From: Promethearchaeota archaeon
Lineage (GTDB): Archaea; Asgardarchaeota; Lokiarchaeia; Sigyniarchaeales; SOKP01
Direction of reading: 5' to 3'
NCBI GenBank assembly: GCA_030599585.1
Contig: JAUVNS010000003.1
Location: forward strand, 64,001 to 128,000
Length of the DNA: 64,000 nucleotides
Position 1 is the first letter of the stretch. Each line of letters begins with the position of its first letter. The notes beneath the pieces were generated by a model that ran no database searches, was not told where the DNA came from, and saw nothing but the letters and a program-made list of their open reading frames with translations. The translations under genes and the position numbers were made by a program. Shown here piece by piece: positions 1 through 64,000 of this stretch.

Positions 1-384
1 AATAGAATAGAAGATTTTTTTAATGTTTTGATATTTCAATGGTTTATATTTGTAGATTCCAGCAAGAGAACCATATATCGCTACGATAAAACACCAATCA
101 ATGTATATTGTATGATAGAATGCGATCTGATAGACGAGTTCCCCTAAGAATCCTGCAAAAAACGCTGGAAGTGGGCCTGATAATACTGAAAAGAAAGCAA
201 GGATCAGTAAAGATACGCTAAAAACAATCGAAAAACTGACAGTTCCTATATAAGGCGAAGAAACAGAACCAAATGATTCTGAAGTGTATAAGTAACTCAT
301 AAAAATAAAGAAGACCGTTATAATTTTCACAAATATCGTTCTTATGAAACTATTTGGTTTGTTTTCGTTAGAATCAATGCTCAT
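1..384 (-). CDS. Membrane protein, ECF-transporter S-component-like (3' end runs off the window)
   Basis: Not in the ORF track. ATG at 384 opens a frame to the window edge: MSIDSNENKPNSFIRTIFVKIITVFFIFMSYL...LLILAFFSVLSGPLPAFFAGFLGELVYQ...IDWCFIVAIYGSLAG. Several hydrophobic helices; the GPxxxFxAGFLG segment resembles ECF S components. Confidence 0.55.
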   Translation of the reverse strand, partial: MSIDSNENKPNSFIRTIFVKIITVFFIFMSYLYTSESFGSVSSPYIGTVSFSIVFSVSLLILAFFSVLSGPLPAFFAGFLGELVYQIAFYHTIYIDWCFIVAIYGSLAGIYKYKPLKYQNIKKIFYSI

Positions 385-430
385 CGCATTAAAAAATTAA
401 TGAAAATAGATAAAATTATCTTTCATAATT

Positions 431-1090
431 TTAAAAAAAAATAACATCAAGCTCTTCAATTAAGCTTTTCTTTGTCATTTCAAAACCCTTACGCAACACT
501 GATACAATTATATTTTTCCCCGTTGGGATATTAAGGATGCTATCATCTTCCTCTACTATTATAATTCCATCGTCGTTATAATCTAATTGGCGCTTAAGAG
601 CCTCGTATGCTTTTTCTTTAGTTTTAAACGCTGCTCTGGATAATTCATCATAACTCTTAACGTCGTCTTTAATGCTCAAAAATAAAACGCACTCCTCAAC
701 TTGAGATATAAAGGATTTTCTCGTGATTTCTCGTAACTTATCGTAATGCTTATGATTTCTTTTACACTGTTTATCAGTTTGGTCATTTTCTAAATAACTC
801 GGAAAATTTTTTTCAATAACCTCATCAAATTTTTCTTGAGTAATCTCACCATTCTGTACTAGAGATTTTGCTGAATCCAATGCGATTGTTATTTGTTTTA
901 ATGTCCCCACGCGAGCGTTATTATCACTCCAAATCTTATAAAATGCTTTTACTATAGGTTTAACCACAAAATTGAACGCTCCGGCATCTAACTCTGTCTC
1001 AATTAGGTCTCGTCCGTAACCTAAACTTAAATCCGTTGTTGAAATCATCTTTTCTTCAACGATCTTATAATTTCTTTCCAAGTAATCCAT
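431..1090 (-). CDS. Hypothetical alpha-helical protein, tandem paralog A
   Basis: 219-aa ORF, colinear over its full length with the adjacent ORF 1177..1833. Confidence 0.85.
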   Translation of the reverse strand: MDYLERNYKIVEEKMISTTDLSLGYGRDLIETELDAGAFNFVVKPIVKAFYKIWSDNNARVGTLKQITIALDSAKSLVQNGEITQEKFDEVIEKNFPSYLENDQTDKQCKRNHKHYDKLREITRKSFISQVEECVLFLSIKDDVKSYDELSRAAFKTKEKAYEALKRQLDYNDDGIIIVEEDDSILNIPTGKNIIVSVLRKGFEMTKKSLIEELDVIFF

Positions 1091-1176
1091 AATATGTCAC
1101 TTTTCAGTTTTTTTTTTCTACCAAATATAGTGTTCTATGTTCTTTTTATATTGTTAAAATAATGATTTGATCTTTA

Positions 1177-1833
1177 CTAATCGTAGGTTTCGTTAATACC
1201 TTTTAAGAAATCTTTTTTACTCTCTTCGAAACCTTTTCTTAAAGATTTAACAATTATCTTTTTACCTGCAGGTAATGATAATATGGATGGGTCGTCTTCT
1301 ATGATGCTGATACCTCTCTCTGTGAATTCTAACTGTTTCTTTAAGTTCTTAGTGGCTATTTCTTTTGACTTAAATGCACTTCTGGCGAGATCTTTGTAAT
1401 CATTAACATGCTCTTCTACACCAAGGAAAGTTTTAACTTCTCTAAGATAATTGATAAAAGTTTCTCTCGAGTTTTCTTTTAACTTATCATAATTTTTATG
1501 GTTCTTACTACATTGATATGTTACCTGATCGCCTTTAAGGAATCTCGGAAAAAATTCGTCTACAATGCGATTAAAAGATTCTTTTGAATTTCCATTTAGT
1601 AATAATTGTTTTCCAGCATCCAAAGTGATATCAATCTGCTTTAAAGTTCCTTTCCTTGCGTCATGTTGAGCCCAATAATCATAGAATGCCTTAACAATGG
1701 GTCGAACTATAAAATTCAACATACCTGTATCTAATTCCGTATCAATTAATTTTCGTCCTAATTTAAGACTTTGTTCCATTTGCTGAATCATTCTTTCTTT
1801 TACGATTTTACAATTCCTTTCCACATAATCCAA
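1177..1833 (-). CDS. Hypothetical alpha-helical protein, tandem paralog B
   Basis: 218-aa ORF with a TTG start. Shares MDYxERN, TELDxG, PIVKAFY, ARxGTLKQI, CxxNHKxYDKL and LRKGFE with 431..1090. Confidence 0.85.
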   Translation of the reverse strand: MDYVERNCKIVKERMIQQMEQSLKLGRKLIDTELDTGMLNFIVRPIVKAFYDYWAQHDARKGTLKQIDITLDAGKQLLLNGNSKESFNRIVDEFFPRFLKGDQVTYQCSKNHKNYDKLKENSRETFINYLREVKTFLGVEEHVNDYKDLARSAFKSKEIATKNLKKQLEFTERGISIIEDDPSILSLPAGKKIIVKSLRKGFEESKKDFLKGINETYD

Positions 1834-2040
1834 ATAAAATCCCCAGCAAATTTATTTAATAGTCTTTAAAAATTAATATTCTTCTTGAACTAATAAACTA
1901 AAATATTTAAAAATTTTTTAACTTTGTCAATTTTATTTTAGTCTTGCGTCGGGAACGAAAAAAGTAAGTATATAATATGAAAAAATGTTTTATAATTATA
2001 TTAGGTTTAAATACAATTTTAACTTCATTAAATCAATCCA

Positions 2041-5000
2041 ATGCGTTACATCTTTAAAATTCTAATATTGGGCTTAAACGGAGACTCTATCGCCCTTTAT
2101 ACTATAAGAACCTTCGGAGAAGAGGGCGAAAACAAAGGACCATATTTAGAGCTATATAAAGAAGTAAAAGCGTTAGAGGATACTTGTGATCTGGAAGTCA
2201 ACGCTATAATTGATGTTGAGAAAACTGATCTTGATGAATTGATAAATACTGTTGATGGTATTATCTACTTCATAAATCCTTTGAGAAATGAAGAGAAAGA
2301 AATATTTGATTCCATTTTACACGACATTAGAAAAGTTTCTCGAAACATACCAATAATCATAATGTACTATGATCAGGATGGCATTTTTCCTCTATCAGTA
2401 AATAATTTGCTAGAAAACGCTTGGCTTAAGTACTTTGATGTTGAGGCTTTTGTTAATGTTCGTCCGAGAGAGTTTCACCATGTTTTGCATTGTTTATGCA
2501 TCGCAATGATCTCTGGAGATTCGCCATTAAACATAGAGAACGCGTGGATGAGGTTTCCTATTTACATTCAACTTGCCAACATTTATTTTAAAAAAGCTGA
2601 AAAAGAATCTAAACCAGATTATTATTTCTTTTCCGCTCAAGCTGTTAAGAAAGCTGCGATGATTGCTGATATTTTTAACAAAGAAGAATATTATATAATT
2701 TGCGAACAAGCAGCCTTTCTATTCTCAAAAGTAAATTTATATTTAGAAGCCGCTAAAATACTTCAAAATGTAGATAAAAAAAAAGCGGAGAATTTCAAGA
2801 AATTATATGCTGAATCGATGATCTTGGAAGGTAATAAATTGTTTAACAAGCGTAAATTTGACGATTCAGCACGACAATACGAAGCAGCAGCTCAATGGGC
2901 TGCTTTGGAACATGAGAATGAAGAGCTTAAAAACGAAGGATTTAGATTAGCGATAACATCTTGGATTTCAGCTTGTAAAATGGAAAATGCTTATAAAATT
3001 ATTAAAAATTTACCACACGATTTAACACTTGAAGTTTTGCAAGGTTTTCTTCCCAAAATAATCGAGATGGTTGATTTCTTAATAAAAGAACAGAAATTAA
3101 TAATAGCACGAGACCAATTGCGTATAACCGTAGATAACTATCAAAAGAGAAACTTAACTGAAGAGCTCCAAGAATTAGTAACAAAGTTAGTCGAAGTTTT
3201 AAAATTGCTTCTAGCAAAAAATATTGAAGAGAAAGATAGATTTAACGCCTACGAATATTACTATGAAATTAAAAGTGTTTGTGAAACCTATGATTTAGAT
3301 TTACCGGATCAAGATCAACAACTTAATATTTTGATTAATTTATTCATTGACAATCTTGAAGTTGGAGAATATACAGTACTACTGAACGAAGTTAATTCAT
3401 TGAAATTAAAAAAGGAATTGACTGCGCGGATTTCCAAGGTAGAGGATGAAAACAAGGAATTATTGAAACAACAGAAAGAGGAAAATCTACGGAAAAATAG
3501 AGGGCTTCTCAATAGCTATATTGAACGGGAGTTACAAATTATTGCCGAAAGTAACGTGAAAACCATTAAGGAAGCTAATGGGTTAATTGAAAAAGGAGAG
3601 TATCTCAAAGCAGCTAATTTGGTTAAGTCTCAAGCAGACTTCTGGAGCACTATTGGTAGAGAAGAAATTCAAGATCAAATACTAAAAAAAGTTCTCGACA
3701 TTCTATTAATTGGTAAATTTTTTGACAGATTTACGAATGTCTACTATGAACTAACAAATAAATCGAAAAAGAATTATTTGAGAAATAAACTAAATCTCGT
3801 TAAAAAGAAATTAATAGAAGTTGGGAAAGAAAGAGATTTTGAAATAGTTTTTACTACTTGTATATTCATTTTATCAATATATAGAGAACAATTATTATTC
3901 GAGCAATCTAAAGAAATATCCGAGCTTACTGTTGATTATGTTAAATCTGAAGCTCTTAGAGTTGTAAAAGAAAATGAAGATAAAAAAGCAATTGATTTAG
4001 CTAAAAATCTGATTGCAAAAGCTAACGATTTATCACATGCATATTTAGATAAGCGTGAAATAAATTTTGATGAGATATATGCAATAATCGTTAAAATTTA
4101 CATAGAATTAGATAAATTTTCTGATGCTGATGCAGTTATAGATCAAATTTTAGATAAATCACTTAAGGCAAATTTAAATAAAGATCTATTTAAAAAACAA
4201 ACAGATATAAGTGCTAAGGAAGCAAGTAAGGCTAAAAAAGACCATGATAAAAATGTATTAAAAGAAAGAGAGTCGATCATCAAGAAAAGAGCACGGGACG
4301 CGCAACAAGAGAGACAAAACGATTCTAAAAGGAGAAATGGTCTTAGAAGGCAGCTCTATGATAAAGGACTTAGCCTTTTAAAAAACCAAGATTTTGAAGA
4401 CGCTTTGAAAGAGTATAATGCCCAAATCAAATTTTTATTAGGCAGAAAGAGTCTTAATTTAGTTGGAATTTCTTTAGCTATTAGTTTGTTAATTCTTTAC
4501 AAATTAAAAAGGATTGAAGAATTTGAAAAATCCTTAAGCAAAATAAAAAACAGTCTGGGTAGTTTAGAAAAATCCTTTTCAGAAACATATTCAATTACCT
4601 TACTTGACCATATCATTGAAATCGAAAAATTGAGTGATGTTATTGAATTTAAAGAAGCGCTTCAGTATGTTGAATATTTAGCACTATTTGATGAGGAATT
4701 GGACCTACTTAATGAATTATTGGATAAATCAAAAAAACCAATTGATAGTGAAGATATTGAACATTTGATTGTTGAAAGGGGGAAAAAATTAAAAAGAATT
4801 CAAGAATTAGAAAAGCAGATTCTCAAAGATAAAAGAGACATTGCTAAAAGAAAGTTAATGAAAAACCAATATTGGAAGATATCTTATGAAGATTTGTGTA
4901 ATGAAAAATTTACTGTAGCTGGTAATGAATATGACGACACAATTTCAAAATTATTAGATAAACGATTTTTCAATCAGGCTGCCATAAGTCTCATTATTTC

Positions 5001-5808
5001 GACTATTATTATGGTAAAAAACAAAAATGTTTCCTTAGCTAAATCTTATTTAAACGAACTATTAACAAAATATTCAAAATATAAAAAAGATTTTGTAGAT
5101 TTACCTGAGATTCAAATCTTAAGCGAACTTCTTTATGCGTTAGAAAACAAAGATGACAAACAATTCGATTTATGCCTAAAAATTTTAACAAATAAACTAG
5201 TGCTCTTTGAATGTGAAATAGATTTATTAAAAAGTCTCGTCCCTAAGGAACAAGAACATGATGTAGAAGATGTTAGATTGTCAAGAGAAGAACTAGCAAA
5301 GGAAAAAGAGCTCAACATACAATTGGATCAAAATTTTGGAATATTACAAAAAAAAATGCCTGATATTCGTGGTGAACAACAAGAACATCTAAAAAAAAGA
5401 ACCTTCATGAAAAACCGAATCTATACTGATGTAATAGCGCTTCTTGAGAAAAACTCCTTAAAAGATGCTGGAATTGAATATCTTAAATTAGCATACACAT
5501 TATCAAAAAGGAAAAATTTTGAAAGTAGCTCCTTGATGGTTTTATTACATGGCTTAGCACTACTCATAGCGAAGGTACCTTTAAAAGAGATTAGGATTAA
5601 TGTTAATACTTATCTTACTTCCTTAGGCCTTAATAAAAAGCTTTTGGAAGACACTTACCCTATTCGTTGTATTGAATTTCTACTTAATGTAATAACCCAT
5701 AATGTAGAAAAATATAAGCCAACTATTAAGGAATTATTAGATATTTTACCGCTTTTTGAAGAAGAAAAATATTTAATTGATAATTTGTTGAAAGAGGAAG
5801 GAAATTAA
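2041..5808 (+). CDS. Large protein: degenerate small-GTPase-like N-terminal domain, TPR/alpha-solenoid region and three ~175-185-aa helical repeats
   Basis: 1255-aa ORF. N-terminus has YIFKILILG, DGIIYFIN and IPIIIMYYDQD but no GxxxxGK[ST]. TPR-like helices follow, then three repeats ending LALFDEE, LVLFECE and LPLFEEE. Confidence 0.7.
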   Translation: MRYIFKILILGLNGDSIALYTIRTFGEEGENKGPYLELYKEVKALEDTCDLEVNAIIDVEKTDLDELINTVDGIIYFINPLRNEEKEIFDSILHDIRKVSRNIPIIIMYYDQDGIFPLSVNNLLENAWLKYFDVEAFVNVRPREFHHVLHCLCIAMISGDSPLNIENAWMRFPIYIQLANIYFKKAEKESKPDYYFFSAQAVKKAAMIADIFNKEEYYIICEQAAFLFSKVNLYLEAAKILQNVDKKKAENFKKLYAESMILEGNKLFNKRKFDDSARQYEAAAQWAALEHENEELKNEGFRLAITSWISACKMENAYKIIKNLPHDLTLEVLQGFLPKIIEMVDFLIKEQKLIIARDQLRITVDNYQKRNLTEELQELVTKLVEVLKLLLAKNIEEKDRFNAYEYYYEIKSVCETYDLDLPDQDQQLNILINLFIDNLEVGEYTVLLNEVNSLKLKKELTARISKVEDENKELLKQQKEENLRKNRGLLNSYIERELQIIAESNVKTIKEANGLIEKGEYLKAANLVKSQADFWSTIGREEIQDQILKKVLDILLIGKFFDRFTNVYYELTNKSKKNYLRNKLNLVKKKLIEVGKERDFEIVFTTCIFILSIYREQLLFEQSKEISELTVDYVKSEALRVVKENEDKKAIDLAKNLIAKANDLSHAYLDKREINFDEIYAIIVKIYIELDKFSDADAVIDQILDKSLKANLNKDLFKKQTDISAKEASKAKKDHDKNVLKERESIIKKRARDAQQERQNDSKRRNGLRRQLYDKGLSLLKNQDFEDALKEYNAQIKFLLGRKSLNLVGISLAISLLILYKLKRIEEFEKSLSKIKNSLGSLEKSFSETYSITLLDHIIEIEKLSDVIEFKEALQYVEYLALFDEELDLLNELLDKSKKPIDSEDIEHLIVERGKKLKRIQELEKQILKDKRDIAKRKLMKNQYWKISYEDLCNEKFTVAGNEYDDTISKLLDKRFFNQAAISLIISTIIMVKNKNVSLAKSYLNELLTKYSKYKKDFVDLPEIQILSELLYALENKDDKQFDLCLKILTNKLVLFECEIDLLKSLVPKEQEHDVEDVRLSREELAKEKELNIQLDQNFGILQKKMPDIRGEQQEHLKKRTFMKNRIYTDVIALLEKNSLKDAGIEYLKLAYTLSKRKNFESSSLMVLLHGLALLIAKVPLKEIRINVNTYLTSLGLNKKLLEDTYPIRCIEFLLNVITHNVEKYKPTIKELLDILPLFEEEKYLIDNLLKEEGN

Positions 5809-5812
5809 ATCT

Positions 5813-6727
5813 TTATACAATATTAGCGTATTTCATTAAATCTTTAACTCGCATCCGTAAAGTAACTTCCGTAACTCTCGCTAAGCGACTTATTTCTTTC
5901 TGAGTTCGGTTTTCGCTACAAATTTTAGAACCAATATAAATCGCAGCAGCAGCAATTCCTTTAGGATCTTTACCCGCAGAGTTAAATCCGCTTTTATCTG
6001 CGCTCTCTATTATTTTAACGGCAGTATTACGACATTGCATTGACAATTTCAACTCGTCGTTAAACTTGTCTACGTAGCGAGATGGTCCGAAATGCTGTAC
6101 TTTTAAATTTAAATGAGGTAACACTTCCATTAGAATTAAGCGATAACTTTTTATGACTTTTTTTTTCGGGATTTGTGCGACTTTTGTAATTTCCTCTACA
6201 GTTCTAGGAATTCCATGGACGCGTAAAGCACAAAATATTGATGCCGAGAGTAGCGTGTCAATACTTCTTCCCATAGTGAGTTTCTTTTTTACTGTCTGAG
6301 TATAAATTCTAAGCGCGTCTTCAGCTACAGTATCTGGGATGCTGAGTCTTTTTTGCAAGCGTTGTAAATTAGGTAAAGCAATCCAAAGGTTCCTTTCATA
6401 ACTTGTTGTTAAGGATCTATGGATTTTTGCAAGTCTATTGAATTTTGATTTATACTTAGGACTTAATAAAGTTCCACGAGCATCTCTACTACCTCGAATT
6501 ATCGTTCTTGGACCGATTGGGCTGTAAACCCTCTCATTACTTTTTCTTTTTTGGATTTCTTCTTGCGTGAACGCTCTGCGAGGAGAATCATCAAGGATTC
6601 TACCATATACTGAACCACAATTCATACATACATAGAATCCATCTTCCTCACTGATTTTAGGTGAGTCGCAACAGGACTCTTCTTCCTTTTCATCAAAAAA
6701 TCCATTGTTCTCGAAGCTTGACGGCAT
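5813..6727 (-). CDS. tfb: Transcription initiation factor IIB (divergent TFB paralog)
   Basis: Zn ribbon (CCD...VCMNCG), two cyclin folds (GRSIDTLLSASIFCALR, GKDPKGIAAAAIY) and the C-terminal HTH TQKEISRLARVTEVTLRMR. Confidence 0.92.
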   Translation of the reverse strand: MPSSFENNGFFDEKEEESCCDSPKISEEDGFYVCMNCGSVYGRILDDSPRRAFTQEEIQKRKSNERVYSPIGPRTIIRGSRDARGTLLSPKYKSKFNRLAKIHRSLTTSYERNLWIALPNLQRLQKRLSIPDTVAEDALRIYTQTVKKKLTMGRSIDTLLSASIFCALRVHGIPRTVEEITKVAQIPKKKVIKSYRLILMEVLPHLNLKVQHFGPSRYVDKFNDELKLSMQCRNTAVKIIESADKSGFNSAGKDPKGIAAAAIYIGSKICSENRTQKEISRLARVTEVTLRMRVKDLMKYANIV

Positions 6728-6947
6728 ATCAACTAGCTAATTTAAATGCAATTATTGGGATTATTCAGTTTCAGTATACTATTTAAAAGAAACCACATAT
6801 TTAAATCTTAATTTAATTAATTTAATAGCTTTAGTGAAGATTTAAATCTTAGTCTATTTAACTATTATCTTAGAAGATTAGTAACATTAATTATTTTATC
6901 AAACACTCTCTTAATAATAACTACTAACTAGGACAAATATTAATAAA

Positions 6948-8201
6948 ATGTCAGTTGATATCTCTAAAATTATTAAAGTATTTTCGAAATTTTTAGATCC
7001 AAAATTAGCGAAAGAGGGAAAGTTGAAGACTATTGATGAAATCAAGAAGCTTCCATTGAACTCATTCAAATTTATGTCTAAAGAAGATGTAAAACAACTA
7101 AAAGAAGTACTAAATTTATCTACTATTGAGGATACTTCCAAATTAGATCGAGAGAACCCTTTTGTTAAGTTAAAGAAAATTAAATCTACCAAAGATTCTA
7201 GTAAAGATGCTAAACTACAAAAAGAAATCGAGGGGAAAGCTGCAGCAATACGAATAGAAAATCCCGATCTTGTAAAAGCATTGAACAAAGCAATCATAAT
7301 TAGCTCGATAATAACAAATTTAACCGATGCGGATGAAATCGTTACTGAGAAATCTGCTCAAAAAATTATTGTTATTGGATTAGATAACGCTGGCAAAACT
7401 GCAATTTTGAACAAGTTTGGAGGGCGGTTAGGCATTAGCGATTTGGCAAACTTGAAACCAACTAAAGGTGTCGATCGCCGTCATATCAAGGCAGAAAATT
7501 CTGACTTAGATTTGTTTATCTGGGATTTCGGTGGTCAGGCACAATATAGATCTAAATATTTAAAAAATCCAGAACAATACTTTTTGCAAGTTGATTTATT
7601 AATTTATGTCATTGATATACAAGATTCTGAGAGGTTTCCAGAATCTTTTGAATACTTCGAGCAAATTCTAAAGACACTCACAATTTTAGAAGAAGACCCC
7701 TTTGTATTAATATATATACATAAATTCGACCCAGATTTAAAGCATGACACTGAAACACTTCTTAACATCGAACTTCTGAAAGATAATTTAAACCAGTCAT
7801 TAACTTCTTTTGGATACGATTACGAAGCTTATCTAACTTCAATCTACTCTTTAATTACTAACGAACCCGAGTTTTCTAAATATCTTAAAGAAGTTATGAA
7901 ATCAACCGACTCTTTAACTAACCCCACTCTAAGGAAAGTAGAAGGATTAGGAAAAACTTTAGAAGAAACTATGAATGCTGTTATTCGACTCTCTGAAAGT
8001 CTTTCAAGGCAATTATCTGATATAGATAGTAGATTGAGGGCCATCGAAAGTGGTGCATTTCAAATGGCTCAGAATGGCATCCCCATAGGACTATCACCAC
8101 CTAATCAAGCTTCAGTTCCCGGTAGGCCTGGGGATTCAAGGTTAAAAGTTCTTGACGAATTAAAGTTGTTGTTCGATAAAAAGAAAAAGTTAAACCTATA
8201 G
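6948..8201 (+). CDS. Multidomain Arf/Rag-like small GTPase with N-terminal HhH-like domain and C-terminal coiled coil
   Basis: G1 GLDNAGKT, switch I PTKG, G3 WDFGGQ, G4 HKFD, G5 TSIY. Heptad region LGKTLEETMNAVIRLSESLSRQLSDIDSRLRAIE. Confidence 0.88.
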   Translation: MSVDISKIIKVFSKFLDPKLAKEGKLKTIDEIKKLPLNSFKFMSKEDVKQLKEVLNLSTIEDTSKLDRENPFVKLKKIKSTKDSSKDAKLQKEIEGKAAAIRIENPDLVKALNKAIIISSIITNLTDADEIVTEKSAQKIIVIGLDNAGKTAILNKFGGRLGISDLANLKPTKGVDRRHIKAENSDLDLFIWDFGGQAQYRSKYLKNPEQYFLQVDLLIYVIDIQDSERFPESFEYFEQILKTLTILEEDPFVLIYIHKFDPDLKHDTETLLNIELLKDNLNQSLTSFGYDYEAYLTSIYSLITNEPEFSKYLKEVMKSTDSLTNPTLRKVEGLGKTLEETMNAVIRLSESLSRQLSDIDSRLRAIESGAFQMAQNGIPIGLSPPNQASVPGRPGDSRLKVLDELKLLFDKKKKLNL

Positions 8202-8261
8202 CTTTTTTTAAACAAACTTGTAAATAATGCTTGGTATATATTTTTTATTTAAAATCTAAGC

Positions 8262-8975
8262 CTATTTTGATTTACTGTAAAGTTCCACAATCAATTTGCG
8301 GATGGCTAAGTAAGTGATTATACTTAACAGTCCAATAACTAATATCAAATAAAATACATTTTCAAAAAGTAGGGGATTAATTACTTGGATGTAAATATTT
8401 CCTATATTAAATTGCTCAAAAAAAATCAGTAGACTATGTAAAAGAGGAACTAAAACGAATCTCGCTACTAAAAAACCGAAAATACCTATGAAAACTCCAC
8501 AAATTACATCACTTGGGTAATGAACTCCTAATTGAATTCTAGAAAAAGATACAAATATAACAATAAGTACAATGATAATTACCATCATCGGTGTGTTTAA
8601 CAACGAAGCAAATAGAAGTCCTTGAGACGCCACATTATATGAATGCCATGATGGAAAACTTCTAGAGGTTGGTTCTCTTTCGAGTACTTTAATATTTTTT
8701 AATGCTTCAAAAGGTCTCTCTCTACCTATAAGTTTTTTTATAGGGGCAATTATCAATACGCCGATTAAAAAAACAGCTGAAATGCTTGAAAACAAAAAGG
8801 AATCGTAAAATATGAATAAATAAAAAACCATTAACAACATCCATAAAGTCTCTCTTCCCAGAAACGAAATAATCTTTAATAGACGAGTAAATAACATTCC
8901 ACCAAATCCAATATATTTTAAAATAACCCTTTTATCCCAGGCATCAATGTTCTTTAATATTAAATCTGGTTTCAT
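8262..8975 (-). CDS. PAP2-family membrane phosphatase
   Basis: C1 KxxxxRxRP (IKKLIGRERP), C2 SFPSWH, C3 SRIQLGVHYPSD; several TM helices. Confidence 0.88.
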   Translation of the reverse strand: MKPDLILKNIDAWDKRVILKYIGFGGMLFTRLLKIISFLGRETLWMLLMVFYLFIFYDSFLFSSISAVFLIGVLIIAPIKKLIGRERPFEALKNIKVLEREPTSRSFPSWHSYNVASQGLLFASLLNTPMMVIIIVLIVIFVSFSRIQLGVHYPSDVICGVFIGIFGFLVARFVLVPLLHSLLIFFEQFNIGNIYIQVINPLLFENVFYLILVIGLLSIITYLAIRKLIVELYSKSK

Positions 8976-8988
8976 GTTTCATATCCCT

Positions 8989-9783
8989 TCAATATGTTAT
9001 ACCTAAAAATTTATAAGCATCTTTGACTTCAGAAATGTTTTCTTGGAAATTTTCAACCGAATGAGAATCTGATCCAACGAAAAATCTAGCTCTTTCTTTT
9101 CTTAACTTCTTAGCAATTTCCCTAGAAGGAAAAGGGCGATCAATGGGAAAACGTAAACCTGATAAGTTATATTCAATCTTAATTTTGTTTTTAATACATA
9201 AACGCCCCAAGTTAAGAACTCGTTCATCTGAAATATCGCAATCCTCTAACGGTTTAATATCATGTTCGTTTATGTATCGATAAATTGTATCGATGTGACA
9301 TATATTCTTGAAAATTTTTGATTCGATCATCATCCTGCTGATCTCAAAGTAATCGTCTATGACTTTTCTCATTTGAACTTTCTCTAACAATTGAAGCAAT
9401 TTAGTTCGTGAAGTAATAGGATATTGGTATACCCATTCATGCAGAGTACCACTAATAAAATCGAGTTCTCTTCCATAGTCATCCATAAATTCTAATAATT
9501 CGATTTCCCTGTCCCGATAATACTCTAACTCGAGACCGCTGAGGATAAACTTATATGTTCCCTTCAAATCGTCAAATTCTTCAAGGTAATCGTCTATCTT
9601 GTCATTATAGAAGGGATTTGATTTGTCTCTTTCGATAGAATAAAGTTCGTAATGCTCGAGAAAACATATGTTAATTTCATTTTCTTCTGCAATTTTGATG
9701 TAATCGTTGAAGTTTGGACCATCTTCTGATATGTCTGAGCTCCAGTTTGTATGTACGTGATAATCAGTATATTTAAATTTCAT
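8989..9783 (-). CDS. PHP-domain phosphoesterase (histidinol-phosphatase-like)
   Basis: Metal-binding motifs DYHVHT, LEH, CHID and GSDSH. Confidence 0.85.
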   Translation of the reverse strand: MKFKYTDYHVHTNWSSDISEDGPNFNDYIKIAEENEINICFLEHYELYSIERDKSNPFYNDKIDDYLEEFDDLKGTYKFILSGLELEYYRDREIELLEFMDDYGRELDFISGTLHEWVYQYPITSRTKLLQLLEKVQMRKVIDDYFEISRMMIESKIFKNICHIDTIYRYINEHDIKPLEDCDISDERVLNLGRLCIKNKIKIEYNLSGLRFPIDRPFPSREIAKKLRKERARFFVGSDSHSVENFQENISEVKDAYKFLGITY

Positions 9784-9832
9784 AATTATATAATTCTAAA
9801 AATGAAATAAAGAAGTTAAAAATATTTATTAT

Positions 9833-11731
9833 TCAGTCCATAGAATTCTCCCTGTCGAAAAAAACTTCATAAAACAATTCTTTTTCTCCCGCCTCGGGAG
9901 GATTTATCTTCGTATAACCTCCTTTCCTTATAATTTGCACAGTACTTTTATTTTGAATGTGAATGTTTCCGTAAAATCCTTTTATGCCCTTTTCCTTTGC
10001 TATAATTATAAGATGTTGGTATAAGAATGATCCTAACCCCTTCCCTCGATAGTCCTCCCTGACTAAAAAGCTATATTCTGCCATATTTAGCTTAGGATTT
10101 AAGTAATAAGTCGCGTTACCGACCATTTCCTCTTTTCTTACATCACCGATAAAAGCTCCAATTGAAAAAACATTGTTATAATCAATATTAACTTCGTTTT
10201 GCGTCTTTGAATGGGTGAATTCTTTTCTAACTTCGAAAAATCGCAAATATCGATCTGTTTCATTTAAAGAATAATACAAATCTTTTAATAGCGACTCATC
10301 TGTAGTCTTTACTGGGCGAATTTGAATCTTCTCTCCTCCTCTTAGAGTAGATATGGTCACATACTCTGAAGGGTATCTGCAAATTCGTCCTTCTTCGTCG
10401 CATGGTAAAATCTGATCAGAATAAACATATTTCAACTTTTTAGCTTCATCTAACAGCCATTGACGAAAATCAGGATGAGCGACGCATATTAATTCGAGCA
10501 CTCGCTCTCTAATCGTCTTTCCATGAAGATAAGCTACTCCCCATTCAGTTACGACATAATGTGCATCTCCTCGAGATAACATTACTCCCGCACCTTCATC
10601 TAGATGAGGTAAAATCCGGGATTTTTTACCATCACGAGAGACGGATGGCATAATTATTATGGGTTTCCCTCCTTTAGAAAAAGCAGCACCTCTCATAAAA
10701 TCGATGGTCTCTCCTATGCCATTATAGAATCCATATCCTTCAGTTGCTGCGTTTACTTGTCCCGTAAGATCAATTTGTCGAGCTGAGTTGATTGAAACCA
10801 TTTTCTTATTCATTCCTATATACCTAGGATTACATACATAGTCTGAGGGGTAGAATTCGATGTAGGGATTATTATCTACAAAATCGTACAACTTTTTGCT
10901 TCCCAGAGCGAAACTTGTAATAATTTTTTCAGGATGAAAGTTTTTTTTTCTGCTAGTCAATACCCCTTGTTCGATTAAAGGAATAACATTGTCCGTAATA
11001 TAAAGTGAATGCATTCCTAAGTCTTTTTTATCCACTAAAAATTTCAATGCAGCGTTTGGTAAATCGCCAAATCCCACATGAATAGTTGATTTATTTTCTA
11101 TAATATTTGATAAATTTCTTCCTATTTTTTCGGCAATTTCGTCCGGTTCATCGAAATGAAATTCTAACAAAGGTACGTCGTTAACAACAAAATGATCAAT
11201 TTCTTTCATGTGAATAAAACTATTACCTAACGTTCTTGGCATTTGAGGATTCATCTCAACAATGTTTAAAAAAGCTGATTGTGCTAAAGGTTTTGCTATG
11301 TCCACATTAATCCCAAGAGAACAGAATCCATAAGAATCAGGGGGTGTAGCTTGTATAAGAGCAACATCAATATGTTTTCTACCCGTTAAAAATAGTTTGG
11401 GTATTTCACTTGCGTATATAGGAGTATAATCGGCTTGTCCTTTATTAATTTCCTCGCGAAGAGTTTTTCCAATGAATAGTGCATTATGTCTAAAGAGATC
11501 TTCAATTTTATCTTTGAAATATTTCTCTGGGCCAATAGTTAAGAAATGAAGTATTTCAGTATCTATTAACTTCTCAGATTGCTTTATCAATTCTGAAGTG
11601 AGTAATTGTGGTCTCGAGCATCCAGAACCTATAAAAACTCTATTGCCTGGTATAATTTTTTTTATCGCATCCTCAGCAGTAATCTCCTTATCCTTCCACT
11701 TTTCCCGCCATTCTCCATTTGATGAGTCCAT
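9833..11731 (-). CDS. Acetyl-CoA hydrolase/CoA-transferase-family domain (catalytic Glu absent) fused to a Pat-type GNAT acetyltransferase
   Basis: Colinear with 4-hydroxybutyrate CoA-transferases (KLYDFVDNNP, SINSARQIDLTGQV, YVVTEWGVAYLHGKT, AHPDFR). C-terminal GNAT has IRPV...DRYLRFF and YRGKGLG. Confidence 0.88.
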   Translation of the reverse strand: MDSSNGEWREKWKDKEITAEDAIKKIIPGNRVFIGSGCSRPQLLTSELIKQSEKLIDTEILHFLTIGPEKYFKDKIEDLFRHNALFIGKTLREEINKGQADYTPIYASEIPKLFLTGRKHIDVALIQATPPDSYGFCSLGINVDIAKPLAQSAFLNIVEMNPQMPRTLGNSFIHMKEIDHFVVNDVPLLEFHFDEPDEIAEKIGRNLSNIIENKSTIHVGFGDLPNAALKFLVDKKDLGMHSLYITDNVIPLIEQGVLTSRKKNFHPEKIITSFALGSKKLYDFVDNNPYIEFYPSDYVCNPRYIGMNKKMVSINSARQIDLTGQVNAATEGYGFYNGIGETIDFMRGAAFSKGGKPIIIMPSVSRDGKKSRILPHLDEGAGVMLSRGDAHYVVTEWGVAYLHGKTIRERVLELICVAHPDFRQWLLDEAKKLKYVYSDQILPCDEEGRICRYPSEYVTISTLRGGEKIQIRPVKTTDESLLKDLYYSLNETDRYLRFFEVRKEFTHSKTQNEVNIDYNNVFSIGAFIGDVRKEEMVGNATYYLNPKLNMAEYSFLVREDYRGKGLGSFLYQHLIIIAKEKGIKGFYGNIHIQNKSTVQIIRKGGYTKINPPEAGEKELFYEVFFDRENSMD

Positions 11732-11850
11732 ATTCTACACTTTAAGGCTCTAATTTTATTTTGTTTAAAATTTTCCTTTATTATCAAAAATAGTTAAGTC
11801 CTATATCTTTAATATTTTTACTTTAACTTTTTAAGGTAATTCTCTTGGAA

Positions 11851-12156
11851 TTACCTGTTTTTAAAAACTACTGAAAAATAAATAACTCCACTGCCAGAAA
11901 TAACACACCAAATCAATGAAGGGATTAAAAAAACAAGGCGCTGCTCAAAATCTACGGACGGGGAAATTATGTTAAAAATTATTGATAATAATGACGAAAT
12001 AAACATAAACCCCCCAAAAAAGATCATGAATATAATAATAAGTGATTTCGAACTCTTCTTTCTACTCTCAATCATGACACAATTAGCACAAATTCCTATC
12101 TTTTCCTCAAAACCACCCTCGACGAGTTCTTGATCGCAAACTTCGCAATTTAACAT
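11851..12156 (-). CDS. Small Zn-finger membrane protein (two CxxC motifs, two TM helices)
   Basis: CEVC...CANC followed by two hydrophobic helices. Confidence 0.65.
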   Translation of the reverse strand: MLNCEVCDQELVEGGFEEKIGICANCVMIESRKKSSKSLIIIFMIFFGGFMFISSLLSIIFNIISPSVDFEQRLVFLIPSLIWCVISGSGVIYFSVVFKNR

Positions 12157-12544
12157 TATTCTTACTCCATATTATAATTAAATAAAAAGATTATACGATT
12201 ATTTAAAATTCTATTCAAATGAAAACGAATCTTTTCAATAAATTAAAGATTTTCTAATCGATTTATTTTTAATAATTATTAATAAAATTAATCTCTATAA
12301 CTCATAAACAAACTCTAAAAAGAGATTTTGAAAAAAACTTACTTCTCCCATTCCTTAATAAATTAAAGATAAAATGTTTAAATTGAATTCGAAATATTTA
12401 CTCCATGACTTAATACAACCATTTAATTTCTAAAAATTTAAATGTGATGAGAAGGAAAAGAAATCTTTAAAGTTTTTTAAGAATTTAATAAACCAAGAAA
12501 TTTAATTATACAAATTAAGTAGAAATTCAAATTAGTGAAATGTA

Positions 12545-14527
12545 ATGTCAAAAGAAGATAACAAAATGAGAAGTGTTCTAACTGAAAATCGAATTTTTGA
12601 CCCTGTAGAAGTCAGCCCCGAATATGCTAAGACTGGAATGTCAATGGACGAATATAAAAAACTCTACAAGCAATCCATCGAAGATATGGAAGGATTCTGG
12701 GGAGAACAAGCAAAATCGCTTGATTGGTTCAAACCTTACGATAAAGTGTGGGAAAAAACCGATCTCTTTCCGGGAAAATGGTTTGTGGGCGGAAAACTCA
12801 ATGTTTCTTATAATTGTATTGATAGACATGTGAACGCTGGAAATGGAGATCGCATTGCTATCATATGGGAAGCAGACGAGCCCGGTCAAGTAAGAAAATT
12901 TACTTACAACGAGCTTTTAAAAGAAGTAAGTAAAGTCGCTAACGCTATGAGGAGTAAAGGACTTAAGAAGGGTGATAGAGTCACAATATGGTTGCCGATG
13001 ATTCCTGAGTTAGCTATTATTATGCTGGCTTGCACTCGAATTGGTGTCATTCACTCCATCGTCTTCGGTGGTTTCTCAAAAGAAGCTGTCAAAGATAGAA
13101 TCGAAGACTCTGATTCGCGCTTATTATTTACTAGCGATGAAACCTTAAGGGCTGGTAAAACTTATCCTAAAATGGCTGATGTCGTTAAAATAATAGATAA
13201 AGTTCCAACAATTGAACATGTTATTGTCGTTAAACGAACAGGGAACGAGGTCCCTCACACTGATAAAGATATTTGGTACCACGACTTTATAGATGGCGTG
13301 AGTGAAGAATGTGAACCTGAACAAATGGATTCGGAAGATACCTTATTTATACTCTATACAAGCGGAACCACCGGAAAACCTAAAGGCGTTAACCATACAA
13401 CAGCAGGTTATATTCTTCATACATCATTTACTCATAGAGTCGTATTCAACTACAAGGAAGGCGAAATTTGGTATTGTACAGCAGACATAGGTTGGATAAC
13501 GGGTCATAGTTATATCGTATATGGTCCTTTAGCCAATGGAGCAACAACTCTAATGTTTGAAAGCGTACCGACTTATCCCAACGTCGATAGATTTTGGGAT
13601 ATCGTGGAACGCCACAAGGTCAACCAATTTTATACCGCTCCAACCGCCATACGTGCCCTTATGAGACACGGTGATGAGCCCGTTAATAGACACGATTTAA
13701 GCTCTTTAAAAGTTCTCGGGACCGTAGGAGAACCGATAAACCCAGAAGCATGGACTTGGTACCATAGAGTTGTGGGAAAAGAACGATGTCCGATTGTAGA
13801 CACCTACTGGCAAACTGAAACGGGAGGTTTTATTATGACTCCTATAGCTACGGCAACCCCAACAAAACCTGGATCATGTTGCTTGCCTTTCCTTGGTATT
13901 AAACCCATAATTTTCGATTTGGAAGGTGACGAGATCACCGAAGCAAACGAAGGTGGCTATTTTGCAATAGGACAACCATGGCCAGGAATGTTAAGAGATG
14001 TTTGGGGAGATACAGAGAGATTTAAATCTACATATCTCGAAAAATACCCCGGATATTATTACACTGGTGATGGAGCACGACGAGATGACGATGGTTATTA
14101 TTGGATACTCGGACGATTGGACGACGTTATAAAAGTATCCGGACACCGCATAGGAACAATGGAAGTGGAATCTGCTTTAGTGAGTCATCCAAAAGTAGCT
14201 GAAGCTGCTGTTGCACCTTTTCCACATAAAATAAAAGGGCAAGCTATTTGGGCGTTCGTGACATTAATGGGTGGAGTCGAAAAATCAGCCAAATTATCGA
14301 AAGAGCTTCGAATGCATGTTAGACAAGAGATTGGGCCTGTATTTCAGCCAGATGTTATTCAATTTGCTGACGCCTTACCAAAGACGAGAAGCGGTAAGAT
14401 TATGCGCAGGATTCTTAAAGCCATAGCTTCAGGAACAGAAATCGGTAATGTTACGACCTTAGCAGATCCTTCAGTAGTCGATGTTTTGCTTGAAGAGCGT
14501 AAGAAAATGGATGTCGAAGTAGGTTAA
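12545..14527 (+). CDS. acs: AMP-forming acetyl-CoA synthetase
   Basis: YTSGTTGKPKG, DIGWITGHSY, VGEPINPEAW, DTYWQTETGG, LPKTRSGKIMRR. Confidence 0.96.
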   Translation: MSKEDNKMRSVLTENRIFDPVEVSPEYAKTGMSMDEYKKLYKQSIEDMEGFWGEQAKSLDWFKPYDKVWEKTDLFPGKWFVGGKLNVSYNCIDRHVNAGNGDRIAIIWEADEPGQVRKFTYNELLKEVSKVANAMRSKGLKKGDRVTIWLPMIPELAIIMLACTRIGVIHSIVFGGFSKEAVKDRIEDSDSRLLFTSDETLRAGKTYPKMADVVKIIDKVPTIEHVIVVKRTGNEVPHTDKDIWYHDFIDGVSEECEPEQMDSEDTLFILYTSGTTGKPKGVNHTTAGYILHTSFTHRVVFNYKEGEIWYCTADIGWITGHSYIVYGPLANGATTLMFESVPTYPNVDRFWDIVERHKVNQFYTAPTAIRALMRHGDEPVNRHDLSSLKVLGTVGEPINPEAWTWYHRVVGKERCPIVDTYWQTETGGFIMTPIATATPTKPGSCCLPFLGIKPIIFDLEGDEITEANEGGYFAIGQPWPGMLRDVWGDTERFKSTYLEKYPGYYYTGDGARRDDDGYYWILGRLDDVIKVSGHRIGTMEVESALVSHPKVAEAAVAPFPHKIKGQAIWAFVTLMGGVEKSAKLSKELRMHVRQEIGPVFQPDVIQFADALPKTRSGKIMRRILKAIASGTEIGNVTTLADPSVVDVLLEERKKMDVEVG

Positions 14528-14554
14528 ATTATTTTTTTTATTTCTTTTTATTTT
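14528..14554 (+). terminator. Probable archaeal oligo-T terminator after acs
   Basis: ATTATTTTTTTTATTTCTTTTTATTTT immediately after the stop codon. Similar T tracts follow many genes in the window. Confidence 0.5.
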
Positions 14555-14606
14555 AAATGAACAAGAATAAGCTGATTCGTAGCATTTGGAAACGAAGAAT
14601 AATCCC

Positions 14607-16148
14607 CTATATGAGTTTATTCAAGAAAGTTACCAAAAATTTCCAAATTTTTAGAACACTACTAACTTTTAAACGCTCATCTGTAGAATGAGCTCCTAAG
14701 ATAGTTGGTCCGATGGCTATTATTTCTAATTGAGGATTATGTTTTTTAAAATCCGCACATTCCAAGCCTGCATGAATTGCCTCTATATTTATGTCTTCTC
14801 CAAAGATTTCTCTATATGTATTTTTAGCGATATTTGAAATCTTAGAATTAAAATCTGGAGCCCATTCTGGACCACCTTGATAATTGTAAAATTTATATCT
14901 CAACCCCGAAAGCTCTAGTAACGAATTCACTTTTTCATGGAGCATTTTTATTCCGTATTGACTGAAACTTCTATAACATATGCCAAATTCAATTCTAGAC
15001 CTCATTGATCGAATGGGGCCGATATTATTTGAAGTATGTACTAGATCTCGTTTTTGTGAGTGAAAACAATATGGGCCATACGGCATTAAATATAAAATAT
15101 TTAAGAGTTTATTTTGGCAATCCTTGGAGAAGTAAGTATAATCTGTGAAATCCTTTAATTCTTCTAAGGAAATTACTATATTTTTTTCAATTCCTTTGAA
15201 GTGATGTTGGATATTACTACATATTTTCATGACTTGATCTTTGATTTCAGAATAATTTCCTCTCTCAATAAATACGGTAGCTTCAGAGTTTTTAGAAATA
15301 GATGTTTCCCACGATCCACCTTTAAATGAATTAAGATAAATTTTATCTTCTCTATTTAATTTCCAAAGGAGTTGAGTAAGAATTTTTATTGGATTTGCTC
15401 TACCTTCATGTATATCACCTCCAGAGTGGCCACCAACTAATCCCTTTACAGATATTTTTACTGGTAATAAAATCTCTTTTTCTTCAGCTAAGGAGATTCT
15501 TTTCATTTTTATACCAGCTTTATAAACCATAAAGGCAGCACTCCCTATTGTAAATACATTTTCCTTTTCAGAATCGAGATTTATTAAATAATCTCCTTTT
15601 AATAGGTCTTTATTTATAAAAATAGCACCCTCACCACCCCATTCTTCGCTAACAGTAAATAACAATGTAATGTCAGTAAAATCATAATTTAACTCTTTCT
15701 CGTGAATCTTCTTCATTAAGGTTAGCTGGTATGCGATACCAACCCCATCATCTGCTCCTAATGTTGTTCCTTTAGCAGTAATCCATTTTTCGTTATCAAT
15801 CTCATACAATTGTAAATTCAAAGGATCTTTTGAAAAATCGTGTTCAACTGTATCATCTTTTACATATACCATATCCATATGACTTTGTATAATTATCTTA
15901 GTATGATTAGTTAAGGCCTTATTCGTAGAAGGAATCATAACTGCAATATTTTTTATCTCATCGATTATCGTTTGAAACCCGAATTTGTCTGCTTCATTTT
16001 TTATAAATTCTCTGATTTGATCTTCTTTACATGAGTCTCGTGGGATTTTACTAACTTTTTTAAAATAATCCCAAAAATCTGCTGGTTCACCTAATTCTTT
16101 TAAATTCTGTAGGTTTTTCCTACTTAAATTTGATTTCATTCTCATCAA
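14607..16148 (-). CDS. pepD: PepD-like aminoacyl-histidine dipeptidase (M20C)
   Basis: QSHMDMV, GTTLGADDG, SEE, NLDSE, HAGLEC, AHSTDE. Confidence 0.88.
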   Translation of the reverse strand: MMRMKSNLSRKNLQNLKELGEPADFWDYFKKVSKIPRDSCKEDQIREFIKNEADKFGFQTIIDEIKNIAVMIPSTNKALTNHTKIIIQSHMDMVYVKDDTVEHDFSKDPLNLQLYEIDNEKWITAKGTTLGADDGVGIAYQLTLMKKIHEKELNYDFTDITLLFTVSEEWGGEGAIFINKDLLKGDYLINLDSEKENVFTIGSAAFMVYKAGIKMKRISLAEEKEILLPVKISVKGLVGGHSGGDIHEGRANPIKILTQLLWKLNREDKIYLNSFKGGSWETSISKNSEATVFIERGNYSEIKDQVMKICSNIQHHFKGIEKNIVISLEELKDFTDYTYFSKDCQNKLLNILYLMPYGPYCFHSQKRDLVHTSNNIGPIRSMRSRIEFGICYRSFSQYGIKMLHEKVNSLLELSGLRYKFYNYQGGPEWAPDFNSKISNIAKNTYREIFGEDINIEAIHAGLECADFKKHNPQLEIIAIGPTILGAHSTDERLKVSSVLKIWKFLVTFLNKLI

Positions 16149-16427
16149 ACATCTTTAAAATGTCGCTAAGGATAAAACAATATTTAGATATTTAACATTT
16201 TTCCTTTGATATTTTAGAATTTTTTAAATCTTCAAGGAAAACATCCTTTTTCTTTAGAGGAAAATAAAAATCATCAATTAAGTAAAGAAATAAAAAACTT
16301 ATTAAGCGTGTATGAACGCGTTTATTGGGCTTTTTAACTTATTATTCATTTTACTTCTAGATTAAGAAGTTGTTTCATTTTACCAATTTTTATTTATCAC
16401 ATATAAGGCTGGTAGGGGTTATCCTTC

Positions 16428-18206
16428 ATGAATTTAGAACGAAAAAAGTACAAAAGTTATAAATCGTGGCTCCTTCACCATCTTTACAAAAATAAAATCT
16501 TGATATTTTTTGTTATAATTGGTATTATAATTGTTACTTTTACCAGAACTCTCATACCTATAATTATTGGAGAGATCGTAGATGATGCTCTAATTGCCCT
16601 TGATTACGATAAATTCATAACGCTTCTTATTATCGGGTTAGTAATTTATCTCATCCGTAATGTTATAGATTATTCAACGATGATGACTGGCCACTATTTA
16701 GGTTTGAAAACCGAGCAGAATATGAGGCAGGAGTTTTTTGAGAATATCCAACATAAACCTTTAAGATATCACGATAGTGCTAAAGCTGGGGATTTGCAAG
16801 CCCTCGCGACTAATGATGTACGCATAATCAATGCGATGATTGCCCATGGAGCTTTTTTTTTCTATCCATTCTTTCAGGTGACAATGACTTTAATCCTCAT
16901 TATTACTACTCTAGATTTAAGATTAGCTTTAGTATGTATTCCTTTTGTTTTTTTTTATATATTCTTCATTTTACGTTATCGTAGAAAAATTGCACCGTTT
17001 GCTGCTAAAAGGTTAAGAAAGCATTCAAATTTAGCAGTTGTATTGCAAGATAGCATAACAGGTGCTTCTGTAGTCAGATCTTTTGCTGCGGAAGGTTTTG
17101 AACGAAAAAAATTTAAGAAAGCAGTAAATGCTTTTAGAGATAACTCTATTGGAGAATATTTAGTGCAAGCAAAATATTTTCCCCTGTTAGCTCTTTACAT
17201 ATCTATAGGAATCACGGCTATTTTTAGCATTTTATTTGTATTTCAGAACACATTAACCATTGGAGAATTAGTTGCTACGAATCTGCTTTTAATTACCCTC
17301 GTAGATCCAACTAATCTGATCTGGTGGGCTACTAATGATATGATGAGTGGGTTTGCAGCTTGCTCCCGCGTGTTCACTTCACTTTCTGTTGATGATAACG
17401 AGGATCAAAAAATCGAGAATCAATCATGGCCGAAGGAGTTCAAAGGAAAAATAGAATTTAGAGATGTAACTTTTTCATATGAAAATGGAGAAAGAAATCG
17501 ATCTCCGGTCCTGAAAAACCTCAATTTCACTATCGAACCAAACCAAAAAGTTGCTCTTGTTGGTCCCACAGGGTGTGGCAAAACAACGATCGCAAAATTG
17601 CTCCTCCTCCTTTACGAGCCCCAACAAGGGAGTATTTTCCTAGATGGAAAAAATATTCATGATTATCCCCTAGCAGAATTAAGAAGAAAAATCGGCTATA
17701 TCGAGCAAGACATTTACCTGTTCTCGCAAACTATATATGAAAATATCGCTTTTGGAAACCAAAATGCTGGACACGACGAAATATTGGACATCGCAAAACT
17801 TGCTCAAGTTGATGATTTCGTCCAAAATTTCTCTGATGAATACAATACTATTGTAGGTGAGAGAGGTACGCGACTTTCTGGAGGGGAAAAACAGCGAGTG
17901 GCTATTGCTCGAGCTTTTCTAACTAACCCTGCTATTTTAATACTCGACGATTCTGTTTCTGCGATCGATAGTGAAACGGAGGAGAAGATTGGTCGAGCAA
18001 TGGAAACGATAATGAAGAAACGAACTACTCTAATAATAACTCATCGCCTTCATACTATAAGGACATCAGATAAGATTTTAGTTTTCAAACACGGAAGGAT
18101 TGTAGCTGAAGGAAATCACACAGAACTATTTCAATCGTCTGAAGATTACAGACGAATCTTTGGGAAACGAGATTCTTTATCAGATTTTAAAGTAAATAAC
18201 ACTTGA
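16428..18206 (+). CDS. Heterodimeric ABC exporter, TMD-NBD subunit with degenerate Walker B
   Basis: GPTGCGKT, LSGGEKQR, ILILDDS (Walker B Glu replaced by Asp); N-terminal TM domain. Confidence 0.93.
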   Translation: MNLERKKYKSYKSWLLHHLYKNKILIFFVIIGIIIVTFTRTLIPIIIGEIVDDALIALDYDKFITLLIIGLVIYLIRNVIDYSTMMTGHYLGLKTEQNMRQEFFENIQHKPLRYHDSAKAGDLQALATNDVRIINAMIAHGAFFFYPFFQVTMTLILIITTLDLRLALVCIPFVFFYIFFILRYRRKIAPFAAKRLRKHSNLAVVLQDSITGASVVRSFAAEGFERKKFKKAVNAFRDNSIGEYLVQAKYFPLLALYISIGITAIFSILFVFQNTLTIGELVATNLLLITLVDPTNLIWWATNDMMSGFAACSRVFTSLSVDDNEDQKIENQSWPKEFKGKIEFRDVTFSYENGERNRSPVLKNLNFTIEPNQKVALVGPTGCGKTTIAKLLLLLYEPQQGSIFLDGKNIHDYPLAELRRKIGYIEQDIYLFSQTIYENIAFGNQNAGHDEILDIAKLAQVDDFVQNFSDEYNTIVGERGTRLSGGEKQRVAIARAFLTNPAILILDDSVSAIDSETEEKIGRAMETIMKKRTTLIITHRLHTIRTSDKILVFKHGRIVAEGNHTELFQSSEDYRRIFGKRDSLSDFKVNNT

Positions 18207-18218
18207 AGAGGTACCATA

Positions 18219-20039
18219 ATGGGACTTTATGCCGGAATGAGGAACGAGGAACAGAAACGAGAATATTCTGATCGTGAACTTTTGGTTAGGTATATCAAGG
18301 GTGTTGCACCGTTTAGGAAAAGCATAGGACTAATTTCATTGTTTATCTTTGTATCTGCTATAGCAGAAACCATAAATCCTCTTTTAATTGGAATTGCAAT
18401 TGACGAACTTTCTGGTAGTCGCCGTAATCCTCTGATTATATTGGGAGTAGGGGGATTGTATTTTATTATAACTATTCTACTTTGGATAATGTTTTTCTTA
18501 CGACGTAAAGAAATTGGAAAGTTTGTTCCTTATTTTTTAGAAAAGCTAAGAATGAACATATTTGATAAACTACAAGAACAAGATATGAGCTTTTTCGATA
18601 AACATCTGAGCGGTCAACTAAATACTAGAGTTTCTAACGATGCTTTAGACTTTGGTAATACAACACTCTTATTAGCAGATACTTTTGGCAACCTTCTTAT
18701 AAGTTTGTTGACCTTTGGAATGCTTGTATGGCTTAATCTGACACTAGCTCTCTATACATTGATAGCTATTCCTTTTATCTTTTTATTAGTTCTATCTCTA
18801 AGGCGAATAGTAAAAATAGTTAGTAGAACGTACCGAAAAGCGATTGGCAGTGTAAATGCCGCTATGGTTGAATCAATTGAAGGAATTCATGTAAGTAAAA
18901 GCTATGGACAGGAATCTACGGTTTCTAGGCAATTTCAAGAAACTAACAGGGAATATTTCAAAGCGGGATTTAGAGTAACTGCCGTAACTCATATGTGGAG
19001 ACCTCTCCTGGAAACAATAGCGTCCATTACGCTCATTGCTATTATTTTTCTTGGAGGTCAATTTGTTTTTCAAGGGATAACTAATCCCGGAACAATTTTT
19101 ATCTTTATTCTTTATCTTCAGAAATTTTTCCGGCCTATAATGGTCCTCTCCGTATTTTTCCCTCACCTTAGCCAAGGAATGGCTGCATATGAGCGAATAT
19201 TAGATGTTATTGATTCAGAGCCAAATGTAAGACAAAATCCAAACGCGATTAATATTGAGACTTTGGAAGGAGAAATTGTTTTCAAAGATATTGACTTCTG
19301 CTATAGAGAAGGTGGGTGGGTATTTAAAGGATTAAGTCTACACATAAAAAAGGGAGAAAAAATAGCTATAGTGGGCCACACCGGGGCTGGGAAAACTTCA
19401 TTAGTATCACTTTTAGCTCGATATTATGAGTTTCAAGGGGGATCGATCAAAATTGATGGTAATGACATTAGGGACATCACTTTAAATTCTTACAGAAGAA
19501 ATCTAGGCAATGTACAGCAAGAGGTTTTTTTGTTTTCAGGTACTATTGAAGAAAATATTCGATACGGCAGACAAGAGGCATCAGAAGAGGATCTTTGGAA
19601 AGCTATTAAAACTGTACACCTTGAGGAACTAATCGAGTATCTACCTGAAGGGTTGCAAACAGTCATCGGTGAGAGAGGAAAAGGACTGTCAGCAGGACAA
19701 CAACAACTAGTTAGTTTTGCTCGAGCAATATTGTCTGATCCGAGGATTCTCGTTCTTGACGAAGCCACCTCGAGCGTTGACGCTTATACCGAAGCGATTA
19801 TTCAAGAGGCTTTAGAGGAGCTTTTATCTAATAGAACCTCTATTATAATAGCTCATAGGCTCTCAACTATCGTGAATGCTGATCGGATAATCGTAATGGA
19901 TAATGGTAAAATTGTTGAAGAGGGAACTCATAAATCTCTGCTCATACAAGGAGGAAAATATGCCACTCTGTATAAACAATATTTTGAACATCAAAGTCTA
20001 GATTGGGAGCCAAATCGTGAGTCTCTTACGATTGAATGA
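18219..20039 (+). CDS. Heterodimeric ABC exporter, TMD-NBD subunit with canonical Walker B
   Basis: GHTGAGKT, LSAGQQQ, ILVLDEATS, AHRLST; GAGGT Shine-Dalgarno-like motif upstream. Confidence 0.93.
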   Translation: MGLYAGMRNEEQKREYSDRELLVRYIKGVAPFRKSIGLISLFIFVSAIAETINPLLIGIAIDELSGSRRNPLIILGVGGLYFIITILLWIMFFLRRKEIGKFVPYFLEKLRMNIFDKLQEQDMSFFDKHLSGQLNTRVSNDALDFGNTTLLLADTFGNLLISLLTFGMLVWLNLTLALYTLIAIPFIFLLVLSLRRIVKIVSRTYRKAIGSVNAAMVESIEGIHVSKSYGQESTVSRQFQETNREYFKAGFRVTAVTHMWRPLLETIASITLIAIIFLGGQFVFQGITNPGTIFIFILYLQKFFRPIMVLSVFFPHLSQGMAAYERILDVIDSEPNVRQNPNAINIETLEGEIVFKDIDFCYREGGWVFKGLSLHIKKGEKIAIVGHTGAGKTSLVSLLARYYEFQGGSIKIDGNDIRDITLNSYRRNLGNVQQEVFLFSGTIEENIRYGRQEASEEDLWKAIKTVHLEELIEYLPEGLQTVIGERGKGLSAGQQQLVSFARAILSDPRILVLDEATSSVDAYTEAIIQEALEELLSNRTSIIIAHRLSTIVNADRIIVMDNGKIVEEGTHKSLLIQGGKYATLYKQYFEHQSLDWEPNRESLTIE

Positions 20040-20166
20040 ATTTACTCTTAACGAAATTATTTGAATCCACATTTACTTCAATGTTTTTCATTAAATTCAT
20101 CGTAGACTCATGAATCATTAGAATTTCATCATCATCTAGGACTCTAAGCAGATTAAGTTTCTTACT
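20026..20166 (-). pseudogene. Probable 5' relic of an MttB-superfamily (trimethylamine/glycine-betaine:corrinoid) methyltransferase gene
   Basis: 46-codon open frame with no start codon at its 5' end: SKKLNLLRVLDDDEILMIHESTMNLMKNIEVNVDS. It resembles the MttB N-terminal pattern LxVLxxxxIxxIHExSxxxLxxxGVxVxS. A TATA-like TATATAAA lies upstream. Confidence 0.5.
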
Positions 20167-20255
20167 AAATCACATCTCAAAATGCATTTATGTAGCTTTT
20201 TTTATATATCAACAAAAAAATGTAAAAATTAAAAAAAAAAACTAATCTTTATTTT

Positions 20256-21677
20256 TTATTTTTTTGCACCGATAATCTTTTCAATTATTAAAACGATAAT
20301 TACAATGAAAGCTATCGGTGGGAAGATTAGGAGAAATAATCTAAAGACTAAAGAATCTGCTATATCTTCTGCAAATACAAACAATAAGCCATCAATAAAA
20401 GTACTAATTAAAGAGAGACAAGTAAATATGAATAAAATATTATTTATTTTATTATTACTTATTTCCTGTAATCTTTCTTTACCTCTGTCATGTAAGTATT
20501 CAAAAACATCTAATTTATCAATGAAGAATTTTTCCATTTCATTGTTCCGCCAACTATCTGAAGATTTATTATAAATAAAATGAGCAAATGGTGCAAGATT
20601 CTGTAAATAATTGGACTTATTTATAGAGTATAATTCCATTTCCATTCTTAATTTGTTTATCCATTGCACGGTTTTCCTAACACGCCGCTTTTGTAAACCT
20701 TGATACGACGCAAGTTGGTTTAAGCGTTTATAGAGAATCTCGTTAAATACTTGAAGTGTACGATATTCAATTTCTAAATATCTTAATATTTCTTTAGCAT
20801 AATTGAACTCTTTAGCATTTAAATCGGCCCATAAGCTATTTCCCCATCCAACATGGACAAAACCCTTTGTACCTTTAGCAAAATTAATCGAACCCTCAGG
20901 ATGGCTGACTTCAATAACACTGCTCATAATACCATCGATTGGTAAGATCTCATCAGAATTAGTTTTATTTCTGACAAGTACTATGTGCCCCCATAAGGGA
21001 ATATCTGATTTTTGAGTATTAAATAATTCTTCATATGTAAGTAAAGGAGTATCAATATTGAGCTCCGTTAAAACCTCTTGAGATGCCTTAAAAACATTTT
21101 TACCAATCATTTCAGTGTCTTTCAATAAATCTGGAAATTGTATAACACTATCCAATAAATCAGCCATGATATCTCTTGGTTCTTTTTCTTCAATGTCTAA
21201 AAATTCTCGCTTGAATTTTAGTTCTACTTTACAATAGATCATTCCGATCCCGTACTCATGAAAACTCATTGTTTGAAAAATAAGTGTAGGAGGAGCACTA
21301 AATATATCTACTCCGATTACATCTAATGGTAAATTATATTTTAGATTAGCTTGAATTGTAATTATACTTTTATCTCTTTGAGTAGCCCCACTTCCACCCG
21401 TGCCTTTAAACAGAAGATCATCAATTTCACCTTGAGTTAATTGTTCATCTTTTTTTAACCAGCTCTTAATACTTTGAGAATAATCTGGATCGTTTTTAAA
21501 TTTCTCAATTATTATTTGGTTTGGATAAATTTTATCTAGTCTTAAGTAGAGATGTTTTCTTGTTTTTTCGTATTTTCCAATTAGAGATGAATAATCTAAT
21601 GTTGTTCTTGAATTGAAAGGAGCAATGACAAAAAATGCATATTTTGATTTATCTATTCTTTCCATTTTTTTCCCCAT
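20256..21677 (-). CDS. Hypothetical protein with CorA-like topology (soluble domain, long helix, two C-terminal TM helices)
   Basis: Long helix ending ISNNKINNILFIFTCLSLIS, then a second TM helix and a basic tail; no GMN motif. Confidence 0.55.
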   Translation of the reverse strand: MGKKMERIDKSKYAFFVIAPFNSRTTLDYSSLIGKYEKTRKHLYLRLDKIYPNQIIIEKFKNDPDYSQSIKSWLKKDEQLTQGEIDDLLFKGTGGSGATQRDKSIITIQANLKYNLPLDVIGVDIFSAPPTLIFQTMSFHEYGIGMIYCKVELKFKREFLDIEEKEPRDIMADLLDSVIQFPDLLKDTEMIGKNVFKASQEVLTELNIDTPLLTYEELFNTQKSDIPLWGHIVLVRNKTNSDEILPIDGIMSSVIEVSHPEGSINFAKGTKGFVHVGWGNSLWADLNAKEFNYAKEILRYLEIEYRTLQVFNEILYKRLNQLASYQGLQKRRVRKTVQWINKLRMEMELYSINKSNYLQNLAPFAHFIYNKSSDSWRNNEMEKFFIDKLDVFEYLHDRGKERLQEISNNKINNILFIFTCLSLISTFIDGLLFVFAEDIADSLVFRLFLLIFPPIAFIVIIVLIIEKIIGAKK

Positions 21678-21831
21678 TATAGAAATGTATTCAAAATTAA
21701 TTACTAATAATTATATTTCCGATTACTAAAAGGTTATGGGATAGTAGATTCACTATAATAAAAAGGTTAGAAATTAAAATATTATAAAAATGTTCACCCG
21801 ACTGAATTTCCAAGTAAATTTCTCAATTTAT

Positions 21832-23874
21832 TTAGTTAAAAGTTAATTTTTTTGTGAGTAAATCTTTTTTATTCGAAGAAGCTCCGATGTAAATAGTGTA
21901 TGTAATATTTTCAACCTCCCATGCGTTATTTTCAGGATTATACCAAGCAAAATCTTTTTTCCATACATCAATGGACACAGTCTTTGTTTCCTTAGGTTTC
22001 AACGCTACTCGTTTAAAACCGCGTAAGAGTTTTATAGGGCGATCCACGCTAGAATTCTCAAAACCTACATATAACTGTACAATCTCTTCCCCAGCAATAG
22101 CTCCGATATTAGAAACATCCACGCTAACAATAATTTTTTCCTCGGTTGATTCTACTCGGATATTTTCATATTTGTATTCAGTATAACTCAATCCAAATCC
22201 AAAAGGAAATGCGGGTTCGATATCTTCTTTTTCCATCAAAGTGTATCCATGATAATAACCATATTCAATCTCATCAATATCTATCTTGAAATAAGGTAAA
22301 TGGGCTTGATCTTTAGGAATTGTAAATGGTAGTTTTCCGCTTGGATTGACTTTGCCGAAAAGAATGTTTGCTAATGCGTTTCCTCCTTCCATTCCGGAAT
22401 ACCAAGCCATTAGTATTGAAGGAACTTTTTCTTTCCACTCTTCCATAAGGATCGCGCTCCCTCCAACTAACACAACGACACATTTTTTGTTGACTTTTGC
22501 GACAGCATTGATTAGTTTAATGTCATCCTCTTTTAATCCAAGGATCGTTCGGTCTCCCAATCCTTTCGAAATATGAGGGATATATTCTCCCTCATCCTTA
22601 GATGTATAACCAACAATTAAAACGACAGAATCCACGCTTTGGGCAATCTGTTGAGCCGTATCAATATCTTTACCTTCGTTATGAATTACTTTTACTTTAT
22701 TCCCAACTCTTTTTTTTATCCCTTGGAGGTGAGTAATAATATTTTTTTGGCGAACATGGCTACTTCCATGATCCCCTGTATTTTTCTTATCAATTAAAGG
22801 TCCTAATACTGCTAAAGTTCCTATTTCATCACTATTGAAAGGTAAAAGTTTGTTTTGATTTTTGAGTAGGACCATGCTCTTTTCAGCTACTTCGCGAGAT
22901 AGCAAAACGTGATCATTGCATCCAATTACACCTGAGTCATAATTTTGAGTATCTTTTTTTGTAGTGAATTTTAGTGTCGTTCGTAGTATTCTTCTTACGG
23001 AATCGTCTATGAGGTTTAGAGGAACTTTTCCTAACCTTACTGCTTTTTCTAACTTTCTTCCATAATGTTTAGCACGGGGCATTTCAACATCTAAACCTCC
23101 CGAGATGCCCTTAATAGTATCTCTAAGGCCATTCATCCAATCTGAATGGACAAAACCGTCAAATTCCCATTCGCCCTTTAAAATATCTCTTAATAAATAT
23201 GAGTTGTGACCACAATATTCACCACGGACTTTGTTATAAGCCGACATGACAGTTGCACACCCGTCTTCAATACAACGTTTAAAATGAGGTAAATAAACTT
23301 CTCTTAATGTCCTTTCACTTATCTGGACATTTACTTTAAAACGTGAATATTCTATGCTGTTTGCTGCATAATGTTTAGCAGTAGCCATTACATTGTGCTT
23401 TTGAACTCCACGAATTACCGCAGCTCCAAATTCGCCAATGTGAAATGGATCTTCTCCGAATGTTTCTTGAGCTCTCCCCCAAGCGGGATGGCGTAAAAGA
23501 TTTATGCAAACGCCTCCAAAAAGATTAGCGCCTTGAGCACGGGCTTCCTTCCCAATAACTTCGCCTATTTTTTCTTCAAGCAATATGTCCCATGACGCAC
23601 CTCGAGCCATTGGTACTGGAAAACAGGTAGATCCTGGCATACTGACTCCCTTTGGTCCATCAGTAAATAAAAATGGAGGAATATTTAAACGCTTAACGCC
23701 TCCACCTGGATATGCCCGGACTCCAAACTTATGATCTTTTAATAAAAGCAAATAAAAATTGTTTCCTGACATAGTTGCAACTTTTTCTTTTAGCGTCATT
23801 ATGTCTAATGCTTTATTGACAGCAACATCAATTTTATCATCCGTCATCCCTTTTCTAATATCTAACTTATCCAA
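21832..23874 (-). CDS. Glycoside hydrolase family 3 (beta-glucosidase-like)
   Basis: TDGPKG, GRAQETFGEDP, AKHYAAN, MSAYN, HSDW (nucleophile Asp), NPSGKLPFT, FGFGLSYT and an Fn3-like C-terminus; TTG start. Confidence 0.95.
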   Translation of the reverse strand: MDKLDIRKGMTDDKIDVAVNKALDIMTLKEKVATMSGNNFYLLLLKDHKFGVRAYPGGGVKRLNIPPFLFTDGPKGVSMPGSTCFPVPMARGASWDILLEEKIGEVIGKEARAQGANLFGGVCINLLRHPAWGRAQETFGEDPFHIGEFGAAVIRGVQKHNVMATAKHYAANSIEYSRFKVNVQISERTLREVYLPHFKRCIEDGCATVMSAYNKVRGEYCGHNSYLLRDILKGEWEFDGFVHSDWMNGLRDTIKGISGGLDVEMPRAKHYGRKLEKAVRLGKVPLNLIDDSVRRILRTTLKFTTKKDTQNYDSGVIGCNDHVLLSREVAEKSMVLLKNQNKLLPFNSDEIGTLAVLGPLIDKKNTGDHGSSHVRQKNIITHLQGIKKRVGNKVKVIHNEGKDIDTAQQIAQSVDSVVLIVGYTSKDEGEYIPHISKGLGDRTILGLKEDDIKLINAVAKVNKKCVVVLVGGSAILMEEWKEKVPSILMAWYSGMEGGNALANILFGKVNPSGKLPFTIPKDQAHLPYFKIDIDEIEYGYYHGYTLMEKEDIEPAFPFGFGLSYTEYKYENIRVESTEEKIIVSVDVSNIGAIAGEEIVQLYVGFENSSVDRPIKLLRGFKRVALKPKETKTVSIDVWKKDFAWYNPENNAWEVENITYTIYIGASSNKKDLLTKKLTFN

Positions 23875-23944
23875 AAAATCACACCTAAAATTTCAAATGA
23901 TTATAACTTTAATAATTATCATTAAGAATTACTATTTTAATAAC

Positions 23945-25399
23945 TCAATAGAAGAATTTCCATTCATTTCTATCTAAACTAGCGATTAAATTTAAGACAA
24001 GTTTTGCTAAATCGGCATCTCTCTTCATAAGTTCCTTCATTTCCAACATTAGGCTTTCCTCTCCGAACTTAAGAATCGAAAAAGCTGCAAGTTTTTTTAG
24101 ATTTTTATCCTCGAAACTCTGGAGATTTTCTAAGCAAATATTTACTAGTTCTTCGACTTGTAAATCAATAGTCACCTTGAGGATCATCTCTTTCTTTTTC
24201 ATAAGAGCATTTTTTTCATCGGAGGTTTTGGTTGTAGCAAGTTTTAGAATTTTTATGAATTCATTTTTAACATCGTGCCATTGTTCAAGCATTTCTTGGT
24301 TATCATTGAGAGACTCCCGAATAAATTCCAATGACCACTTATCCCCCTCATTTAGTAAATTCACGATCAATTCTTGGTCGATGAGATTTGATTCTTGCAT
24401 GTCATTAATGAGACTTCCATCAACGATCTGAAAATTTCTTACGTTTTCAATGATTATCTTCTCCCAATTCTCAATTTTATCCTTTAGTACCAAAATTGCC
24501 TTTAAAATTTCTGCTATGAAATTAGGATTTTTACTTTCCTCCAATTTTTTTAAGATAATTGATACTAACTTGTCGTTATTGTAATATCTCTTCGCAATGA
24601 GATATAATGAACCATATGGATATCTTAAAGAATTTATAAATTCGAGAGTTTCTTCTTCAAGTGAAAGTCCTAATATCGCACCAACCCTAAATATATTTTC
24701 TTGAAGTAATTTTACATTTTTTAAGAATTCTTGGTCTGTAATCTTGTCTTCATTTATTTGAGTTAGGTAGGATTTAAAGAGACTTGTAACTTCATTTAAT
24801 TTGATAACATCTCCTTCTTGAGAAAGGTTTTCGAACGATTTAACCATTTGATTTTTGAGATGAAAGTCCCTTATGCTTGTGTTATTAGAGAGTCTTAAAA
24901 TTAACGATTCTACATCTGGGGCAGCAGTTTTAGAAACTACATTTTCAATCAAATCAGAAACCACATCGTCTGTCACTTTATCAAAAGATAGACAATACTC
25001 AAAAGCGGGTTTGAAGCTTAACCTTTTGTTTAATTCACATATCCTTCTAACATGGTGTTCACGTAATGAGGTTCGAAGTTCAATTGAATCACCATAATAG
25101 CTAATTTCTCTACTATCATTTAAAAGGTCTAATATTATCTTCTGAATTTTTGTTATTCTCTCCTCTTCATATACCGAAGTTTCCTCCAAAATATGATGCA
25201 AACCTAGAAAACTCCACGCTCTTAAAACTACTTCGTTAGTATTAAAAAGCTCGAACAATAGATTGAAATCTTTTCTGTTAACTAGAGGCTTGAAGATATT
25301 TTTATAGGTCGATGTTAAATTTGCTTTTGGACTTTGTTCAACTGGGGAATATCCCTTCCTCAATTTATCAATAATTCTTTGGTTGAATGAACTACTCAT
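23945..25399 (-). CDS. Hypothetical alpha-solenoid (HEAT/ARM-like) protein
   Basis: 484-aa Leu/Ile-rich helical ORF; NEVVLRAWSFLGL and DKNLKKLAAFSILKFG look HEAT-like. Confidence 0.55.
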   Translation of the reverse strand: MSSSFNQRIIDKLRKGYSPVEQSPKANLTSTYKNIFKPLVNRKDFNLLFELFNTNEVVLRAWSFLGLHHILEETSVYEEERITKIQKIILDLLNDSREISYYGDSIELRTSLREHHVRRICELNKRLSFKPAFEYCLSFDKVTDDVVSDLIENVVSKTAAPDVESLILRLSNNTSIRDFHLKNQMVKSFENLSQEGDVIKLNEVTSLFKSYLTQINEDKITDQEFLKNVKLLQENIFRVGAILGLSLEEETLEFINSLRYPYGSLYLIAKRYYNNDKLVSIILKKLEESKNPNFIAEILKAILVLKDKIENWEKIIIENVRNFQIVDGSLINDMQESNLIDQELIVNLLNEGDKWSLEFIRESLNDNQEMLEQWHDVKNEFIKILKLATTKTSDEKNALMKKKEMILKVTIDLQVEELVNICLENLQSFEDKNLKKLAAFSILKFGEESLMLEMKELMKRDADLAKLVLNLIASLDRNEWKFFY

Positions 25400-25554
25400 A
25401 TGGCTTCAATATTTGGAATTTACTTCTATTTTAATTAAATTTTCTACTCAAAGAAAATATAATTATAATTTTAATACTTAACATACCGAATTTTTATTTA
25501 ACATTGTGATTTTAGACTAAATAGCTCTGTTTTAAATAAAAAGTATTGATAAAA

Positions 25555-26805
25555 ATGTTTGATAATAATTACATGTATAAATTTATTGAAGATATTTGTA
25601 ATGACATTGGTCCTCGGGAATCAGGAACAGAACAGGAAATATTAGCGGGCAACAAAATAGAATTAGAATTGAAAAAATTTTGCGATGAAACGCACCAAGA
25701 ATCATACATCAGTAGTCCTCACGCTTTTTTGGGAGGAATAAGGTACGGAGCACTTATTGTATTTATTGCTGGGGTCTTTTTTTGGGTATCGTTGTTAGGT
25801 GATCTTAGTGTCATTAATCTAAATCCCGTATTTGATATCTTTTTCCTAGTCTTAGCAGTAATTCTTATCGGAGTTACGATAAGCTATTTTATTCTTGAAG
25901 TGATGAAATATCACGAAACTTTTGACTTTCTCTTTCCTAAACGCGAATCAAATAACGTAATTGGAACTATCAATCCAAAGAATGAAGTGAAAAACACAGT
26001 TATTTTCTCTGCCCATCACGATTCAGCATTCGAATTTAATACCTTTTACTATTTGAAGCGATTTGGACAACTTATAATTAATATAGGATATTTAGGGGTT
26101 GCAATCATTTTCGTTGCTATAATACTAAAGTTGATCTTCTTCGTATTAGGGATTGCTCAACCCATTCTCTTTATGGTTTTTGGAATTATTTTTATTTTTT
26201 TCATTCCTATCATTTTAGTTTATGTTTTTTTCCATAGCTATAAACCTGTGCTCGGTGCGTTCGACAACCTTTCTGCGGTTGCTATCCTATTAGGAATCGC
26301 AAAATTCTTGTCAGAGAATAAAACTAACAGCGAAATATTCCCAAAATACACTAGAGTTCACTTAATTTCTTTCGCTGGTGAAGAAGCCGGTTTAAGAGGC
26401 GCTAAACGATATTTAAAAGCACACTATGACGAATTGGTATCAAATCAAACTACAATTGTTAATATGGATAGTATAGCTAAAAAAGATTTCATCGTAATCC
26501 ATAATAAAGAATCAGGGATAGGTGCTAAACACGATCCACTAGTATTTGAACCCCTCTTAGATATAGCTGAGAACTTGAATCTTAACCCAAAAATATTAGC
26601 GCTCCCGTTTGGCGCAACTGATGGAGCAGTCTTTAGCATGAAGAATATTCCTGCTGCCTCAATAGGTGGATTAAATTTAAAAGAAGAACTAGCGCCTTAC
26701 TATCATACTAGAAACGATACTCCTGCTGTGATTGAAAAAGAAGCGCTAGGTCAATTTGCTCAAGTTTGTGTCGAGTATCTAAAGCTCATAGACAGCAAAA
26801 GCTAA
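25555..26805 (+). CDS. Membrane-embedded M28-family aminopeptidase
   Basis: GPRESGT, SAHHDS, GAFDNLS, AGEEAGLRG, NMDS, YHTRND, with interleaved TM helices. Confidence 0.88.
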   Translation: MFDNNYMYKFIEDICNDIGPRESGTEQEILAGNKIELELKKFCDETHQESYISSPHAFLGGIRYGALIVFIAGVFFWVSLLGDLSVINLNPVFDIFFLVLAVILIGVTISYFILEVMKYHETFDFLFPKRESNNVIGTINPKNEVKNTVIFSAHHDSAFEFNTFYYLKRFGQLIINIGYLGVAIIFVAIILKLIFFVLGIAQPILFMVFGIIFIFFIPIILVYVFFHSYKPVLGAFDNLSAVAILLGIAKFLSENKTNSEIFPKYTRVHLISFAGEEAGLRGAKRYLKAHYDELVSNQTTIVNMDSIAKKDFIVIHNKESGIGAKHDPLVFEPLLDIAENLNLNPKILALPFGATDGAVFSMKNIPAASIGGLNLKEELAPYYHTRNDTPAVIEKEALGQFAQVCVEYLKLIDSKS

Positions 26806-26842
26806 TTCAATTTTAATTTCATTTCTACTTTATTTTTATTTT

Positions 26843-27241
26843 TTAATAGAGGAAAATTAATTTACGAATATAATCTTCCATTTTTTCCAAGATCACATTA
26901 AAATTAGATTGGTAATCTAAATCAAAGACTAAGAAAGTTTTCTCGTCACATTCAGTAATAACAATAGTCTGAGTTCCTAACTCTGCGATTATTTTAGTTG
27001 CTTTTCTATCTCCCATTGTACGGCCTAGACTAATTGCACTTTCTAAGACCGATGCGCACATAGATGTAAAGTTATTAAAATCAATTTCTTCTTTAAAATT
27101 TTCCGCAATAAGACCTCCGTCGCGGTATGCGAATAATACACCTAATAGGTTTCCATTATCTTTAATTAAGTTCATAATTTGCGTTAATTTTTTAACTTTT
27201 TCAGTTTTTGGAAGTTCTAACCCATCCATATTTAACTTCAT
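26843..27241 (-). CDS. Roadblock/LC7 domain protein
   Basis: LLGVLFAYRDGGLIAEN...FTSMCASVLESA pattern; 132 aa. Confidence 0.8.
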   Translation of the reverse strand: MKLNMDGLELPKTEKVKKLTQIMNLIKDNGNLLGVLFAYRDGGLIAENFKEEIDFNNFTSMCASVLESAISLGRTMGDRKATKIIAELGTQTIVITECDEKTFLVFDLDYQSNFNVILEKMEDYIRKLIFLY

Positions 27242-27293
27242 ACTCAGTTTTCAATAGATAATTTAATTAATGAGACTTAAAATTTTAATATAT

Positions 27294-28709
27294 ATGAATG
27301 ACGAAAGCTTTTCTAGCAGTAAAAATGATTTTAAGGAATTAATCCGTAGAACAAATGAAAAGTTTATTAAAAAAGATTTAATCCATTTTTTAAAAATTCC
27401 TAGTTATACTTCAAATAGAGAAGCAATTGAAGAAGCGAAAGATTTTATCACTTCGTACATTTCTAATTTTTGCGAAAAAATCATAGAAGTCGAAGGGGAA
27501 ACGAATCCATTACTGATAGCTGAAGTTGATGGAAACATCAAAGATAGGTTATTAATCTACATGATGTACGATACTCAACCCGTAAATAAAGAGAAAGAAT
27601 GGATTAAGAATCCTTTTGGAGCGGAAATTACCGATCTACCAGAACCATTAGATAGATTAGGTAAGGTTATTATTGGTAGGGGCACATACAATTCAAAAAC
27701 TCCTTTATTATGCTTTTTAAATGTAGTGAAACTTTTAAAAGAAGAAGAAAAGCTTCCAATATCATTGATGTTTTTAATAGACGGAGAAGAAGAACTAGGT
27801 TCACCTACCCTATTAAACACTCTTAAAATAAAAAAGAATATGTTTACTGCGTGCACAGATGCATATTACCCTTCTATAAAACAAGATTTAAATGGAATTT
27901 CGGTTTTAAAGCTTGGTTATAAAGGTATTTTATCTTTATCCATCAAAGCTTCATCTACCAACTCTGAGACCCATTCTGCTTTTAGTTCGATGATCCCTAA
28001 TCCTGCCCAAGATTTGATATTCGTACTTAATAGTATTTATTCTAAAAACAAGTTTAAAATTAATTCACTCAGCGCCCCTTACAATATGACAGAAAGTGAG
28101 AACATAATTATAGAGAATTTAATGGAAAGTATTGATTTAGGAATAATAAAAGAAAAAGCAGGAATTAGACAAACTCTTATAGATGATCCTAAGTTGAATT
28201 TTATTGATTACTTATTTAATCCAACTTTCAACATCTCTACTTTAAAATCTGGTTATTTGGAAAATGGAGTAAAAAATATGGTAGCTAACAAGGCAGAGTG
28301 TAATATTGATATTAGATTTGCCCACGATGTGTCAGTAAATTTGATTTTTGAAGAAATTAAAAAGAAAGTTAACGATTTAACGAGAAATTTAAAATCCAGC
28401 TTTGAAATTGTTCAAAATATGGGCTATGACCGATCAAAAGTTAGAGAAAATTCAATTTTAGTAAAAAGTCTTGTAGATAGTTTTAAAGAGCTTGGATTTA
28501 CCACCCAAATTTGGCCGATTAGCGCAGCGGCAGCTCCACTAAGTCAGATACAAAGCCAATTGGGATTGAACTTCATTGTTGGTGGTTTAGGTATTGGAGG
28601 ATATGCACATGCTCCAAACGAATTCGTTCAATTAAATTCGATTCAAAATACGAGACTTTCAAATTATTTTTTTCTAAAAAATTATGCTGATCTTTATAGT
28701 GAGGTGTAA
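27294..28709 (+). CDS. M20/DapE-like dipeptidase with an altered metal site
   Basis: YMMYDTQP, GRGTYNSK, GEEELGS, AHAPNE; in-frame ATG at 27294. Confidence 0.8.
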   Translation: MNDESFSSSKNDFKELIRRTNEKFIKKDLIHFLKIPSYTSNREAIEEAKDFITSYISNFCEKIIEVEGETNPLLIAEVDGNIKDRLLIYMMYDTQPVNKEKEWIKNPFGAEITDLPEPLDRLGKVIIGRGTYNSKTPLLCFLNVVKLLKEEEKLPISLMFLIDGEEELGSPTLLNTLKIKKNMFTACTDAYYPSIKQDLNGISVLKLGYKGILSLSIKASSTNSETHSAFSSMIPNPAQDLIFVLNSIYSKNKFKINSLSAPYNMTESENIIIENLMESIDLGIIKEKAGIRQTLIDDPKLNFIDYLFNPTFNISTLKSGYLENGVKNMVANKAECNIDIRFAHDVSVNLIFEEIKKKVNDLTRNLKSSFEIVQNMGYDRSKVRENSILVKSLVDSFKELGFTTQIWPISAAAAPLSQIQSQLGLNFIVGGLGIGGYAHAPNEFVQLNSIQNTRLSNYFFLKNYADLYSEV

Positions 28710-28710
28710 T

Positions 28711-29874
28711 TTAATACGAATGAAATAGTCCACCAAATCCTCGTAATTTTGGTTTAATTGCTTCTTGAGGACACATTTCCATACAACAAAGACAAGAGAT
28801 GCATTTTCTTCTCAAAAATTCGGGATACTCTCCATTTATAAAATTAACAGCGTTTACTGGACAGACTTGTGAGCATTGCCCACATTGTATGCATAATTTT
28901 TTCTTTAGAGTAGGAATTTTTTTTGTTACTTTATAAACTATGCTCCTAGTGATGAAACTAGCAAATTTAGTCATGAATTTACCTGGGACTTTAAATTTTG
29001 GTGTAGTGTTTCTTGCTTCTTCTATAGATAATCCTAAAATTTCTATATCTTCCAGATCTCCTATACCTAAACCTCTTTCGTAAGCATTTTTTAAATGAGG
29101 AACATGTTTAAGGCCTTTAAATTTACCTATCTCTAACGCTACAACATCTAACGCTAATTCATCGGTCCCAACTAAAATTAAGTCCCATTGCTTCATAGGA
29201 CCAGAAACAGGTCCCATTGGGCCCTGCATAACTTTAACGCAATCGTAGATAATTAAGCGATTGGGTTTATTTTTTACAATCCAAGAATAGTTATCGGCAA
29301 GAGCTTCACCAAATTTATCAGGTGTTCTTCCTACTAAATGATATTTTGCTTTAAGACCACCAGGAATAACTCCCCAATAATTTTTAATCGCGCCCGTTAT
29401 TGTCGCTTCTCCATGAGTTTTTAACTTTGGTAAATTTATCAATAAATCGCAATCTTTTACAGGTTTTGATACATAATAATCTTTTAGCCTTATTGCACCA
29501 TCAATATCTTCATGAACAGGAATGTCTTGTTCAAAATTAATAAATTTGACGCCCGCTTCTTCGCAAACTTTGTATAAGCCGATTTTTTCAGCGATTACTC
29601 TAGCTGAGATCTTTATTTGACCAGGAGAATCCCCAATACGTATGTTATCATTTTCAACACCGATATTTTTTAAATATTTCAAAACAGCTTCAACGAATAT
29701 TGGTTGAGTACACGCATCTTTTGTGGCTCTCAGCAAGTTAGGTTTTAATAGAATGTTCTTACATTCACGAATATCAAAGGGAAGACTGTCAGCAATCAAT
29801 GCGATCCCCGCATTGATAGCATCAAGGATTGAATCGTAATTTTTTACGTTTACAATACTTATTTTCGTAGACAT
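28711..29874 (-). CDS. DUF362 protein with C-terminal 2x[4Fe-4S] ferredoxin domain
   Basis: LLKPN, INLPKLKTH, TGAIKN; CIQCGQCSQVCP and CISCLCCMEMCP. ATG at 29874 follows GGGGA. Confidence 0.9.
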   Translation of the reverse strand: MSTKISIVNVKNYDSILDAINAGIALIADSLPFDIRECKNILLKPNLLRATKDACTQPIFVEAVLKYLKNIGVENDNIRIGDSPGQIKISARVIAEKIGLYKVCEEAGVKFINFEQDIPVHEDIDGAIRLKDYYVSKPVKDCDLLINLPKLKTHGEATITGAIKNYWGVIPGGLKAKYHLVGRTPDKFGEALADNYSWIVKNKPNRLIIYDCVKVMQGPMGPVSGPMKQWDLILVGTDELALDVVALEIGKFKGLKHVPHLKNAYERGLGIGDLEDIEILGLSIEEARNTTPKFKVPGKFMTKFASFITRSIVYKVTKKIPTLKKKLCIQCGQCSQVCPVNAVNFINGEYPEFLRRKCISCLCCMEMCPQEAIKPKLRGFGGLFHSY

Positions 29875-30092
29875 AATATCCCCTAGAGTAAAAAATAATG
29901 GAATCAATTAAAATATAACTTTAACGACAAAATAAGAACTAATTATAACTATCTAAAACCTTATAGAATTTGACAAAATTTGTTTCGGAAACCATTAATA
30001 TTTTAATTAAGACCTTTTATTATTATTATAATTATACTTTATCATACTATTCTAACAAAATTGTATGGAAAATTGATCACTGATATTAGTCA

Positions 30093-30674
30093 ATGACGCT
30101 CGAGGAAGACCAAAACTTGGACGATGAAAAAACAGATCGAGAACCCGATGTAATGTTTAAAATTTGTTTATTCGGAGATGGTGGAGTTGGTAAAACCACA
30201 TTACTCGGTAGATATCTAACTGGTCTCTTTAAATCAAATCAGACTATTACGATAGGGGTCGATTTCCATGTTAAAAAAGTAGAAGTCAATGGTAAACTTG
30301 TTCTCCTCCAGATTTGGGATTTTGCTGGAGAAAAACGTTTTAGGTTTTTATTACCGAGCTATATTTTAGGTGCGTCAGGAGGAATTTTTATGTACGACAT
30401 AACACGGTATTCGAGCTTGAAAAATTTTCCTGAATGGATTAACATTTTTAAAAACGGTTTTATTGGAGCCAAAGATAAACCTTTACCAATAATTATGGTC
30501 GGGGGAAAATTAGATTTAAGCTTTAAACGAGCAGTTCCAACTAAGGAAGCGTTTGATTTGGCAAAAACTAATAAATTGTTTGGATACATTGAATGCTCTG
30601 CTAAAGATGGTAGAAATATCGAAGACATTTTCACAGAAATTGCTAAATTAATGCTTCAAAGGGCCGGACTATGA
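30093..30674 (+). CDS. Rab-like small GTPase
   Basis: GDGGVGKT, TIGVDF, LQIWDFAGE, RFRFL, GGKLD, ECSAK; no C-terminal Cys. Confidence 0.92.
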   Translation: MTLEEDQNLDDEKTDREPDVMFKICLFGDGGVGKTTLLGRYLTGLFKSNQTITIGVDFHVKKVEVNGKLVLLQIWDFAGEKRFRFLLPSYILGASGGIFMYDITRYSSLKNFPEWINIFKNGFIGAKDKPLPIIMVGGKLDLSFKRAVPTKEAFDLAKTNKLFGYIECSAKDGRNIEDIFTEIAKLMLQRAGL

Positions 30675-30677
30675 TGC

Positions 30678-31523
30678 TCAAGGCAAAAATATATCTTTAA
30701 GCGAATTTATTACGATATTAGGAATCATTCCTATTTCTGCTTCTGGAGATCGATCTGTATCTCCCTGTAATACTTCAACATCAGATGTTTTTGTCACGCC
30801 CGTCAATACGAGAGCCGTATTAATATCTGCGCGATTACCTGCTAAAATATCTGTGTTTAAGCGATCTCCAAAAATGACAGAACGGCTAGGATTCGAATTT
30901 GTTTCCTTTAAAATCGATTGAATCCCTTCAGGGTTTGGTTTTCCAAAAACCTTAATGGGCTTTTGGCCAGTACAGGTTTCAACAGCGTTCACCATTACAC
31001 CTGCACCGGGTAGCAAACCTGCTGCCACAGGCAAGGAAGCATCTGCGTTAGTTGCGTAAAATTTAGCGTTTCCTTCTAAAATACACCGCTGAGCGAAAGC
31101 TAGCTTTGCGTAAGTAAGGGCTCTATCCAGACCAACTATCACGAAATCAACTTCCTCGTGATTCGATTCAGCATTAACGACCTCATGGCCACATCTTTTT
31201 AATTCTTCTTTTAACCCCATTTCTCCTATAACATAAATCGTAGCGTTCTGTTTTAATCTAGTTATTTCACTTGAAGCGATCGAAGCGCTCGTATAAAAAT
31301 CTAAAATTTTGCTTTCAATGTTAAATCCTTTAAGACGTTGGACGTACATCTGTCGAGTAATTGTGGAATTATTGGAATTATAGACAACTTTAATCCTAAG
31401 TTCTTTTAATGCCGTTATCACTTTATCGCTGTCAGGTATTAGCTTATCTCCTCTGTACACAACTCCATCTAAGTCAAAAATCGCTAACTCGATATCTTTA
31501 AGCTGTTCAATTAATTTTTTCAT
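30678..31523 (-). CDS. HAD-IIA (NagD-like) phosphatase
   Basis: FDLDGV, SNNS, ATNAD, FGKP, GDRLNTDI, VLTGVT. Confidence 0.93.
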   Translation of the reverse strand: MKKLIEQLKDIELAIFDLDGVVYRGDKLIPDSDKVITALKELRIKVVYNSNNSTITRQMYVQRLKGFNIESKILDFYTSASIASSEITRLKQNATIYVIGEMGLKEELKRCGHEVVNAESNHEEVDFVIVGLDRALTYAKLAFAQRCILEGNAKFYATNADASLPVAAGLLPGAGVMVNAVETCTGQKPIKVFGKPNPEGIQSILKETNSNPSRSVIFGDRLNTDILAGNRADINTALVLTGVTKTSDVEVLQGDTDRSPEAEIGMIPNIVINSLKDIFLP

Positions 31524-31567
31524 TATAAATTAGTAAAGCATTCTCTCCTAGGTTATGTGTAATAAGT

Positions 31568-32713
31568 TTAAAACCATCCAATTGGTAATCCTAATAGAAA
31601 AACGAGGAATTGTATACCTATCGGTATAAATATAGGATTCAATATGTTATCTGCGGTAACAGCTGGTAAATAGTCAGTTAAAAAGAAAATAAAAGCGCCC
31701 ATTAAAGCATATACCGGTCCTACAAACACAAAACCGATAATATAAGCGACTACAACGCCCGCAACAAATCCTTCTACCGATTTTACTTCTTCATTCCTAA
31801 GTATGACTTTGTGTTTGCCATATTTTTTTCCAATTATTGCGGCAGAAGCGTCAGATAAACACGCTATAAGAATTCCCGCAAAAAAAACGAAAATGTGAAT
31901 GATGCCAGCCATATATAACATATAGGAAAAGATAAAGCCTGTAATAATATAAATCTGTGGTCCTGCTGCGTTTTTTTCTTTGTTTCTCAACATAGATTTA
32001 GTTAAAAAATTAAAAATTGAATATTCAGGTCCCCAAACGATTCGAATTATGTCTGATACAATAGCAAACGCTAAAGCACCAATTAATGCAAACATAGTAA
32101 CTTCAACAACTGCTTGAAAATCTCCAAATCCAAAAGGATAATTAGATATATCACCCCATATAAAATTATATGATGGCTCCAACTGCTGAATCATGGTTAT
32201 GATGCCGTCATTTACCAAGGATGTCAGTGGGGGTAATGCTAGAAATCCAAAGAACGCAATAAGTAATAAAAAACCTGAAAGATGGAAACTTTTTCGAATT
32301 AACTCCATCTTAAAAGGGATATCGTCTTTATAGGGATTTTCTTGAGTCATCTTTCTTATATATCTTCTTAAGATCGAATCTTTTTTAACTTTAACTTCAC
32401 CACTATCTATTTCTCCCCTCATCCGCTTGATAGATTTCCTAATAATAGTTGTAAAGATAAGGTTCGCCACAAGAATCATAGCTATCCACCATATCATAAA
32501 TCCATTAAAAGGATAGGAAAAAAATCCAACTACAGAGTTGTAATATCCAAAAATTAAATAACACACACCACATAAAATTGAGGAAATTCCACCATAAGAG
32601 TTTTTGGCTCTATATCCTTTCACCCCAATATAATACATCAAACACATTAGAACAAAGAAAAATAGCGTAAAGGTTGTGTTGTATAAACTTTCTACAAAAA
32701 CCCAATGATCCAT
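31568..32713 (-). CDS. CTP-dependent polyprenol/diacylglycerol kinase family (dolichol/phytol kinase-like) membrane protein
   Basis: RKSFHLSG, LRNKE, LSDASAAIIGKKYG, KSVEG, DNILNP; many TM helices. Confidence 0.85.
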   Translation of the reverse strand: MDHWVFVESLYNTTFTLFFFVLMCLMYYIGVKGYRAKNSYGGISSILCGVCYLIFGYYNSVVGFFSYPFNGFMIWWIAMILVANLIFTTIIRKSIKRMRGEIDSGEVKVKKDSILRRYIRKMTQENPYKDDIPFKMELIRKSFHLSGFLLLIAFFGFLALPPLTSLVNDGIITMIQQLEPSYNFIWGDISNYPFGFGDFQAVVEVTMFALIGALAFAIVSDIIRIVWGPEYSIFNFLTKSMLRNKEKNAAGPQIYIITGFIFSYMLYMAGIIHIFVFFAGILIACLSDASAAIIGKKYGKHKVILRNEEVKSVEGFVAGVVVAYIIGFVFVGPVYALMGAFIFFLTDYLPAVTADNILNPIFIPIGIQFLVFLLGLPIGWF

Positions 32714-32793
32714 GATAGCAACGCAATTGGTTATTTTAATTATTTTTATAATTAATCATCAATTAATTATTCTTTTATTTATACATATAGCAT

Positions 32794-32848
32794 TAAAATT
32801 GAGGTAAATTTGAGGTAAATTTGAGGTAAATTTGAGTTAAACTTGAGT
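32794..32848. repeat. Intergenic 11-bp tandem repeat, 5 copies (consensus TAAATTTGAGG)
   Basis: TAAAATTGAGG TAAATTTGAGG TAAATTTGAGG TAAATTTGAGT TAAACTTGAGT. Confidence 0.9.
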
Positions 32849-33070
32849 TGAACCCAAGAAATGCCACACATTACCTTTATCTACATATTATAAACTTTAA
32901 TAAACCAATAATATACAAGATTTTTATATAGATAACGATTATTAACGAATAAAAAAAAAAATAAATAAATACTATTAATCTATTTAAATTATAAGCTAAA
33001 AATAATCTCAATAGTATTCTATTATATTATCTTTAGCTAATAAAAATCATTATATACAGAGAAGGAGAAA

Positions 33071-33445
33071 TTGTCTCAGATGGAATCAGTCGATACCTTA
33101 GATGATCTTTTGAAAAAATTACTAGGAGCAATTCCAGAAGTAAAATCTGCCGCTATTGTGTCTGCTGAAGGCCTTCCTATTGCCTCTGCGCTCCCACAAG
33201 GAGTTGATGAAACGAGAATCGCCGCGATGACTGCAGCCTTACTTTCATTATCTGAACGAGCAATTATCGAAATGGGCAAAGGAGACTTTGATCAGTTATA
33301 CATAAAGGGAAGCGAAGGTTATCTCCTAGTCATGCAAGCAGGTCCTAACGCTGTTTTAACCGTTTCTACAACTAAAGATGTTCGGCTTGGGTTAATCCTG
33401 TTAGATTGCAGGAGGACATGCGAAAAAATAGCTCAATTGATTTAA
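33071..33445 (+). CDS. Roadblock/LC7 (MglB-like) protein
   Basis: AAIVSAEGLPIAS, RIAAMTAALLSLSERA, LYIKGSEG, LGLILL; GGAG upstream of the TTG. Confidence 0.93.
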   Translation: MSQMESVDTLDDLLKKLLGAIPEVKSAAIVSAEGLPIASALPQGVDETRIAAMTAALLSLSERAIIEMGKGDFDQLYIKGSEGYLLVMQAGPNAVLTVSTTKDVRLGLILLDCRRTCEKIAQLI

Positions 33446-33574
33446 ATTATCTTCTATCTCTATGTAAACCTAATACCTTCAAAATTTAATATTTTAATTA
33501 GTTAAAACCACAAATTTTTAATTTTATGCTATATTTGGATTACTAATATTTACTCATTTTACTGGTGTATTAAA

Positions 33575-34180
33575 ATTTTCAAAATTTTTTCAATCTCAAC
33601 AAAAGTAGAAATACCTCCGTTTCTCTTCGATCAACCTAAGGCTACCAGCGCAAGAATTATTCTTAGTGAGGAATACGAGGGTATAATCACAAGAGATTAT
33701 GGATTTATTATTGCAATCGTTGACGTACTTGAAGTGGGCCAAGGAATCATCATTCCTGGAAACGCTAACACGTTCCACCAAGTTGAATTCTCCATTCTCG
33801 CATTTAGACCAAAGCTTGGTGAAGTGGTAGAGGGGGAAGTTGTAGAATTAGTTGATTTTGGAGCGTTTTGTCGCCTCGGACCATTAGATGGATTAGTTCA
33901 TGTTTCACAAATTTGCGACGATTATATATCGTATGAACAAGTAGGAAATCGATTTATAGGCAAAGAGACTGGAAAAATACTCGAAGTCAATAACGAAGTA
34001 AGAACTAAAGTGATCGCAGTTTCCCTAGGCACTGGACGTAGCGGTAAACTTGGTTTAACGATGAGGCAGAAATTTTTAGGAAAACTCGACTGGATCGAAG
34101 CTGATGTTGAAGAAGAATATGCCAGCATCGAGGCTAAAAAGTTAAAAGCCTCAGAAGAAGAGGAAGTCAGTGAGAAATAA
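33575..34180 (+). CDS. rpo7: RNA polymerase subunit Rpo7 (RpoE'), apparent ATT start
   Basis: The frame extends upstream of the ORF-track start (33734): FKIFSISTKVEIPPFLFDQPK...YEG...GFIIAIVDV. S1 domain FGAFCRLGPLDGLVHVSQI; GLTMRQ. Confidence 0.9.
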   Translation: MFKIFSISTKVEIPPFLFDQPKATSARIILSEEYEGIITRDYGFIIAIVDVLEVGQGIIIPGNANTFHQVEFSILAFRPKLGEVVEGEVVELVDFGAFCRLGPLDGLVHVSQICDDYISYEQVGNRFIGKETGKILEVNNEVRTKVIAVSLGTGRSGKLGLTMRQKFLGKLDWIEADVEEEYASIEAKKLKASEEEEVSEK

Positions 34181-34374
34181 TGAAAAAACTGGAAAAGGCT
34201 TGTAAAAATTGCCATCTGATAACTAAAAATCTGACAACTTGCCCAAAATGTAAAACACATAGCCTTAGTGAAGATTATACGGGTGAAGTTATAATAATTG
34301 ACCCAACTAACTCAGAAATGGCGAGTTATCTTAAAATCCATTTTCCTGGAAAATATGCTTTAAGAGTTCGCTAA
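34180..34374 (+). CDS. spt4: Transcription elongation factor Spt4 (RpoE'')
   Basis: ACKNC...CPKC, IIIDP, PGKYALRVR; overlaps the rpo7 stop (TAATG). Confidence 0.95.
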   Translation: MKKLEKACKNCHLITKNLTTCPKCKTHSLSEDYTGEVIIIDPTNSEMASYLKIHFPGKYALRVR

Positions 34375-35096
34375 GCTTGATTTTTTATGAATTATTTTTT
34401 ACTTATTAATTACATCATCATTCCTACGAATCTATCTACTACTTTTTGAATTCTTTTCTCAACATCAACCATTACGATTCCTTCAGGGATTGTTTTCCTT
34501 GAATCTGTGACGGGTGGTTGTCCGTAAAAGACTAAATTCTTCATATTATCGTTGAGATCGATGCTTACAACTAGCGGTAAGACGAGTAAATCTTCTTCTC
34601 CTACGATTACTTTCAATAAAGTCCTTTTATTGGATTTAACTATGGCATCTAAAAGTGTAAAGCTTTCCTTCTTTATCCCTCCCTCAGGGTTTTCAAATTC
34701 AATAATTTCTTCAAAAAAATCTTCGATCTCTATCTTAATATGGTTTCTTTGAGTTTTTTCGTCTACAATGCAGAGCGATATAAAGGGTTTTAAAAAATTA
34801 CTTGCGAGGAAATCTTGTGTTACTATATCACCTACTAAATATACTGATACTTCAAACCCTTTCTTTAGATATTCTTTAATAGCCTTTTCTACTTCAATAA
34901 TCGTTTCTTCTCGAGTTCCCGCATACAATTTGCCTAATGGTTGAGAGAACTTGTGTCTTTCATTCGGTGGAATCTTTAAATTATCATTCATTTTTTTTGC
35001 TCCAGTTTTATTCACTTTGTTTTTACATAGAGTTTTACCGTTATAATAAATAACAATACCCAAAATAATAAACTAATTATAAAAATCCAAGCCTAG
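34371..35096. repeat. Imperfect inverted repeats (34371-34394 and 35074-35096) bracketing the inverted dephospho-CoA kinase gene
   Basis: Left arm CTAAGCTTGATTTTTTATGAATTA; reverse complement of right arm CTAGGCTTGGATTTTTAT-AATTA; 20 of 24 positions match. Confidence 0.4.
34410..34991 (-). CDS. GTP-dependent dephospho-CoA kinase (DUF359/UPF0218)
   Basis: PLGKL, VGDIVT, IVDEKTQR, NPEG, GEEDLL, YGQP; likely ATG at 34991. Confidence 0.9.
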   Translation of the reverse strand: MNDNLKIPPNERHKFSQPLGKLYAGTREETIIEVEKAIKEYLKKGFEVSVYLVGDIVTQDFLASNFLKPFISLCIVDEKTQRNHIKIEIEDFFEEIIEFENPEGGIKKESFTLLDAIVKSNKRTLLKVIVGEEDLLVLPLVVSIDLNDNMKNLVFYGQPPVTDSRKTIPEGIVMVDVEKRIQKVVDRFVGMMM

Positions 35097-35332
35097 ATTC
35101 CAACTACTATATTTCCTAGGGTTAAAAAAATAATGAACATAAAAATTATTAGAATTATTTCGATGAGCATTAAAATTTATACTCTCGTCGCAGATCTTTT
35201 ATTTTCAGCCATTGTTTCCTAATAAAAAAGCAAAATTTTATTTTTTAATATTCTTTTATTTTTTTATAACTCAGAATTATCTTTAAATTAACTGATTAAC
35301 TGAGAATAACTGTTGTTGTTAGAAGACTCGAA

Positions 35333-35689
35333 ATGTCGTTTAATATTGAAATTTTAGAGGAAAAGAAAAACCCGGTAATCGATCGTAATGAAGTTAAATT
35401 TAGAATCGAACACCTAGATGCCAGCACACCTAATAGGTTAGATGTTAAAAAGAAAATTGCAGCGATGAAAAATGCCAATGAAAAATACACTATCATTCGA
35501 AAAATTCAAACAAAATTCGGTAGCACGGACGATATTGGTTTAGCAAACATTTATCAGGATTCTAAAGAGCTTCAATTCTACGAGCCTTTCCACATTCAAG
35601 TAAGGAATTTACCAAAAGATACCCGAGAAGAGATTTACAAGTTAAAGAAGAGGAAAGAACCATATAATCATCTATTTGAATACGATTAA
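35333..35689 (+). CDS. rps24e: 30S ribosomal protein S24e
   Basis: KKNPVIDRNEV, STPNRLDV, IQTKFG, ANIY. Confidence 0.93.
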   Translation: MSFNIEILEEKKNPVIDRNEVKFRIEHLDASTPNRLDVKKKIAAMKNANEKYTIIRKIQTKFGSTDDIGLANIYQDSKELQFYEPFHIQVRNLPKDTREEIYKLKKRKEPYNHLFEYD

Positions 35690-35715
35690 AATTACTTATA
35701 AAAAAATGAATTATT

Positions 35716-35937
35716 ATGACAGACGCATCAAAATATTATAAAATTGAAGAGGGTAAATTAGTAAGGACTCATCGTGTGTGCCCCAAGTGTGGACCATCGT
35801 ATTTTCTCGCTGACCATTACGATAGATCATCATGCGGGAATTGTGGATACACTGTTTTTAAAAGGAAAGGAAAAAAAGGAGCAGCTACCGTCGCTCGAAG
35901 TAGAAGGACGCCTCGAAAGCGTACTAAGTCAGTCTGA
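35716..35937 (+). CDS. rps27ae: 30S ribosomal protein S27ae
   Basis: YYKI, CPKCG..FLADH.DR..CGNCGYT; no ubiquitin fusion. Confidence 0.95.
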
Positions 35938-36024
35938 ATATAAGCAGCAGCAAATCTTCTTTCTATTTCATTGTTTCTTTTATTGCACTTTCTAACATAA
36001 CTATATGCATTTTAGGCGAAATTT

Positions 36025-37038
36025 ATGAATTTAAAGAACAATCTAACGCTTGGAATCGAATCCACGGCACACACTTGGAGTGTTGGAATTGTAGATTCCA
36101 GTGGAAAAGTTCTCAGTTTAGTGAACGATATGTTTATTCCTGAGAAGGGAGGAATTCATCCAATATTAGTAAAAGAGCAACATTTAAACAATTTTATGGG
36201 AATAATCATTAAAGCTTTAGACGACGCTTCGATTTCAATTAAAGATATTGATCTTATTGCTTTCAGTAATAGTCCTGGATTAGGACAAATTCTAAAAATC
36301 GGTGCTCATGTTGCGAGAATGTTTAGTCAACTTTTAGGAATACCGATAGTCGCTGTAAATCATTGTATCGCTCACATAGAAATCGGGCGTTTTTTATGCA
36401 AAATAGAGGACCCCCTCACATTATATGTGTCAGGGGGAAATACGATAGTTAGTGCTTATGAGTCTGGTCGTTATCAAATTTTTGGAGAAACGTTAGACAT
36501 CCCTATTGGTAATCTAATTGATTCGTTTGCTCGTGATGTTGGGATACCCCATCCTGGTGGTCCAAAAGTCGAAGCATTAGCTCGTGAGTCAGATAACTAC
36601 TTACACTTACCGTACGTAGTAAAAGGGATGGACCTATCCTTTTCTGGGCTCTATTCTGCAGCTAAAAGGTTAATTGAATCGAAGGACTATGAAAAAAAAT
36701 ATACCCTAAATGATGTAGCTAATTCGCTTCAAGAAACAGCGTTTGCAATGCTTACTGAAGTGACAGAAAGAGCTTTAGCCCATACTGGAAAAGAAGAAGT
36801 CTTGTTAACAGGTGGAGTGGCTGCTAATAAACGATTGCAAGAAATGGTTAAATACATCAGTAAAGAACATGGTGCAAGATTTGAGGTTGTGCCCTTAAAA
36901 TACGCAGGAGATAATGGAGCTATGATTGCGTGGACCGGTATTTTGAGGTATAAATCTATTGGAGGTAATAATATCTCCGAAACTAGAATAAATCCTAAAG
37001 AACGAATGGATCAAATAACAATCCCGTGGAGAGCTTAG
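36025..37038 (+). CDS. kae1: KEOPS subunit Kae1 (tRNA t6A synthase)
   Basis: GIESTAHT, VNHCIAHIE, LYVSGGNT, GGVAANKRL, DNGAMIA. Confidence 0.97.
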   Translation: MNLKNNLTLGIESTAHTWSVGIVDSSGKVLSLVNDMFIPEKGGIHPILVKEQHLNNFMGIIIKALDDASISIKDIDLIAFSNSPGLGQILKIGAHVARMFSQLLGIPIVAVNHCIAHIEIGRFLCKIEDPLTLYVSGGNTIVSAYESGRYQIFGETLDIPIGNLIDSFARDVGIPHPGGPKVEALARESDNYLHLPYVVKGMDLSFSGLYSAAKRLIESKDYEKKYTLNDVANSLQETAFAMLTEVTERALAHTGKEEVLLTGGVAANKRLQEMVKYISKEHGARFEVVPLKYAGDNGAMIAWTGILRYKSIGGNNISETRINPKERMDQITIPWRA

Positions 37039-37051
37039 GTGTTGTATTAAA

Positions 37052-37726
37052 TTGTCGAACGAGGTTATTGTTGAAAAATTAATTCACAAGGGAGCAGAAG
37101 CCAGTCTTTATTATGGTTCGTGGTTTGGAAAGGAAGTGATTTTTAAAAAACGAATTCCTAAAGGATATCGCATAGAACAAATCGATAAGGTTCTCCGCTA
37201 CAATCGAACTCTTAACGAAGCTAAAGCGCTAATCAGAGTCAAAAAGTACGGGGTGTTAGTTCCTCCGGTATACGAAATTGATACTAAAAACTCGACTATC
37301 GTAATGAAATATATAAAAGGCGAAAAATTAAAAGATATTTTATATTCGTTGACTACTCCAAAGAAAGTGCAATATTTAAAAGAAATAGGAAAAAACATAG
37401 CGTATTTGCATAAAAATGGTCACATTCATGGTGATATCACTACGAGTAACATAATCCTCACTCCCTCTCAAGAACTATTTATCATTGATTTCGGCTTACA
37501 CGACTACTCTGATTCAATTGAAGATAAAAGCACTGACTTACATCTATTTAAGAGAGTTTTGATTTCATCCCATGGAAGCGATTTTAATATCTGTTTTGAA
37601 GCTTTTCTTGAAGGATATCACGAAGGATATGGGAAAGAGAAAAATTATGAATGTAAAAGAATTCTAAAGAATATATCTGTAATTGAAACAAGAGGCCGAT
37701 ATGTTAAAAAAGAAGATAGATCATAA
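37052..37726 (+). CDS. bud32: KEOPS kinase Bud32
   Basis: KGAEA, KKRIPKGYR, HGDITTSN, IDFGL; TTG start after AGGTG. Confidence 0.95.
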   Translation: MSNEVIVEKLIHKGAEASLYYGSWFGKEVIFKKRIPKGYRIEQIDKVLRYNRTLNEAKALIRVKKYGVLVPPVYEIDTKNSTIVMKYIKGEKLKDILYSLTTPKKVQYLKEIGKNIAYLHKNGHIHGDITTSNIILTPSQELFIIDFGLHDYSDSIEDKSTDLHLFKRVLISSHGSDFNICFEAFLEGYHEGYGKEKNYECKRILKNISVIETRGRYVKKEDRS

Positions 37727-37978
37727 AAATAAAATTTTTTCAATCGACCTTAAATTGTTAACATTAAATGTTCATTTTAAAGATAAAGGCATCAAAATTA
37801 TTTACATCTGATATAGAGCCCTTTAAAAGCCTCTCAATTCAGAGAGATAATTTTATATACAAGTTTAACTTATATTTTATTATCAAAAAGTTGTATTTAG
37901 TTAAGGGTTAATAATATAAGATAACTTTTCTTACTTGTTATTACACTTTTCTGGACTTCATTTTGAAAACTAATAACT

Positions 37979-38194
37979 TTGGTGAGTTCAATTTTGCCGA
38001 ATCCTAAGAAAGAGAAAAAATCTGCTATGCAAAATATTACTATCAATATTCCTGACATATATGATACAAATATTCAAAAATTAATTAAAATGAAAATCGT
38101 TCCTTCTAGGTCTGAATGTATTCGTATGGCTTTACGTGAATTTTTTTCAAATGAATATGAAAAAATGCAAATTTTAGGATTTTTTGACGATTAA
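37979..38194 (+). CDS. Ribbon-helix-helix (CopG/Arc-like) transcriptional regulator
   Basis: NITINIP...IQKLI...PSRSECIRMALREF; alternative ATG at 38027. Confidence 0.85.
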   Translation: MVSSILPNPKKEKKSAMQNITINIPDIYDTNIQKLIKMKIVPSRSECIRMALREFFSNEYEKMQILGFFDD

Positions 38195-38216
38195 AAAAGA
38201 AACAGTGTAAAAAAAA

Positions 38217-38468
38217 TTATCTTCTTTTACGAATTTTTCGCGCTTCTCGTTCTACTTCACGTAAGGTCACGATATCGCTAACTTGTATCGGACCCTTTAC
38301 ATTTCTTGTAAGAATTCGATTTCGATCTGGACCTTCAAGAATCCTTACCTTAATTTGGCTGATCTCACCAGTTAATCCCGTTCTACCAACTATTTGAAGG
38401 ACTTCAGCGGGAATTGAATAATCTTGTGTTACTCTTCCTTTTGATCCTTTTGATCCTTTTTTATCCAT
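38217..38468 (-). CDS. rps28e: 30S ribosomal protein S28e
   Basis: [26 protein letters not shown]. Confidence 0.97.
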
Positions 38469-38491
38469 TTTTGCTAAGATGCTTCACCAAA

Positions 38492-38863
38492 TTATTTTTT
38501 TAATGCTTCTAACTTCTTAATAATATCATCCAAAGCTTTATCGTTTCCAGTTCCTACATTCTCAATTGCGATGGCAGAAGAAGCAATATTAATACGGGCT
38601 GCATTTCCTAATTCTTTCTTCGTGGATACATAACCAAATGGAATTGATTTTTCTTCGCACAACAATGGAACATGAAATAAAATTTCTGGTGGACTAACAT
38701 CCTCTGCCATGATAACGAGTTTCGCAAGACTTCTTTCTATTGATTTCGTTACTTCATTCATCCCTTTCCTTATTTTGGCATCTCGCGTTCCAGAAATCGT
38801 GGATAAAGCGTCTTTAATGCCATTTTTTAACGCATCAGGGACTTTATATTTTATATAGCTCAT
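38492..38863 (-). CDS. rpl7ae: 50S ribosomal protein L7Ae (K-turn-binding protein)
   Basis: IRKGMNEVTKSIER, AEDVSPPEI, PLLCEEK. Confidence 0.97.
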   Translation of the reverse strand: MSYIKYKVPDALKNGIKDALSTISGTRDAKIRKGMNEVTKSIERSLAKLVIMAEDVSPPEILFHVPLLCEEKSIPFGYVSTKKELGNAARINIASSAIAIENVGTGNDKALDDIIKKLEALKK

Positions 38864-39007
38864 TTTTTTCTCTTTCCAATATACATTCTTAATATATTAT
38901 CATTAATCATCGATTTTGATGTTGTACGTAATAATGGATATAAAATAAAATTTTTGGTTTGGAATAACAGTAAAATTTTTTTAGAATACTTCTTTTAACT
39001 ACCTATA

Positions 39008-39208
39008 ATGATTATCCCAATTCGCTGTTTCTCATGTGGAAAATTGCTTGCCCATGTTTATAAGCCTTATTTAGAACTAATCGAAAAAGGCGAACCCGCA
39101 GATGATGCTTTTAAAAAGTTGGGTCTTGAAAGATTCTGTTGTCGTAGAATGATTATCTCACATGTAGACCTTATAGATGATCTTTTACGGTTCCCAAGAT
39201 TGCAGTAA
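39008..39208 (+). CDS. rpo10: RNA polymerase subunit Rpo10 (RpoN)
   Basis: MIIPIRCFSCGK...RFCCRRM..SHVD. Confidence 0.97.
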   Translation: MIIPIRCFSCGKLLAHVYKPYLELIEKGEPADDAFKKLGLERFCCRRMIISHVDLIDDLLRFPRLQ

Positions 39209-39259
39209 TCTAAAAAAGAAGAACAAAAGTTAGATTTAATAGCTTCAAAAAAAAATTCT

Positions 39260-39712
39260 CTATCCTTTTGTAGCCAATTTAATACCAAATTCTTTACATT
39301 TTGACAAGTCCTCTTCTACAATTGGACCCTTCATTCCACCAACTTTTATTGATAAGCCAGGAAGAGCTTTGGTCGAATTTGGTAAATTCTCACCGATTTG
39401 CTTTTCCATCTTCTTAACCGCTTTTTCAAAGTCTTTACTCATGTAGGTGTCAAAAGCAGCAAATGAACTGGCTTTTAAGCTAGAACTAGAAAGATTTTTT
39501 ATAAACTTTTTAATACTCTTTACATGGCTTCCCACATGGTTAGGAGAGCCGATTAATATTAAATCGTAAGTTTTATTCTCACTAAGTTCAAAATCTTTTA
39601 CATTCACAACCTCTGTTTCTGTGCCCTCAACTGAGTTAATTCCATCTGCTATTAAATCAGCAACCTGTTGGGTGTTCCCATGTTTTGTATCGAAAACAAT
39701 TAAAACTTTCAT
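39260..39712 (-). CDS. Flavodoxin
   Basis: DTKHGNT phosphate-binding loop, IGSP, AAFDT. Confidence 0.9.
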   Translation of the reverse strand: MKVLIVFDTKHGNTQQVADLIADGINSVEGTETEVVNVKDFELSENKTYDLILIGSPNHVGSHVKSIKKFIKNLSSSSLKASSFAAFDTYMSKDFEKAVKKMEKQIGENLPNSTKALPGLSIKVGGMKGPIVEEDLSKCKEFGIKLATKG

Positions 39713-39803
39713 TATATTACTTCCCTCTTACAAAATTGAATTATAATTTTATTTAAAGTTATAAATTAGAGGTATAACAAGTATTTAATTATATTTTTTT
39801 AAA

Positions 39804-39986
39804 TTATTCTTTCCCATAAAGCGCTGTCCATCGTACTTTACGAGGGTTACGTTTCTGAACGAGCGTAGATATTCTACATTTATGAGTGCAAAAGTTATAG
39901 ATTGTCCCATCTTTTTTGATATACATGTGTCCTTTGCCAATTGGAATATCATAACCACAAAAAGAGCATTTTTTTACTTTAACCAT
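39804..39986 (-). CDS. rpl24e: 50S ribosomal protein L24e
   Basis: CSFCG..I..GKG, FCTHKC, RNPRKVRWT. Confidence 0.97.
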   Translation of the reverse strand: MVKVKKCSFCGYDIPIGKGHMYIKKDGTIYNFCTHKCRISTLVQKRNPRKVRWTALYGKE

Positions 39987-40016
39987 GGAATTGTCATCTC
40001 ACTGTGTAATATTTAG

Positions 40017-40427
40017 TTATTTTTCCCCCGCTATTTTAAAAAGTTCAGTTTCCCCGTATTTTGTAACTTTAAGGTTGATCAGTGTCATATCAAAAGTAAT
40101 CTCGTTGCCCCTAACAGTTTTTCTTCTCTTTTCTCCTTTTCTTGTGGGCTTATACCCGATCCCCTTTTTTGAAACGAGAATCCTTTTCTTTACGGGACCG
40201 TGAACATCTTTTCTCATAGGGAACCCTGAAGCATCGGAGCCTCCTGTTATTTCAAACTCGTAATTAGGAAACCCAATTAGACCGCCATTAATCGATTCAC
40301 CAATCTTTTTCGTTTCAAAAAGACGTGATTTCTTTTCATCTATTTCAATTAGCTTAGATAAACCTTTTCCGGGACCCGTGTTTCCACCCGAAATATTAAG
40401 CTTGTATACTCTTTTCTCTGAACTCAT
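40017..40427 (-). CDS. rps6e: 30S ribosomal protein S6e
   Basis: ITGGSDASGFPMR, GEKRRKTVRGN. Confidence 0.96.
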   Translation of the reverse strand: MSSEKRVYKLNISGGNTGPGKGLSKLIEIDEKKSRLFETKKIGESINGGLIGFPNYEFEITGGSDASGFPMRKDVHGPVKKRILVSKKGIGYKPTRKGEKRRKTVRGNEITFDMTLINLKVTKYGETELFKIAGEK

Positions 40428-40602
40428 TATTATCGAACTAACAAAAAGGAAATTACTATAAGAAATATCCTAAAATTTAAAAATTTTATTGATTTTGAGT
40501 TAAAGGAACACAAATTATTAATTTCCGGAAAAAAATACAATTTATTTTAAAGATCACCTCCTATTAAAAATATAAACTTAAATTGGGATTTATCCATATC
40601 AT

Positions 40603-41457
40603 ATGACGCAGATTTTTGAAGTAGTAGAAGTGAGGGAGTTCCCATACTTTTTAACCATAGATATAGATGATGTTTCTGTAGTAGGAGAAGTCATTAAAGA
40701 TATGAATAGTCGAAAGGTTTACTTGCTCGTTGATCACAATAAAAAGAGAATTTGGACATACAACGGGCGAAATAGTCCTTTCAAGCTTCAAATTTATGGT
40801 GGAATCCTAGCGGGTATGTTCCGTAAACAATTAAAACTTTTTTACCGAGTGTATGCTCTAAACATGTATTCTACCGAGGCTCCCGAATTTCAAGAAGTAA
40901 TGCTACAATCCGTCGGACCGGGTAGAGCACAATCTATTAACAAAGAAGATTTCCCTAAAAGTGTTATTGATGGAACTGTAGGGGAAATAATCCTTCACAA
41001 TCCAGGGTTAAAAAAAGCGATGGAAAATATAAATTCGTATGCTCAACCGGAAGATCTAAAAAGAATTTTTCTCATTATAGCAGGTAATATTTACTCTGAA
41101 GAAGATGTTCCAGAAGCAATACTCAAAGAGGAGCAATATTCAACTAATTTAGTGAAAATGGGGCGGCTAAACAACGGTTTTACGTTCTTTAGAGATCGGA
41201 ATTATTCTACACGAATAATTGTTAGAAACAGAACGATTCAAGGAATTGAACTGTATGTCAATAGCTATGAAAATTTACCTTCTCTTCGCATCAAATCTCC
41301 AATAATTCACGAAGATAAAATAAGTAACAAGGGAGACATGGATTCGTTGATGAAAGCTTTCCAAATTCCCGATTCATTGCCAGATGAAGAATCAGAGGAC
41401 GAAAGTAGTAATGGCGATGAAAAAGACCGAGAAGAAAATAAGACTCAAAATAATTAG
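40603..41457 (+). CDS. Gelsolin-domain protein with an additional C-terminal domain and acidic tail (Asgard 1DGelX-like)
   Basis: KVYLLVDHNKKRIWTYNGRNS...EAPEF matches the gelsolin-repeat core. A second domain (RIFLIIAGNIY...YSTRIIV...IELY) and a D/E-rich tail follow. Confidence 0.72.
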   Translation: MTQIFEVVEVREFPYFLTIDIDDVSVVGEVIKDMNSRKVYLLVDHNKKRIWTYNGRNSPFKLQIYGGILAGMFRKQLKLFYRVYALNMYSTEAPEFQEVMLQSVGPGRAQSINKEDFPKSVIDGTVGEIILHNPGLKKAMENINSYAQPEDLKRIFLIIAGNIYSEEDVPEAILKEEQYSTNLVKMGRLNNGFTFFRDRNYSTRIIVRNRTIQGIELYVNSYENLPSLRIKSPIIHEDKISNKGDMDSLMKAFQIPDSLPDEESEDESSNGDEKDREENKTQNN

Positions 41458-41476
41458 TTTAATCATAAATGTTGAC

Positions 41477-42808
41477 ATGATTCTTTTAATAAATCCTAAA
41501 ACCACTAAACCTACAGAATTCCAAACTGACTTTTTTAGAGAACCTAATCTTGGAATTTTATATTTGGCAGGGATTCTAGAACAAAATAACATTCCCGTAG
41601 AAATTTTAGATTTAGAGCAGTATTCTGGATTAGAGCCTGAGGAACTAAATAAAATTATCATTGAAAAAATCGAACACTACGAAATAATTGGTATAACATC
41701 GCTGACTAATACCTTTTATCTGACTAAGCAGATTGTTGAATTGATAAAAAAATCTAATAGAGAAAAGATTGTGGTTCTTGGAGGACCTCATGTTTCGTTT
41801 CAATACAATGAAATCCTAAAAACTGAACCTTTAATCGATTTTATATGTATAGGCGAATCGGAAAGGTCATTCCTTGAATTAACGAATCTGTTGATTCAAA
41901 ACCCCCCCAATATAACGAACTCTCAAGCTTTCGGAAGAGAAATAAATGCAATTAAGGGTTTAGCCTATAGGAATTTAGAAGGAAATGTTATATTCACGGG
42001 ACTTCCAGACCCAATTGACATTGAAACAATTCCACTACCACCAAGATACCTCCTGTCCCAGGAAAACTTTTACTATAAGGTAGCAAGCGTGATAATTAAC
42101 AGAGGGTGCCCTAACGCCTGCTCATTCTGTTCTAGGCAAAAATTGTTTCCAAAAACGAGGATTAGAAGTTTAGCTTCAATTTTATCTGAGATCAGAGACA
42201 TAATTTCTTATCAAACATACAACTACATCAATTTTTATGACAATATTAACATCGAAAAAAAATTCTTTCAAAATTTTTGTAGACTGTTTATCGACAACAA
42301 GATTAAAATTCCATGGGGTTGTGAATTACGAGTCGATAGCATAACTGTTGAGGACGCAACTTTATTAAAAGAAGCTGGTTGTAAGCTCATCGCCACTGGT
42401 ATTGAATCCGCTAGCTTAAAAGTGTTGAAAAACAATCTAAAATACCAAGATCCTAAGCGAGTACTTTCAGGAATAAAACATTTGAAAGCTGTAGATATCC
42501 CCATACAAGCATACTTTGTTTTAGGACTCCCTGGAGAAACTGAGCTTACTTTTCAAGAAACTTTAAATTTCATCAAAGAGTTACCATTAGATGCTAATGA
42601 CAAAATAAATTACTTTGTTGCTACACCCTATCCGGGCTCTCGTTTGTGGGATGAACAAGAACATTTTACCATCAATATAATTGAATATGATTTTACTAAA
42701 TACGATTGTCAGCACATAATTTTTGAAACTTCTGATTTATCAGTTCAGAAACTTGAAAAACTGTTTAACATTTCCAAAGATATTGAACAATTCTTTAGAA
42801 GACACTAA
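41477..42808 (+). CDS. B12-binding radical SAM protein
   Basis: ILLINP, PNLGILYLAG, VLGGPH, RGCPNACSFC (CxxxCxxC), GIES, TPYPGS; ATG at 41477. Confidence 0.92.
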   Translation: MILLINPKTTKPTEFQTDFFREPNLGILYLAGILEQNNIPVEILDLEQYSGLEPEELNKIIIEKIEHYEIIGITSLTNTFYLTKQIVELIKKSNREKIVVLGGPHVSFQYNEILKTEPLIDFICIGESERSFLELTNLLIQNPPNITNSQAFGREINAIKGLAYRNLEGNVIFTGLPDPIDIETIPLPPRYLLSQENFYYKVASVIINRGCPNACSFCSRQKLFPKTRIRSLASILSEIRDIISYQTYNYINFYDNINIEKKFFQNFCRLFIDNKIKIPWGCELRVDSITVEDATLLKEAGCKLIATGIESASLKVLKNNLKYQDPKRVLSGIKHLKAVDIPIQAYFVLGLPGETELTFQETLNFIKELPLDANDKINYFVATPYPGSRLWDEQEHFTINIIEYDFTKYDCQHIIFETSDLSVQKLEKLFNISKDIEQFFRRH

Positions 42809-43104
42809 AATCTGGATCGATGGGGTAGGCAATACGGAAATGCCTTGGTAAACTGAGTAAAAGCTACATCTTCTGCATCCATTTTAATCAGTTCACTTAC
42901 GTTTTCCAAAACATCTTTTTGTTTTGTATATAAGTCTGTCTTAATTCCTTTACTCTCAAGATCTTTGATTAATGAACTAAGATTTTCCATCAATACAGTT
43001 CCCCAGTTATCTTTAAAGTTTTTAAAATCTTTCCGGCAAATTTCCGAAACGTATGAAACTTCCGGTTTCTTAGGATATCTCTCTGATGATAAAGCATATG
43101 ACAT
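42805..43104 (-). CDS. Hypothetical protein
   Basis: 99-aa ORF with GGAG upstream; no recognisable motif. Confidence 0.6.
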   Translation of the reverse strand: MSYALSSERYPKKPEVSYVSEICRKDFKNFKDNWGTVLMENLSSLIKDLESKGIKTDLYTKQKDVLENVSELIKMDAEDVAFTQFTKAFPYCLPHRSRF

Positions 43105-43322
43105 TTTTGATTTCCACTCCTCTATTGAAGAATACTAAAGAGCATTCTCTAAGGTATATAACAACATTCATATTTATAATTATTTACACGACATCTTTTT
43201 CATAAAGAGAGAAGGATAATTTTAATAATGGAGAATTAACTCTATTTTAATGTTGTTAAGAAATAATTTGTAATATCTAAAACACATAAAAAAATAAATA
43301 AAAATTAGGCGCAATATTGATT

Positions 43323-44606
43323 ATGGCTAAAAGTGACTACTTTATAGGGGAAGCCCTTTTGGGTGCTGAAGAAAACTTAGCACATATAGATTTAATAATT
43401 GGTTCAAAAGATGGTCCCGTTGGGGTATCTTTTGCAAATGCACTTAGTTCTCCTTCAATAGGCCATGGGGGGCTTTTAGCATGCATAAGACCAAATCTTC
43501 TTACAAAACCAATTAGTCTTGTTATACCTAAAGTTACAGTTTCAAAAATGGAAGAAGCAAATAAGATTTTTGGACCCGCTCAAGCTGCCGTTGCTAAAGC
43601 TATAGCCGATGCAGTAGAAGAAAAGATAATACCCATGAATAAACTGGATGAATGGTTACTTATCGTAAGTGTGTTTATTCACCCCGATGCAAAGGATTAT
43701 AGGAGAATTTATCAATATAACTATAGTGCAACAAAATTAGCGATTAAAAGAGCTTTAAAGAATTACCCACCAATTGAGAAAATTTTCTACGATAAAGATA
43801 GAGCTAAACACCCTGTTGCTGGAATTAGAGTACCAAGGCTTTGGAGACCTCCATATATCCAGGTTGCTTTGGACCACCCAAATATAGACCATCATATGAA
43901 AGTGTTAAAACAATTACCAAAGAGTGACAGAATTATCCTAGAAATTGGAACTCCATTTCTCAAGAAATATGGTATGGAAGCAATAAAAAGAGTAAGGGAA
44001 TTAGCCCCTCAAAAATTTATTGTGGCAGATCTAAAAACCTTGGATGTAGGGAAATTAGAAGTAGATTTTGCTTTTGACGCGACTGCAGATGCTGTTGTTG
44101 CAAGTGGTTTAGCGGCGCCCTCATCTATTGATAAATTCCTTTTAGAGGCTAATCGTTTAGCAATTTATGGGTTTGTTGACACCATGGAAGTAAACGACCC
44201 TATAGCAAAATTGAGTAAACTAAAACAAGTCCCTGATGTTGTTATCTTACATCGAGCAATTGATGTGGAACAAGCTGCTAGTGCAGAATCCTCAGACGCT
44301 GCTCAAAAAGCAAGGTGGGCGTTAATTCCTAAGATAAAAGAATTATATAAAGACGAGAAATTGGCTTCTGGGCGAGATCGCGTTTTAGTTGCTGTTGCAG
44401 GAGGAATTGACCCAAATACTGCCAAATATGCTATAGATATGGGAGCAGATATTTTAATAGTAGGGCGATTTATTACATCATCTAAAGATGTTGAAAATTC
44501 CATGAGGAGATTACTCAATATCATGCCTGGTTATTCTGATATTGACTTAAAGAGAATTCACACGGAAGATGACGATAATTCTGTAAAAAACCCTAAATGG
44601 GATTAA
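43323..44606 (+). CDS. fae-hps: Bifunctional formaldehyde-activating enzyme / 3-hexulose-6-phosphate synthase
   Basis: Fae part: GEALLG...AHIDLIIG, PKVT, FGPAQAAVAKA, VFIHP, NYSATKLAI. Hps part: QVALD, EIGTP, ADLKTLD, LHRAID, VAGGI, IVGR. Confidence 0.94.
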   Translation: MAKSDYFIGEALLGAEENLAHIDLIIGSKDGPVGVSFANALSSPSIGHGGLLACIRPNLLTKPISLVIPKVTVSKMEEANKIFGPAQAAVAKAIADAVEEKIIPMNKLDEWLLIVSVFIHPDAKDYRRIYQYNYSATKLAIKRALKNYPPIEKIFYDKDRAKHPVAGIRVPRLWRPPYIQVALDHPNIDHHMKVLKQLPKSDRIILEIGTPFLKKYGMEAIKRVRELAPQKFIVADLKTLDVGKLEVDFAFDATADAVVASGLAAPSSIDKFLLEANRLAIYGFVDTMEVNDPIAKLSKLKQVPDVVILHRAIDVEQAASAESSDAAQKARWALIPKIKELYKDEKLASGRDRVLVAVAGGIDPNTAKYAIDMGADILIVGRFITSSKDVENSMRRLLNIMPGYSDIDLKRIHTEDDDNSVKNPKWD

Positions 44607-44754
44607 AATTAAAAAAACCTATTTTTTACTTTACCTTTTTTCTCCTAAATAATTTAATATCTTCATAAGGTTAAATCATCTGACTTAAGTTGATTAGGCC
44701 TAAATTTAGCGGATAATCACAGAAATATTTATTAAGAAGAAGGATATAAAACGG

Positions 44755-44770
44755 TTTACAAAATTGTAAA
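44755..44770. promoter_or_regulatory. Candidate palindromic operator TTTACAA-N2-TTGTAAA upstream of 44843
   Basis: Perfect 7-bp arms, located between TATA-like TTTATTAA (44728) and the GGAGGT SD/ATG. Confidence 0.35.
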
Positions 44771-44842
44771 GACTTAAATGTAAAATTTCCAATCAATGAA
44801 TGTCATCCAATTTTTAATTAATTAAACAAGGAGGTAAGTACA

Positions 44843-45175
44843 ATGCCATATGTGTTTATTCATTCATATTTTCCGGGACATATAGCAGAGGAAATTTCTA
44901 AAGTATATCTTGAGGAGGATAAAAAATTTAAAAAGGCTGTGAGAGGTTTGGCAAAAGAAGTTATCGCTAATGCTGTATTGTCAACACCAGAAGGAATGGA
45001 TATTATAGGAGTTCAAGATGTTAAAGAAGGAAACTTAGAAAAGTATTTGATGCTGCAATATGAATCTATGGTACCATATCAAAGGATTGAAGGTTTTAAA
45101 TACAAGATTGTTGTTCGATTAAAGATTACTGAAGCGTTGGGAATGATTGGCTTGAAAGCACCAGAACCATTATAA
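44843..45175 (+). CDS. Hypothetical protein (110 aa)
   Basis: Strong AGGAGGT SD; followed by a T-tract. Confidence 0.75.
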   Translation: MPYVFIHSYFPGHIAEEISKVYLEEDKKFKKAVRGLAKEVIANAVLSTPEGMDIIGVQDVKEGNLEKYLMLQYESMVPYQRIEGFKYKIVVRLKITEALGMIGLKAPEPL

Positions 45176-45456
45176 AAATATAATTTTTTTTTTCAACTCT
45201 TATTTTTTCTTGTAATTTAAATTTATTGGGTTTAATAGTTGGATTTAGACTCAATGGAAACTTCTTTTATATCGGTTAGTTGAGAATGACGAAAAGAATT
45301 GTTATTTTAATTTTAAATATTTAGTATTCTTGCTAAGATTTAACTCTTGGAAATTAGTTAATTCTTGTTTAGAATCTATTCAAAATGGAAAAAAAGAAAG
45401 ATAAAAAATACATCTTTTATTAGATTAGCGGGTTTTGGATTTAGGTCATGCTCCTC

Positions 45457-47712
45457 TCATTTTATTGGTCGGCTGTTAGCCTGGAATATAGGACCTATAA
45501 ACTGACTATATAGGATCGAAAACGCAGTCTGATTGGACACGACGCTTATCATTTCGCCTTCCTTATCAGTCGCGGGACCGAGTATTACTTCTTCTGCGTC
45601 TCGAGTGAGTGCGAAGAATTCCATAGCGCCGCTCAATTGTCGGAACTGAATGTTTCCCAATCCCATCATTTTGCGTATGATATCCCCGTAAGTTCCCATT
45701 TCGAATCTGGAGGTCAACATGAAGCGCACAGCTTTTTTCTGGTAAGCAAATTCGCTGATAACTTGTAAAATTTCAGGAATAACGTAAGGCATTACGATAA
45801 TTATTGAGGATTTAACTCTATATATAGCGTCTTTAATCGCAGCTACTAACGCATCTCGTCCCACTACCTGCCAAGTTGTAATTTCTTCGATTTCGGGAAT
45901 GGAACTTGCAGCTTTATGAATATCACTTAATGTATTTTCATTTTTTTCTGCAATTTCTGTCGCATCGTCAATTGAGTTCATAAATTGGAGCGTAAAATCC
46001 GCTATTGCGTCTTTAATGTTTTGCGTTGTGTCTCTTGTTGTAGCGGTTAGACTACCTTGAAGTGTTTTTGCATTTTCTTCGTATTTTGATTTATGATCTA
46101 TTAACATTTCACCCAAATTTCGATCCAAGTCAGCTGTCTCATCGCCCCATAGATTTATCTCTTCAGTTATTTTATCGGAAACATTTCTTTTCCCACCGAT
46201 AAATTTATCGTCGAGATCCCTAATCCATTCTTCTTTAATTCTTTTGATATCCGTATCGTACTCATTATAATGTCTTAATGAATCTTCTTTGTGTCTAGTA
46301 ATAGCTTCGTCGTATTGGCGGTTGTGAGTTTTTAGCGAATTCTCTAACGAGTCTTTCAGCTTAGTCGTGGTATCAGAGCAATCTTTTACACCACTTTGTA
46401 AAGTACTGTCGATTTCACCTGACATATCGGTTGCGAGTGTTTCTAATTGCACATTTATTGTTTCTTGCGCCTTATGGTCAAGTTCTGTGGTTTCTGTTAC
46501 GACATTATCGTTCTCTTTCGTCACTACATCAGTTACTTCTGTTTTCAGCAAATCTGTGGTCTCTCTTGTATTTTTAACGTAATCTTCACTAGTTTTTGTA
46601 AAATCAGCTTTCATTGGTTCAGTAAATGTTAAAATGTTCTGAATTGTAGTTTCGTGTCGTGCTTTGTACTTTTTCTTCTTTCCCATCCAGAAAAATCCTT
46701 TCTTGCCCATTTCTGCTGTAAAATCTGTAAACCTATTGGCATGCTCTAGTAGATTATCAATAAGCGTTAGAGTCATACTTTTAAATTCGCTGGTTTGATC
46801 TGTTAATACCCTGTGTCTATCATCAACTGTAGCTTTTAGGTTAGTTTGGAGCGTATCAGTCGTGTTTTTGAGATGGTTCAAATGCTCTTTTAACAAGTTA
46901 GAAATCCTTTCTTTAAGATCCACTACAATTTTATCCATTCGTTCTAAATACTTTTCGAGGATTTGTTCCATTCTTGGTTTAAGATCGTTCGCAATAGTCT
47001 GATGTCTATCTACATGATTATCTAAGTTACTTTTCAATTCTTTTTCTAAATCTTCAATTCTTTTGGAAAAATCAGATAAGAGTTCAGCAATTAAATTAGT
47101 TAAAGTACCTTTTGCTTTATTAACGCTAGATTCATTTTCATTTACTCTGGTATCGCAAATATTTTTGTTATTAGAGTTTAGAGTATCCATAATGGAGTGC
47201 AAATTTTCTTCTAAAGTCTTTGAAGTGTCAGTAAAACGATTTCTCGAGTTATTTATCCTATCTCTTTTATTGTTATTTTTGGTATCCGAGTCTTCAAAAA
47301 ATAGGCTAATTTGATCCTCGACCGCAGTTGCCACTTCGCTGATGCTTTTATCTTGAATCGCTTCTAATTTCTCAAATCGATTTGATTGATCAGCTAATAT
47401 TGAATCTTTAGTCTTCGCAATCTCGTCTCTGAATATTTTTGACTCTCCAATGTAAAGTTCAAAGAAAGGCTCTAATGGAATGTATCTGTCGACAATCCCT
47501 GTTACTTTTTTAAGAAAGTCTTTCTCTACTAACCAATTGGTTATCTCCAGAACAATTTCATATGTTAAATCCGGGTGGTCTTCAGTTAGCGATAAATATA
47601 CTTCAGATGAAGTTGCTCGGGGAACTCTTAGGTATACGATGTACACATTGATTTGTTCTTCAGTGAAACCATATCGAGTGAAAACTTCCTTCGTGAATTC
47701 TTTTAAGCTCAT
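45457..47712 (-). CDS. TrmB-like wHTH + ~520-aa amphipathic helical stalk + TrmB/PLD-like C-terminal domain
   Basis: N-terminus YGFTEEQINVYIVYL...LVEKDFL...RYIPLEP. C-terminus TWQVVGRDALVAAIKDAIYRVKSSIIIVMP...TRDAEEVILG. The intervening region has 11-residue periodicity. Confidence 0.8.
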   Translation of the reverse strand: MSLKEFTKEVFTRYGFTEEQINVYIVYLRVPRATSSEVYLSLTEDHPDLTYEIVLEITNWLVEKDFLKKVTGIVDRYIPLEPFFELYIGESKIFRDEIAKTKDSILADQSNRFEKLEAIQDKSISEVATAVEDQISLFFEDSDTKNNNKRDRINNSRNRFTDTSKTLEENLHSIMDTLNSNNKNICDTRVNENESSVNKAKGTLTNLIAELLSDFSKRIEDLEKELKSNLDNHVDRHQTIANDLKPRMEQILEKYLERMDKIVVDLKERISNLLKEHLNHLKNTTDTLQTNLKATVDDRHRVLTDQTSEFKSMTLTLIDNLLEHANRFTDFTAEMGKKGFFWMGKKKKYKARHETTIQNILTFTEPMKADFTKTSEDYVKNTRETTDLLKTEVTDVVTKENDNVVTETTELDHKAQETINVQLETLATDMSGEIDSTLQSGVKDCSDTTTKLKDSLENSLKTHNRQYDEAITRHKEDSLRHYNEYDTDIKRIKEEWIRDLDDKFIGGKRNVSDKITEEINLWGDETADLDRNLGEMLIDHKSKYEENAKTLQGSLTATTRDTTQNIKDAIADFTLQFMNSIDDATEIAEKNENTLSDIHKAASSIPEIEEITTWQVVGRDALVAAIKDAIYRVKSSIIIVMPYVIPEILQVISEFAYQKKAVRFMLTSRFEMGTYGDIIRKMMGLGNIQFRQLSGAMEFFALTRDAEEVILGPATDKEGEMISVVSNQTAFSILYSQFIGPIFQANSRPIK

Positions 47713-48057
47713 AAGATTTTCTCTATTTTTAGATTTTAAAAATTCTGATTAAAATATAATTAATTGAATTCCTTTTCTTTATTTCTATAATATTCTAATA
47801 TAAAATATGTATAATAATATTTTCAAAATTATTATATTAAAACTTAAGGATTAAGGAGCGTCATTTTTTGAGACTTTAATCTTATTCGTAAAAATAATCG
47901 TACGATAAATTCCTTTTATCAAATCTTATTCTAAAAAACATTCCATATTTGTCAATTCTCAATCTTATTTTCATCATTCAATGGGAGAATGTTATTCCTC
48001 AATCCTTTAAATACCGCTTTTATTTGTATTAATTAAATCAATTTAGTGATAAAAAAA

Positions 48058-48744
48058 ATGAAAAAATTAAGTAAAATTCTCTTAGGCACATTTTTCCTAA
48101 TGATTTTATTTTCGACGATTACTTCGTTCAATGTTGTCGCTGTTGGTAATCCCGACGAAACATTTGAAGTTCCAACTGACACGTACCAAGCACAAATTCA
48201 GGAAGGTGTTGCCACAATGTTTAGATTTAGACAAAGAACACAATTGAGACTTAACGCAAGCGTAAATTTAGATGTAACCTTTGATTGTGATGCGTTAAGG
48301 ATTGGTGATAAAGACTTTGCTGTAGAAATTGAAGGCACTGGAGATCTTCAGATGAATATGACTTGTACGGAAGAACAGGCAGAGTTAGGCTTGTTAAACG
48401 GAAATACTTATCAAATAAGAAATCGTAATCGATACCAATACCAAGAAGGATTTGTCATCTCATTAGAATGCAACGGAACTTTTACACAGGCAAGGTTAAG
48501 CATAAGTGCTACTAGCGAAAATTCAATGGGTCAATGGGCTTATTATGATGAAGCAACAGAAGAATGGGTTAGTGTACCAACAACTGTAGAAAATGGTTAT
48601 TTGACTGCCGAAGTATCTCACTTTTCGACATGGACAGTACTCATACCGGACTACACACTAGCAATTGTTGGGTTTAGTATTGGTGGCGGAGTTGCAGCAT
48701 TAATAATAATCGCTTCAGTGTTCTACATTAAAAAGAGAAAATAA
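48058..48744 (+). CDS. Secreted, C-terminally membrane-anchored surface protein with an HFS motif just before the TM helix
   Basis: Signal peptide MKKLSKILLGTFFLMILF; beta-rich ectodomain; LTAEVSHFSTWTVL; TM helix; KKRK tail. Confidence 0.8.
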   Translation: MKKLSKILLGTFFLMILFSTITSFNVVAVGNPDETFEVPTDTYQAQIQEGVATMFRFRQRTQLRLNASVNLDVTFDCDALRIGDKDFAVEIEGTGDLQMNMTCTEEQAELGLLNGNTYQIRNRNRYQYQEGFVISLECNGTFTQARLSISATSENSMGQWAYYDEATEEWVSVPTTVENGYLTAEVSHFSTWTVLIPDYTLAIVGFSIGGGVAALIIIASVFYIKKRK

Positions 48745-48823
48745 TCGACAAAGTTATTTAATAAATAACCAATTTTTTTTTTATTGTAAAAATATTCTAA
48801 CTATCAATTATTGGATTATCTAT

Positions 48824-50077
48824 ATGCTTACGTTAAAATTAAAGAACAAATCAAAATTATTCAGCATTTTAATTCTTTTATTAATAATCATTAATTTCAA
48901 TATTTTAATTTCTCAAGTTCTATCCAAAAGAACTGAAAATGTTTCAGGATTTTCTACTCAGGATAAGGTCTACCCTAACGAATCTGTGAAATATGTCTTT
49001 TTTAACAACATAATTTTCGATATTTCTACCGATTCTTTTATTGATCTTGACATCCGTTACGATAGTAATATTGAAAATCGTCAAATCTATTTTCTTATCA
49101 ACAATAGCAACCCTATTTTACTTAATATAAGTTCTAAAGTATCAATGCAGAATTTTGGAATGCCTGGAATGCCTCAAGAGCCGAAAAAAGGCGAAACTCA
49201 ATTTCAATATAGATATAACTGCATTCTTCGAATTCAAACTAATACTACAATAGAATCTCTGACAATATATGGCATCAAAAGATCGATATATGGCTTAAAT
49301 CCTAATTCCGAATATTCCTTAGCTTTGTATGAATCCTCACAAGACTCTTGGGAGCTTATTGATACAATCGAGGAACTAAATGAAACGAGTTCAGAATATA
49401 CTTTAGCTGGTTCTGTCTCTGACCTTCAAACAGACACGGACTATTTTATTACTTTTTATGAGGTCGCTAATATCTTCGACAATTGGTTTTTAATGATTAT
49501 TTTAATTGTTGGTGCGATAGGAATTGGTTCAATCGCGATTTTAATTTCAAAAAAAGATTATTTCCAATACTTAAAAACTAGAACCATTCCAATTGAGAAG
49601 GGTGCGCATCGTTTAACCTTAGAAGACGTCTTAGAGAACGAGAATAGGAATAAAATTATTGACTTAATTCTTACAGAACCTGGAATTCATTTTAATGAGT
49701 TATTACGAAAAACTGAAATAGCAGCGGGTAATCTCGTCTGGCACCTCGATATTTTAGAAACTTACAAGGTAGTGGGTAAAAAAAGGATTGGAAATTTCAT
49801 AGCCTATTTTCCCTATTATCAAAAAAATCCTATTTCAAACCTTGATCTTCGATTGAGTAAGAGCAAGTTAACATTAGGCATTCTCGAAATGATCGAGAAA
49901 GAACCAGGTCTTTGGAACAGTGTAATCACAAAACATTTTAAGGTTGACCATAAAACAATTCAATATCATATTAATAAGTTAAAGGATTTAAATCTCATTC
50001 GCTTCAGAAGTGAAGGGAGAAAGAAAAAAATCTTTCCGAATTTAGAATCAGATTATTTTAATAAAAAAGATAAGTAG
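48824..50077 (+). CDS. Membrane-tethered transcriptional regulator (ectodomain + TM + tandem cytoplasmic wHTH)
   Basis: N-terminal hydrophobic helix, ectodomain, TM (WFLMIILIVGAIGIG). wHTH 1: VLENENRNKIIDLILTEPGIHFNELLR...WHLDILE. wHTH 2: EPG...TIQYHINKL. Confidence 0.85.
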   Translation: MLTLKLKNKSKLFSILILLLIIINFNILISQVLSKRTENVSGFSTQDKVYPNESVKYVFFNNIIFDISTDSFIDLDIRYDSNIENRQIYFLINNSNPILLNISSKVSMQNFGMPGMPQEPKKGETQFQYRYNCILRIQTNTTIESLTIYGIKRSIYGLNPNSEYSLALYESSQDSWELIDTIEELNETSSEYTLAGSVSDLQTDTDYFITFYEVANIFDNWFLMIILIVGAIGIGSIAILISKKDYFQYLKTRTIPIEKGAHRLTLEDVLENENRNKIIDLILTEPGIHFNELLRKTEIAAGNLVWHLDILETYKVVGKKRIGNFIAYFPYYQKNPISNLDLRLSKSKLTLGILEMIEKEPGLWNSVITKHFKVDHKTIQYHINKLKDLNLIRFRSEGRKKKIFPNLESDYFNKKDK

Positions 50078-50184
50078 AGATTCTAGTAAGGGTAAGGACT
50101 GGGCGGGGCATTATTTATTTAGTAATATTGTTAAACATTGTGAGATTTGATTTTATATTAAATCATAGTTTATGATGTGGTGTT

Positions 50185-51303
50185 ATGAGCTCAATATCTA
50201 ACCAAGAATTTCATTTGCGGATTGAAAAAACTCAAAAATTATTACGGGATCATTCAATCCAAGCACTATTTTGCACATTAGGAACAAATTTTCAATATTT
50301 ACTTAACGTTAAAAGCAAACCTTTTGAAAGATTGGTTTTAGCGATTATTAAATCAAACGGAACTCCACATCTAATATGTCCTGCTTTCGAATTACAAAAT
50401 TATATAGAAAATACTCCATTATCGCAAGTCGATATTAGCATTTGGGAAGAAACTGAAGATCCCTTCCTATTAATGAAAAAAATTTGCATAGATAATGGCA
50501 TTCAGGATACAAATATTGCAATATCTCCCCAAACATCCTTCACGGTTTTTTCGAAGATTAAATCTGTTCTTCCTAAGGCTAAATTTGTAGACGCTCTCTC
50601 GATAATGGAAACTGTGCGTATTGTAAAAACTGATCAAGAAATCGAATTTTTAAAAAAAGCTAGTCATTTTTCTGCTAGAGGAATTGAAGCAGCGTTTGAT
50701 CAACTTTCAATTGGTATTACTGAAAAAGAAGCTTCAGCTCTAGTTGAAAAGGAGATAAGTTTGTTATCAGGAGAGCCCACATTATTTGCATTGGTTCAGT
50801 TTGGAGCGAATTCTTCAAACCCTCATGGTTCTCCTTCGAATAAAAAGCTTAAAAGAGATGAGGTTGTCTTAATTGATGCTGGCACATCATATAATGGCTA
50901 TGTCGCCGATATCACTAATACTACAGTATTTGGACATCCAAATGAAAAATTCTTGGAAATATATAATATCGTAGAAGAAGCTAATTATCGCGCAAGAGAA
51001 GCAGGGGGTGTAGGAATCTTACCTTCTCAAGTTGATGCTGCTGCCCGAGATTATATCCTAGAAAAGGGGTATGGACAATACTTTACACATCGTACAGGTC
51101 ATGGCATAGGTTTAGATGTCCACGAAGCCCCATATATAATCCAGACTAATTTGGTTCCATTAGGCTTAAAAAGCACGTTTACTATCGAACCAGGCATCTA
51201 CATCCCTGGAAAATTTGGCGTTCGAATCGAGGACGATGTAGTTGCTAGAAATAATGGCTGCGAACAACTTTCTTCCCCAATTCGGCGTTACTGGGAAAAA
51301 TAA
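50185..51303 (+). CDS. Xaa-Pro peptidase (M24B)
   Basis: PHG, IDAG...GYVADIT, HRTGHGIGLDVHE, TIEPGIY, VRIEDD; all metal ligands present. Confidence 0.93.
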   Translation: MSSISNQEFHLRIEKTQKLLRDHSIQALFCTLGTNFQYLLNVKSKPFERLVLAIIKSNGTPHLICPAFELQNYIENTPLSQVDISIWEETEDPFLLMKKICIDNGIQDTNIAISPQTSFTVFSKIKSVLPKAKFVDALSIMETVRIVKTDQEIEFLKKASHFSARGIEAAFDQLSIGITEKEASALVEKEISLLSGEPTLFALVQFGANSSNPHGSPSNKKLKRDEVVLIDAGTSYNGYVADITNTTVFGHPNEKFLEIYNIVEEANYRAREAGGVGILPSQVDAAARDYILEKGYGQYFTHRTGHGIGLDVHEAPYIIQTNLVPLGLKSTFTIEPGIYIPGKFGVRIEDDVVARNNGCEQLSSPIRRYWEK

Positions 51304-51411
51304 TCCTCCTTGCAAATAAATTTTTTTTGCTTATAGACAATTAGGCATACCTTTAATATGTCTTCAATTTTAAAATTAGTAATTCAATTTCCCTAATCAA
51401 AAATTAAAATA

Positions 51412-51915
51412 ATGATAAATCCAGAAGCTTTTTTAGAATTTATTAAAGATCGAAGAAGTATTAGGAGCTTTCAAGATAAACAAGTTCCGGATAATGAGAT
51501 TCAAATGATCCTAGAGGCAGGAAGATGGGCTCCAAGCGCTTCGAATAAGCAACCCTGGGAATTTTATGTTATTAGAGATAAAGAAATCTTAAAAGAAATC
51601 TCGAAAAACGCTATTTATGGTAGACATATCAAAAGAGCACCTTTTGCTATTGCAATCATCGGAAAAAAAACAATTAGTCCCAATTACTATATTCAAGACA
51701 CATCTTTGGTGTCTATGACTATGATGTTAATGGCTTGGTCATTGGGTATAGGGACATGTTGGACTGGATCGATGAATAGGGAAAAAGCTAAAGAAATATT
51801 AGGTTTGGGAAAAGACGATTACATTCTTACTATCTTACCGATGGGATATATTAAAGGCAATATTCCAAAACCAACCTTAAGAACGGCTTTAGACCAAATA
51901 CTAAAAGAAATATAG
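51412..51915 (+). CDS. Nitroreductase-family protein
   Basis: RRSIRSF, APSASNKQPW, LGIGTCW. Confidence 0.93.
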   Translation: MINPEAFLEFIKDRRSIRSFQDKQVPDNEIQMILEAGRWAPSASNKQPWEFYVIRDKEILKEISKNAIYGRHIKRAPFAIAIIGKKTISPNYYIQDTSLVSMTMMLMAWSLGIGTCWTGSMNREKAKEILGLGKDDYILTILPMGYIKGNIPKPTLRTALDQILKEI

Positions 51916-52089
51916 ATTGTAATAAAGCAAATTTAGTAGATAATTAGTAAATCATCAAGTTCTTCACGAGTCTTTTTTTCTCAAAATTTGACTAATTTGT
52001 CCTAAACTACGATTTCTTAACAGTTTTAAGATAAGTTAATTAAATAAATAATAATTATTCATATAATTAACATTGAAGGTGATATTCAA

Positions 52090-52470
52090 ATGGGAAAAGG
52101 AATAGGAATTACAGCACTAGTATTTTTTGTTTTATTTACATTTATTTCGTTTACTTTAGGTTTTGAAATTGGTGGAAATGACTTAGAAATAGCAATGATT
52201 GTTTTAGCGGAAGGTATTCTTTTTAGTTCGACAGCTTTTTTAATTCCAGGAATTCTTAGTCTAATAGGAAAGCCACTTGGCAAAGTTGCATGGTTTTATG
52301 CTTTAATACCGTTAACTCTCGCATGTTTTTTAATATATACCATTGTGATTGCCGCGTTATTTCCCACATCATTCATAAGTAATTTCACTGGATATTTAGG
52401 AACAGGTCTTGCAATTTCCGTAGTATTTTCCATTGTTGCACTATGTGGGGGCTATGCAAAACTTCATTAA
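52090..52470 (+). CDS. Hypothetical four-TM membrane protein
   Basis: AGGTGA SD; four hydrophobic segments. Confidence 0.7.
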   Translation: MGKGIGITALVFFVLFTFISFTLGFEIGGNDLEIAMIVLAEGILFSSTAFLIPGILSLIGKPLGKVAWFYALIPLTLACFLIYTIVIAALFPTSFISNFTGYLGTGLAISVVFSIVALCGGYAKLH

Positions 52471-52483
52471 TTTTTTTTTTATA

Positions 52484-53644
52484 TTATATTAAAACTTCAT
52501 CGAGCTCTTCTGGGGCTTTTGTTAATTTAATATAGCCATCATTCGTTATTAAAACAGAGTCAGAATGTCGAAAACCTCCTAACCCTGGAATATAAATTCC
52601 CGGTTCAACGCTGATTAACATATTAGGTTCGAGAGGTCTATCGTATCCTTCAGCTAAATAAGGTGCCTCATGACCGGTAATTCCAAGCCCATGCCCGGTG
52701 CGATGAATGATATAATCACCATACCCTTTCTCCGTTATAAACTTTCTTACTTTAGTATCTATCTCGCCCATAATCGTTCCTGGTTTTAACATGCTGTAAG
52801 CCAACTCTCTGGCTTGGAACATCACCTCAAACGGTTTCTTAGCTTTATCTGGTATGTGTCCTAAAAAGAAAGTTCTTTCTATTTCAACACCATAACCGTC
52901 TACTTGAGCGTAAACTATGGAAACATGTGGCCCTCCTTCTTCCATTTCAGCAAACAGCTTTGGAATTATGTGCGGGTCGTGAGAAAAGGAAGGAGGCCAA
53001 ACTGCTCCTACCGTTCTACAGACGATAAAATTAGCACTTGGTATATCGGTAACAATTTTTGAAGTCATGAATCCTGTGACTTTCTGATATAAAGCAAATT
53101 CGGGTACTCCAGGACGGCAGATTTTGAACAATTCTTTATGTCCTCTATTAATAATTTTACACGCATGGACAGATCTTCCAATTTCGTAATCTGTTTTTAC
53201 TATTCGCACTTCATCAATAATATCTGTAATTATTTTGTTCCCGGGTGTTTTTTCTGCGATCCCCGATGGCATTGCACCTTCGATACCCACTTTTTTTTCT
53301 TTTTCAATAAGTTTTTGGTATACATCGTACCAATTTTCTCCTTGGGGCGCTGGGAACTCGTAATAACTGTGAAATTCAAGTTCTCCTATAGATCTAGATT
53401 CAACGTGACTTTTTTCTAAGAGGGGAACTACCATTTTAGGTGTTCCTTCTCTTTCTATAATGAGAAGAAAAGGACGTTCGTGAACGTTATTAGCAAAATT
53501 AGTTAAATAATAAATGTTGGTTGGATCAAATGACACATAGTAATCCAAATTCTCTTGTAACATCAAGTTTCTTACTTTCTTTAATCGATTGGAAAGTTCT
53601 TCTCGGCTTGGTGGTGTTGTAATTCCTTTTGGTTTAACATTCAT
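52484..53644 (-). CDS. M24-fold hydrolase with substituted metal ligands (creatinase-like)
   Basis: Creatinase-type N-domain; HDPH, YAQVDGYGVEIERT, HRTGHG..GHE, EPGIY, FRHSD. Confidence 0.85.
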   Translation of the reverse strand: MNVKPKGITTPPSREELSNRLKKVRNLMLQENLDYYVSFDPTNIYYLTNFANNVHERPFLLIIEREGTPKMVVPLLEKSHVESRSIGELEFHSYYEFPAPQGENWYDVYQKLIEKEKKVGIEGAMPSGIAEKTPGNKIITDIIDEVRIVKTDYEIGRSVHACKIINRGHKELFKICRPGVPEFALYQKVTGFMTSKIVTDIPSANFIVCRTVGAVWPPSFSHDPHIIPKLFAEMEEGGPHVSIVYAQVDGYGVEIERTFFLGHIPDKAKKPFEVMFQARELAYSMLKPGTIMGEIDTKVRKFITEKGYGDYIIHRTGHGLGITGHEAPYLAEGYDRPLEPNMLISVEPGIYIPGLGGFRHSDSVLITNDGYIKLTKAPEELDEVLI

Positions 53645-53837
53645 AATAAATTCTTCAAATTAATTCTCTAAAATTAATAATTATAAGAAATTCTTAATAA
53701 AAAATTTATTAGTTTTTTGGGATTTTAACTAACAAAGAACAAGGAAAGCATAAAGAAACCTTTTCAAAGCAAGAGCAATCTATTTATTTATTAGCATAAT
53801 TTACATATTAAAAATACATTAAAAAGAGGAAACAAAA

Positions 53838-55370
53838 TTGAAAACATTTGAAGATTATTTAGCCCGGTTATATAAAATGAAGCCTAACATTTACATTGGT
53901 GACGAATTAGTAGGTCGGGATGACCCTCGATTACAGGGTGGTCAAAATATCATAAAAGTTACTTATGATTGCGCTCATAGCGAGGAATATGAAGATTTAT
54001 GTGTAGTTACCTCTCACTTAACTGGAAAGAAGATAAATAGGTTTACCCATATACATCAAAGCGAAGATGACCTCTTAAAAAAGCAGTTAATGACTCGACT
54101 ACTCTGTCATCGTGTTGGGGGCTGTATCCAACGCTGTATGGGTTGTGATTCATTAAACGCTCTCTCTGTAATTACATACGAGCTAGATCAAGCGTTAGGA
54201 ACAGATCATTACAAACGGTTTAATAAGTATTTAGAATATTTTCAAGAGAACGATTTAGTCGCTAGTGCGGCTCAAACTGATGCTAAAGGAGATCGTTTGA
54301 AGAGACCTCACGAACAAGAAGATCCAGACCAATATTTAAGGGTTATTGAAACAAGGGAAGATGGAATCGTTGTTAGAGGGTGTAAAGTTAGCATTACAAA
54401 CACACCATATGCAGATGAGCTGATTGTAGTCCCTTGTAGGTATATGGGCCCGGAAGATAAAGATTACGCCGTATCATTTGCATTGCCTACAGATTGGGAT
54501 GGAATTAAATTATTAACGAGACCTGCTAGCTTTAGAAAAAGTAAACACATGCAATTTCCTGCTGGGAATTTTGGAGACGCAGAGACTTTCATTATCTTTG
54601 ACGATGTTTTTGTTCCAAACGATAGAATTTTCTTAAACGGAAATGGAGATCCCAGGCAAACTGCATATGCTGGCTTTCTAGCGTTGATGTTTGCTCATTA
54701 TCATCGCCACAGTTATACAGGTTGCAAACCTGCTGTTACGGAAGTAATTGCTAGCGCCGCAGCGTTAGTTGCAGAGTATAATGGGATTGAAAAGGCTTCA
54801 CATGTTCAAGACAAGCTTTCTCATTTAATAGGCACAGCAGAGCTCGTATTTGCTGCTGGGGAATCCAGTGCAAAACATTCTGAAAAAGCTCCTTCTGGAA
54901 CACAAGTTCCGGACGAGATTTTAACCAATGCTGGAAGGAGACTTGCTGGAGAAATGATTTACGATGAGTATAAAATATTAGCAGACCTTTCTGGCGGTCT
55001 AATTGCAACACTACCATACGAAGGATCGTTCTTTTCTGAAGATGTTGGAGAACTTGCTATGAAATATATGAAGAGAAATCCAAGAGTTAAACCAGAAAAT
55101 GTTTTACGCTGTTTTAGAGGCATTGAAGCTTTCGCGGTTTCAGAAATAACAGGTCTATTACAAGTAGCTGGCTTACACGGGGGAGGATCGCCATCAATGG
55201 AAACTATAACTATGATGATGCGTTATGATATTGAAAAATTGAAGAATATCTCAAAATACCTCTTCGGGATTAAGTCCAAACTGAAAAGATACGAAAGACC
55301 AACTGTTACACCAAGAAAACAACTCGAAAAATTTCGAAAAGCTATGAAAGGGAAAAAATTAGAGAAATAA
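53838..55370 (+). CDS. 4-hydroxybutyryl-CoA dehydratase (AbfD)/HpaB-family flavoprotein with [4Fe-4S] ligands
   Basis: GCIQRCMG, TDAKGDR, FDDVFVP, HRHSYTGCK, LHGGGS; TTG start after GAGG. Confidence 0.9.
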   Translation: MKTFEDYLARLYKMKPNIYIGDELVGRDDPRLQGGQNIIKVTYDCAHSEEYEDLCVVTSHLTGKKINRFTHIHQSEDDLLKKQLMTRLLCHRVGGCIQRCMGCDSLNALSVITYELDQALGTDHYKRFNKYLEYFQENDLVASAAQTDAKGDRLKRPHEQEDPDQYLRVIETREDGIVVRGCKVSITNTPYADELIVVPCRYMGPEDKDYAVSFALPTDWDGIKLLTRPASFRKSKHMQFPAGNFGDAETFIIFDDVFVPNDRIFLNGNGDPRQTAYAGFLALMFAHYHRHSYTGCKPAVTEVIASAAALVAEYNGIEKASHVQDKLSHLIGTAELVFAAGESSAKHSEKAPSGTQVPDEILTNAGRRLAGEMIYDEYKILADLSGGLIATLPYEGSFFSEDVGELAMKYMKRNPRVKPENVLRCFRGIEAFAVSEITGLLQVAGLHGGGSPSMETITMMMRYDIEKLKNISKYLFGIKSKLKRYERPTVTPRKQLEKFRKAMKGKKLEK

Positions 55371-55453
55371 ATCTATGATTTCTATTCTTTTTTTTCTATT
55401 AAATTATTTTTTAATATTATTAAGTTATTAAGTTAGTAGAGTATGAAGTTGTT

Positions 55454-55900
55454 ATGAAGGATGTTAATGAAAAAGATAAAGTAGTAATAGACAAACTGCT
55501 TGGAATTGAGGATTTTAAAGAAATTGAAGTCAGAGTCGACGATACTGATTTAATGCAGGTTGTCCATTCTAACAAATATCTTAATTATTTCGACGATGGC
55601 TTCATAAGTTTTGTACAAAAGCTCAATAAAAATTGTGGCGAGTTACACAAAGAAGGAATCGTGTTTCCAGTCAGAAAAGTTGAAATTGAATATATAAAAT
55701 CGGCTACTTTTGGCGATAAAATTCTTATTCACACTCGAGTTATTAAAGTAGGAAACACCTCTATAACTCTTGCCATGGATTGTTATAAAAACAATAAATC
55801 AGAAGATACACTTCTTGTTAAAGGTATTATTGTAAGGCTTATCATGGACATGAATACCAATGATTTAATCAAAATAACTGATTTCTTCGGAGATATTTAA
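55454..55900 (+). CDS. Hot-dog-fold acyl-CoA thioesterase (4HBT/YbgC-like)
   Basis: VRVDDTDLMQVVHSNKYLNYF, EYIKSATFGD, VGNTS. Confidence 0.88.
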   Translation: MKDVNEKDKVVIDKLLGIEDFKEIEVRVDDTDLMQVVHSNKYLNYFDDGFISFVQKLNKNCGELHKEGIVFPVRKVEIEYIKSATFGDKILIHTRVIKVGNTSITLAMDCYKNNKSEDTLLVKGIIVRLIMDMNTNDLIKITDFFGDI

Positions 55901-55916
55901 TCAATAATTAGATTCT

Positions 55917-56684
55917 TTACTCTTTCTTAACAAATTTTCCAAGTCTTTTTTTAAGTTCTTCAGACTGCCCCGTTGTAATCATAGCTATTGATTCGCGTGC
56001 TAAAACGGATTCAATACTTAAATCTTGGTTTTCGTTGATAAACTTCTTTGTATACTGAAGAGCAAGGTGATCTCTTGAAACTATCATATTTGCTGTTTTT
56101 TTTAAGATTCTTGGTAGACTTGGTGTAGGACATACTTGATTAACCAGCCCTATTCTATGCGCTTCTTCAGCAGAGAGTTCTTTACCCATTATCATCAATT
56201 CTTTGGCTCTTCCTTCCCCGATTATTCTAGGTAAAAGTTTGGTTGACGCATTAGAAAAGAAAAGTCCTACCCCTACTTCAGGGAGCATAATTCGTGTATC
56301 TTCTGCTGCGATTTTATAATCACACACGAGAGTATGTTCAAATCCACCCCCTATCACCCACCCATGATAACCAACTATGATTATACCGGGATGGGCTATC
56401 ATTTTACGTGTCAAAATTTGCCATGATTCAAGAAACTCTACTGCTTCTGCAAGTCGTTCTTTATTCGTTAGCAAATCGTATCCATACTTTAGATCTGCTC
56501 CTACTGTAAAATGCTTACCATTAGCAGCGTAAATAACGCAAACATCGTTGTTCTCAGCACTCTTTTCAAAGAGTTCTATTAGTTTCTTTAGGACATCTAA
56601 CGTAATTGTATTTCTTTCTTTAGGCTTATTTAACGTTATTTTTCCGATGTCTCCTTTTTTTTCATATAATACAAAATCTTCCAA
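55917..56684 (-). CDS. Enoyl-CoA hydratase/isomerase (crotonase family)
   Basis: FTVGADL, IGGGFE, LPEVGVG, AEEAHRIGLVN. Confidence 0.92.
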   Translation of the reverse strand: MEDFVLYEKKGDIGKITLNKPKERNTITLDVLKKLIELFEKSAENNDVCVIYAANGKHFTVGADLKYGYDLLTNKERLAEAVEFLESWQILTRKMIAHPGIIIVGYHGWVIGGGFEHTLVCDYKIAAEDTRIMLPEVGVGLFFSNASTKLLPRIIGEGRAKELMIMGKELSAEEAHRIGLVNQVCPTPSLPRILKKTANMIVSRDHLALQYTKKFINENQDLSIESVLARESIAMITTGQSEELKKRLGKFVKKE

Positions 56685-56794
56685 ATTGGATCCCTCTCAT
56701 TATTTCTATTTAGACTATCTATTATTTATAAAAGTTCAATATATGTTATCATAAAAGTTTTTTTATCTAATTAAGATTAGATTGCATAATCCCT

Positions 56795-57781
56795 TTAGCC
56801 TTTCGCTTCTGAAGAATTTTGGGTGGTTAATTCTTGTTTTTTATAATTTATTATAACTAGCGCTACCATAACAATTAGACCCCCAATAATGTTCCACAAA
56901 CCTATAACATCGTTTCTTTGAAAAAGTATCGATAAAATAAGAGTTATAAACGGTTGCAAATACAGAAATGATGCTACGCTTGAAGACTTCAGCTTTTTAA
57001 GAGAATAACTCCAAATATAATATCCAATTACGAACGCTCCTAAACCTAAATATAGAGCACATAGAAATACAACAATATTCAAAAAGTTATTTAGAAATAT
57101 ACTCAATTGTCCAGTAATTATAACAAGTATAAAGAACTCAACACATCCAAAGATGGAAATAATCTTTAGATTTTGAAAATCAGTCCTAGAGCTGTCAAAT
57201 TGCTTCACTTTTTTTATAGCAATTGTATAAAATGACCACATCAGAGGAGCTAAAAGAGCAAGGATATATCCTAAGAAATTAGGCGAATTGGGTTGAAGGA
57301 CTCCAATATTACCTCCAGTAATTAATAAAAATGCCCCAAATGAAGCAATTATAAAACCAATTACTTTATTTTTACTCAATTTTTCTTTGAAAATAACAAG
57401 TGAAAGTAACGTAATAAGAATAGGGTTAATTAAGCAATCTACAAGTACAGGTAATGATGGACCAATCAAGGAGATAGCCGAGTAAATAACAAGAAGGTAC
57501 ACAGATACTCCAGCTAAACTTGCTAATACTATATACAACCAGTAATTCCTTTCTGATCCTCTATTGATAGCCTTATCAGAAATTAAGGCAAGATTTTTAG
57601 AATTTCTCTTTCTAAGATACAAATCAATTAAAATCATTGAAATCGCTGCAATTATTAACCGATACAACGCGATCGAAAGCGGTGTAACGAAATCCATAGC
57701 TATATCAACAACTATGAATGAAAAGCCCCAGAAAAAAATCATCACAAAAAGTAAAAAATAGATAAATAGCATATTTGACAA
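56795..57781 (-). CDS. DMT/EamA-family transporter
   Basis: FWGFSF, two EamA repeats, FKEKL, FLYLQP; about 10 TM helices. Confidence 0.9.
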   Translation of the reverse strand: MSNMLFIYFLLFVMIFFWGFSFIVVDIAMDFVTPLSIALYRLIIAAISMILIDLYLRKRNSKNLALISDKAINRGSERNYWLYIVLASLAGVSVYLLVIYSAISLIGPSLPVLVDCLINPILITLLSLVIFKEKLSKNKVIGFIIASFGAFLLITGGNIGVLQPNSPNFLGYILALLAPLMWSFYTIAIKKVKQFDSSRTDFQNLKIISIFGCVEFFILVIITGQLSIFLNNFLNIVVFLCALYLGLGAFVIGYYIWSYSLKKLKSSSVASFLYLQPFITLILSILFQRNDVIGLWNIIGGLIVMVALVIINYKKQELTTQNSSEAKG

Positions 57782-57903
57782 TTAAAAATATTTTAAATGA
57801 AAAAAGATTTTGCTTTAAAACCAGCCACAATTGTAGAATATGTTCAGATTTGGAAAAGAATCTAAATTAAAAGATTAAATAGCAATAGACCAAAATAGTA
57901 TTT

Positions 57904-59403
57904 ATGGTGCTAGAAAAATTAAAACCCGAAATTGTTTGGAATATATTTGAGCACATAATAGCTAAAACACCTAGACCTTCCCATCACGAAGAAATGATTC
58001 AAAATAAGATAAAGTCTTGGTTGACCGAACAGTCTCGAATAAACGATTTAGACTTCACTATCAATGAAGATTCCGTAGGAAATCTCTTAATTAAAAAATC
58101 CGCTACAAGAGGAATGGAATTAGCTCCATCTCTAATGCTTCAAGCACATGTGGACATGGTATGTGAAACAGATAGGGCAGATGGATTCGATTTTATGACT
58201 TCTGGAATCCCAATTAGAATTCAAGACAACAACGAATGGGTAGACGCTGATGGAACTTCACTAGGTGCTGACGACGGTATTGGCGTAGCATTAGCACTAG
58301 CCGCTTTAGTTGATCAATCAATAGAAGCCCACGGTCCAATTGAAGTCTTACTTACTGTAAATGAGGAAGATGGTTTTGATGGGGCTACTTTGTTAGATCC
58401 TGTAGCTCTTGATATACAAAGTAAATTGATGATTAATCTGGATGGCGGTCCTTTAGAGGAGATTGTAGTTGGTTCCGTTTGTGGACGAAGGGTGAGGTTT
58501 TCAAAGAAATTTAATTGGATTGACTTTAATGAAAGTGACGATTTAGAATTCTATAAAATTTCAGTTCAAGGATTATTAAGTGGGCACTCAGGAGGAGATA
58601 TACACTTACCACGAGCTAACGCTAACAAGTTAGTAAGTAGGATTTTGTCAAATATTTCACAAGAAATGAAACTTTTCGTAAGTAAATGGCAAGGTGGAAC
58701 GAAATCTAATGTAATCCCCTCTAAATCTTCAATAATACTAGGAACAGCCTCAAAAGATAACCAGAAATTTGAAGAATTAGTTAACGCGGAAATCTCATCA
58801 ATATTACAATATTACAAAAAAATTGAACCTAACCTCAAAATAAATTTCAAAAAAACTCTTTCAAGTAAGTATTTAACAGAGGAGGAATCCAAATTACTAA
58901 TTTCGACCATTAATATAATCCCTCATGGTGTCTTAAAAATATCCTCTATTTATGATAAATTTATAGAAAGTTCCAATAATCTTGCTATCATTAACACAGA
59001 AGTTGAAACCGAAGTAATCTGGCTTTATCCGCGAAGCATGATCAGAAGCGAATTGAACTCTTTTTGCGTCTCTATAAAACAACTAGGAGAGATGGGAGGT
59101 TGGAAGGTGTTTTTAAGGCCAGTTTTACCCGAATGGCTCCCAGATCTAGAATCTAAACTCTTAAGCTATGTAAAAACGGAATTTGAAGAAATATTGAAAA
59201 AACCCGTAAAAACTATAGTAATACATGGTGGTTTAGAAACTGGGATGCTTAGTACTAAAATAAGCGGGCTCCAGATGGTCTCCCTTGGTCCAACTGTAGA
59301 TGGTTTACATTCTCCGAGCGAAAAATTAAAAATTGCTGATGTTGGAGTGCTATATACATTAATTAAGAAACTAATCGAGAATATATTAAAATTAAATCAG
59401 TAG
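57904..59403 (+). CDS. pepD: PepD-like aminoacyl-histidine dipeptidase (M20C), second paralog
   Basis: QAHVDMV, GTSLGADDG, NEE, GHSGGDIH, HGGLETG, HSPSE. Confidence 0.88.
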   Translation: MVLEKLKPEIVWNIFEHIIAKTPRPSHHEEMIQNKIKSWLTEQSRINDLDFTINEDSVGNLLIKKSATRGMELAPSLMLQAHVDMVCETDRADGFDFMTSGIPIRIQDNNEWVDADGTSLGADDGIGVALALAALVDQSIEAHGPIEVLLTVNEEDGFDGATLLDPVALDIQSKLMINLDGGPLEEIVVGSVCGRRVRFSKKFNWIDFNESDDLEFYKISVQGLLSGHSGGDIHLPRANANKLVSRILSNISQEMKLFVSKWQGGTKSNVIPSKSSIILGTASKDNQKFEELVNAEISSILQYYKKIEPNLKINFKKTLSSKYLTEEESKLLISTINIIPHGVLKISSIYDKFIESSNNLAIINTEVETEVIWLYPRSMIRSELNSFCVSIKQLGEMGGWKVFLRPVLPEWLPDLESKLLSYVKTEFEEILKKPVKTIVIHGGLETGMLSTKISGLQMVSLGPTVDGLHSPSEKLKIADVGVLYTLIKKLIENILKLNQ

Positions 59404-59406
59404 TTA

Positions 59407-60486
59407 TTAATTCTCTCCTGGAAATACGGGTAATTTAACATCCAATATTCTACGTAGGAAAGGCCCAAAAATAAAACCTTTCACAATTTCCATTCTTTCC
59501 ACAGAAATATCTTTAATTAAAGGCATATTAATCGAGATATTGGTTTCCTTTAAAAATGTGACCTTTTGTCTCATATCTTCTTTGTATTCATTATAATTCT
59601 CGTAAGCGGAGATGATTACAGCTTTTAGTTTTGAATACACAAAAAATAAAGAATATTTTGAGTCTAAAAAGTCTATATCCTCTTCTTTTGGGATATTCTT
59701 TGCATTAAATTTAATAATGTAGATAATTAAGATATTTAAATTTAATTTTAAAAGGTTGGGCACTAAAAGTTTGTTTAACCACCCTTTATCAAAGAACTTT
59801 TTCTTCATTCTCGATATTGTATAGCGAGATAAACCTACCCAATCTCCTATGGTTTGCAAAGTAGCTCTAGGACTCTCAATAAGTGCTACGAAAACTTTTC
59901 TTTCTTTTTCATTCATTTGAAAGTTTTCACCTTGTATAAACCACTCTTTTTCAGCAATTTCTTTTAAATTTTGATTAATAGAAAAGCTACTCTCAAGTAA
60001 TCTCCAATAATCGAAAAATTTTCTGACTTTACTAGTACGTAAAGGGAAAGTAATGAGCTCAGGGTAATATTCATCAACTAGTCCTAATTTTCCTAATTTT
60101 TCAGTTCGCGATTCATTATAACTAATAAGATCTGTATAATTCTTATAGATACTAAAAGACACACCATAATCTCGTTCTTCGATAGATAAGAATATTTCTT
60201 CTGAAATTCCAATAGAATCTTGCAGTGCATTTTTACGTTTATCGTAGGGAAATAATGAGTTATACTGGGTAATAACGATGCACATTAGCTCGCATCCAAA
60301 TCGATTTAACATAGGTATATTTAAAGGGTAGAAATACTGCTCTTTCAGTAGCCGATTCCTAATTGTAGCGACAGTAGACTCACTTAACTTTAATAAAGCA
60401 GAAAGTTCTTTATTATTTACAGTAGGATACTTATTTAACCCATATAATACTAATTTCTGTTTATTAGTTAACGAGTTTGATTTCAT
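59407..60486 (-). CDS. Transcriptional regulator with two tandem Lrp/AsnC-like HTH units
   Basis: KELSALLKLSESTVATIRNRL and LQTIGDWVGLSRYTISRMKKKF, each followed by PxLxxxxxx(L/I) and a beta-rich domain. Confidence 0.75.
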   Translation of the reverse strand: MKSNSLTNKQKLVLYGLNKYPTVNNKELSALLKLSESTVATIRNRLLKEQYFYPLNIPMLNRFGCELMCIVITQYNSLFPYDKRKNALQDSIGISEEIFLSIEERDYGVSFSIYKNYTDLISYNESRTEKLGKLGLVDEYYPELITFPLRTSKVRKFFDYWRLLESSFSINQNLKEIAEKEWFIQGENFQMNEKERKVFVALIESPRATLQTIGDWVGLSRYTISRMKKKFFDKGWLNKLLVPNLLKLNLNILIIYIIKFNAKNIPKEEDIDFLDSKYSLFFVYSKLKAVIISAYENYNEYKEDMRQKVTFLKETNISINMPLIKDISVERMEIVKGFIFGPFLRRILDVKLPVFPGEN

Positions 60487-60625
60487 TAGATTCAGTTTAA
60501 ATTTATTTAAGACTTATTATGAAATGTTGTATTTTAATATTATTTTCTGAACAAAAATTCAAATTAATTTATAATAATTGTTTTAAAGATATTCTTATTT
60601 TTAATATATCACAACAATTTTAAAT

Positions 60626-62329
60626 TTACATATCACTCTTGATCGGTAAAATTAATCGCGATGGATAATTTCTGCCTTGGAACACTTTATTTTCAGCGAT
60701 TTTCATTTCAATACCTGTAGCTATCTCACTTTCAGTATTTAAATTTCTAGCGTGTATAGGAAATGCACTACTCATTATAGCAATTTGTATCCGATGACCA
60801 ATTTTAAATTCATTACACATCGAATCTAACTCAATCAAGTACTTATAGACTTTATTTGGTTCCAAGAATTCGGGTTTTTCTAATGAATTTCTATATCTAG
60901 CTCTAAGTACCCCTTTTCCAAAATCTCCTGTCCTAAGACTAATACACTTACCGTCTGGATGTACATCCGTCAAAGATATAAACCAATCAGTATCAAAACA
61001 CGAAGAACTAGCATAAAATTCAAGAATAGGATTTCCAGCTATTGTCATATTTCCTTCAAGAGGATCGGTCTTGTATACGAGAATATCCTCCCTTTTTAAT
61101 AAATCTTGATAATCTACTAAATCTTTAAAATCTTGTGAGTAAATATCCCAATCTGTAATGATAATGATGGGATTGGTCGGGTCATATAAATATTTATCAA
61201 AATTCTCTGTCTTAGGAATGTCTACAGTTAATTTTCCAGTACCATCTTTAGTGTTTGCAGTCCCTATGCTAGATAAATAATAGGATTGAAGGTTTGTGCT
61301 TTTTGGGGGCCAGAATGAATCTTCTTTTTTCCAAACATTTCTACCCATAATGAAATATTTAGATTTTTTCCACTTGCTTATCGCACTCCTATCTCCTTTG
61401 AGCGCGTAATCAAACCATGCAAGATGTAATTTTTTAATATTAATAATTGATTTAGTTGAAAAATCAATATCACCAATAGTCTGGTTTGGTGTTCTCGTTC
61501 CCGCATGTGTCCATGGACCAATAAGAATATATTGAGAATGTGCAGCAGGAGAGTGTTTAACCATTTGGTTATAAAAAAAAAGGGCTCCCAGTTGATCTCC
61601 ATCATACCACCCTGTAATGTGTAGAACGGGAAGGTTTATTTTTTTAAAATCCTCAATAGTAAAAATAACAGTTCTCCAATAATCGTCAATACTTGGATGT
61701 TTCAAAATTTCTTTCCAGTTCTTACTTAAACGACCAAGTCTCTCATCCATGGTCAATAAAGGTAAATGATAATAAACTTCTTTCCAATTCACTACCGACG
61801 AGATATTCCATTGAGCTGTTTTTCCCCCAACTAGATGGAGCCATGCGAGATACCATAATCCTGGGATTCCATTTACATATGGTGTTTCTTGCATAAAATT
61901 TCCGGCTGCAGCTGTAGGAACGATTGTTTTTAAATGTGGGGGTTTCTCTCTAGCAGCAGCCCATTGAACATAACCTTTATAAGATCCTCCCATCATCCCA
62001 ATTTTTCCGTTACACCACGGTTGAGAAGCTATCCATTCTATAGTGTCGAAACCGTCACACTCCTCATTCATGTATGGCTCCCATTCGCCTTCAGAATCAC
62101 ACCTTCCTCTAACATCTTGGACAACATAGGCATATTCGTGTAATGCAAAATATTTTGCCATGTCGATATGATATGGATATGTATTATCATAAGGGGTTCT
62201 TAGTAAAATTGTAGGGTATCCTGTTTCACTTATTCTCGAAGGCAAATAAATATCTAATGACAAATTAATCCCGTCTCTCATCGGAACTTGAATATCCCAT
62301 AATGTCCGTGGATAAAATCCTTTTTTCAT
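60626..62329 (-). CDS. CocE/NonD-family hydrolase (peptidase S15-like)
   Basis: VPMRDG, RTPY, QDVRGRCDSEG, GGSYKG (Ser nucleophile), GWYD, GPWTH. Confidence 0.93.
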   Translation of the reverse strand: MKKGFYPRTLWDIQVPMRDGINLSLDIYLPSRISETGYPTILLRTPYDNTYPYHIDMAKYFALHEYAYVVQDVRGRCDSEGEWEPYMNEECDGFDTIEWIASQPWCNGKIGMMGGSYKGYVQWAAAREKPPHLKTIVPTAAAGNFMQETPYVNGIPGLWYLAWLHLVGGKTAQWNISSVVNWKEVYYHLPLLTMDERLGRLSKNWKEILKHPSIDDYWRTVIFTIEDFKKINLPVLHITGWYDGDQLGALFFYNQMVKHSPAAHSQYILIGPWTHAGTRTPNQTIGDIDFSTKSIINIKKLHLAWFDYALKGDRSAISKWKKSKYFIMGRNVWKKEDSFWPPKSTNLQSYYLSSIGTANTKDGTGKLTVDIPKTENFDKYLYDPTNPIIIITDWDIYSQDFKDLVDYQDLLKREDILVYKTDPLEGNMTIAGNPILEFYASSSCFDTDWFISLTDVHPDGKCISLRTGDFGKGVLRARYRNSLEKPEFLEPNKVYKYLIELDSMCNEFKIGHRIQIAIMSSAFPIHARNLNTESEIATGIEMKIAENKVFQGRNYPSRLILPIKSDM

Positions 62330-62379
62330 TTTATATCTTTCCTGTTTTAAGTATAAAAATTGTGGTAATTATTTCACAA

Positions 62380-63492
62380 TTAAATTTTCCACTTTCCGGA
62401 TTCATAGATTAATGTTTCATCTGCATATATTTTAGATCCGTGTGTTTTCATATCTTTAAGTAAATCCCAGTGAATAGCAGATTCAGATTTACTACCAGTT
62501 GTCTTGTATCCATTACCCAGAGCTATATGTATCGTCCCTCCAATTTTTTCGTCAAAAAGCATGTTTTTTGTGAATTTACTGATGTTGTAATTTGTTCCTA
62601 TAGCAAATTCCCCTATTCCGTCCGCACCGTCAATATTAATAATCTCTTTTAATAATTCATACCCTTTTTTAGCACTGAAATTCATAATCTTTCCGTTTTT
62701 AAATTCAAGATATATATCCTCGATTTCTTTTCCTTGGTAAATACCAGGATAAGTTAATCTAATATAACCATTAATAGAATCTTCAATTGGACCTGTGTAG
62801 ATTTCACCATCTGGTAAATTCAAACTGGTTCCATAACAATTAATCCATTTTCTTCCCTTCACTGAAAATGTTAAACGAGTATCAAGACCAATTATTTCAA
62901 ATTTATCAGTTCTTTCTAAATAGTTAATATACTTTTGCTGTGTCTTTCCTAACGATCTCCAACTTTGTATTGGATCTTCTTTATTTAAGTAAAGAGCTTT
63001 CTCTAAGAATATCTTATACTCCATAAAGCTCATTCCAGCTTCCTTAGCATAGATTTCATGAGGATAAGGAATCAATACAAAATCGATTTCTCCTTTCGCT
63101 CTTTTTTCTTCAAAAAACACTTTAAGGTTCTTAACTTGATCATTACCGTTAAATCGGGCTATTTTTTCTGAATCAACACTCCCAAATTTAGTAGAATAAT
63201 AGTCATCTGATTGAATATATATAAGTTTATTATAATCTTCTACATAAAATCTTCTAATAGGATCTCCAAATTCTAATTGATCAAATGACGCATATTCATA
63301 CATAAGCTCCTTTAATCGACCTAAGTCGACAATCACTTGAGGATGAGCCCCTCTTTTTATAACTTCGATATAAAGAGCGTAGATAAGATCTTTGGCGAAT
63401 TCAGGCCCCCTAATAATAACCATATCATTTTTTTTTACATTAACAGAAAAGCCTACCGCTATTTCAGCCAATTTCTTGTTAAACTTCTCCAT
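62380..63492 (-). CDS. Aminopeptidase, M29 (AmpS/aminopeptidase T family)
   Basis: NLPDGEIYTGP, GEFAIG, FDEKIGGTIHIALG, SAIHWD. Confidence 0.93.
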   Translation of the reverse strand: MEKFNKKLAEIAVGFSVNVKKNDMVIIRGPEFAKDLIYALYIEVIKRGAHPQVIVDLGRLKELMYEYASFDQLEFGDPIRRFYVEDYNKLIYIQSDDYYSTKFGSVDSEKIARFNGNDQVKNLKVFFEEKRAKGEIDFVLIPYPHEIYAKEAGMSFMEYKIFLEKALYLNKEDPIQSWRSLGKTQQKYINYLERTDKFEIIGLDTRLTFSVKGRKWINCYGTSLNLPDGEIYTGPIEDSINGYIRLTYPGIYQGKEIEDIYLEFKNGKIMNFSAKKGYELLKEIINIDGADGIGEFAIGTNYNISKFTKNMLFDEKIGGTIHIALGNGYKTTGSKSESAIHWDLLKDMKTHGSKIYADETLIYESGKWKI

Positions 63493-63538
63493 GTTAAACT
63501 CACATAGTCAAAATAAAATTATAATAAAAAAAAAAGTT

Positions 63539-64000
63539 TTAAAAATTAAGTTCCTCTAATTTTTTCTTTTGCAAATCTGATTTTTCTTTAGTAATATTCC
63601 AAAGTTTGATAAACACGAAAGCTCCAAGATACAATGCTACAATTGGTACTAAAGAGATTTGGACGCGAAGGCCCCATATGGCTATTAGACTCTGCGTTGG
63701 AGCTCCAGGATCGAAATCTGTGAAGACATCATGAATCAAAAATATCGTAAGATATTGAATAATCGTTCCCACTCTCGTGATGAATACAACAATCGCATTA
63801 TAGGTCCCATCGACACGTTTGCCTTTTGCTATAGATCCTTCATCAATGAAATCACCCCTGATAGCACCTCCTGCAACACCAATTAAACTAGGAAACACTC
63901 CAATAAAAATCGCAGTAACCAATACAAACATTAGATCTGAAGCAAATAGCAATGGTACCAGGCTTAACGGCATTAGCAGAATTCCTATTTTAAACAATTT
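63539..64000 (-). CDS. MFS transporter, GPH/MelB-like (C-terminal part; 5' end outside the window)
   Basis: GDFIDE...GKRVDGTY, Q...AIWGLR, TM helices; the frame is open to the window edge. Confidence 0.8.
   Translation of the reverse strand, partial: KLFKIGILLMPLSLVPLLFASDLMFVLVTAIFIGVFPSLIGVAGGAIRGDFIDEGSIAKGKRVDGTYNAIVVFITRVGTIIQYLTIFLIHDVFTDFDPGAPTQSLIAIWGLRVQISLVPIVALYLGAFVFIKLWNITKEKSDLQKKKLEELNF

Follow-up and report, generated by a model that had tools for sequence, protein, structure and literature searches.

Acetyl-CoA synthetase (Acs) is the classic substrate of the type I acetyltransferases Pat and PatZ (YfiQ) of S. enterica and E. coli (structures 9IT0 and 9ISQ), which act on it together with the sirtuin CobB. 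In Pat a dead domain binds acetyl-CoA and is required for allosteric control; type III enzymes carry an N-terminal ligand-binding module of 300–400 aa that controls a C-terminal GNAT acetylating Acs (PMC8556138). In the AcuA-AcsA pair of Bacillus subtilis, acetyl-CoA-dependent feedback acts on the catalytic lysine (PMC11255334, PMC11910552).

The catalytic residues of class I CoA-transferases have also been assigned (PMC4876117, PMC3180442). In AarC, Asn347 forms the internal oxyanion hole and Gly388 the external one, the latter being described as strictly conserved superfamily-wide. Gln267, Glu294 and Gly388 each lie about 4 Å from one ligand atom, and Glu294 is buttressed by Asn347 and contacts the N of Gly388 (PMC4876117).

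An open reading frame in which a CoA-transferase-like domain is fused to a Pat-type GNAT is described here. It lies in a window of 64,000 nucleotides from a Loki-type Asgard archaeon, which is the whole stretch of DNA analysed. A literature search on this fusion found no paper, and a CoA-transferase-derived regulatory module is absent from the published acetyltransferase classifications.

Results

The fusion gene and its domains

The features of the locus are listed in Table 1. Pfam matches to the fusion protein are AcetylCoA_hydro (positions 24–188, E-value = 1.7e-28), AcetylCoA_hyd_C (277–430, 7.6e-59) and GNAT (470–606; Acetyltransf_1, 1.1e-09). The AF2 model has a pLDDT of 90.4 and a pTM of 0.88, and the two domains are packed confidently. 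The CoA-transferase domain is 32–39% identical to AbfT-type structures, with phmmer E-values of 1e-94 to 5e-114 against the solved AbfT structures. Foldseek superposes the predicted domain on 3gk7 and 2oas with TM 0.93–0.95 and rmsd 1.5–1.8 Å. Thus the protein displays the two-domain alpha/beta fold and the homology of the AbfT/Cat2 subfamily (PF02550 plus PF13336), and in the model the N-terminal fold is intact. The score against the curated equivalog TIGR03948 is 246.5 bits, well short of the 674.8 required.

Table 1. Positions of the features of the locus within the window
Feature	Positions	Strand	Basis
PHP / HisJ-like phosphoesterase gene, 50 bp downstream of fusion	8989..9783	-	Pfam PHP 8e-07
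P0001, CoA-transferase-like / Pat-type GNAT fusion, 632 aa	9833..11731	-	ORF and translation, Pfam, AF2
Pat-type GNAT with N-terminal extension, residues 445–617	9881..10399	-	phmmer to Pat structures
R562-G-K-G-L-G567, acetyl-CoA pyrophosphate-binding loop	10031..10048	-	motif match; R562 in 136/136
Glu552, aligned with PatZ residue 809	10076..10078	-	alignment to 9it0; Glu in 136/136
AbfT-like class I CoA-transferase domain, residues 7–435, predicted to be catalytically disabled	10427..11713	-	phmmer, Foldseek
Glu341-Thr342, replacing second Gly and Gln of GxGGQxDF (AarC Gly388, external oxyanion hole)	10706..10711	-	alignment
Cys300, replacing internal oxyanion-hole Asn (AarC Asn347)	10832..10834	-	alignment
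Leu243 (CTT), replacing Glu nucleophile (AbfT LGIHTEM; AarC Glu294; RipA Glu249)	11003..11005	-	alignment
His218, replacing Gln of Q-L-G-I-G (AarC Gln267; gating loop)	11078..11080	-	alignment
101-aa ORF between fusion and acs, CxxC...CxxC and two hydrophobic segments	11851..12156	-	ORF
A+T-rich spacer upstream of acs; with 11732–11850, divergent control region	12157..12544	.	sequence; divergent arrangement conserved
acs, AMP-forming acetyl-CoA synthetase, 660 aa, presumed substrate	12545..14527	+	NCBIfam
PKTRSGK of Acs, Lys618 at 14396–14398	14378..14398	+	translation; invariant in 16 Acs sequences

The Pat GNAT domains are the closest solved relatives of the C-terminal domain, N-terminal extension included. 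The phmmer matches are PatZ (9it0/9isq, 1.4e-15), the S. lividans PatA GNAT (4nxy, 2.8e-15), mycobacterial Pat (4orf, 5e-07) and Sulfolobus Pat (3f8k, 2.6e-06). Glu552 aligns with Glu809 of PatZ/SePat, which we take to be the catalytic base. An IRP sequence is found at residue 471, and RGKGLG at 562–567 fits the R/Q-x-x-G-x-G/A definition of the acetyl-CoA loop (PMC8556138). The Pat-like character assigned to this GNAT in the first-pass annotation is therefore borne out, and judged by these motifs the domain looks active. As its accessory domain is homologous to CoA-transferases and not, as in types I and II, to an NDP-forming acyl-CoA synthetase, the fusion falls outside all five published types (PMC8556138).

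The former CoA-transferase active site

In the phmmer alignment with AbfT structures, LGMHSLY stands under LG[VI]HTEM, GIGETIDF under G[FT]GGQ[LV]D[FY] and HVGFG under Q[ML]GIG, as the first-pass annotation had read these motifs, including the Leu in place of the catalytic Glu. L243, C300 and E341 occupy the columns in which AbfT, an intact paralogue, E. coli ScpC and AarC (Glu294, Asn347, Gly388) have Glu, Asn and Gly. The replacement of Asn by Cys300 had not been recognized before. The nucleophile and both oxyanion-hole residues are thus missing, and a class I CoA-transferase mechanism is most likely no longer possible for this domain.

Conservation was counted over 136 orthologues. Glu is found in none of them at position 243, which is His in 130, Tyr in 4 and Leu in 2; going by this alignment, the Leu of the window protein is a recent oddity and His is the norm of the clade, a further point not seen earlier. 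Position 218 is His in 135 of the 136, position 300 is Cys and position 341 Asp or Glu in all, and position 342 is Thr in 131. His241 is also nearly invariant. The fusion retains 58 of the 71 canonical conserved CoA-transferase columns, and the seven true switches all fall within active-site motifs. Mean identity within the clade is 81% for the CoA-transferase domain and 83% for the GNAT. From these patterns the former active site appears rebuilt with newly invariant His, Cys and acidic residues, not decayed, and the remainder of the domain appears to be under strong purifying selection.

The description of the domain as a catalytically dead CoA-transferase thus holds for the canonical mechanism only. 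Alignment with AbfT, which had been proposed as a check, confirms the loss of the Glu. The catalytic carboxylate might have migrated, as every orthologue is acidic at 341, where the window protein has the E of its GIGE sequence.

The acs locus

Acs scores above the curated cut-offs (NF001208, 993.6 bits against 657; TIGR02188, 965.9 against 724.95) and the genome has no other true Acs, its next best paralogue being 28% identical. The lysine of PKTRSGK is retained as previously noted; in bacteria the equivalent lysine is the Pat acetylation site. The two genes are divergent and 813 bp apart, in agreement with the earlier estimate of about 0.8 kb with one small gene between. That gene, the 101-aa ORF, matches no Pfam or NCBIfam family. 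It is confined to some genomes of the window's genus, a lack of conservation not remarked on before; in the other genera seen, the gap between acs and the fusion is mostly about 170–420 bp. The ORF is probably outside the fusion/acs system. On the other side, the PHP gene (TIGR01856, 85.4 bits, under the cut-off of 90.2) is a conserved neighbor: it follows the fusion in 10 of 15 loci as well as in loci L074 and L075, and is possibly co-transcribed with it.

Wherever the locus is assembled, the fusion is found beside acs across the genera of one Lokiarchaeial family. Over nine genera, the two genes adjoin in 22 of the 28 loci with short flanks and in 14 of the 15 with long flanks. The co-occurrence survey suggested in the first-pass annotation gave 92 genomes of the family with both fusion and Acs, 21 with the fusion alone, 5 with Acs alone and 17 with neither. 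Of the five Acs-only genomes, three have a GNAT-only derivative next to acs, and in the other two acs is at a contig end; in several fusion-only genomes the gene is also at a contig end. Both its conserved position and its co-occurrence with Acs thus link the fusion gene to acs. The three GNAT-only genomes belong to one genus (g2), in which the CoA-transferase domain is deleted and the remaining gene still adjoins acs; the module is therefore dispensable there.

Paralogues and relatives

The same genome carries a second fusion, an intact-motif paralogue that had not been noticed earlier, and these two fusions are its only Pat-type GNATs. The paralogue gene begins 24 bp after a Sir2 gene, an adjacency not kept in 11 other genomes. 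In other Asgard families intact-motif fusions are also found near acs, and loss of catalysis is therefore not what creates the acs link. The N-terminal domain is derived from a working AbfT-like CoA-transferase. P0125, a sister sequence with a rebuilt site, adjoins a malic enzyme gene and not acs, and relatives of the fusion adjoin malic enzyme, citrate synthase and leucine biosynthesis genes. Three sirtuins and four HDAC-type deacetylases, candidate erasers of lysine acetylation, are encoded in the genome.

Discussion

We favor, at a probability of roughly 60%, the reading that the fusion is a Pat-type lysine acetyltransferase directed at Acs and equipped with a regulatory module that is a pseudo-enzyme. 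We infer three parts of this reading: that the target is Acs, in which direction regulation works, and that the CoA-transferase-like domain senses a ligand. The GNAT domain would use acetyl-CoA to acetylate the active-site Lys618 of Acs. When acetyl-CoA is plentiful, Acs would become acetylated and acetate activation would stop, and one of the sirtuins or HDAC-type deacetylases would undo the modification. The CoA-transferase-like domain would have a regulatory part, either by binding a ligand or as a scaffold. Purifying selection together with the newly invariant His218, His241, Cys300 and Asp/Glu341 makes a regulatory module its most likely role. Several observations do not sit easily with this reading: the GNAT-only derivative indicates that the module is not indispensable, intact-motif fusions of other Asgard families are linked to acs too, P0125 has a rebuilt site but is paired with malic enzyme, D/E341 plus Cys300 could support some chemistry, and the paralogue's place next to Sir2 is not kept elsewhere.

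Adjacency by itself cannot name a substrate. Many substrates are known for Pat enzymes (PMC8556138), and the metabolic genes beside other fusions are varied, so the GNAT might act on other proteins as a general acetyltransferase, or on a small molecule, and lie next to acs through a shared response to acetate or acetyl-CoA. This is unlikely, as the pairing with acs extends across nine genera and outlasts deletion of the N-terminal domain, genomes without Acs largely lack the fusion gene too, the P-x4-G-K site is retained in Acs and the nearest solved relatives of the GNAT act on Acs. The domain could also be a structural or oligomerization scaffold without a regulatory ligand, control being exerted through acetyl-CoA supply at the GNAT and transcription. 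AbfT/RipA-type proteins associate tightly into dimers and tetramers (PMC3180442), the packing of the two domains in the model is confident, and the GNAT-only derivative suggests that the acetyltransferase is able to stand alone. But neither the invariant His, Cys and acidic residues placed in the former active site nor the retention of 58 of the 71 conserved enzyme columns would be needed for a scaffold, and such a role seems quite unlikely.

Acyl transfer by Cys-His-acid centers is known in other enzyme families. The N-terminal domain might likewise have gained a new activity, with Asp/Glu341 as a relocated carboxylate or with a Cys300/His/acid center, catalyzing acyl-CoA hydrolysis, CoA transfer or acyl-enzyme formation in a bifunctional protein. 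D/E341, C300, H218 and H241 are (nearly) invariant, H243 is the usual residue, and the rebuilt positions correspond to AarC residues clustered near the ligand (PMC4876117). However, one would not usually see a nucleophile or catalytic base vary freely, as 341 does between Asp and Glu and 243 between His, Tyr and Leu, and the domain is deleted in g2 while the GNAT is kept beside acs; a new activity of this kind is improbable. The same residues (His218, His241, Cys300, Asp/Glu341, usually with His243), grouped at the former place of the thioester, might instead form a center that binds metal, or Cys300 might react with CoA-SH or acyl-CoA by S-acylation or as a CoA disulfide. This is a speculative proposal to which we give a low probability. 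If true, whether Acs is acetylated would depend on the status of free CoA, redox or metal and not on simple acetyl-CoA binding, a sensing principle undescribed for any protein acetyltransferase.

The favored reading, a regulated acetyltransferase of Acs, places the fusion among known systems as follows. Like type I Pat/PatZ, it has a C-terminal Pat GNAT with the same Glu and R-x-x-G-x-G, and a large N-terminal domain from an acyl-CoA-handling enzyme in which catalysis appears lost. However, the PatZ regulatory domain is an NDP-forming acyl-CoA synthetase of about 700 aa and that of the fusion an AbfT-like class I CoA-transferase of about 430 aa; the fusion has 632 aa against roughly 880, and in contrast to Pat/PatZ its gene and acs are physical neighbors. 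The type II enzyme PatA of Streptomyces lividans has an about equally similar GNAT and a likewise dead accessory domain, but its two domains stand in the opposite order and the accessory one comes from the NDP-forming synthetase family. The closest match in layout is type III, i.e. mycobacterial cAMP-Pat (4ORF/4AVA), actinobacterial ACT-GNAT and the NADP-sensing MxKat, whose modules are dedicated small-molecule sensors whereas that of the fusion is a predicted pseudo-enzyme. In B. subtilis the acetyltransferase gene likewise adjoins acs divergently (PMC11255334, PMC11910552), but AcuA, whose GNAT is from another subfamily, stands alone without an accessory domain, and the g2 derivative resembles it in layout only. 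The 4-hydroxybutyrate CoA-transferase AbfT/Cat2 and RipA (3GK7, 2OAS, 3EH7, 3QLI) and AarC (4EU3, the mechanistic reference) have the same fold as the N-terminal domain, but the fusion lacks their Glu nucleophile, oxyanion-hole Asn and Gly and gating-loop Gln, and joins the domain to a GNAT.

Structure and active site of the fusion protein

Pfam recognises both halves of the acetyl-CoA hydrolase/transferase family in the N-terminal part of the fusion protein, at residues 24–188 (1.7e-28) and 277–430 (7.6e-59), followed by a GNAT domain at about residues 470–606. Among solved structures, the best matches to residues 1–430 are 4-hydroxybutyrate CoA-transferases (4.8e-114 to 6.6e-94). An AlphaFold2 model, produced with 66 sequences as input, is confident (pLDDT 90.4, pTM 0.88) and superposes on AbfT structures with a target-normalised TM-score of 0.93–0.95 and an rmsd of 1.5–1.8 Å. 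Alignment to the solved 4-hydroxybutyrate CoA-transferases bears out the motif changes proposed in the first-pass annotation: LGMHSLY is found in place of LG[VI]HTEM, GIGETIDF in place of G[FT]GGQ[LV]D[FY], and HVGFG in place of Q[ML]GIG. The Leu codon at 11003–11005 is CTT and encodes Leu243. What that annotation had observed, i.e. coordinates, motifs and an acs neighbour, is right in every element.

Features at the fusion locus and loci of the GNAT-only derivative (L, fetched loci)
Feature	Position	Strand	Remarks
CoA-transferase/GNAT fusion gene	9833–11731	-	ORF of 632 residues
acs	12545–14527	+	far above curated cut-offs for acetate--CoA ligase
101-aa ORF, CxxC...CxxC and two hydrophobic segments	11851–12156	-	between fusion and acs; no family match
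PHP / HisJ-like phosphoesterase gene	8989–9783	-	50 bp downstream of fusion; TIGR01856 85.4 bits, just below cut-off
GNAT-only derivative	L062 7219–7863	-	beside acs
GNAT-only derivative	L072 4100–4703		beside acs
GNAT-only derivative	L073 2502–3105		beside acs

Catalytic residues were mapped in AarC numbering through three alignments: the window protein with its intact paralogue, the paralogue with E. coli ScpC, and ScpC with AarC. By this mapping His218 corresponds to AarC Gln267, Phe221 to Val270, Leu243 to Glu294, Cys300 to Asn347 and Glu341 to Gly388. In AarC the nucleophile is Glu294, which is oriented by the carboxamide of Asn347; the same carboxamide provides the internal oxyanion hole, and the amide of Gly388, a residue strictly conserved in class I CoA-transferases, is the external one (PMC4876117). 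Since the equivalents of Glu294, Asn347 and Gly388 all differ in the fusion, the nucleophile and both oxyanion-hole positions are replaced; two of these three replacements had been recognised at first pass, and the one at the Asn347 position had been missed. The CoA-transferase domain is folded, yet it cannot run the class I mechanism.

The altered site was compared between 136 orthologues (68–97% identical to the window protein) and 62 relatives that carry the canonical motifs. In the canonical set 71 columns reach ≥85% conservation; the orthologues keep 58 of these, 6 are merely relaxed and 7 are true switches (D213N, G214K, Q218H, E243H, N300C, G341D/E and Q342T), all of which fall within three active-site motifs. 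The replacement residues are fixed: His218 is found in 135/136 orthologues, His241, Cys300 and Asp/Glu341 each in 136/136, and Thr342 in 131/136. At position 243 there is His in 130 sequences, Tyr in four and Leu in two; the Leu243 of the window protein (CTT, one step from CAT) recurs only in a 97%-identical sequence and is atypical for the clade. Mean identity to the window protein is 81% in the CoA-transferase domain vs 83% in the GNAT, and 143 of 416 columns of the CoA-transferase domain are invariant. The change in the catalytic site is a rebuild, not decay.

In AarC a single ligand atom has Gln267, Glu294 and Gly388 at about 4 Å; Glu294 is also in contact with the Gly388 N and is braced by Asn347 (PMC4876117). 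Because these counterparts sit close together, the new His/His/Cys/acid set should form a single cluster, a proximity deduced from the alignments and from what is published on AarC.

The GNAT domain and linkage to acs

The best solved relatives of the GNAT domain are E. coli PatZ (1.4e-15), the S. lividans PatA GNAT (2.8e-15), mycobacterial Pat and Sulfolobus Pat. Glu552 of the fusion aligns with PatZ residue 809, which we take to be the catalytic Glu of PatZ/SePat. The R-x-x-G-x-G acetyl-CoA loop, as defined in PMC8556138, is present as R562-x-x-G-x-G567; both this loop and Glu552 are invariant in the rebuilt-site clade. The domain is of the Pat type and looks active. The genome has only two Pat-type GNAT domains, that of the fusion and that of its paralogue, and it carries three Sir2 and four HDAC-type deacetylase genes.

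The acs gene is on the opposite strand, 813 bp away, in agreement with the divergent arrangement at about 0.8 kb reported at first pass, and it retains PKTRSGK, an intact acetylation site, with the Lys618 codon at 14396–14398. It encodes the only true Acs of this genome, which belongs to a Loki-type Asgard archaeon (matches are labelled Promethearchaeota or Lokiarchaeota). The window also encodes a 417-aa protein at 6948–8201 (+) with an Arf/RagA-like small GTPase domain (Pfam Gtr1_RagA 3.5e-22, Arf 5.1e-22) typical of Asgard archaea.

Rebuilt-site orthologues are found in 113 of the 135 genomes of the window's own family, and in that family only. Over nine genera, acs adjoins the fusion, nearly always divergently, at 22/28 loci with 1.5-kb flanks and at 14/15 loci with 5-kb flanks. 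Within the family both genes are present in 92 genomes, the fusion only in 21, Acs only in 5 and neither in 17, counts that are descriptive as the genomes are related and incomplete. Several fusion-only genomes have the fusion at a contig end; genome G239 has a truncated acs where its contig ends, and the G267 contig stops 1 kb upstream of the fusion. The acs gene is itself at a contig end in two of the five Acs-only genomes. Four complete genomes are without Acs, and the fusion gene is absent in all four. The pairing of fusion and acs is tight and long-lived.

The other three Acs-only genomes, all of one genus, carry beside acs a gene for a GNAT-only protein 56–58% identical to fusion residues 453–615. 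Just upstream, in another frame, a relic of fusion residues 10–48 is seen in two of the three (L072 and L073). Relic and GNAT-only gene together are the footprint of an internal deletion that removed the whole CoA-transferase domain, about 400 codons.

Neighbouring genes

The 101-aa ORF is limited to some genomes of the window's genus, and in the other genera seen the fusion–acs gap is mostly about 170–420 bp. A role as third component was ruled out by its absence from most genera. The PHP gene keeps its position in 10 of 15 orthologous loci, as well as in two further loci (L074 and L075), and may be co-transcribed with the fusion. PHP genes occur near both paralogous loci, but were ruled out as a mark of segmental duplication since outside the domain the two proteins show no relationship (28% identity over 39 aa). 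At the locus of the intact paralogue (L032 7219–9932, +), a Sir2-family gene is situated 24 bp upstream and a small ACT-domain gene follows. In 11 other genomes no Sir2 was found within 4–5 kb of the paralogue, and a writer–eraser operon was therefore set aside as a local arrangement.

Origin and wider family

The paralogue, on another contig of the same genome, is 49% identical, shares the domain architecture and keeps every canonical residue. In a 65-sequence tree (quick search with SH-aLRT support and no bootstrap), the rebuilt-site clade, the intact-motif clade of the family and a sister-family clade form one well-supported group (SH-aLRT 95–100), which points to a duplication close to the base of the order. 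P0125 (L052 3349–5262), sister to the rebuilt-site clade, is 50% identical and carries His, Phe, Ser and Asp-Ser at the switched positions; it is not beside acs and is preceded by genes for malic enzyme and an Ldh_2-family dehydrogenase.

Two other Asgard families have intact-motif fusions adjacent to acs or within 3 kb, and therefore the link to acs is older than the loss of catalysis. In one (L057 3541–12783) the intact-motif fusion is clustered with acs and with genes for an H+-pyrophosphatase, an MFS transporter and an ARPP-1 domain protein; at locus L058, two fusion genes stand in tandem close to acs. In genome G170 (L040 2692–4823), the acs beside a fusion orthologue that is itself intact matches in two overlapping pieces (residues 1–314 and 299–660) with several in-frame stops, which may represent a frameshift, a pseudogene or an assembly error.

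The fusion architecture is widespread, occurring under automatic names in Thermodesulfobacteriota, Nitrospirota and methanogens, among others, and a cluster look-up of relatives returned generic names only. Among representatives at 50% identity, which are not independent samples, all three catalytic positions are kept in 26/66 fusions vs 36/52 stand-alone relatives. This suggests that, after fusion of the CoA-transferase domain, catalysis can often be dispensed with. Gly occupies the position of the catalytic Glu in several stand-alone AbfT-like representatives (P0238, P0249, P0251, P0252, P0255, P0256, P0263 and P0273), and at least five representatives pair such a Gly with a His in place of the Asn and retain GGQ. 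The Gly/His form is a second recurrent active-site variant.

Proposed mechanism and significance

The textbook example of metabolism being controlled through protein acetylation is Acs, which is reversibly acetylated; to our knowledge this control is poorly explored in archaea. We infer that the GNAT would acetylate Acs at Lys618 and inactivate it, that a deacetylase would reverse the modification, and that the N-terminal module would tune the GNAT, either by binding a ligand or as an oligomeric scaffold.

The GNAT might act on a substrate other than Acs, which is unlikely; against it stands the persistence of acs next to the fusion and next to the GNAT-only gene. Full-length Acs and the GNAT region (436–632), predicted as a complex, scored 0.22 vs a mark of 0.32 in a run without controls, a result that speaks neither for nor against binding. 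That the N-terminal module is purely structural seems slightly harder to credit; the loss of the whole domain in one genus fits it, and the former active site, rebuilt with invariant residues, speaks against it. Least probable is a neofunctionalised catalytic site at Asp/Glu341 or Cys300, although both are present in every orthologue and should lie in one cluster. Regulation of Acs by a GNAT under control of a rebuilt CoA-transferase module is the preferred reading, and for it the Lokiarchaeial family offers a graded series of intact fusion, rebuilt non-canonical fusion and GNAT alone, the last two beside acs. This natural experiment shows which residues and constructs merit comparison.

In homology-based annotation the fusion genes score as 4-hydroxybutyrate or butyryl-CoA transferases, so that Asgard metabolic reconstructions may wrongly count them among the enzymes of fermentation or carbon fixation. 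A full-text literature search found no study of a CoA-transferase–GNAT fusion, and a 2026 preprint on Asgard acetyltransferases covers histone-directed GNATs only. The broader fusion family of anaerobic bacteria and archaea, named by automatic annotation only, appears unstudied. No CoA-transferase module figures in the five-type scheme of bacterial protein acetyltransferases (PMC8556138), and the fusion would add to that scheme a regulated class with a module of this derivation. In Pat/PatZ a dead NDP-forming synthetase domain tunes the GNAT (PMC8556138), and a like role is proposed for the CoA-transferase module of the fusion. The principle of a Pat-type GNAT joined to a dead acyl-CoA enzyme domain and acting on Acs is already known; the CoA-transferase module and its rebuilt site are new here.

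Follow-up and report, generated by a model that had tools for sequence, protein, structure and literature searches.

A TrmBL2-type module on a probable hendecad hairpin rod with a basic-aromatic apex in Lokiarchaea

The window analysed here, a stretch of 64,000 nucleotides from a Promethearchaeota archaeon (Lokiarchaeia; assembly GCA_030599585.1, contig JAUVNS010000003.1, positions 64,001 to 128,000), carries on its minus strand a complete gene for a protein of 751 amino acids. Its features, in the order of the protein and in the coordinates of the window, are the following.

45457..47712, minus strand: complete coding sequence, 751 codons and a stop
47467..47712, minus strand: residues 1-82, winged helix-turn-helix (wHTH) of TrmB/TrmBL2 type with an acidic recognition helix (51-63); profile against the PDB, fold match
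46702..47466, minus strand: residues 83-337, arm 1 of the stalk, predicted as a continuous hendecad helix of 22-residue units; AlphaFold, periodicity
46669..46704, minus strand: residues 337-348, putative rod apex KKGFFWMGKKKK with a non-helical turn at 338-345; pLDDT, entropy, composition
45904..46677, minus strand: residues 346-603, arm 2, hendecad helix predicted to return to the head; AlphaFold, periodicity
45460..45879, minus strand: residues 612-751, alpha/beta PLD-like domain, equivalent to the N-subdomain of the TrmB effector domain; VIA, Foldseek, profile

The reading frame, already delimited in an earlier note on this DNA, translates into exactly these 751 residues, and its MSLKE start is common to all orthologues. 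The gene is a single-copy, near-universal and strongly constrained orthologue in this Lokiarchaeal family, present in 62 of the 68 genomes of the source organism's family. As many as 117 orthologues are exactly 751 residues long, with zero indels down to about 70% identity, and dN/dS lies between 0.04 and 0.10 in every region of the protein, the arms (omega ~0.04) being under constraint equal to that of the globular domains. The superfamily spans lengths of 601 to 1788 amino acids, and its paralogous family has stalks of 320 to ~1500 residues; related architectures, all annotated as hypothetical, occur across the Asgard phylum, to which the family is restricted in all data searched. A literature search found no paper describing this Asgard family. 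The protein lacks a signal peptide and is cytoplasmic, and C186 and C445 are its only cysteines. A transmembrane protein was considered and rejected: the best 19-residue Kyte-Doolittle window reaches 1.7 and lies inside the C-terminal domain, and the apolar run at the tip is four residues long.

The N-terminal head is of TrmB type, as had been suggested for residues ~1-82. A family profile of residues 1-110 searched against the PDB matched residues 7-104 of Pyrococcus furiosus TrmB (E 3.5e-10) and TrmBL2 (E 4.6e-8), and residues 3-84 of the AlphaFold model match the wHTH domains of PerR, Fur and BlaI (Z ~12); the single-sequence Pfam match to TrmB (PF01978) stays, at 13.5 bits, below the cut-off of 25.6. 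Tyr50 and Asp51 are the recognition-helix DNA contacts of the TrmB family (PMC4158304, Table 1). The Asgard protein lacks this pair, which aligns to L55/E56, and the preceding Arg aligns to I53; its recognition helix holds four acidic and one basic residue (net charge ~-3), and residues 1-82 together carry -5. The wing keeps basic residues, namely K68, K69 and a near-invariant R76 in RYIP (compare KYRP of TrmBL2). To judge by the residues of the recognition helix, the DNA-reading helix looks decayed and DNA binding by the head is doubtful. Loss of the contact residues is not decisive against it, because MreA, a TrmB-family member with the Tyr replaced, still binds DNA (PMC4158304), and we would place DNA binding by the head somewhat short of an even chance.

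The C-terminal domain supplies the other half of the module. In VIA comparisons, residues 612-751 of the model superpose on residues 110-242 of TrmB (2f5t_X; Z 18.1, rmsd 1.9 Å, 131 residues), followed by a second TrmB structure (3qph_A, Z 17.4) and by TrmBL2 (5bpi_C; Z 15.8, rmsd 2.6 Å, 136 aa), with Nuc, NucT and Zucchini at Z 12-15. The best Foldseek matches are TrmBL2 and TrmB, and a profile of residues 596-751 matches TrmB residues 95-201 (E 0.007), so that the effector or PLD-like domain previously placed from about residue 612 is found where it was expected. As in the TrmB family, this PLD-like first effector subdomain follows the linker helix. It corresponds to the whole C-domain of TrmBL2: the final residue, 751, aligns to TrmB residue 242, as in TrmBL2, and there is no sugar-binding beta-barrel subdomain. 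Since that barrel and its sugar-binding residues (N305, G320-E326), which mark the sugar-sensing TrmB sensu stricto, are absent, sugar sensing is unlikely. The HxK(x)4D catalytic motif does not occur in the PLD-like domain, the equivalent strand reading FFALTRDAEEV, with neither His nor Lys in place; a catalytic PLD was rejected for want of the HKD motif, FALTRDAEE occupying its place. Lipid sensing, also raised in the earlier note, finds no support in a protein that has neither the sugar/effector barrel nor an HKD motif in its PLD-like domain. Five residues of the domain (N687, R704, D705, E708 and S726) hardly vary over the whole superfamily and outline what appears to be a conserved ligand-type pocket.

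Comparison of gene contexts revealed no operon partner, no consistently linked lipid or membrane gene, and no linked histone, SMC or other chromatin gene. A divergent signal-peptide/TM-wHTH pair is kept in some genera only, and a fae-hps fusion is conserved beside the gene, in convergent orientation, in several genera as well as in one relative at order level. The recurrence of fae-hps, together with descent from a family of which some members regulate sugar metabolism (PMC4158304), would suit a conventional transcription regulator with a giant sensor stalk, for example one sequestered at the membrane by lipid state and controlling the nearby fae-hps. We regard such a regulator as very improbable: fae-hps is convergent and therefore not co-transcribed with the gene, the protein has kept neither the effector barrel nor the DNA-reading residues, and a fixed length of 751 residues with constraint along the whole rod would be unexpected for a mere sensor linker.

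Between the two halves of the TrmB-type module AlphaFold predicts helices at residues 83-337 and 346-603, ~513 helical residues in total (mean pLDDT of the model 79.9; ~75-88 in arm 1), in agreement with the ~520 of the first reading. TrmB-family proteins (PF01978 + PF11495) have a short linker helix (tens of residues, in proteins of ~260-360 aa), a feature that the ~520 helical residues found here do not share. The start of arm 1 is equivalent to the dimerising helix alpha5 of TrmB, and the insertion point falls within alpha5. Hydrophobicity power at 3.667 residues (11/3) is 298 in arm 1, compared with a mean of 58 and a maximum of 141 in shuffles, and 164 in arm 2; at 3.5 residues there is no periodicity signal in the hydrophobicity power of either arm. 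The hendecad phase is coherent along each arm, with a jump of ~130 degrees only at the tip, and the autocorrelation of arm 1 peaks at 22, 44 and 66 residues, confirming the 11-residue periodicity that the earlier note had remarked. A TrmBL2-type module (wHTH plus non-catalytic PLD-like domain) with its linker helix expanded by tandem 22-residue units is strongly supported as a description of the protein.

The stalk contains only two prolines, P246 and P366, and is acidic, with a net charge of ~-23 in arm 2 and ~-33 over the whole rod. Its hydrophobic face covers five of every 11 positions and is flanked by basic residues (K/R), the polar face having D/E along its middle, and the non-core positions of the arms are also strongly constrained (non-core entropy 0.8, omega ~0.04). 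A seam between two helices would need less width than this, a hint at higher-order assembly that the main hairpin model leaves unexplained. Matches to ZorA, SpiroCoCo, ExoVII-L and Baculo_PEP (and to Apolipoprotein) lie far below the cut-offs and were rejected as matches of periodicity or composition.

The relation between the two arms emerges from their indels. With R95, G344 and W614 as anchors, the difference in arm length is constant (-17) in six orthologues of 755-1050 aa, gains in arm 1 and arm 2 being matched at +44/+44, +62/+62, +106/+106 and +150/+150, and P0125 having -11 in each arm. The sites of these indels face each other, arm 1 insertions falling after residue 166 and those of arm 2 after 507, 512 or 522, a sum of ~683 that is twice the tip position. 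AlphaFold breaks the stalk helix only at 338-345 and places the end domains together; rigid superpositions with rmsd below 3 Å span the model ranges 1..605, 16..607 and 71..751, ranges that take in both chain ends, which are therefore adjacent in the model. In an Asgard homologue of 22% identity the helix breaks at 341-351, and the symmetry rule predicts residue 347. Antiparallel pairing of the two arms is strongly supported by the indel pattern and the predicted structure. Most likely it takes the form of an intramolecular hairpin ~38 nm long, a geometry taken from the superposition ranges, with arms of ~255 residues, the two globular domains together at one end and a strictly conserved, Gly-flanked basic-aromatic turn at the other; this corresponds to the hairpin reuniting the TrmB halves that the earlier note had envisaged, and the check that it had proposed, conservation of the midpoint motif and of arm symmetry in Asgard homologues, came out in its favour.

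An intermolecular antiparallel dimer satisfies the identical matched-indel rule. In the open, domain-swapped form, arm 1 of each chain would pair with arm 2 of its partner, giving a homodimeric rod of ~78 nm that ends on both sides in a composite wHTH/PLD head and carries the two basic-aromatic patches in the middle. The matched indels fit it equally well, and the homologous alpha5 helices of TrmB meet in antiparallel fashion across the subunit interface (F81/I91', F84/L88') in a dimer called a DBD swap (PMC4158304). We nevertheless consider it improbable, as the centre of the stalk holds conserved Gly here and Pro-rich loops of 10-20 residues in remote homologues, the hydrophobic stripe is turned by ~130 degrees from one side of the tip to the other, the length of the tip varies by 4 residues between clades, and AlphaFold folds the chain back. 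A complex prediction for two copies of residues 176-505 gave 0.34 against a mark of 0.42, a score that speaks neither for nor against self-association. Covariation between the arms, scored as APC-corrected mutual information over 135 sequences (Neff 45), put 16 of the 100 highest-ranking pairs in the band i+j = 680-695, where ~6-7 would be expected, with the same few columns reused and random pair sums also peaking at ~693.

The presumed bend of the hairpin is the most conserved part of the protein, with an entropy of 0.17 compared with 0.47-0.63 elsewhere. No helix is assigned to residues 338-345, where pLDDT falls below 50, and G339 and G344 are nearly invariant. The sequence KKGFFWMGKKKK (net charge +7) is the sole 12-residue window of the whole protein with at least five K/R and at least two aromatics, and the midpoint of the stalk is residue 343; the claim that the only aromatic and polybasic cluster sits at the midpoint (~344) is thus sustained. 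The Wimley-White interfacial energy of GFFWMG is -4.3 kcal/mol. At the level of the order the motif takes the form KRGSAWKALFLGKHK, and the combination of G/P, F and K/R recurs in remote families where their midpoint is predicted (as in GFRKPFP, GVFKKPDP and GRRLFSGKK). Membrane binding by the tip is plausible on purely physical grounds. An aromatic patch rich in Lys might just as well have nucleic acid or an acidic protein as its target.

Taken together, these properties lead us to favour, as a tentative reading to which we would give rather less than an even chance, an acidic spacer rod whose cationic tip rests on an anionic surface, most likely a membrane, while the TrmBL2-derived head is held ~38 nm away. 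In an otherwise acidic rod, the apex alone combines positive charge with interfacial hydrophobicity (FFW) and would therefore settle on an anionic surface, most likely the cytoplasmic face of the membrane, with the rod standing off from it. With a rod of invariant length the distance of the head would be fixed, which would make the protein a spacer or tether. The cargo of the head might be DNA, gripped by the wing, which is still basic, or else a protein or a small ligand bound in the conserved PLD-like pocket.

If the cargo were chromosomal DNA, bound by the wHTH in the manner of TrmBL2 while the tip sits in the membrane, the protein would be a DNA-to-membrane tether, as the earlier note proposed, that spaces nucleoid and envelope by ~38 nm. 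The TrmBL2-like head, the basic residues retained in its wing (K68, K69 and R76) and the features that the tip shares with membrane-binding patches are consistent with this, but the recognition helix lacks the family contacts (Y50 replaced by L55, Arg by I53) and has four acidic residues to one basic, and head and rod are acidic overall; we hold a tether of this kind to be unlikely. Basic-aromatic patches are also known to bind nucleic acids. A chromatin-architectural role with no membrane involved, in which head, tip or both bind DNA and the rods bridge, space or block as an elongated analogue of TrmBL2, would accord with this, with the single-copy, near-universal distribution, which resembles that of a housekeeping gene, and with the closest solved relative, TrmBL2, being a chromatin protein (PMC4158304). 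With its net charge of -33 the rod would be ill suited to lie close to DNA, no chromatin gene is linked and the recognition helix looks decayed, and we judge this role about as unlikely as the tether.

The charges of rod and tip are also complementary, so that rods might assemble laterally, or head-to-tip with the cationic tip on an acidic rod or head, into the bundles or lattice of a cytoskeletal or scaffold element. Hendecad-rich bacterial proteins such as FilP, Scy and crescentin are filament formers, and both the wide hydrophobic face (5/11 positions) and the constraint on the arms, at core and exposed positions alike, would be in line with assembly. Filament formers are, however, usually parallel dimers without globular regulator heads, and a scaffold leaves the conserved ligand-type pocket of the C-domain unexplained; we hold it to be unlikely.

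To our knowledge, little is known of how Asgard archaea organise the cell interior. Here a small transcription-factor scaffold has in all likelihood become an SMC-like fold-back rod, fixed in length and bearing a candidate surface-docking apex. Should its tip attach to membrane and its head to DNA or a protein partner, it would stand as the first candidate in Asgard archaea for a defined membrane-to-nucleoid or cortex spacer. A more specific proposal, which we consider an unlikely one, is an Asgard-specific molecular ruler or strut, its tip pinned to the inner face of the membrane and the nucleoid or a cytoskeletal or protein partner kept at a fixed ~38 nm. Were it true, the archaea most closely related to eukaryotes would possess a primitive device for membrane-to-chromatin or cortex spacing, and the paralogues, with stalks of 320 to ~1500 residues, would be rulers of different lengths. 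The matched-indel rule itself offers a clean means, from sequence only, to recognise hairpin rods and gauge their length.

Among known systems, the exchangeable apolipoproteins (ApoA-I/A-IV/E, PF01442) share 11/22-residue amphipathic repeats with basic flanks and an acidic centre of the polar face. Helices of amphipathic 11-mers are typical of apolipoproteins and perilipins, and the analogy drawn with both in the earlier note is one of periodicity. Membership of the apolipoprotein family is not supported: the Pfam match (E 3.9e-8) reaches 33.7 bits against a gathering cut-off of 90, and ApoA-I in the PDB matches at E ~1e-3. The match arises because the 11/22-mer periodicity is shared; tandem 11/22-mer class-A amphipathic helices are present in both, a common property that is no evidence of descent, and the 22-mers of the Asgard protein, which is cytoplasmic and has no signal peptide, are unpunctuated by proline. 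SMC, Rad50 and MukB likewise consist of a head assembled from both chain ends, a specialised apex and, between them, a long antiparallel coiled coil within one chain; Rad50, Smc5/6 and the cohesin elbow appear among the Foldseek and VIA matches of the stalk. The antiparallel coiled coil is found here too, as indicated by matched indels and AlphaFold, with an intermolecular variant also fitting. The Asgard protein differs in having hendecads rather than heptads and in lacking the hinge domain, the CxxC zinc hook and the ABC ATPase head, no ATPase family appearing in Pfam or NCBIfam searches; SMC, Rad50 and MukB are working analogues, not relatives. TrmB of P. furiosus and Thermococcus litoralis (PDB 3qph, 2f5t) gives the best match at both ends, in sequence as in structure, but the Asgard protein stops where the TrmB N-subdomain stops, with no beta-barrel and no sugar-binding residues. 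The closest solved relative (Foldseek, VIA) is TrmBL2 (TK0471 / PF0496; PDB 5bpd, 5box, 5bpi, 5bqt), a chromatin protein of the Thermococcales that has wHTH, amphipathic helix and barrel-less PLD-like C-domain in the same order. TrmBL2, at 264 aa, has a linker helix of ~55 residues, whereas the Asgard protein has a hendecad hairpin of ~520 residues with a conserved basic-aromatic apex and has not retained the Tyr/Asp DNA-contact pair (L55/E56 here).

The rod gene, a minus-strand open reading frame at 45457-47712 whose translation from the window gives a 751-residue product, is real and under strong constraint. More than 100 database proteins from Lokiarchaeota and Promethearchaeota MAGs are exactly 751 residues long, and these orthologues align without gaps down to ~70% identity. 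Pairwise comparison with orthologous loci gives dN/dS values of 0.04-0.10, equally low for the helical arms and the globular ends, and the short plus-strand ORFs overlapping the gene are without support. Among 301 genomes of the phylum surveyed, a full-length orthologue is present in 62/68 genomes of the window's family and 6/7 of its sister family. The named relatives all belong to Asgard lineages (Loki-, Hel-, Hod-, Heimdall-, Baldr-, Borr-, Jord- and Atabeyarchaeia), with stalks of ~320 to ~1500 residues; a search of the literature found no description of the family.

In the AlphaFold model (pLDDT 79.9) the stalk consists of two unbroken helices, 83-337 and 346-603, whose sole break, 338-345, has pLDDT <50. 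The hydrophobicity spectrum contains a very sharp line at 11/3 residues, with power 298 in arm 1 (58 on average and at most 141 after shuffling) and 164 in arm 2, and no signal at the heptad value of 3.5 in the arms. Within each arm this line keeps a constant phase, which jumps by ~130 degrees at the tip only, so the arms are not one continuous helix with a single seam. Five of the 11 hendecad positions are partly hydrophobic, with K/R at their flanks and D/E in the middle of the polar face. Autocorrelation of the stalk sequence has maxima at 22, 44 and 66 residues, and this 11/22-residue periodicity accounts for sub-threshold Apolipoprotein matches. Longer orthologues carry plain tandem 22-mers (G-ARDRF-xETxK in arm 1, LDxxQxxKLDxQIxxF in arm 2), found in both arms of the 1050-residue P0126 at residues 151-260 and 717-826. 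Both arms of the longer orthologues thus grew through plain tandem duplication of 22-residue units, which makes the rod modular, built of facing 22-mer rungs.

An exhaustive representative search returned orthologues of 755-1050 residues at 36-51% identity, in which the lengths of the two arms are tightly coupled.

Arm lengths in residues, measured between three well-conserved anchors (R95, G344, W614), in the 751-residue clade (P0001) and distant orthologues (P0121-P0126)
P0001: arm 1, 249; arm 2, 270
P0122: arm 1, 253; arm 2, 270
P0121: arm 1, 297; arm 2, 314
P0125: arm 1, 304; arm 2, 321
P0123: arm 1, 315; arm 2, 332
P0124: arm 1, 359; arm 2, 376
P0126: arm 1, 403; arm 2, 420

Arm 1 minus arm 2 is -17 in 6/6 distant orthologues, and -21 in the 751-residue clade only because the tip is four residues shorter there. 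Arm 1 gains 44, 62, 106 or 150 residues and arm 2 gains the identical number, and P0125 has lost 11 residues from each arm. Insertions lie after residue 166 in arm 1 and after 507, 512 or 522 in arm 2; the positions of facing sites add up to 673-688, where a fold at residue 341.5 would give 683, and the deletion sites (183-193 and 482-492) are opposite each other. The increments of 11, 44 and 62 residues approximate whole turns at 3.667 residues per turn. Several rigid superpositions with rmsd <3 Å cover model ranges such as 1..605, 16..607 and 71..751, which reach across both chain ends and require arm 1 to begin right beside the end of arm 2 in the model. Foldseek matches to the stalk are hairpin coiled coils (chemoreceptor, Rad50, Smc5/6), and the estimated rod length is ~38 nm (~255 residues per arm at 0.15 nm per residue). 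The antiparallel hairpin proposed in the earlier note is upheld by the equal gains and losses at facing sites, the fold-back in the AlphaFold model and the superpositions across both ends. The predicted structure, in which a head derived from TrmBL2 sits on a fold-back hendecad rod whose apex is conserved, is close to settled.

The only proline of arm 1, P246 (nt about 46975-46977), is invariant. In the hairpin register it lies opposite G432 and G441 of arm 2, both near-invariant (nt about 46390-46419; 246+441 = 687), an arrangement that may give the rod an elbow or kink. Another invariant proline, P366, lies 21 residues past the loop end (residue 345).

No window of the protein other than the tip, KKGFFWMGKKKK (residues 337-348, nt 46669-46704), has at least five K/R plus at least two aromatics. 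The tip carries a charge of +7, against a net charge of -33 for the whole protein, and its GFFWMG has the best Wimley-White interfacial energy of all hexapeptides in the rod protein (-4.3 kcal/mol). The tip varies less across 117 orthologues than any other segment (entropy 0.17 versus 0.47-0.63 elsewhere); the order-level motif is KRGSAWKALFLGKHK, with near-invariant G339, G344 and K347. In families at 20-24% identity the midpoint predicted by symmetry has G/P, Phe and K/R (for example GFRKPFP, GVFKKPDP, GRRLFSGKK and SFFGSSG), and in a low-confidence model (pLDDT 60) of P0153, a remote Asgard homologue, the helix is mainly interrupted at 341-351, in keeping with the 347 that symmetry predicts. 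The expectation that midpoint motif and arm symmetry would be conserved in Asgard homologues is thus borne out to 20-24% identity, the predicted midpoint of members >1000 residues being without a clear motif.

The indel rule fits equally well a serious rival, a swapped dimer in which each arm 1 pairs with the arm 2 of the partner chain in a 78-nm rod. Such an arrangement has a parallel in TrmB, whose alpha5 helices pair antiparallel across subunits (F81/I91', F84/L88') in a dimer that PMC4158304 describes as a DBD swap. An intramolecular fold is favoured by the conservation of G339 and G344, the four-residue difference in tip length between clades, the hendecad phase jump at the tip, the Pro/Gly-rich loops that remote homologues have at their predicted midpoint, and the AlphaFold monomer, which folds back on itself. 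We regard the hairpin as the clearly favoured arrangement.

The highly acidic rod would stand off from an anionic surface, and its single cationic, interfacially hydrophobic apex would dock end-on to it; the strict conservation of length implies that distance matters. We tentatively favour a membrane-anchored spacer or tether as the function, with a strict DNA-to-membrane tether, a chromatin bridger, a self-assembling scaffold and a sensor-type regulator as rivals. The rod protein is a genuinely interesting case for Asgard cell biology.

The rod gene is monocistronic, and its neighbours are as follows.
43317-44606, plus strand: fae-hps fusion (formaldehyde-activating enzyme and hexulose-phosphate synthase/OMPdecase fold), convergent to the rod gene 3' end
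48046-48744, plus strand: signal-peptide protein of ~230 residues, divergent neighbour
48824-50077, plus strand: membrane-anchored tandem-wHTH protein (HVO_0163-type HTH and second wHTH), divergent
The divergent pair adjoins the rod gene in genera g1, g2, g3 and g6 of the family and is absent there in g4, g7, g8 and order-level relatives; fae-hps synteny is found in several genera and one order-level relative (locus L024). Neither suggests a function for the rod gene, and no ATPase gene was seen beside it. In two remote Asgard families (L025:1339-11162 and L026:1094-9799), a ~755-residue homologue at 21-23% identity is flanked by two radical-SAM genes plus DUF7714 (PF24830) and, on its opposite side and one gene removed, by a geranylgeranyl reductase (PF22578), a possible lipid link that is absent from the window; in L025 its divergent neighbour is a HEAT-repeat protein. 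The window's own assembly (52 contigs, reported 100% complete with 8.9% contamination, which bears on paralogue counts) holds five further genes that encode the PLD-like C-domain (L002-L006, on contigs C38, C30, C26, C8 and C52; 305-743 residues). Two of these, L004 and L005, also match the family wHTH profile and have stalks of ~220-240 residues; a gene at C31:26968-27264 matches that profile too. No family member >1000 residues and no ATPase-linked version was seen in this genome.

Single-sequence Pfam searches placed TrmB (PF01978) below threshold (13.5 bits, cut-off 25.6) and gave only a faint FilR1_middle match at the C-end. The N-terminal family profile matches P. furiosus TrmB residues 7-104 (E 3.5e-10) and TrmBL2 (E 4.6e-8), and the C-terminal profile TrmB residues 95-201 (E 0.007); these matches adjoin on TrmB, so the insertion sits in helix alpha5. 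Superposed from the AlphaFold model, residues 612-751 match TrmB 110-242 (Z 18.1, rmsd 1.9 Å) and the entire TrmBL2 C-domain (Z 15.8), followed by PLD-fold proteins, among them Nuc, NucT, Zucchini and FAM83. This domain lacks the HKD catalytic motif, the strand reading FFALTRDAEE. The protein ends where the first TrmB subdomain ends and is thus without the sugar-binding barrel, likewise missing in TrmBL2. Together, the two ends make up a TrmBL2-type module, clear in the family profiles and confirmed at the level of the predicted model.

The earlier note's observation of this architecture was confirmed, and its reading as an antiparallel hairpin and candidate DNA-to-membrane tether is partly supported. 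In the recognition helix, the residues that the TrmB review PMC4158304 names as binding DNA in nearly all members studied, Tyr50 and Asp51, align by profile with L55 and E56, and the preceding Arg with I53; MreA, likewise without the Tyr, is nonetheless a DNA-binding regulator. The wing retains K68, K69 and a near-invariant R76. With contact residues replaced and an acidic helix, yet a basic wing and the MreA precedent, DNA binding by the head would be possible, not assured, and on balance somewhat less likely than not. The recognition helix is net positive in TrmB and TrmBL2, whereas in that of the rod protein, LTYEIVLEITNWLVEKD, acidic residues outnumber basic ones 4:1, and its wing reads RYIP where that of TrmBL2 reads KYRP.
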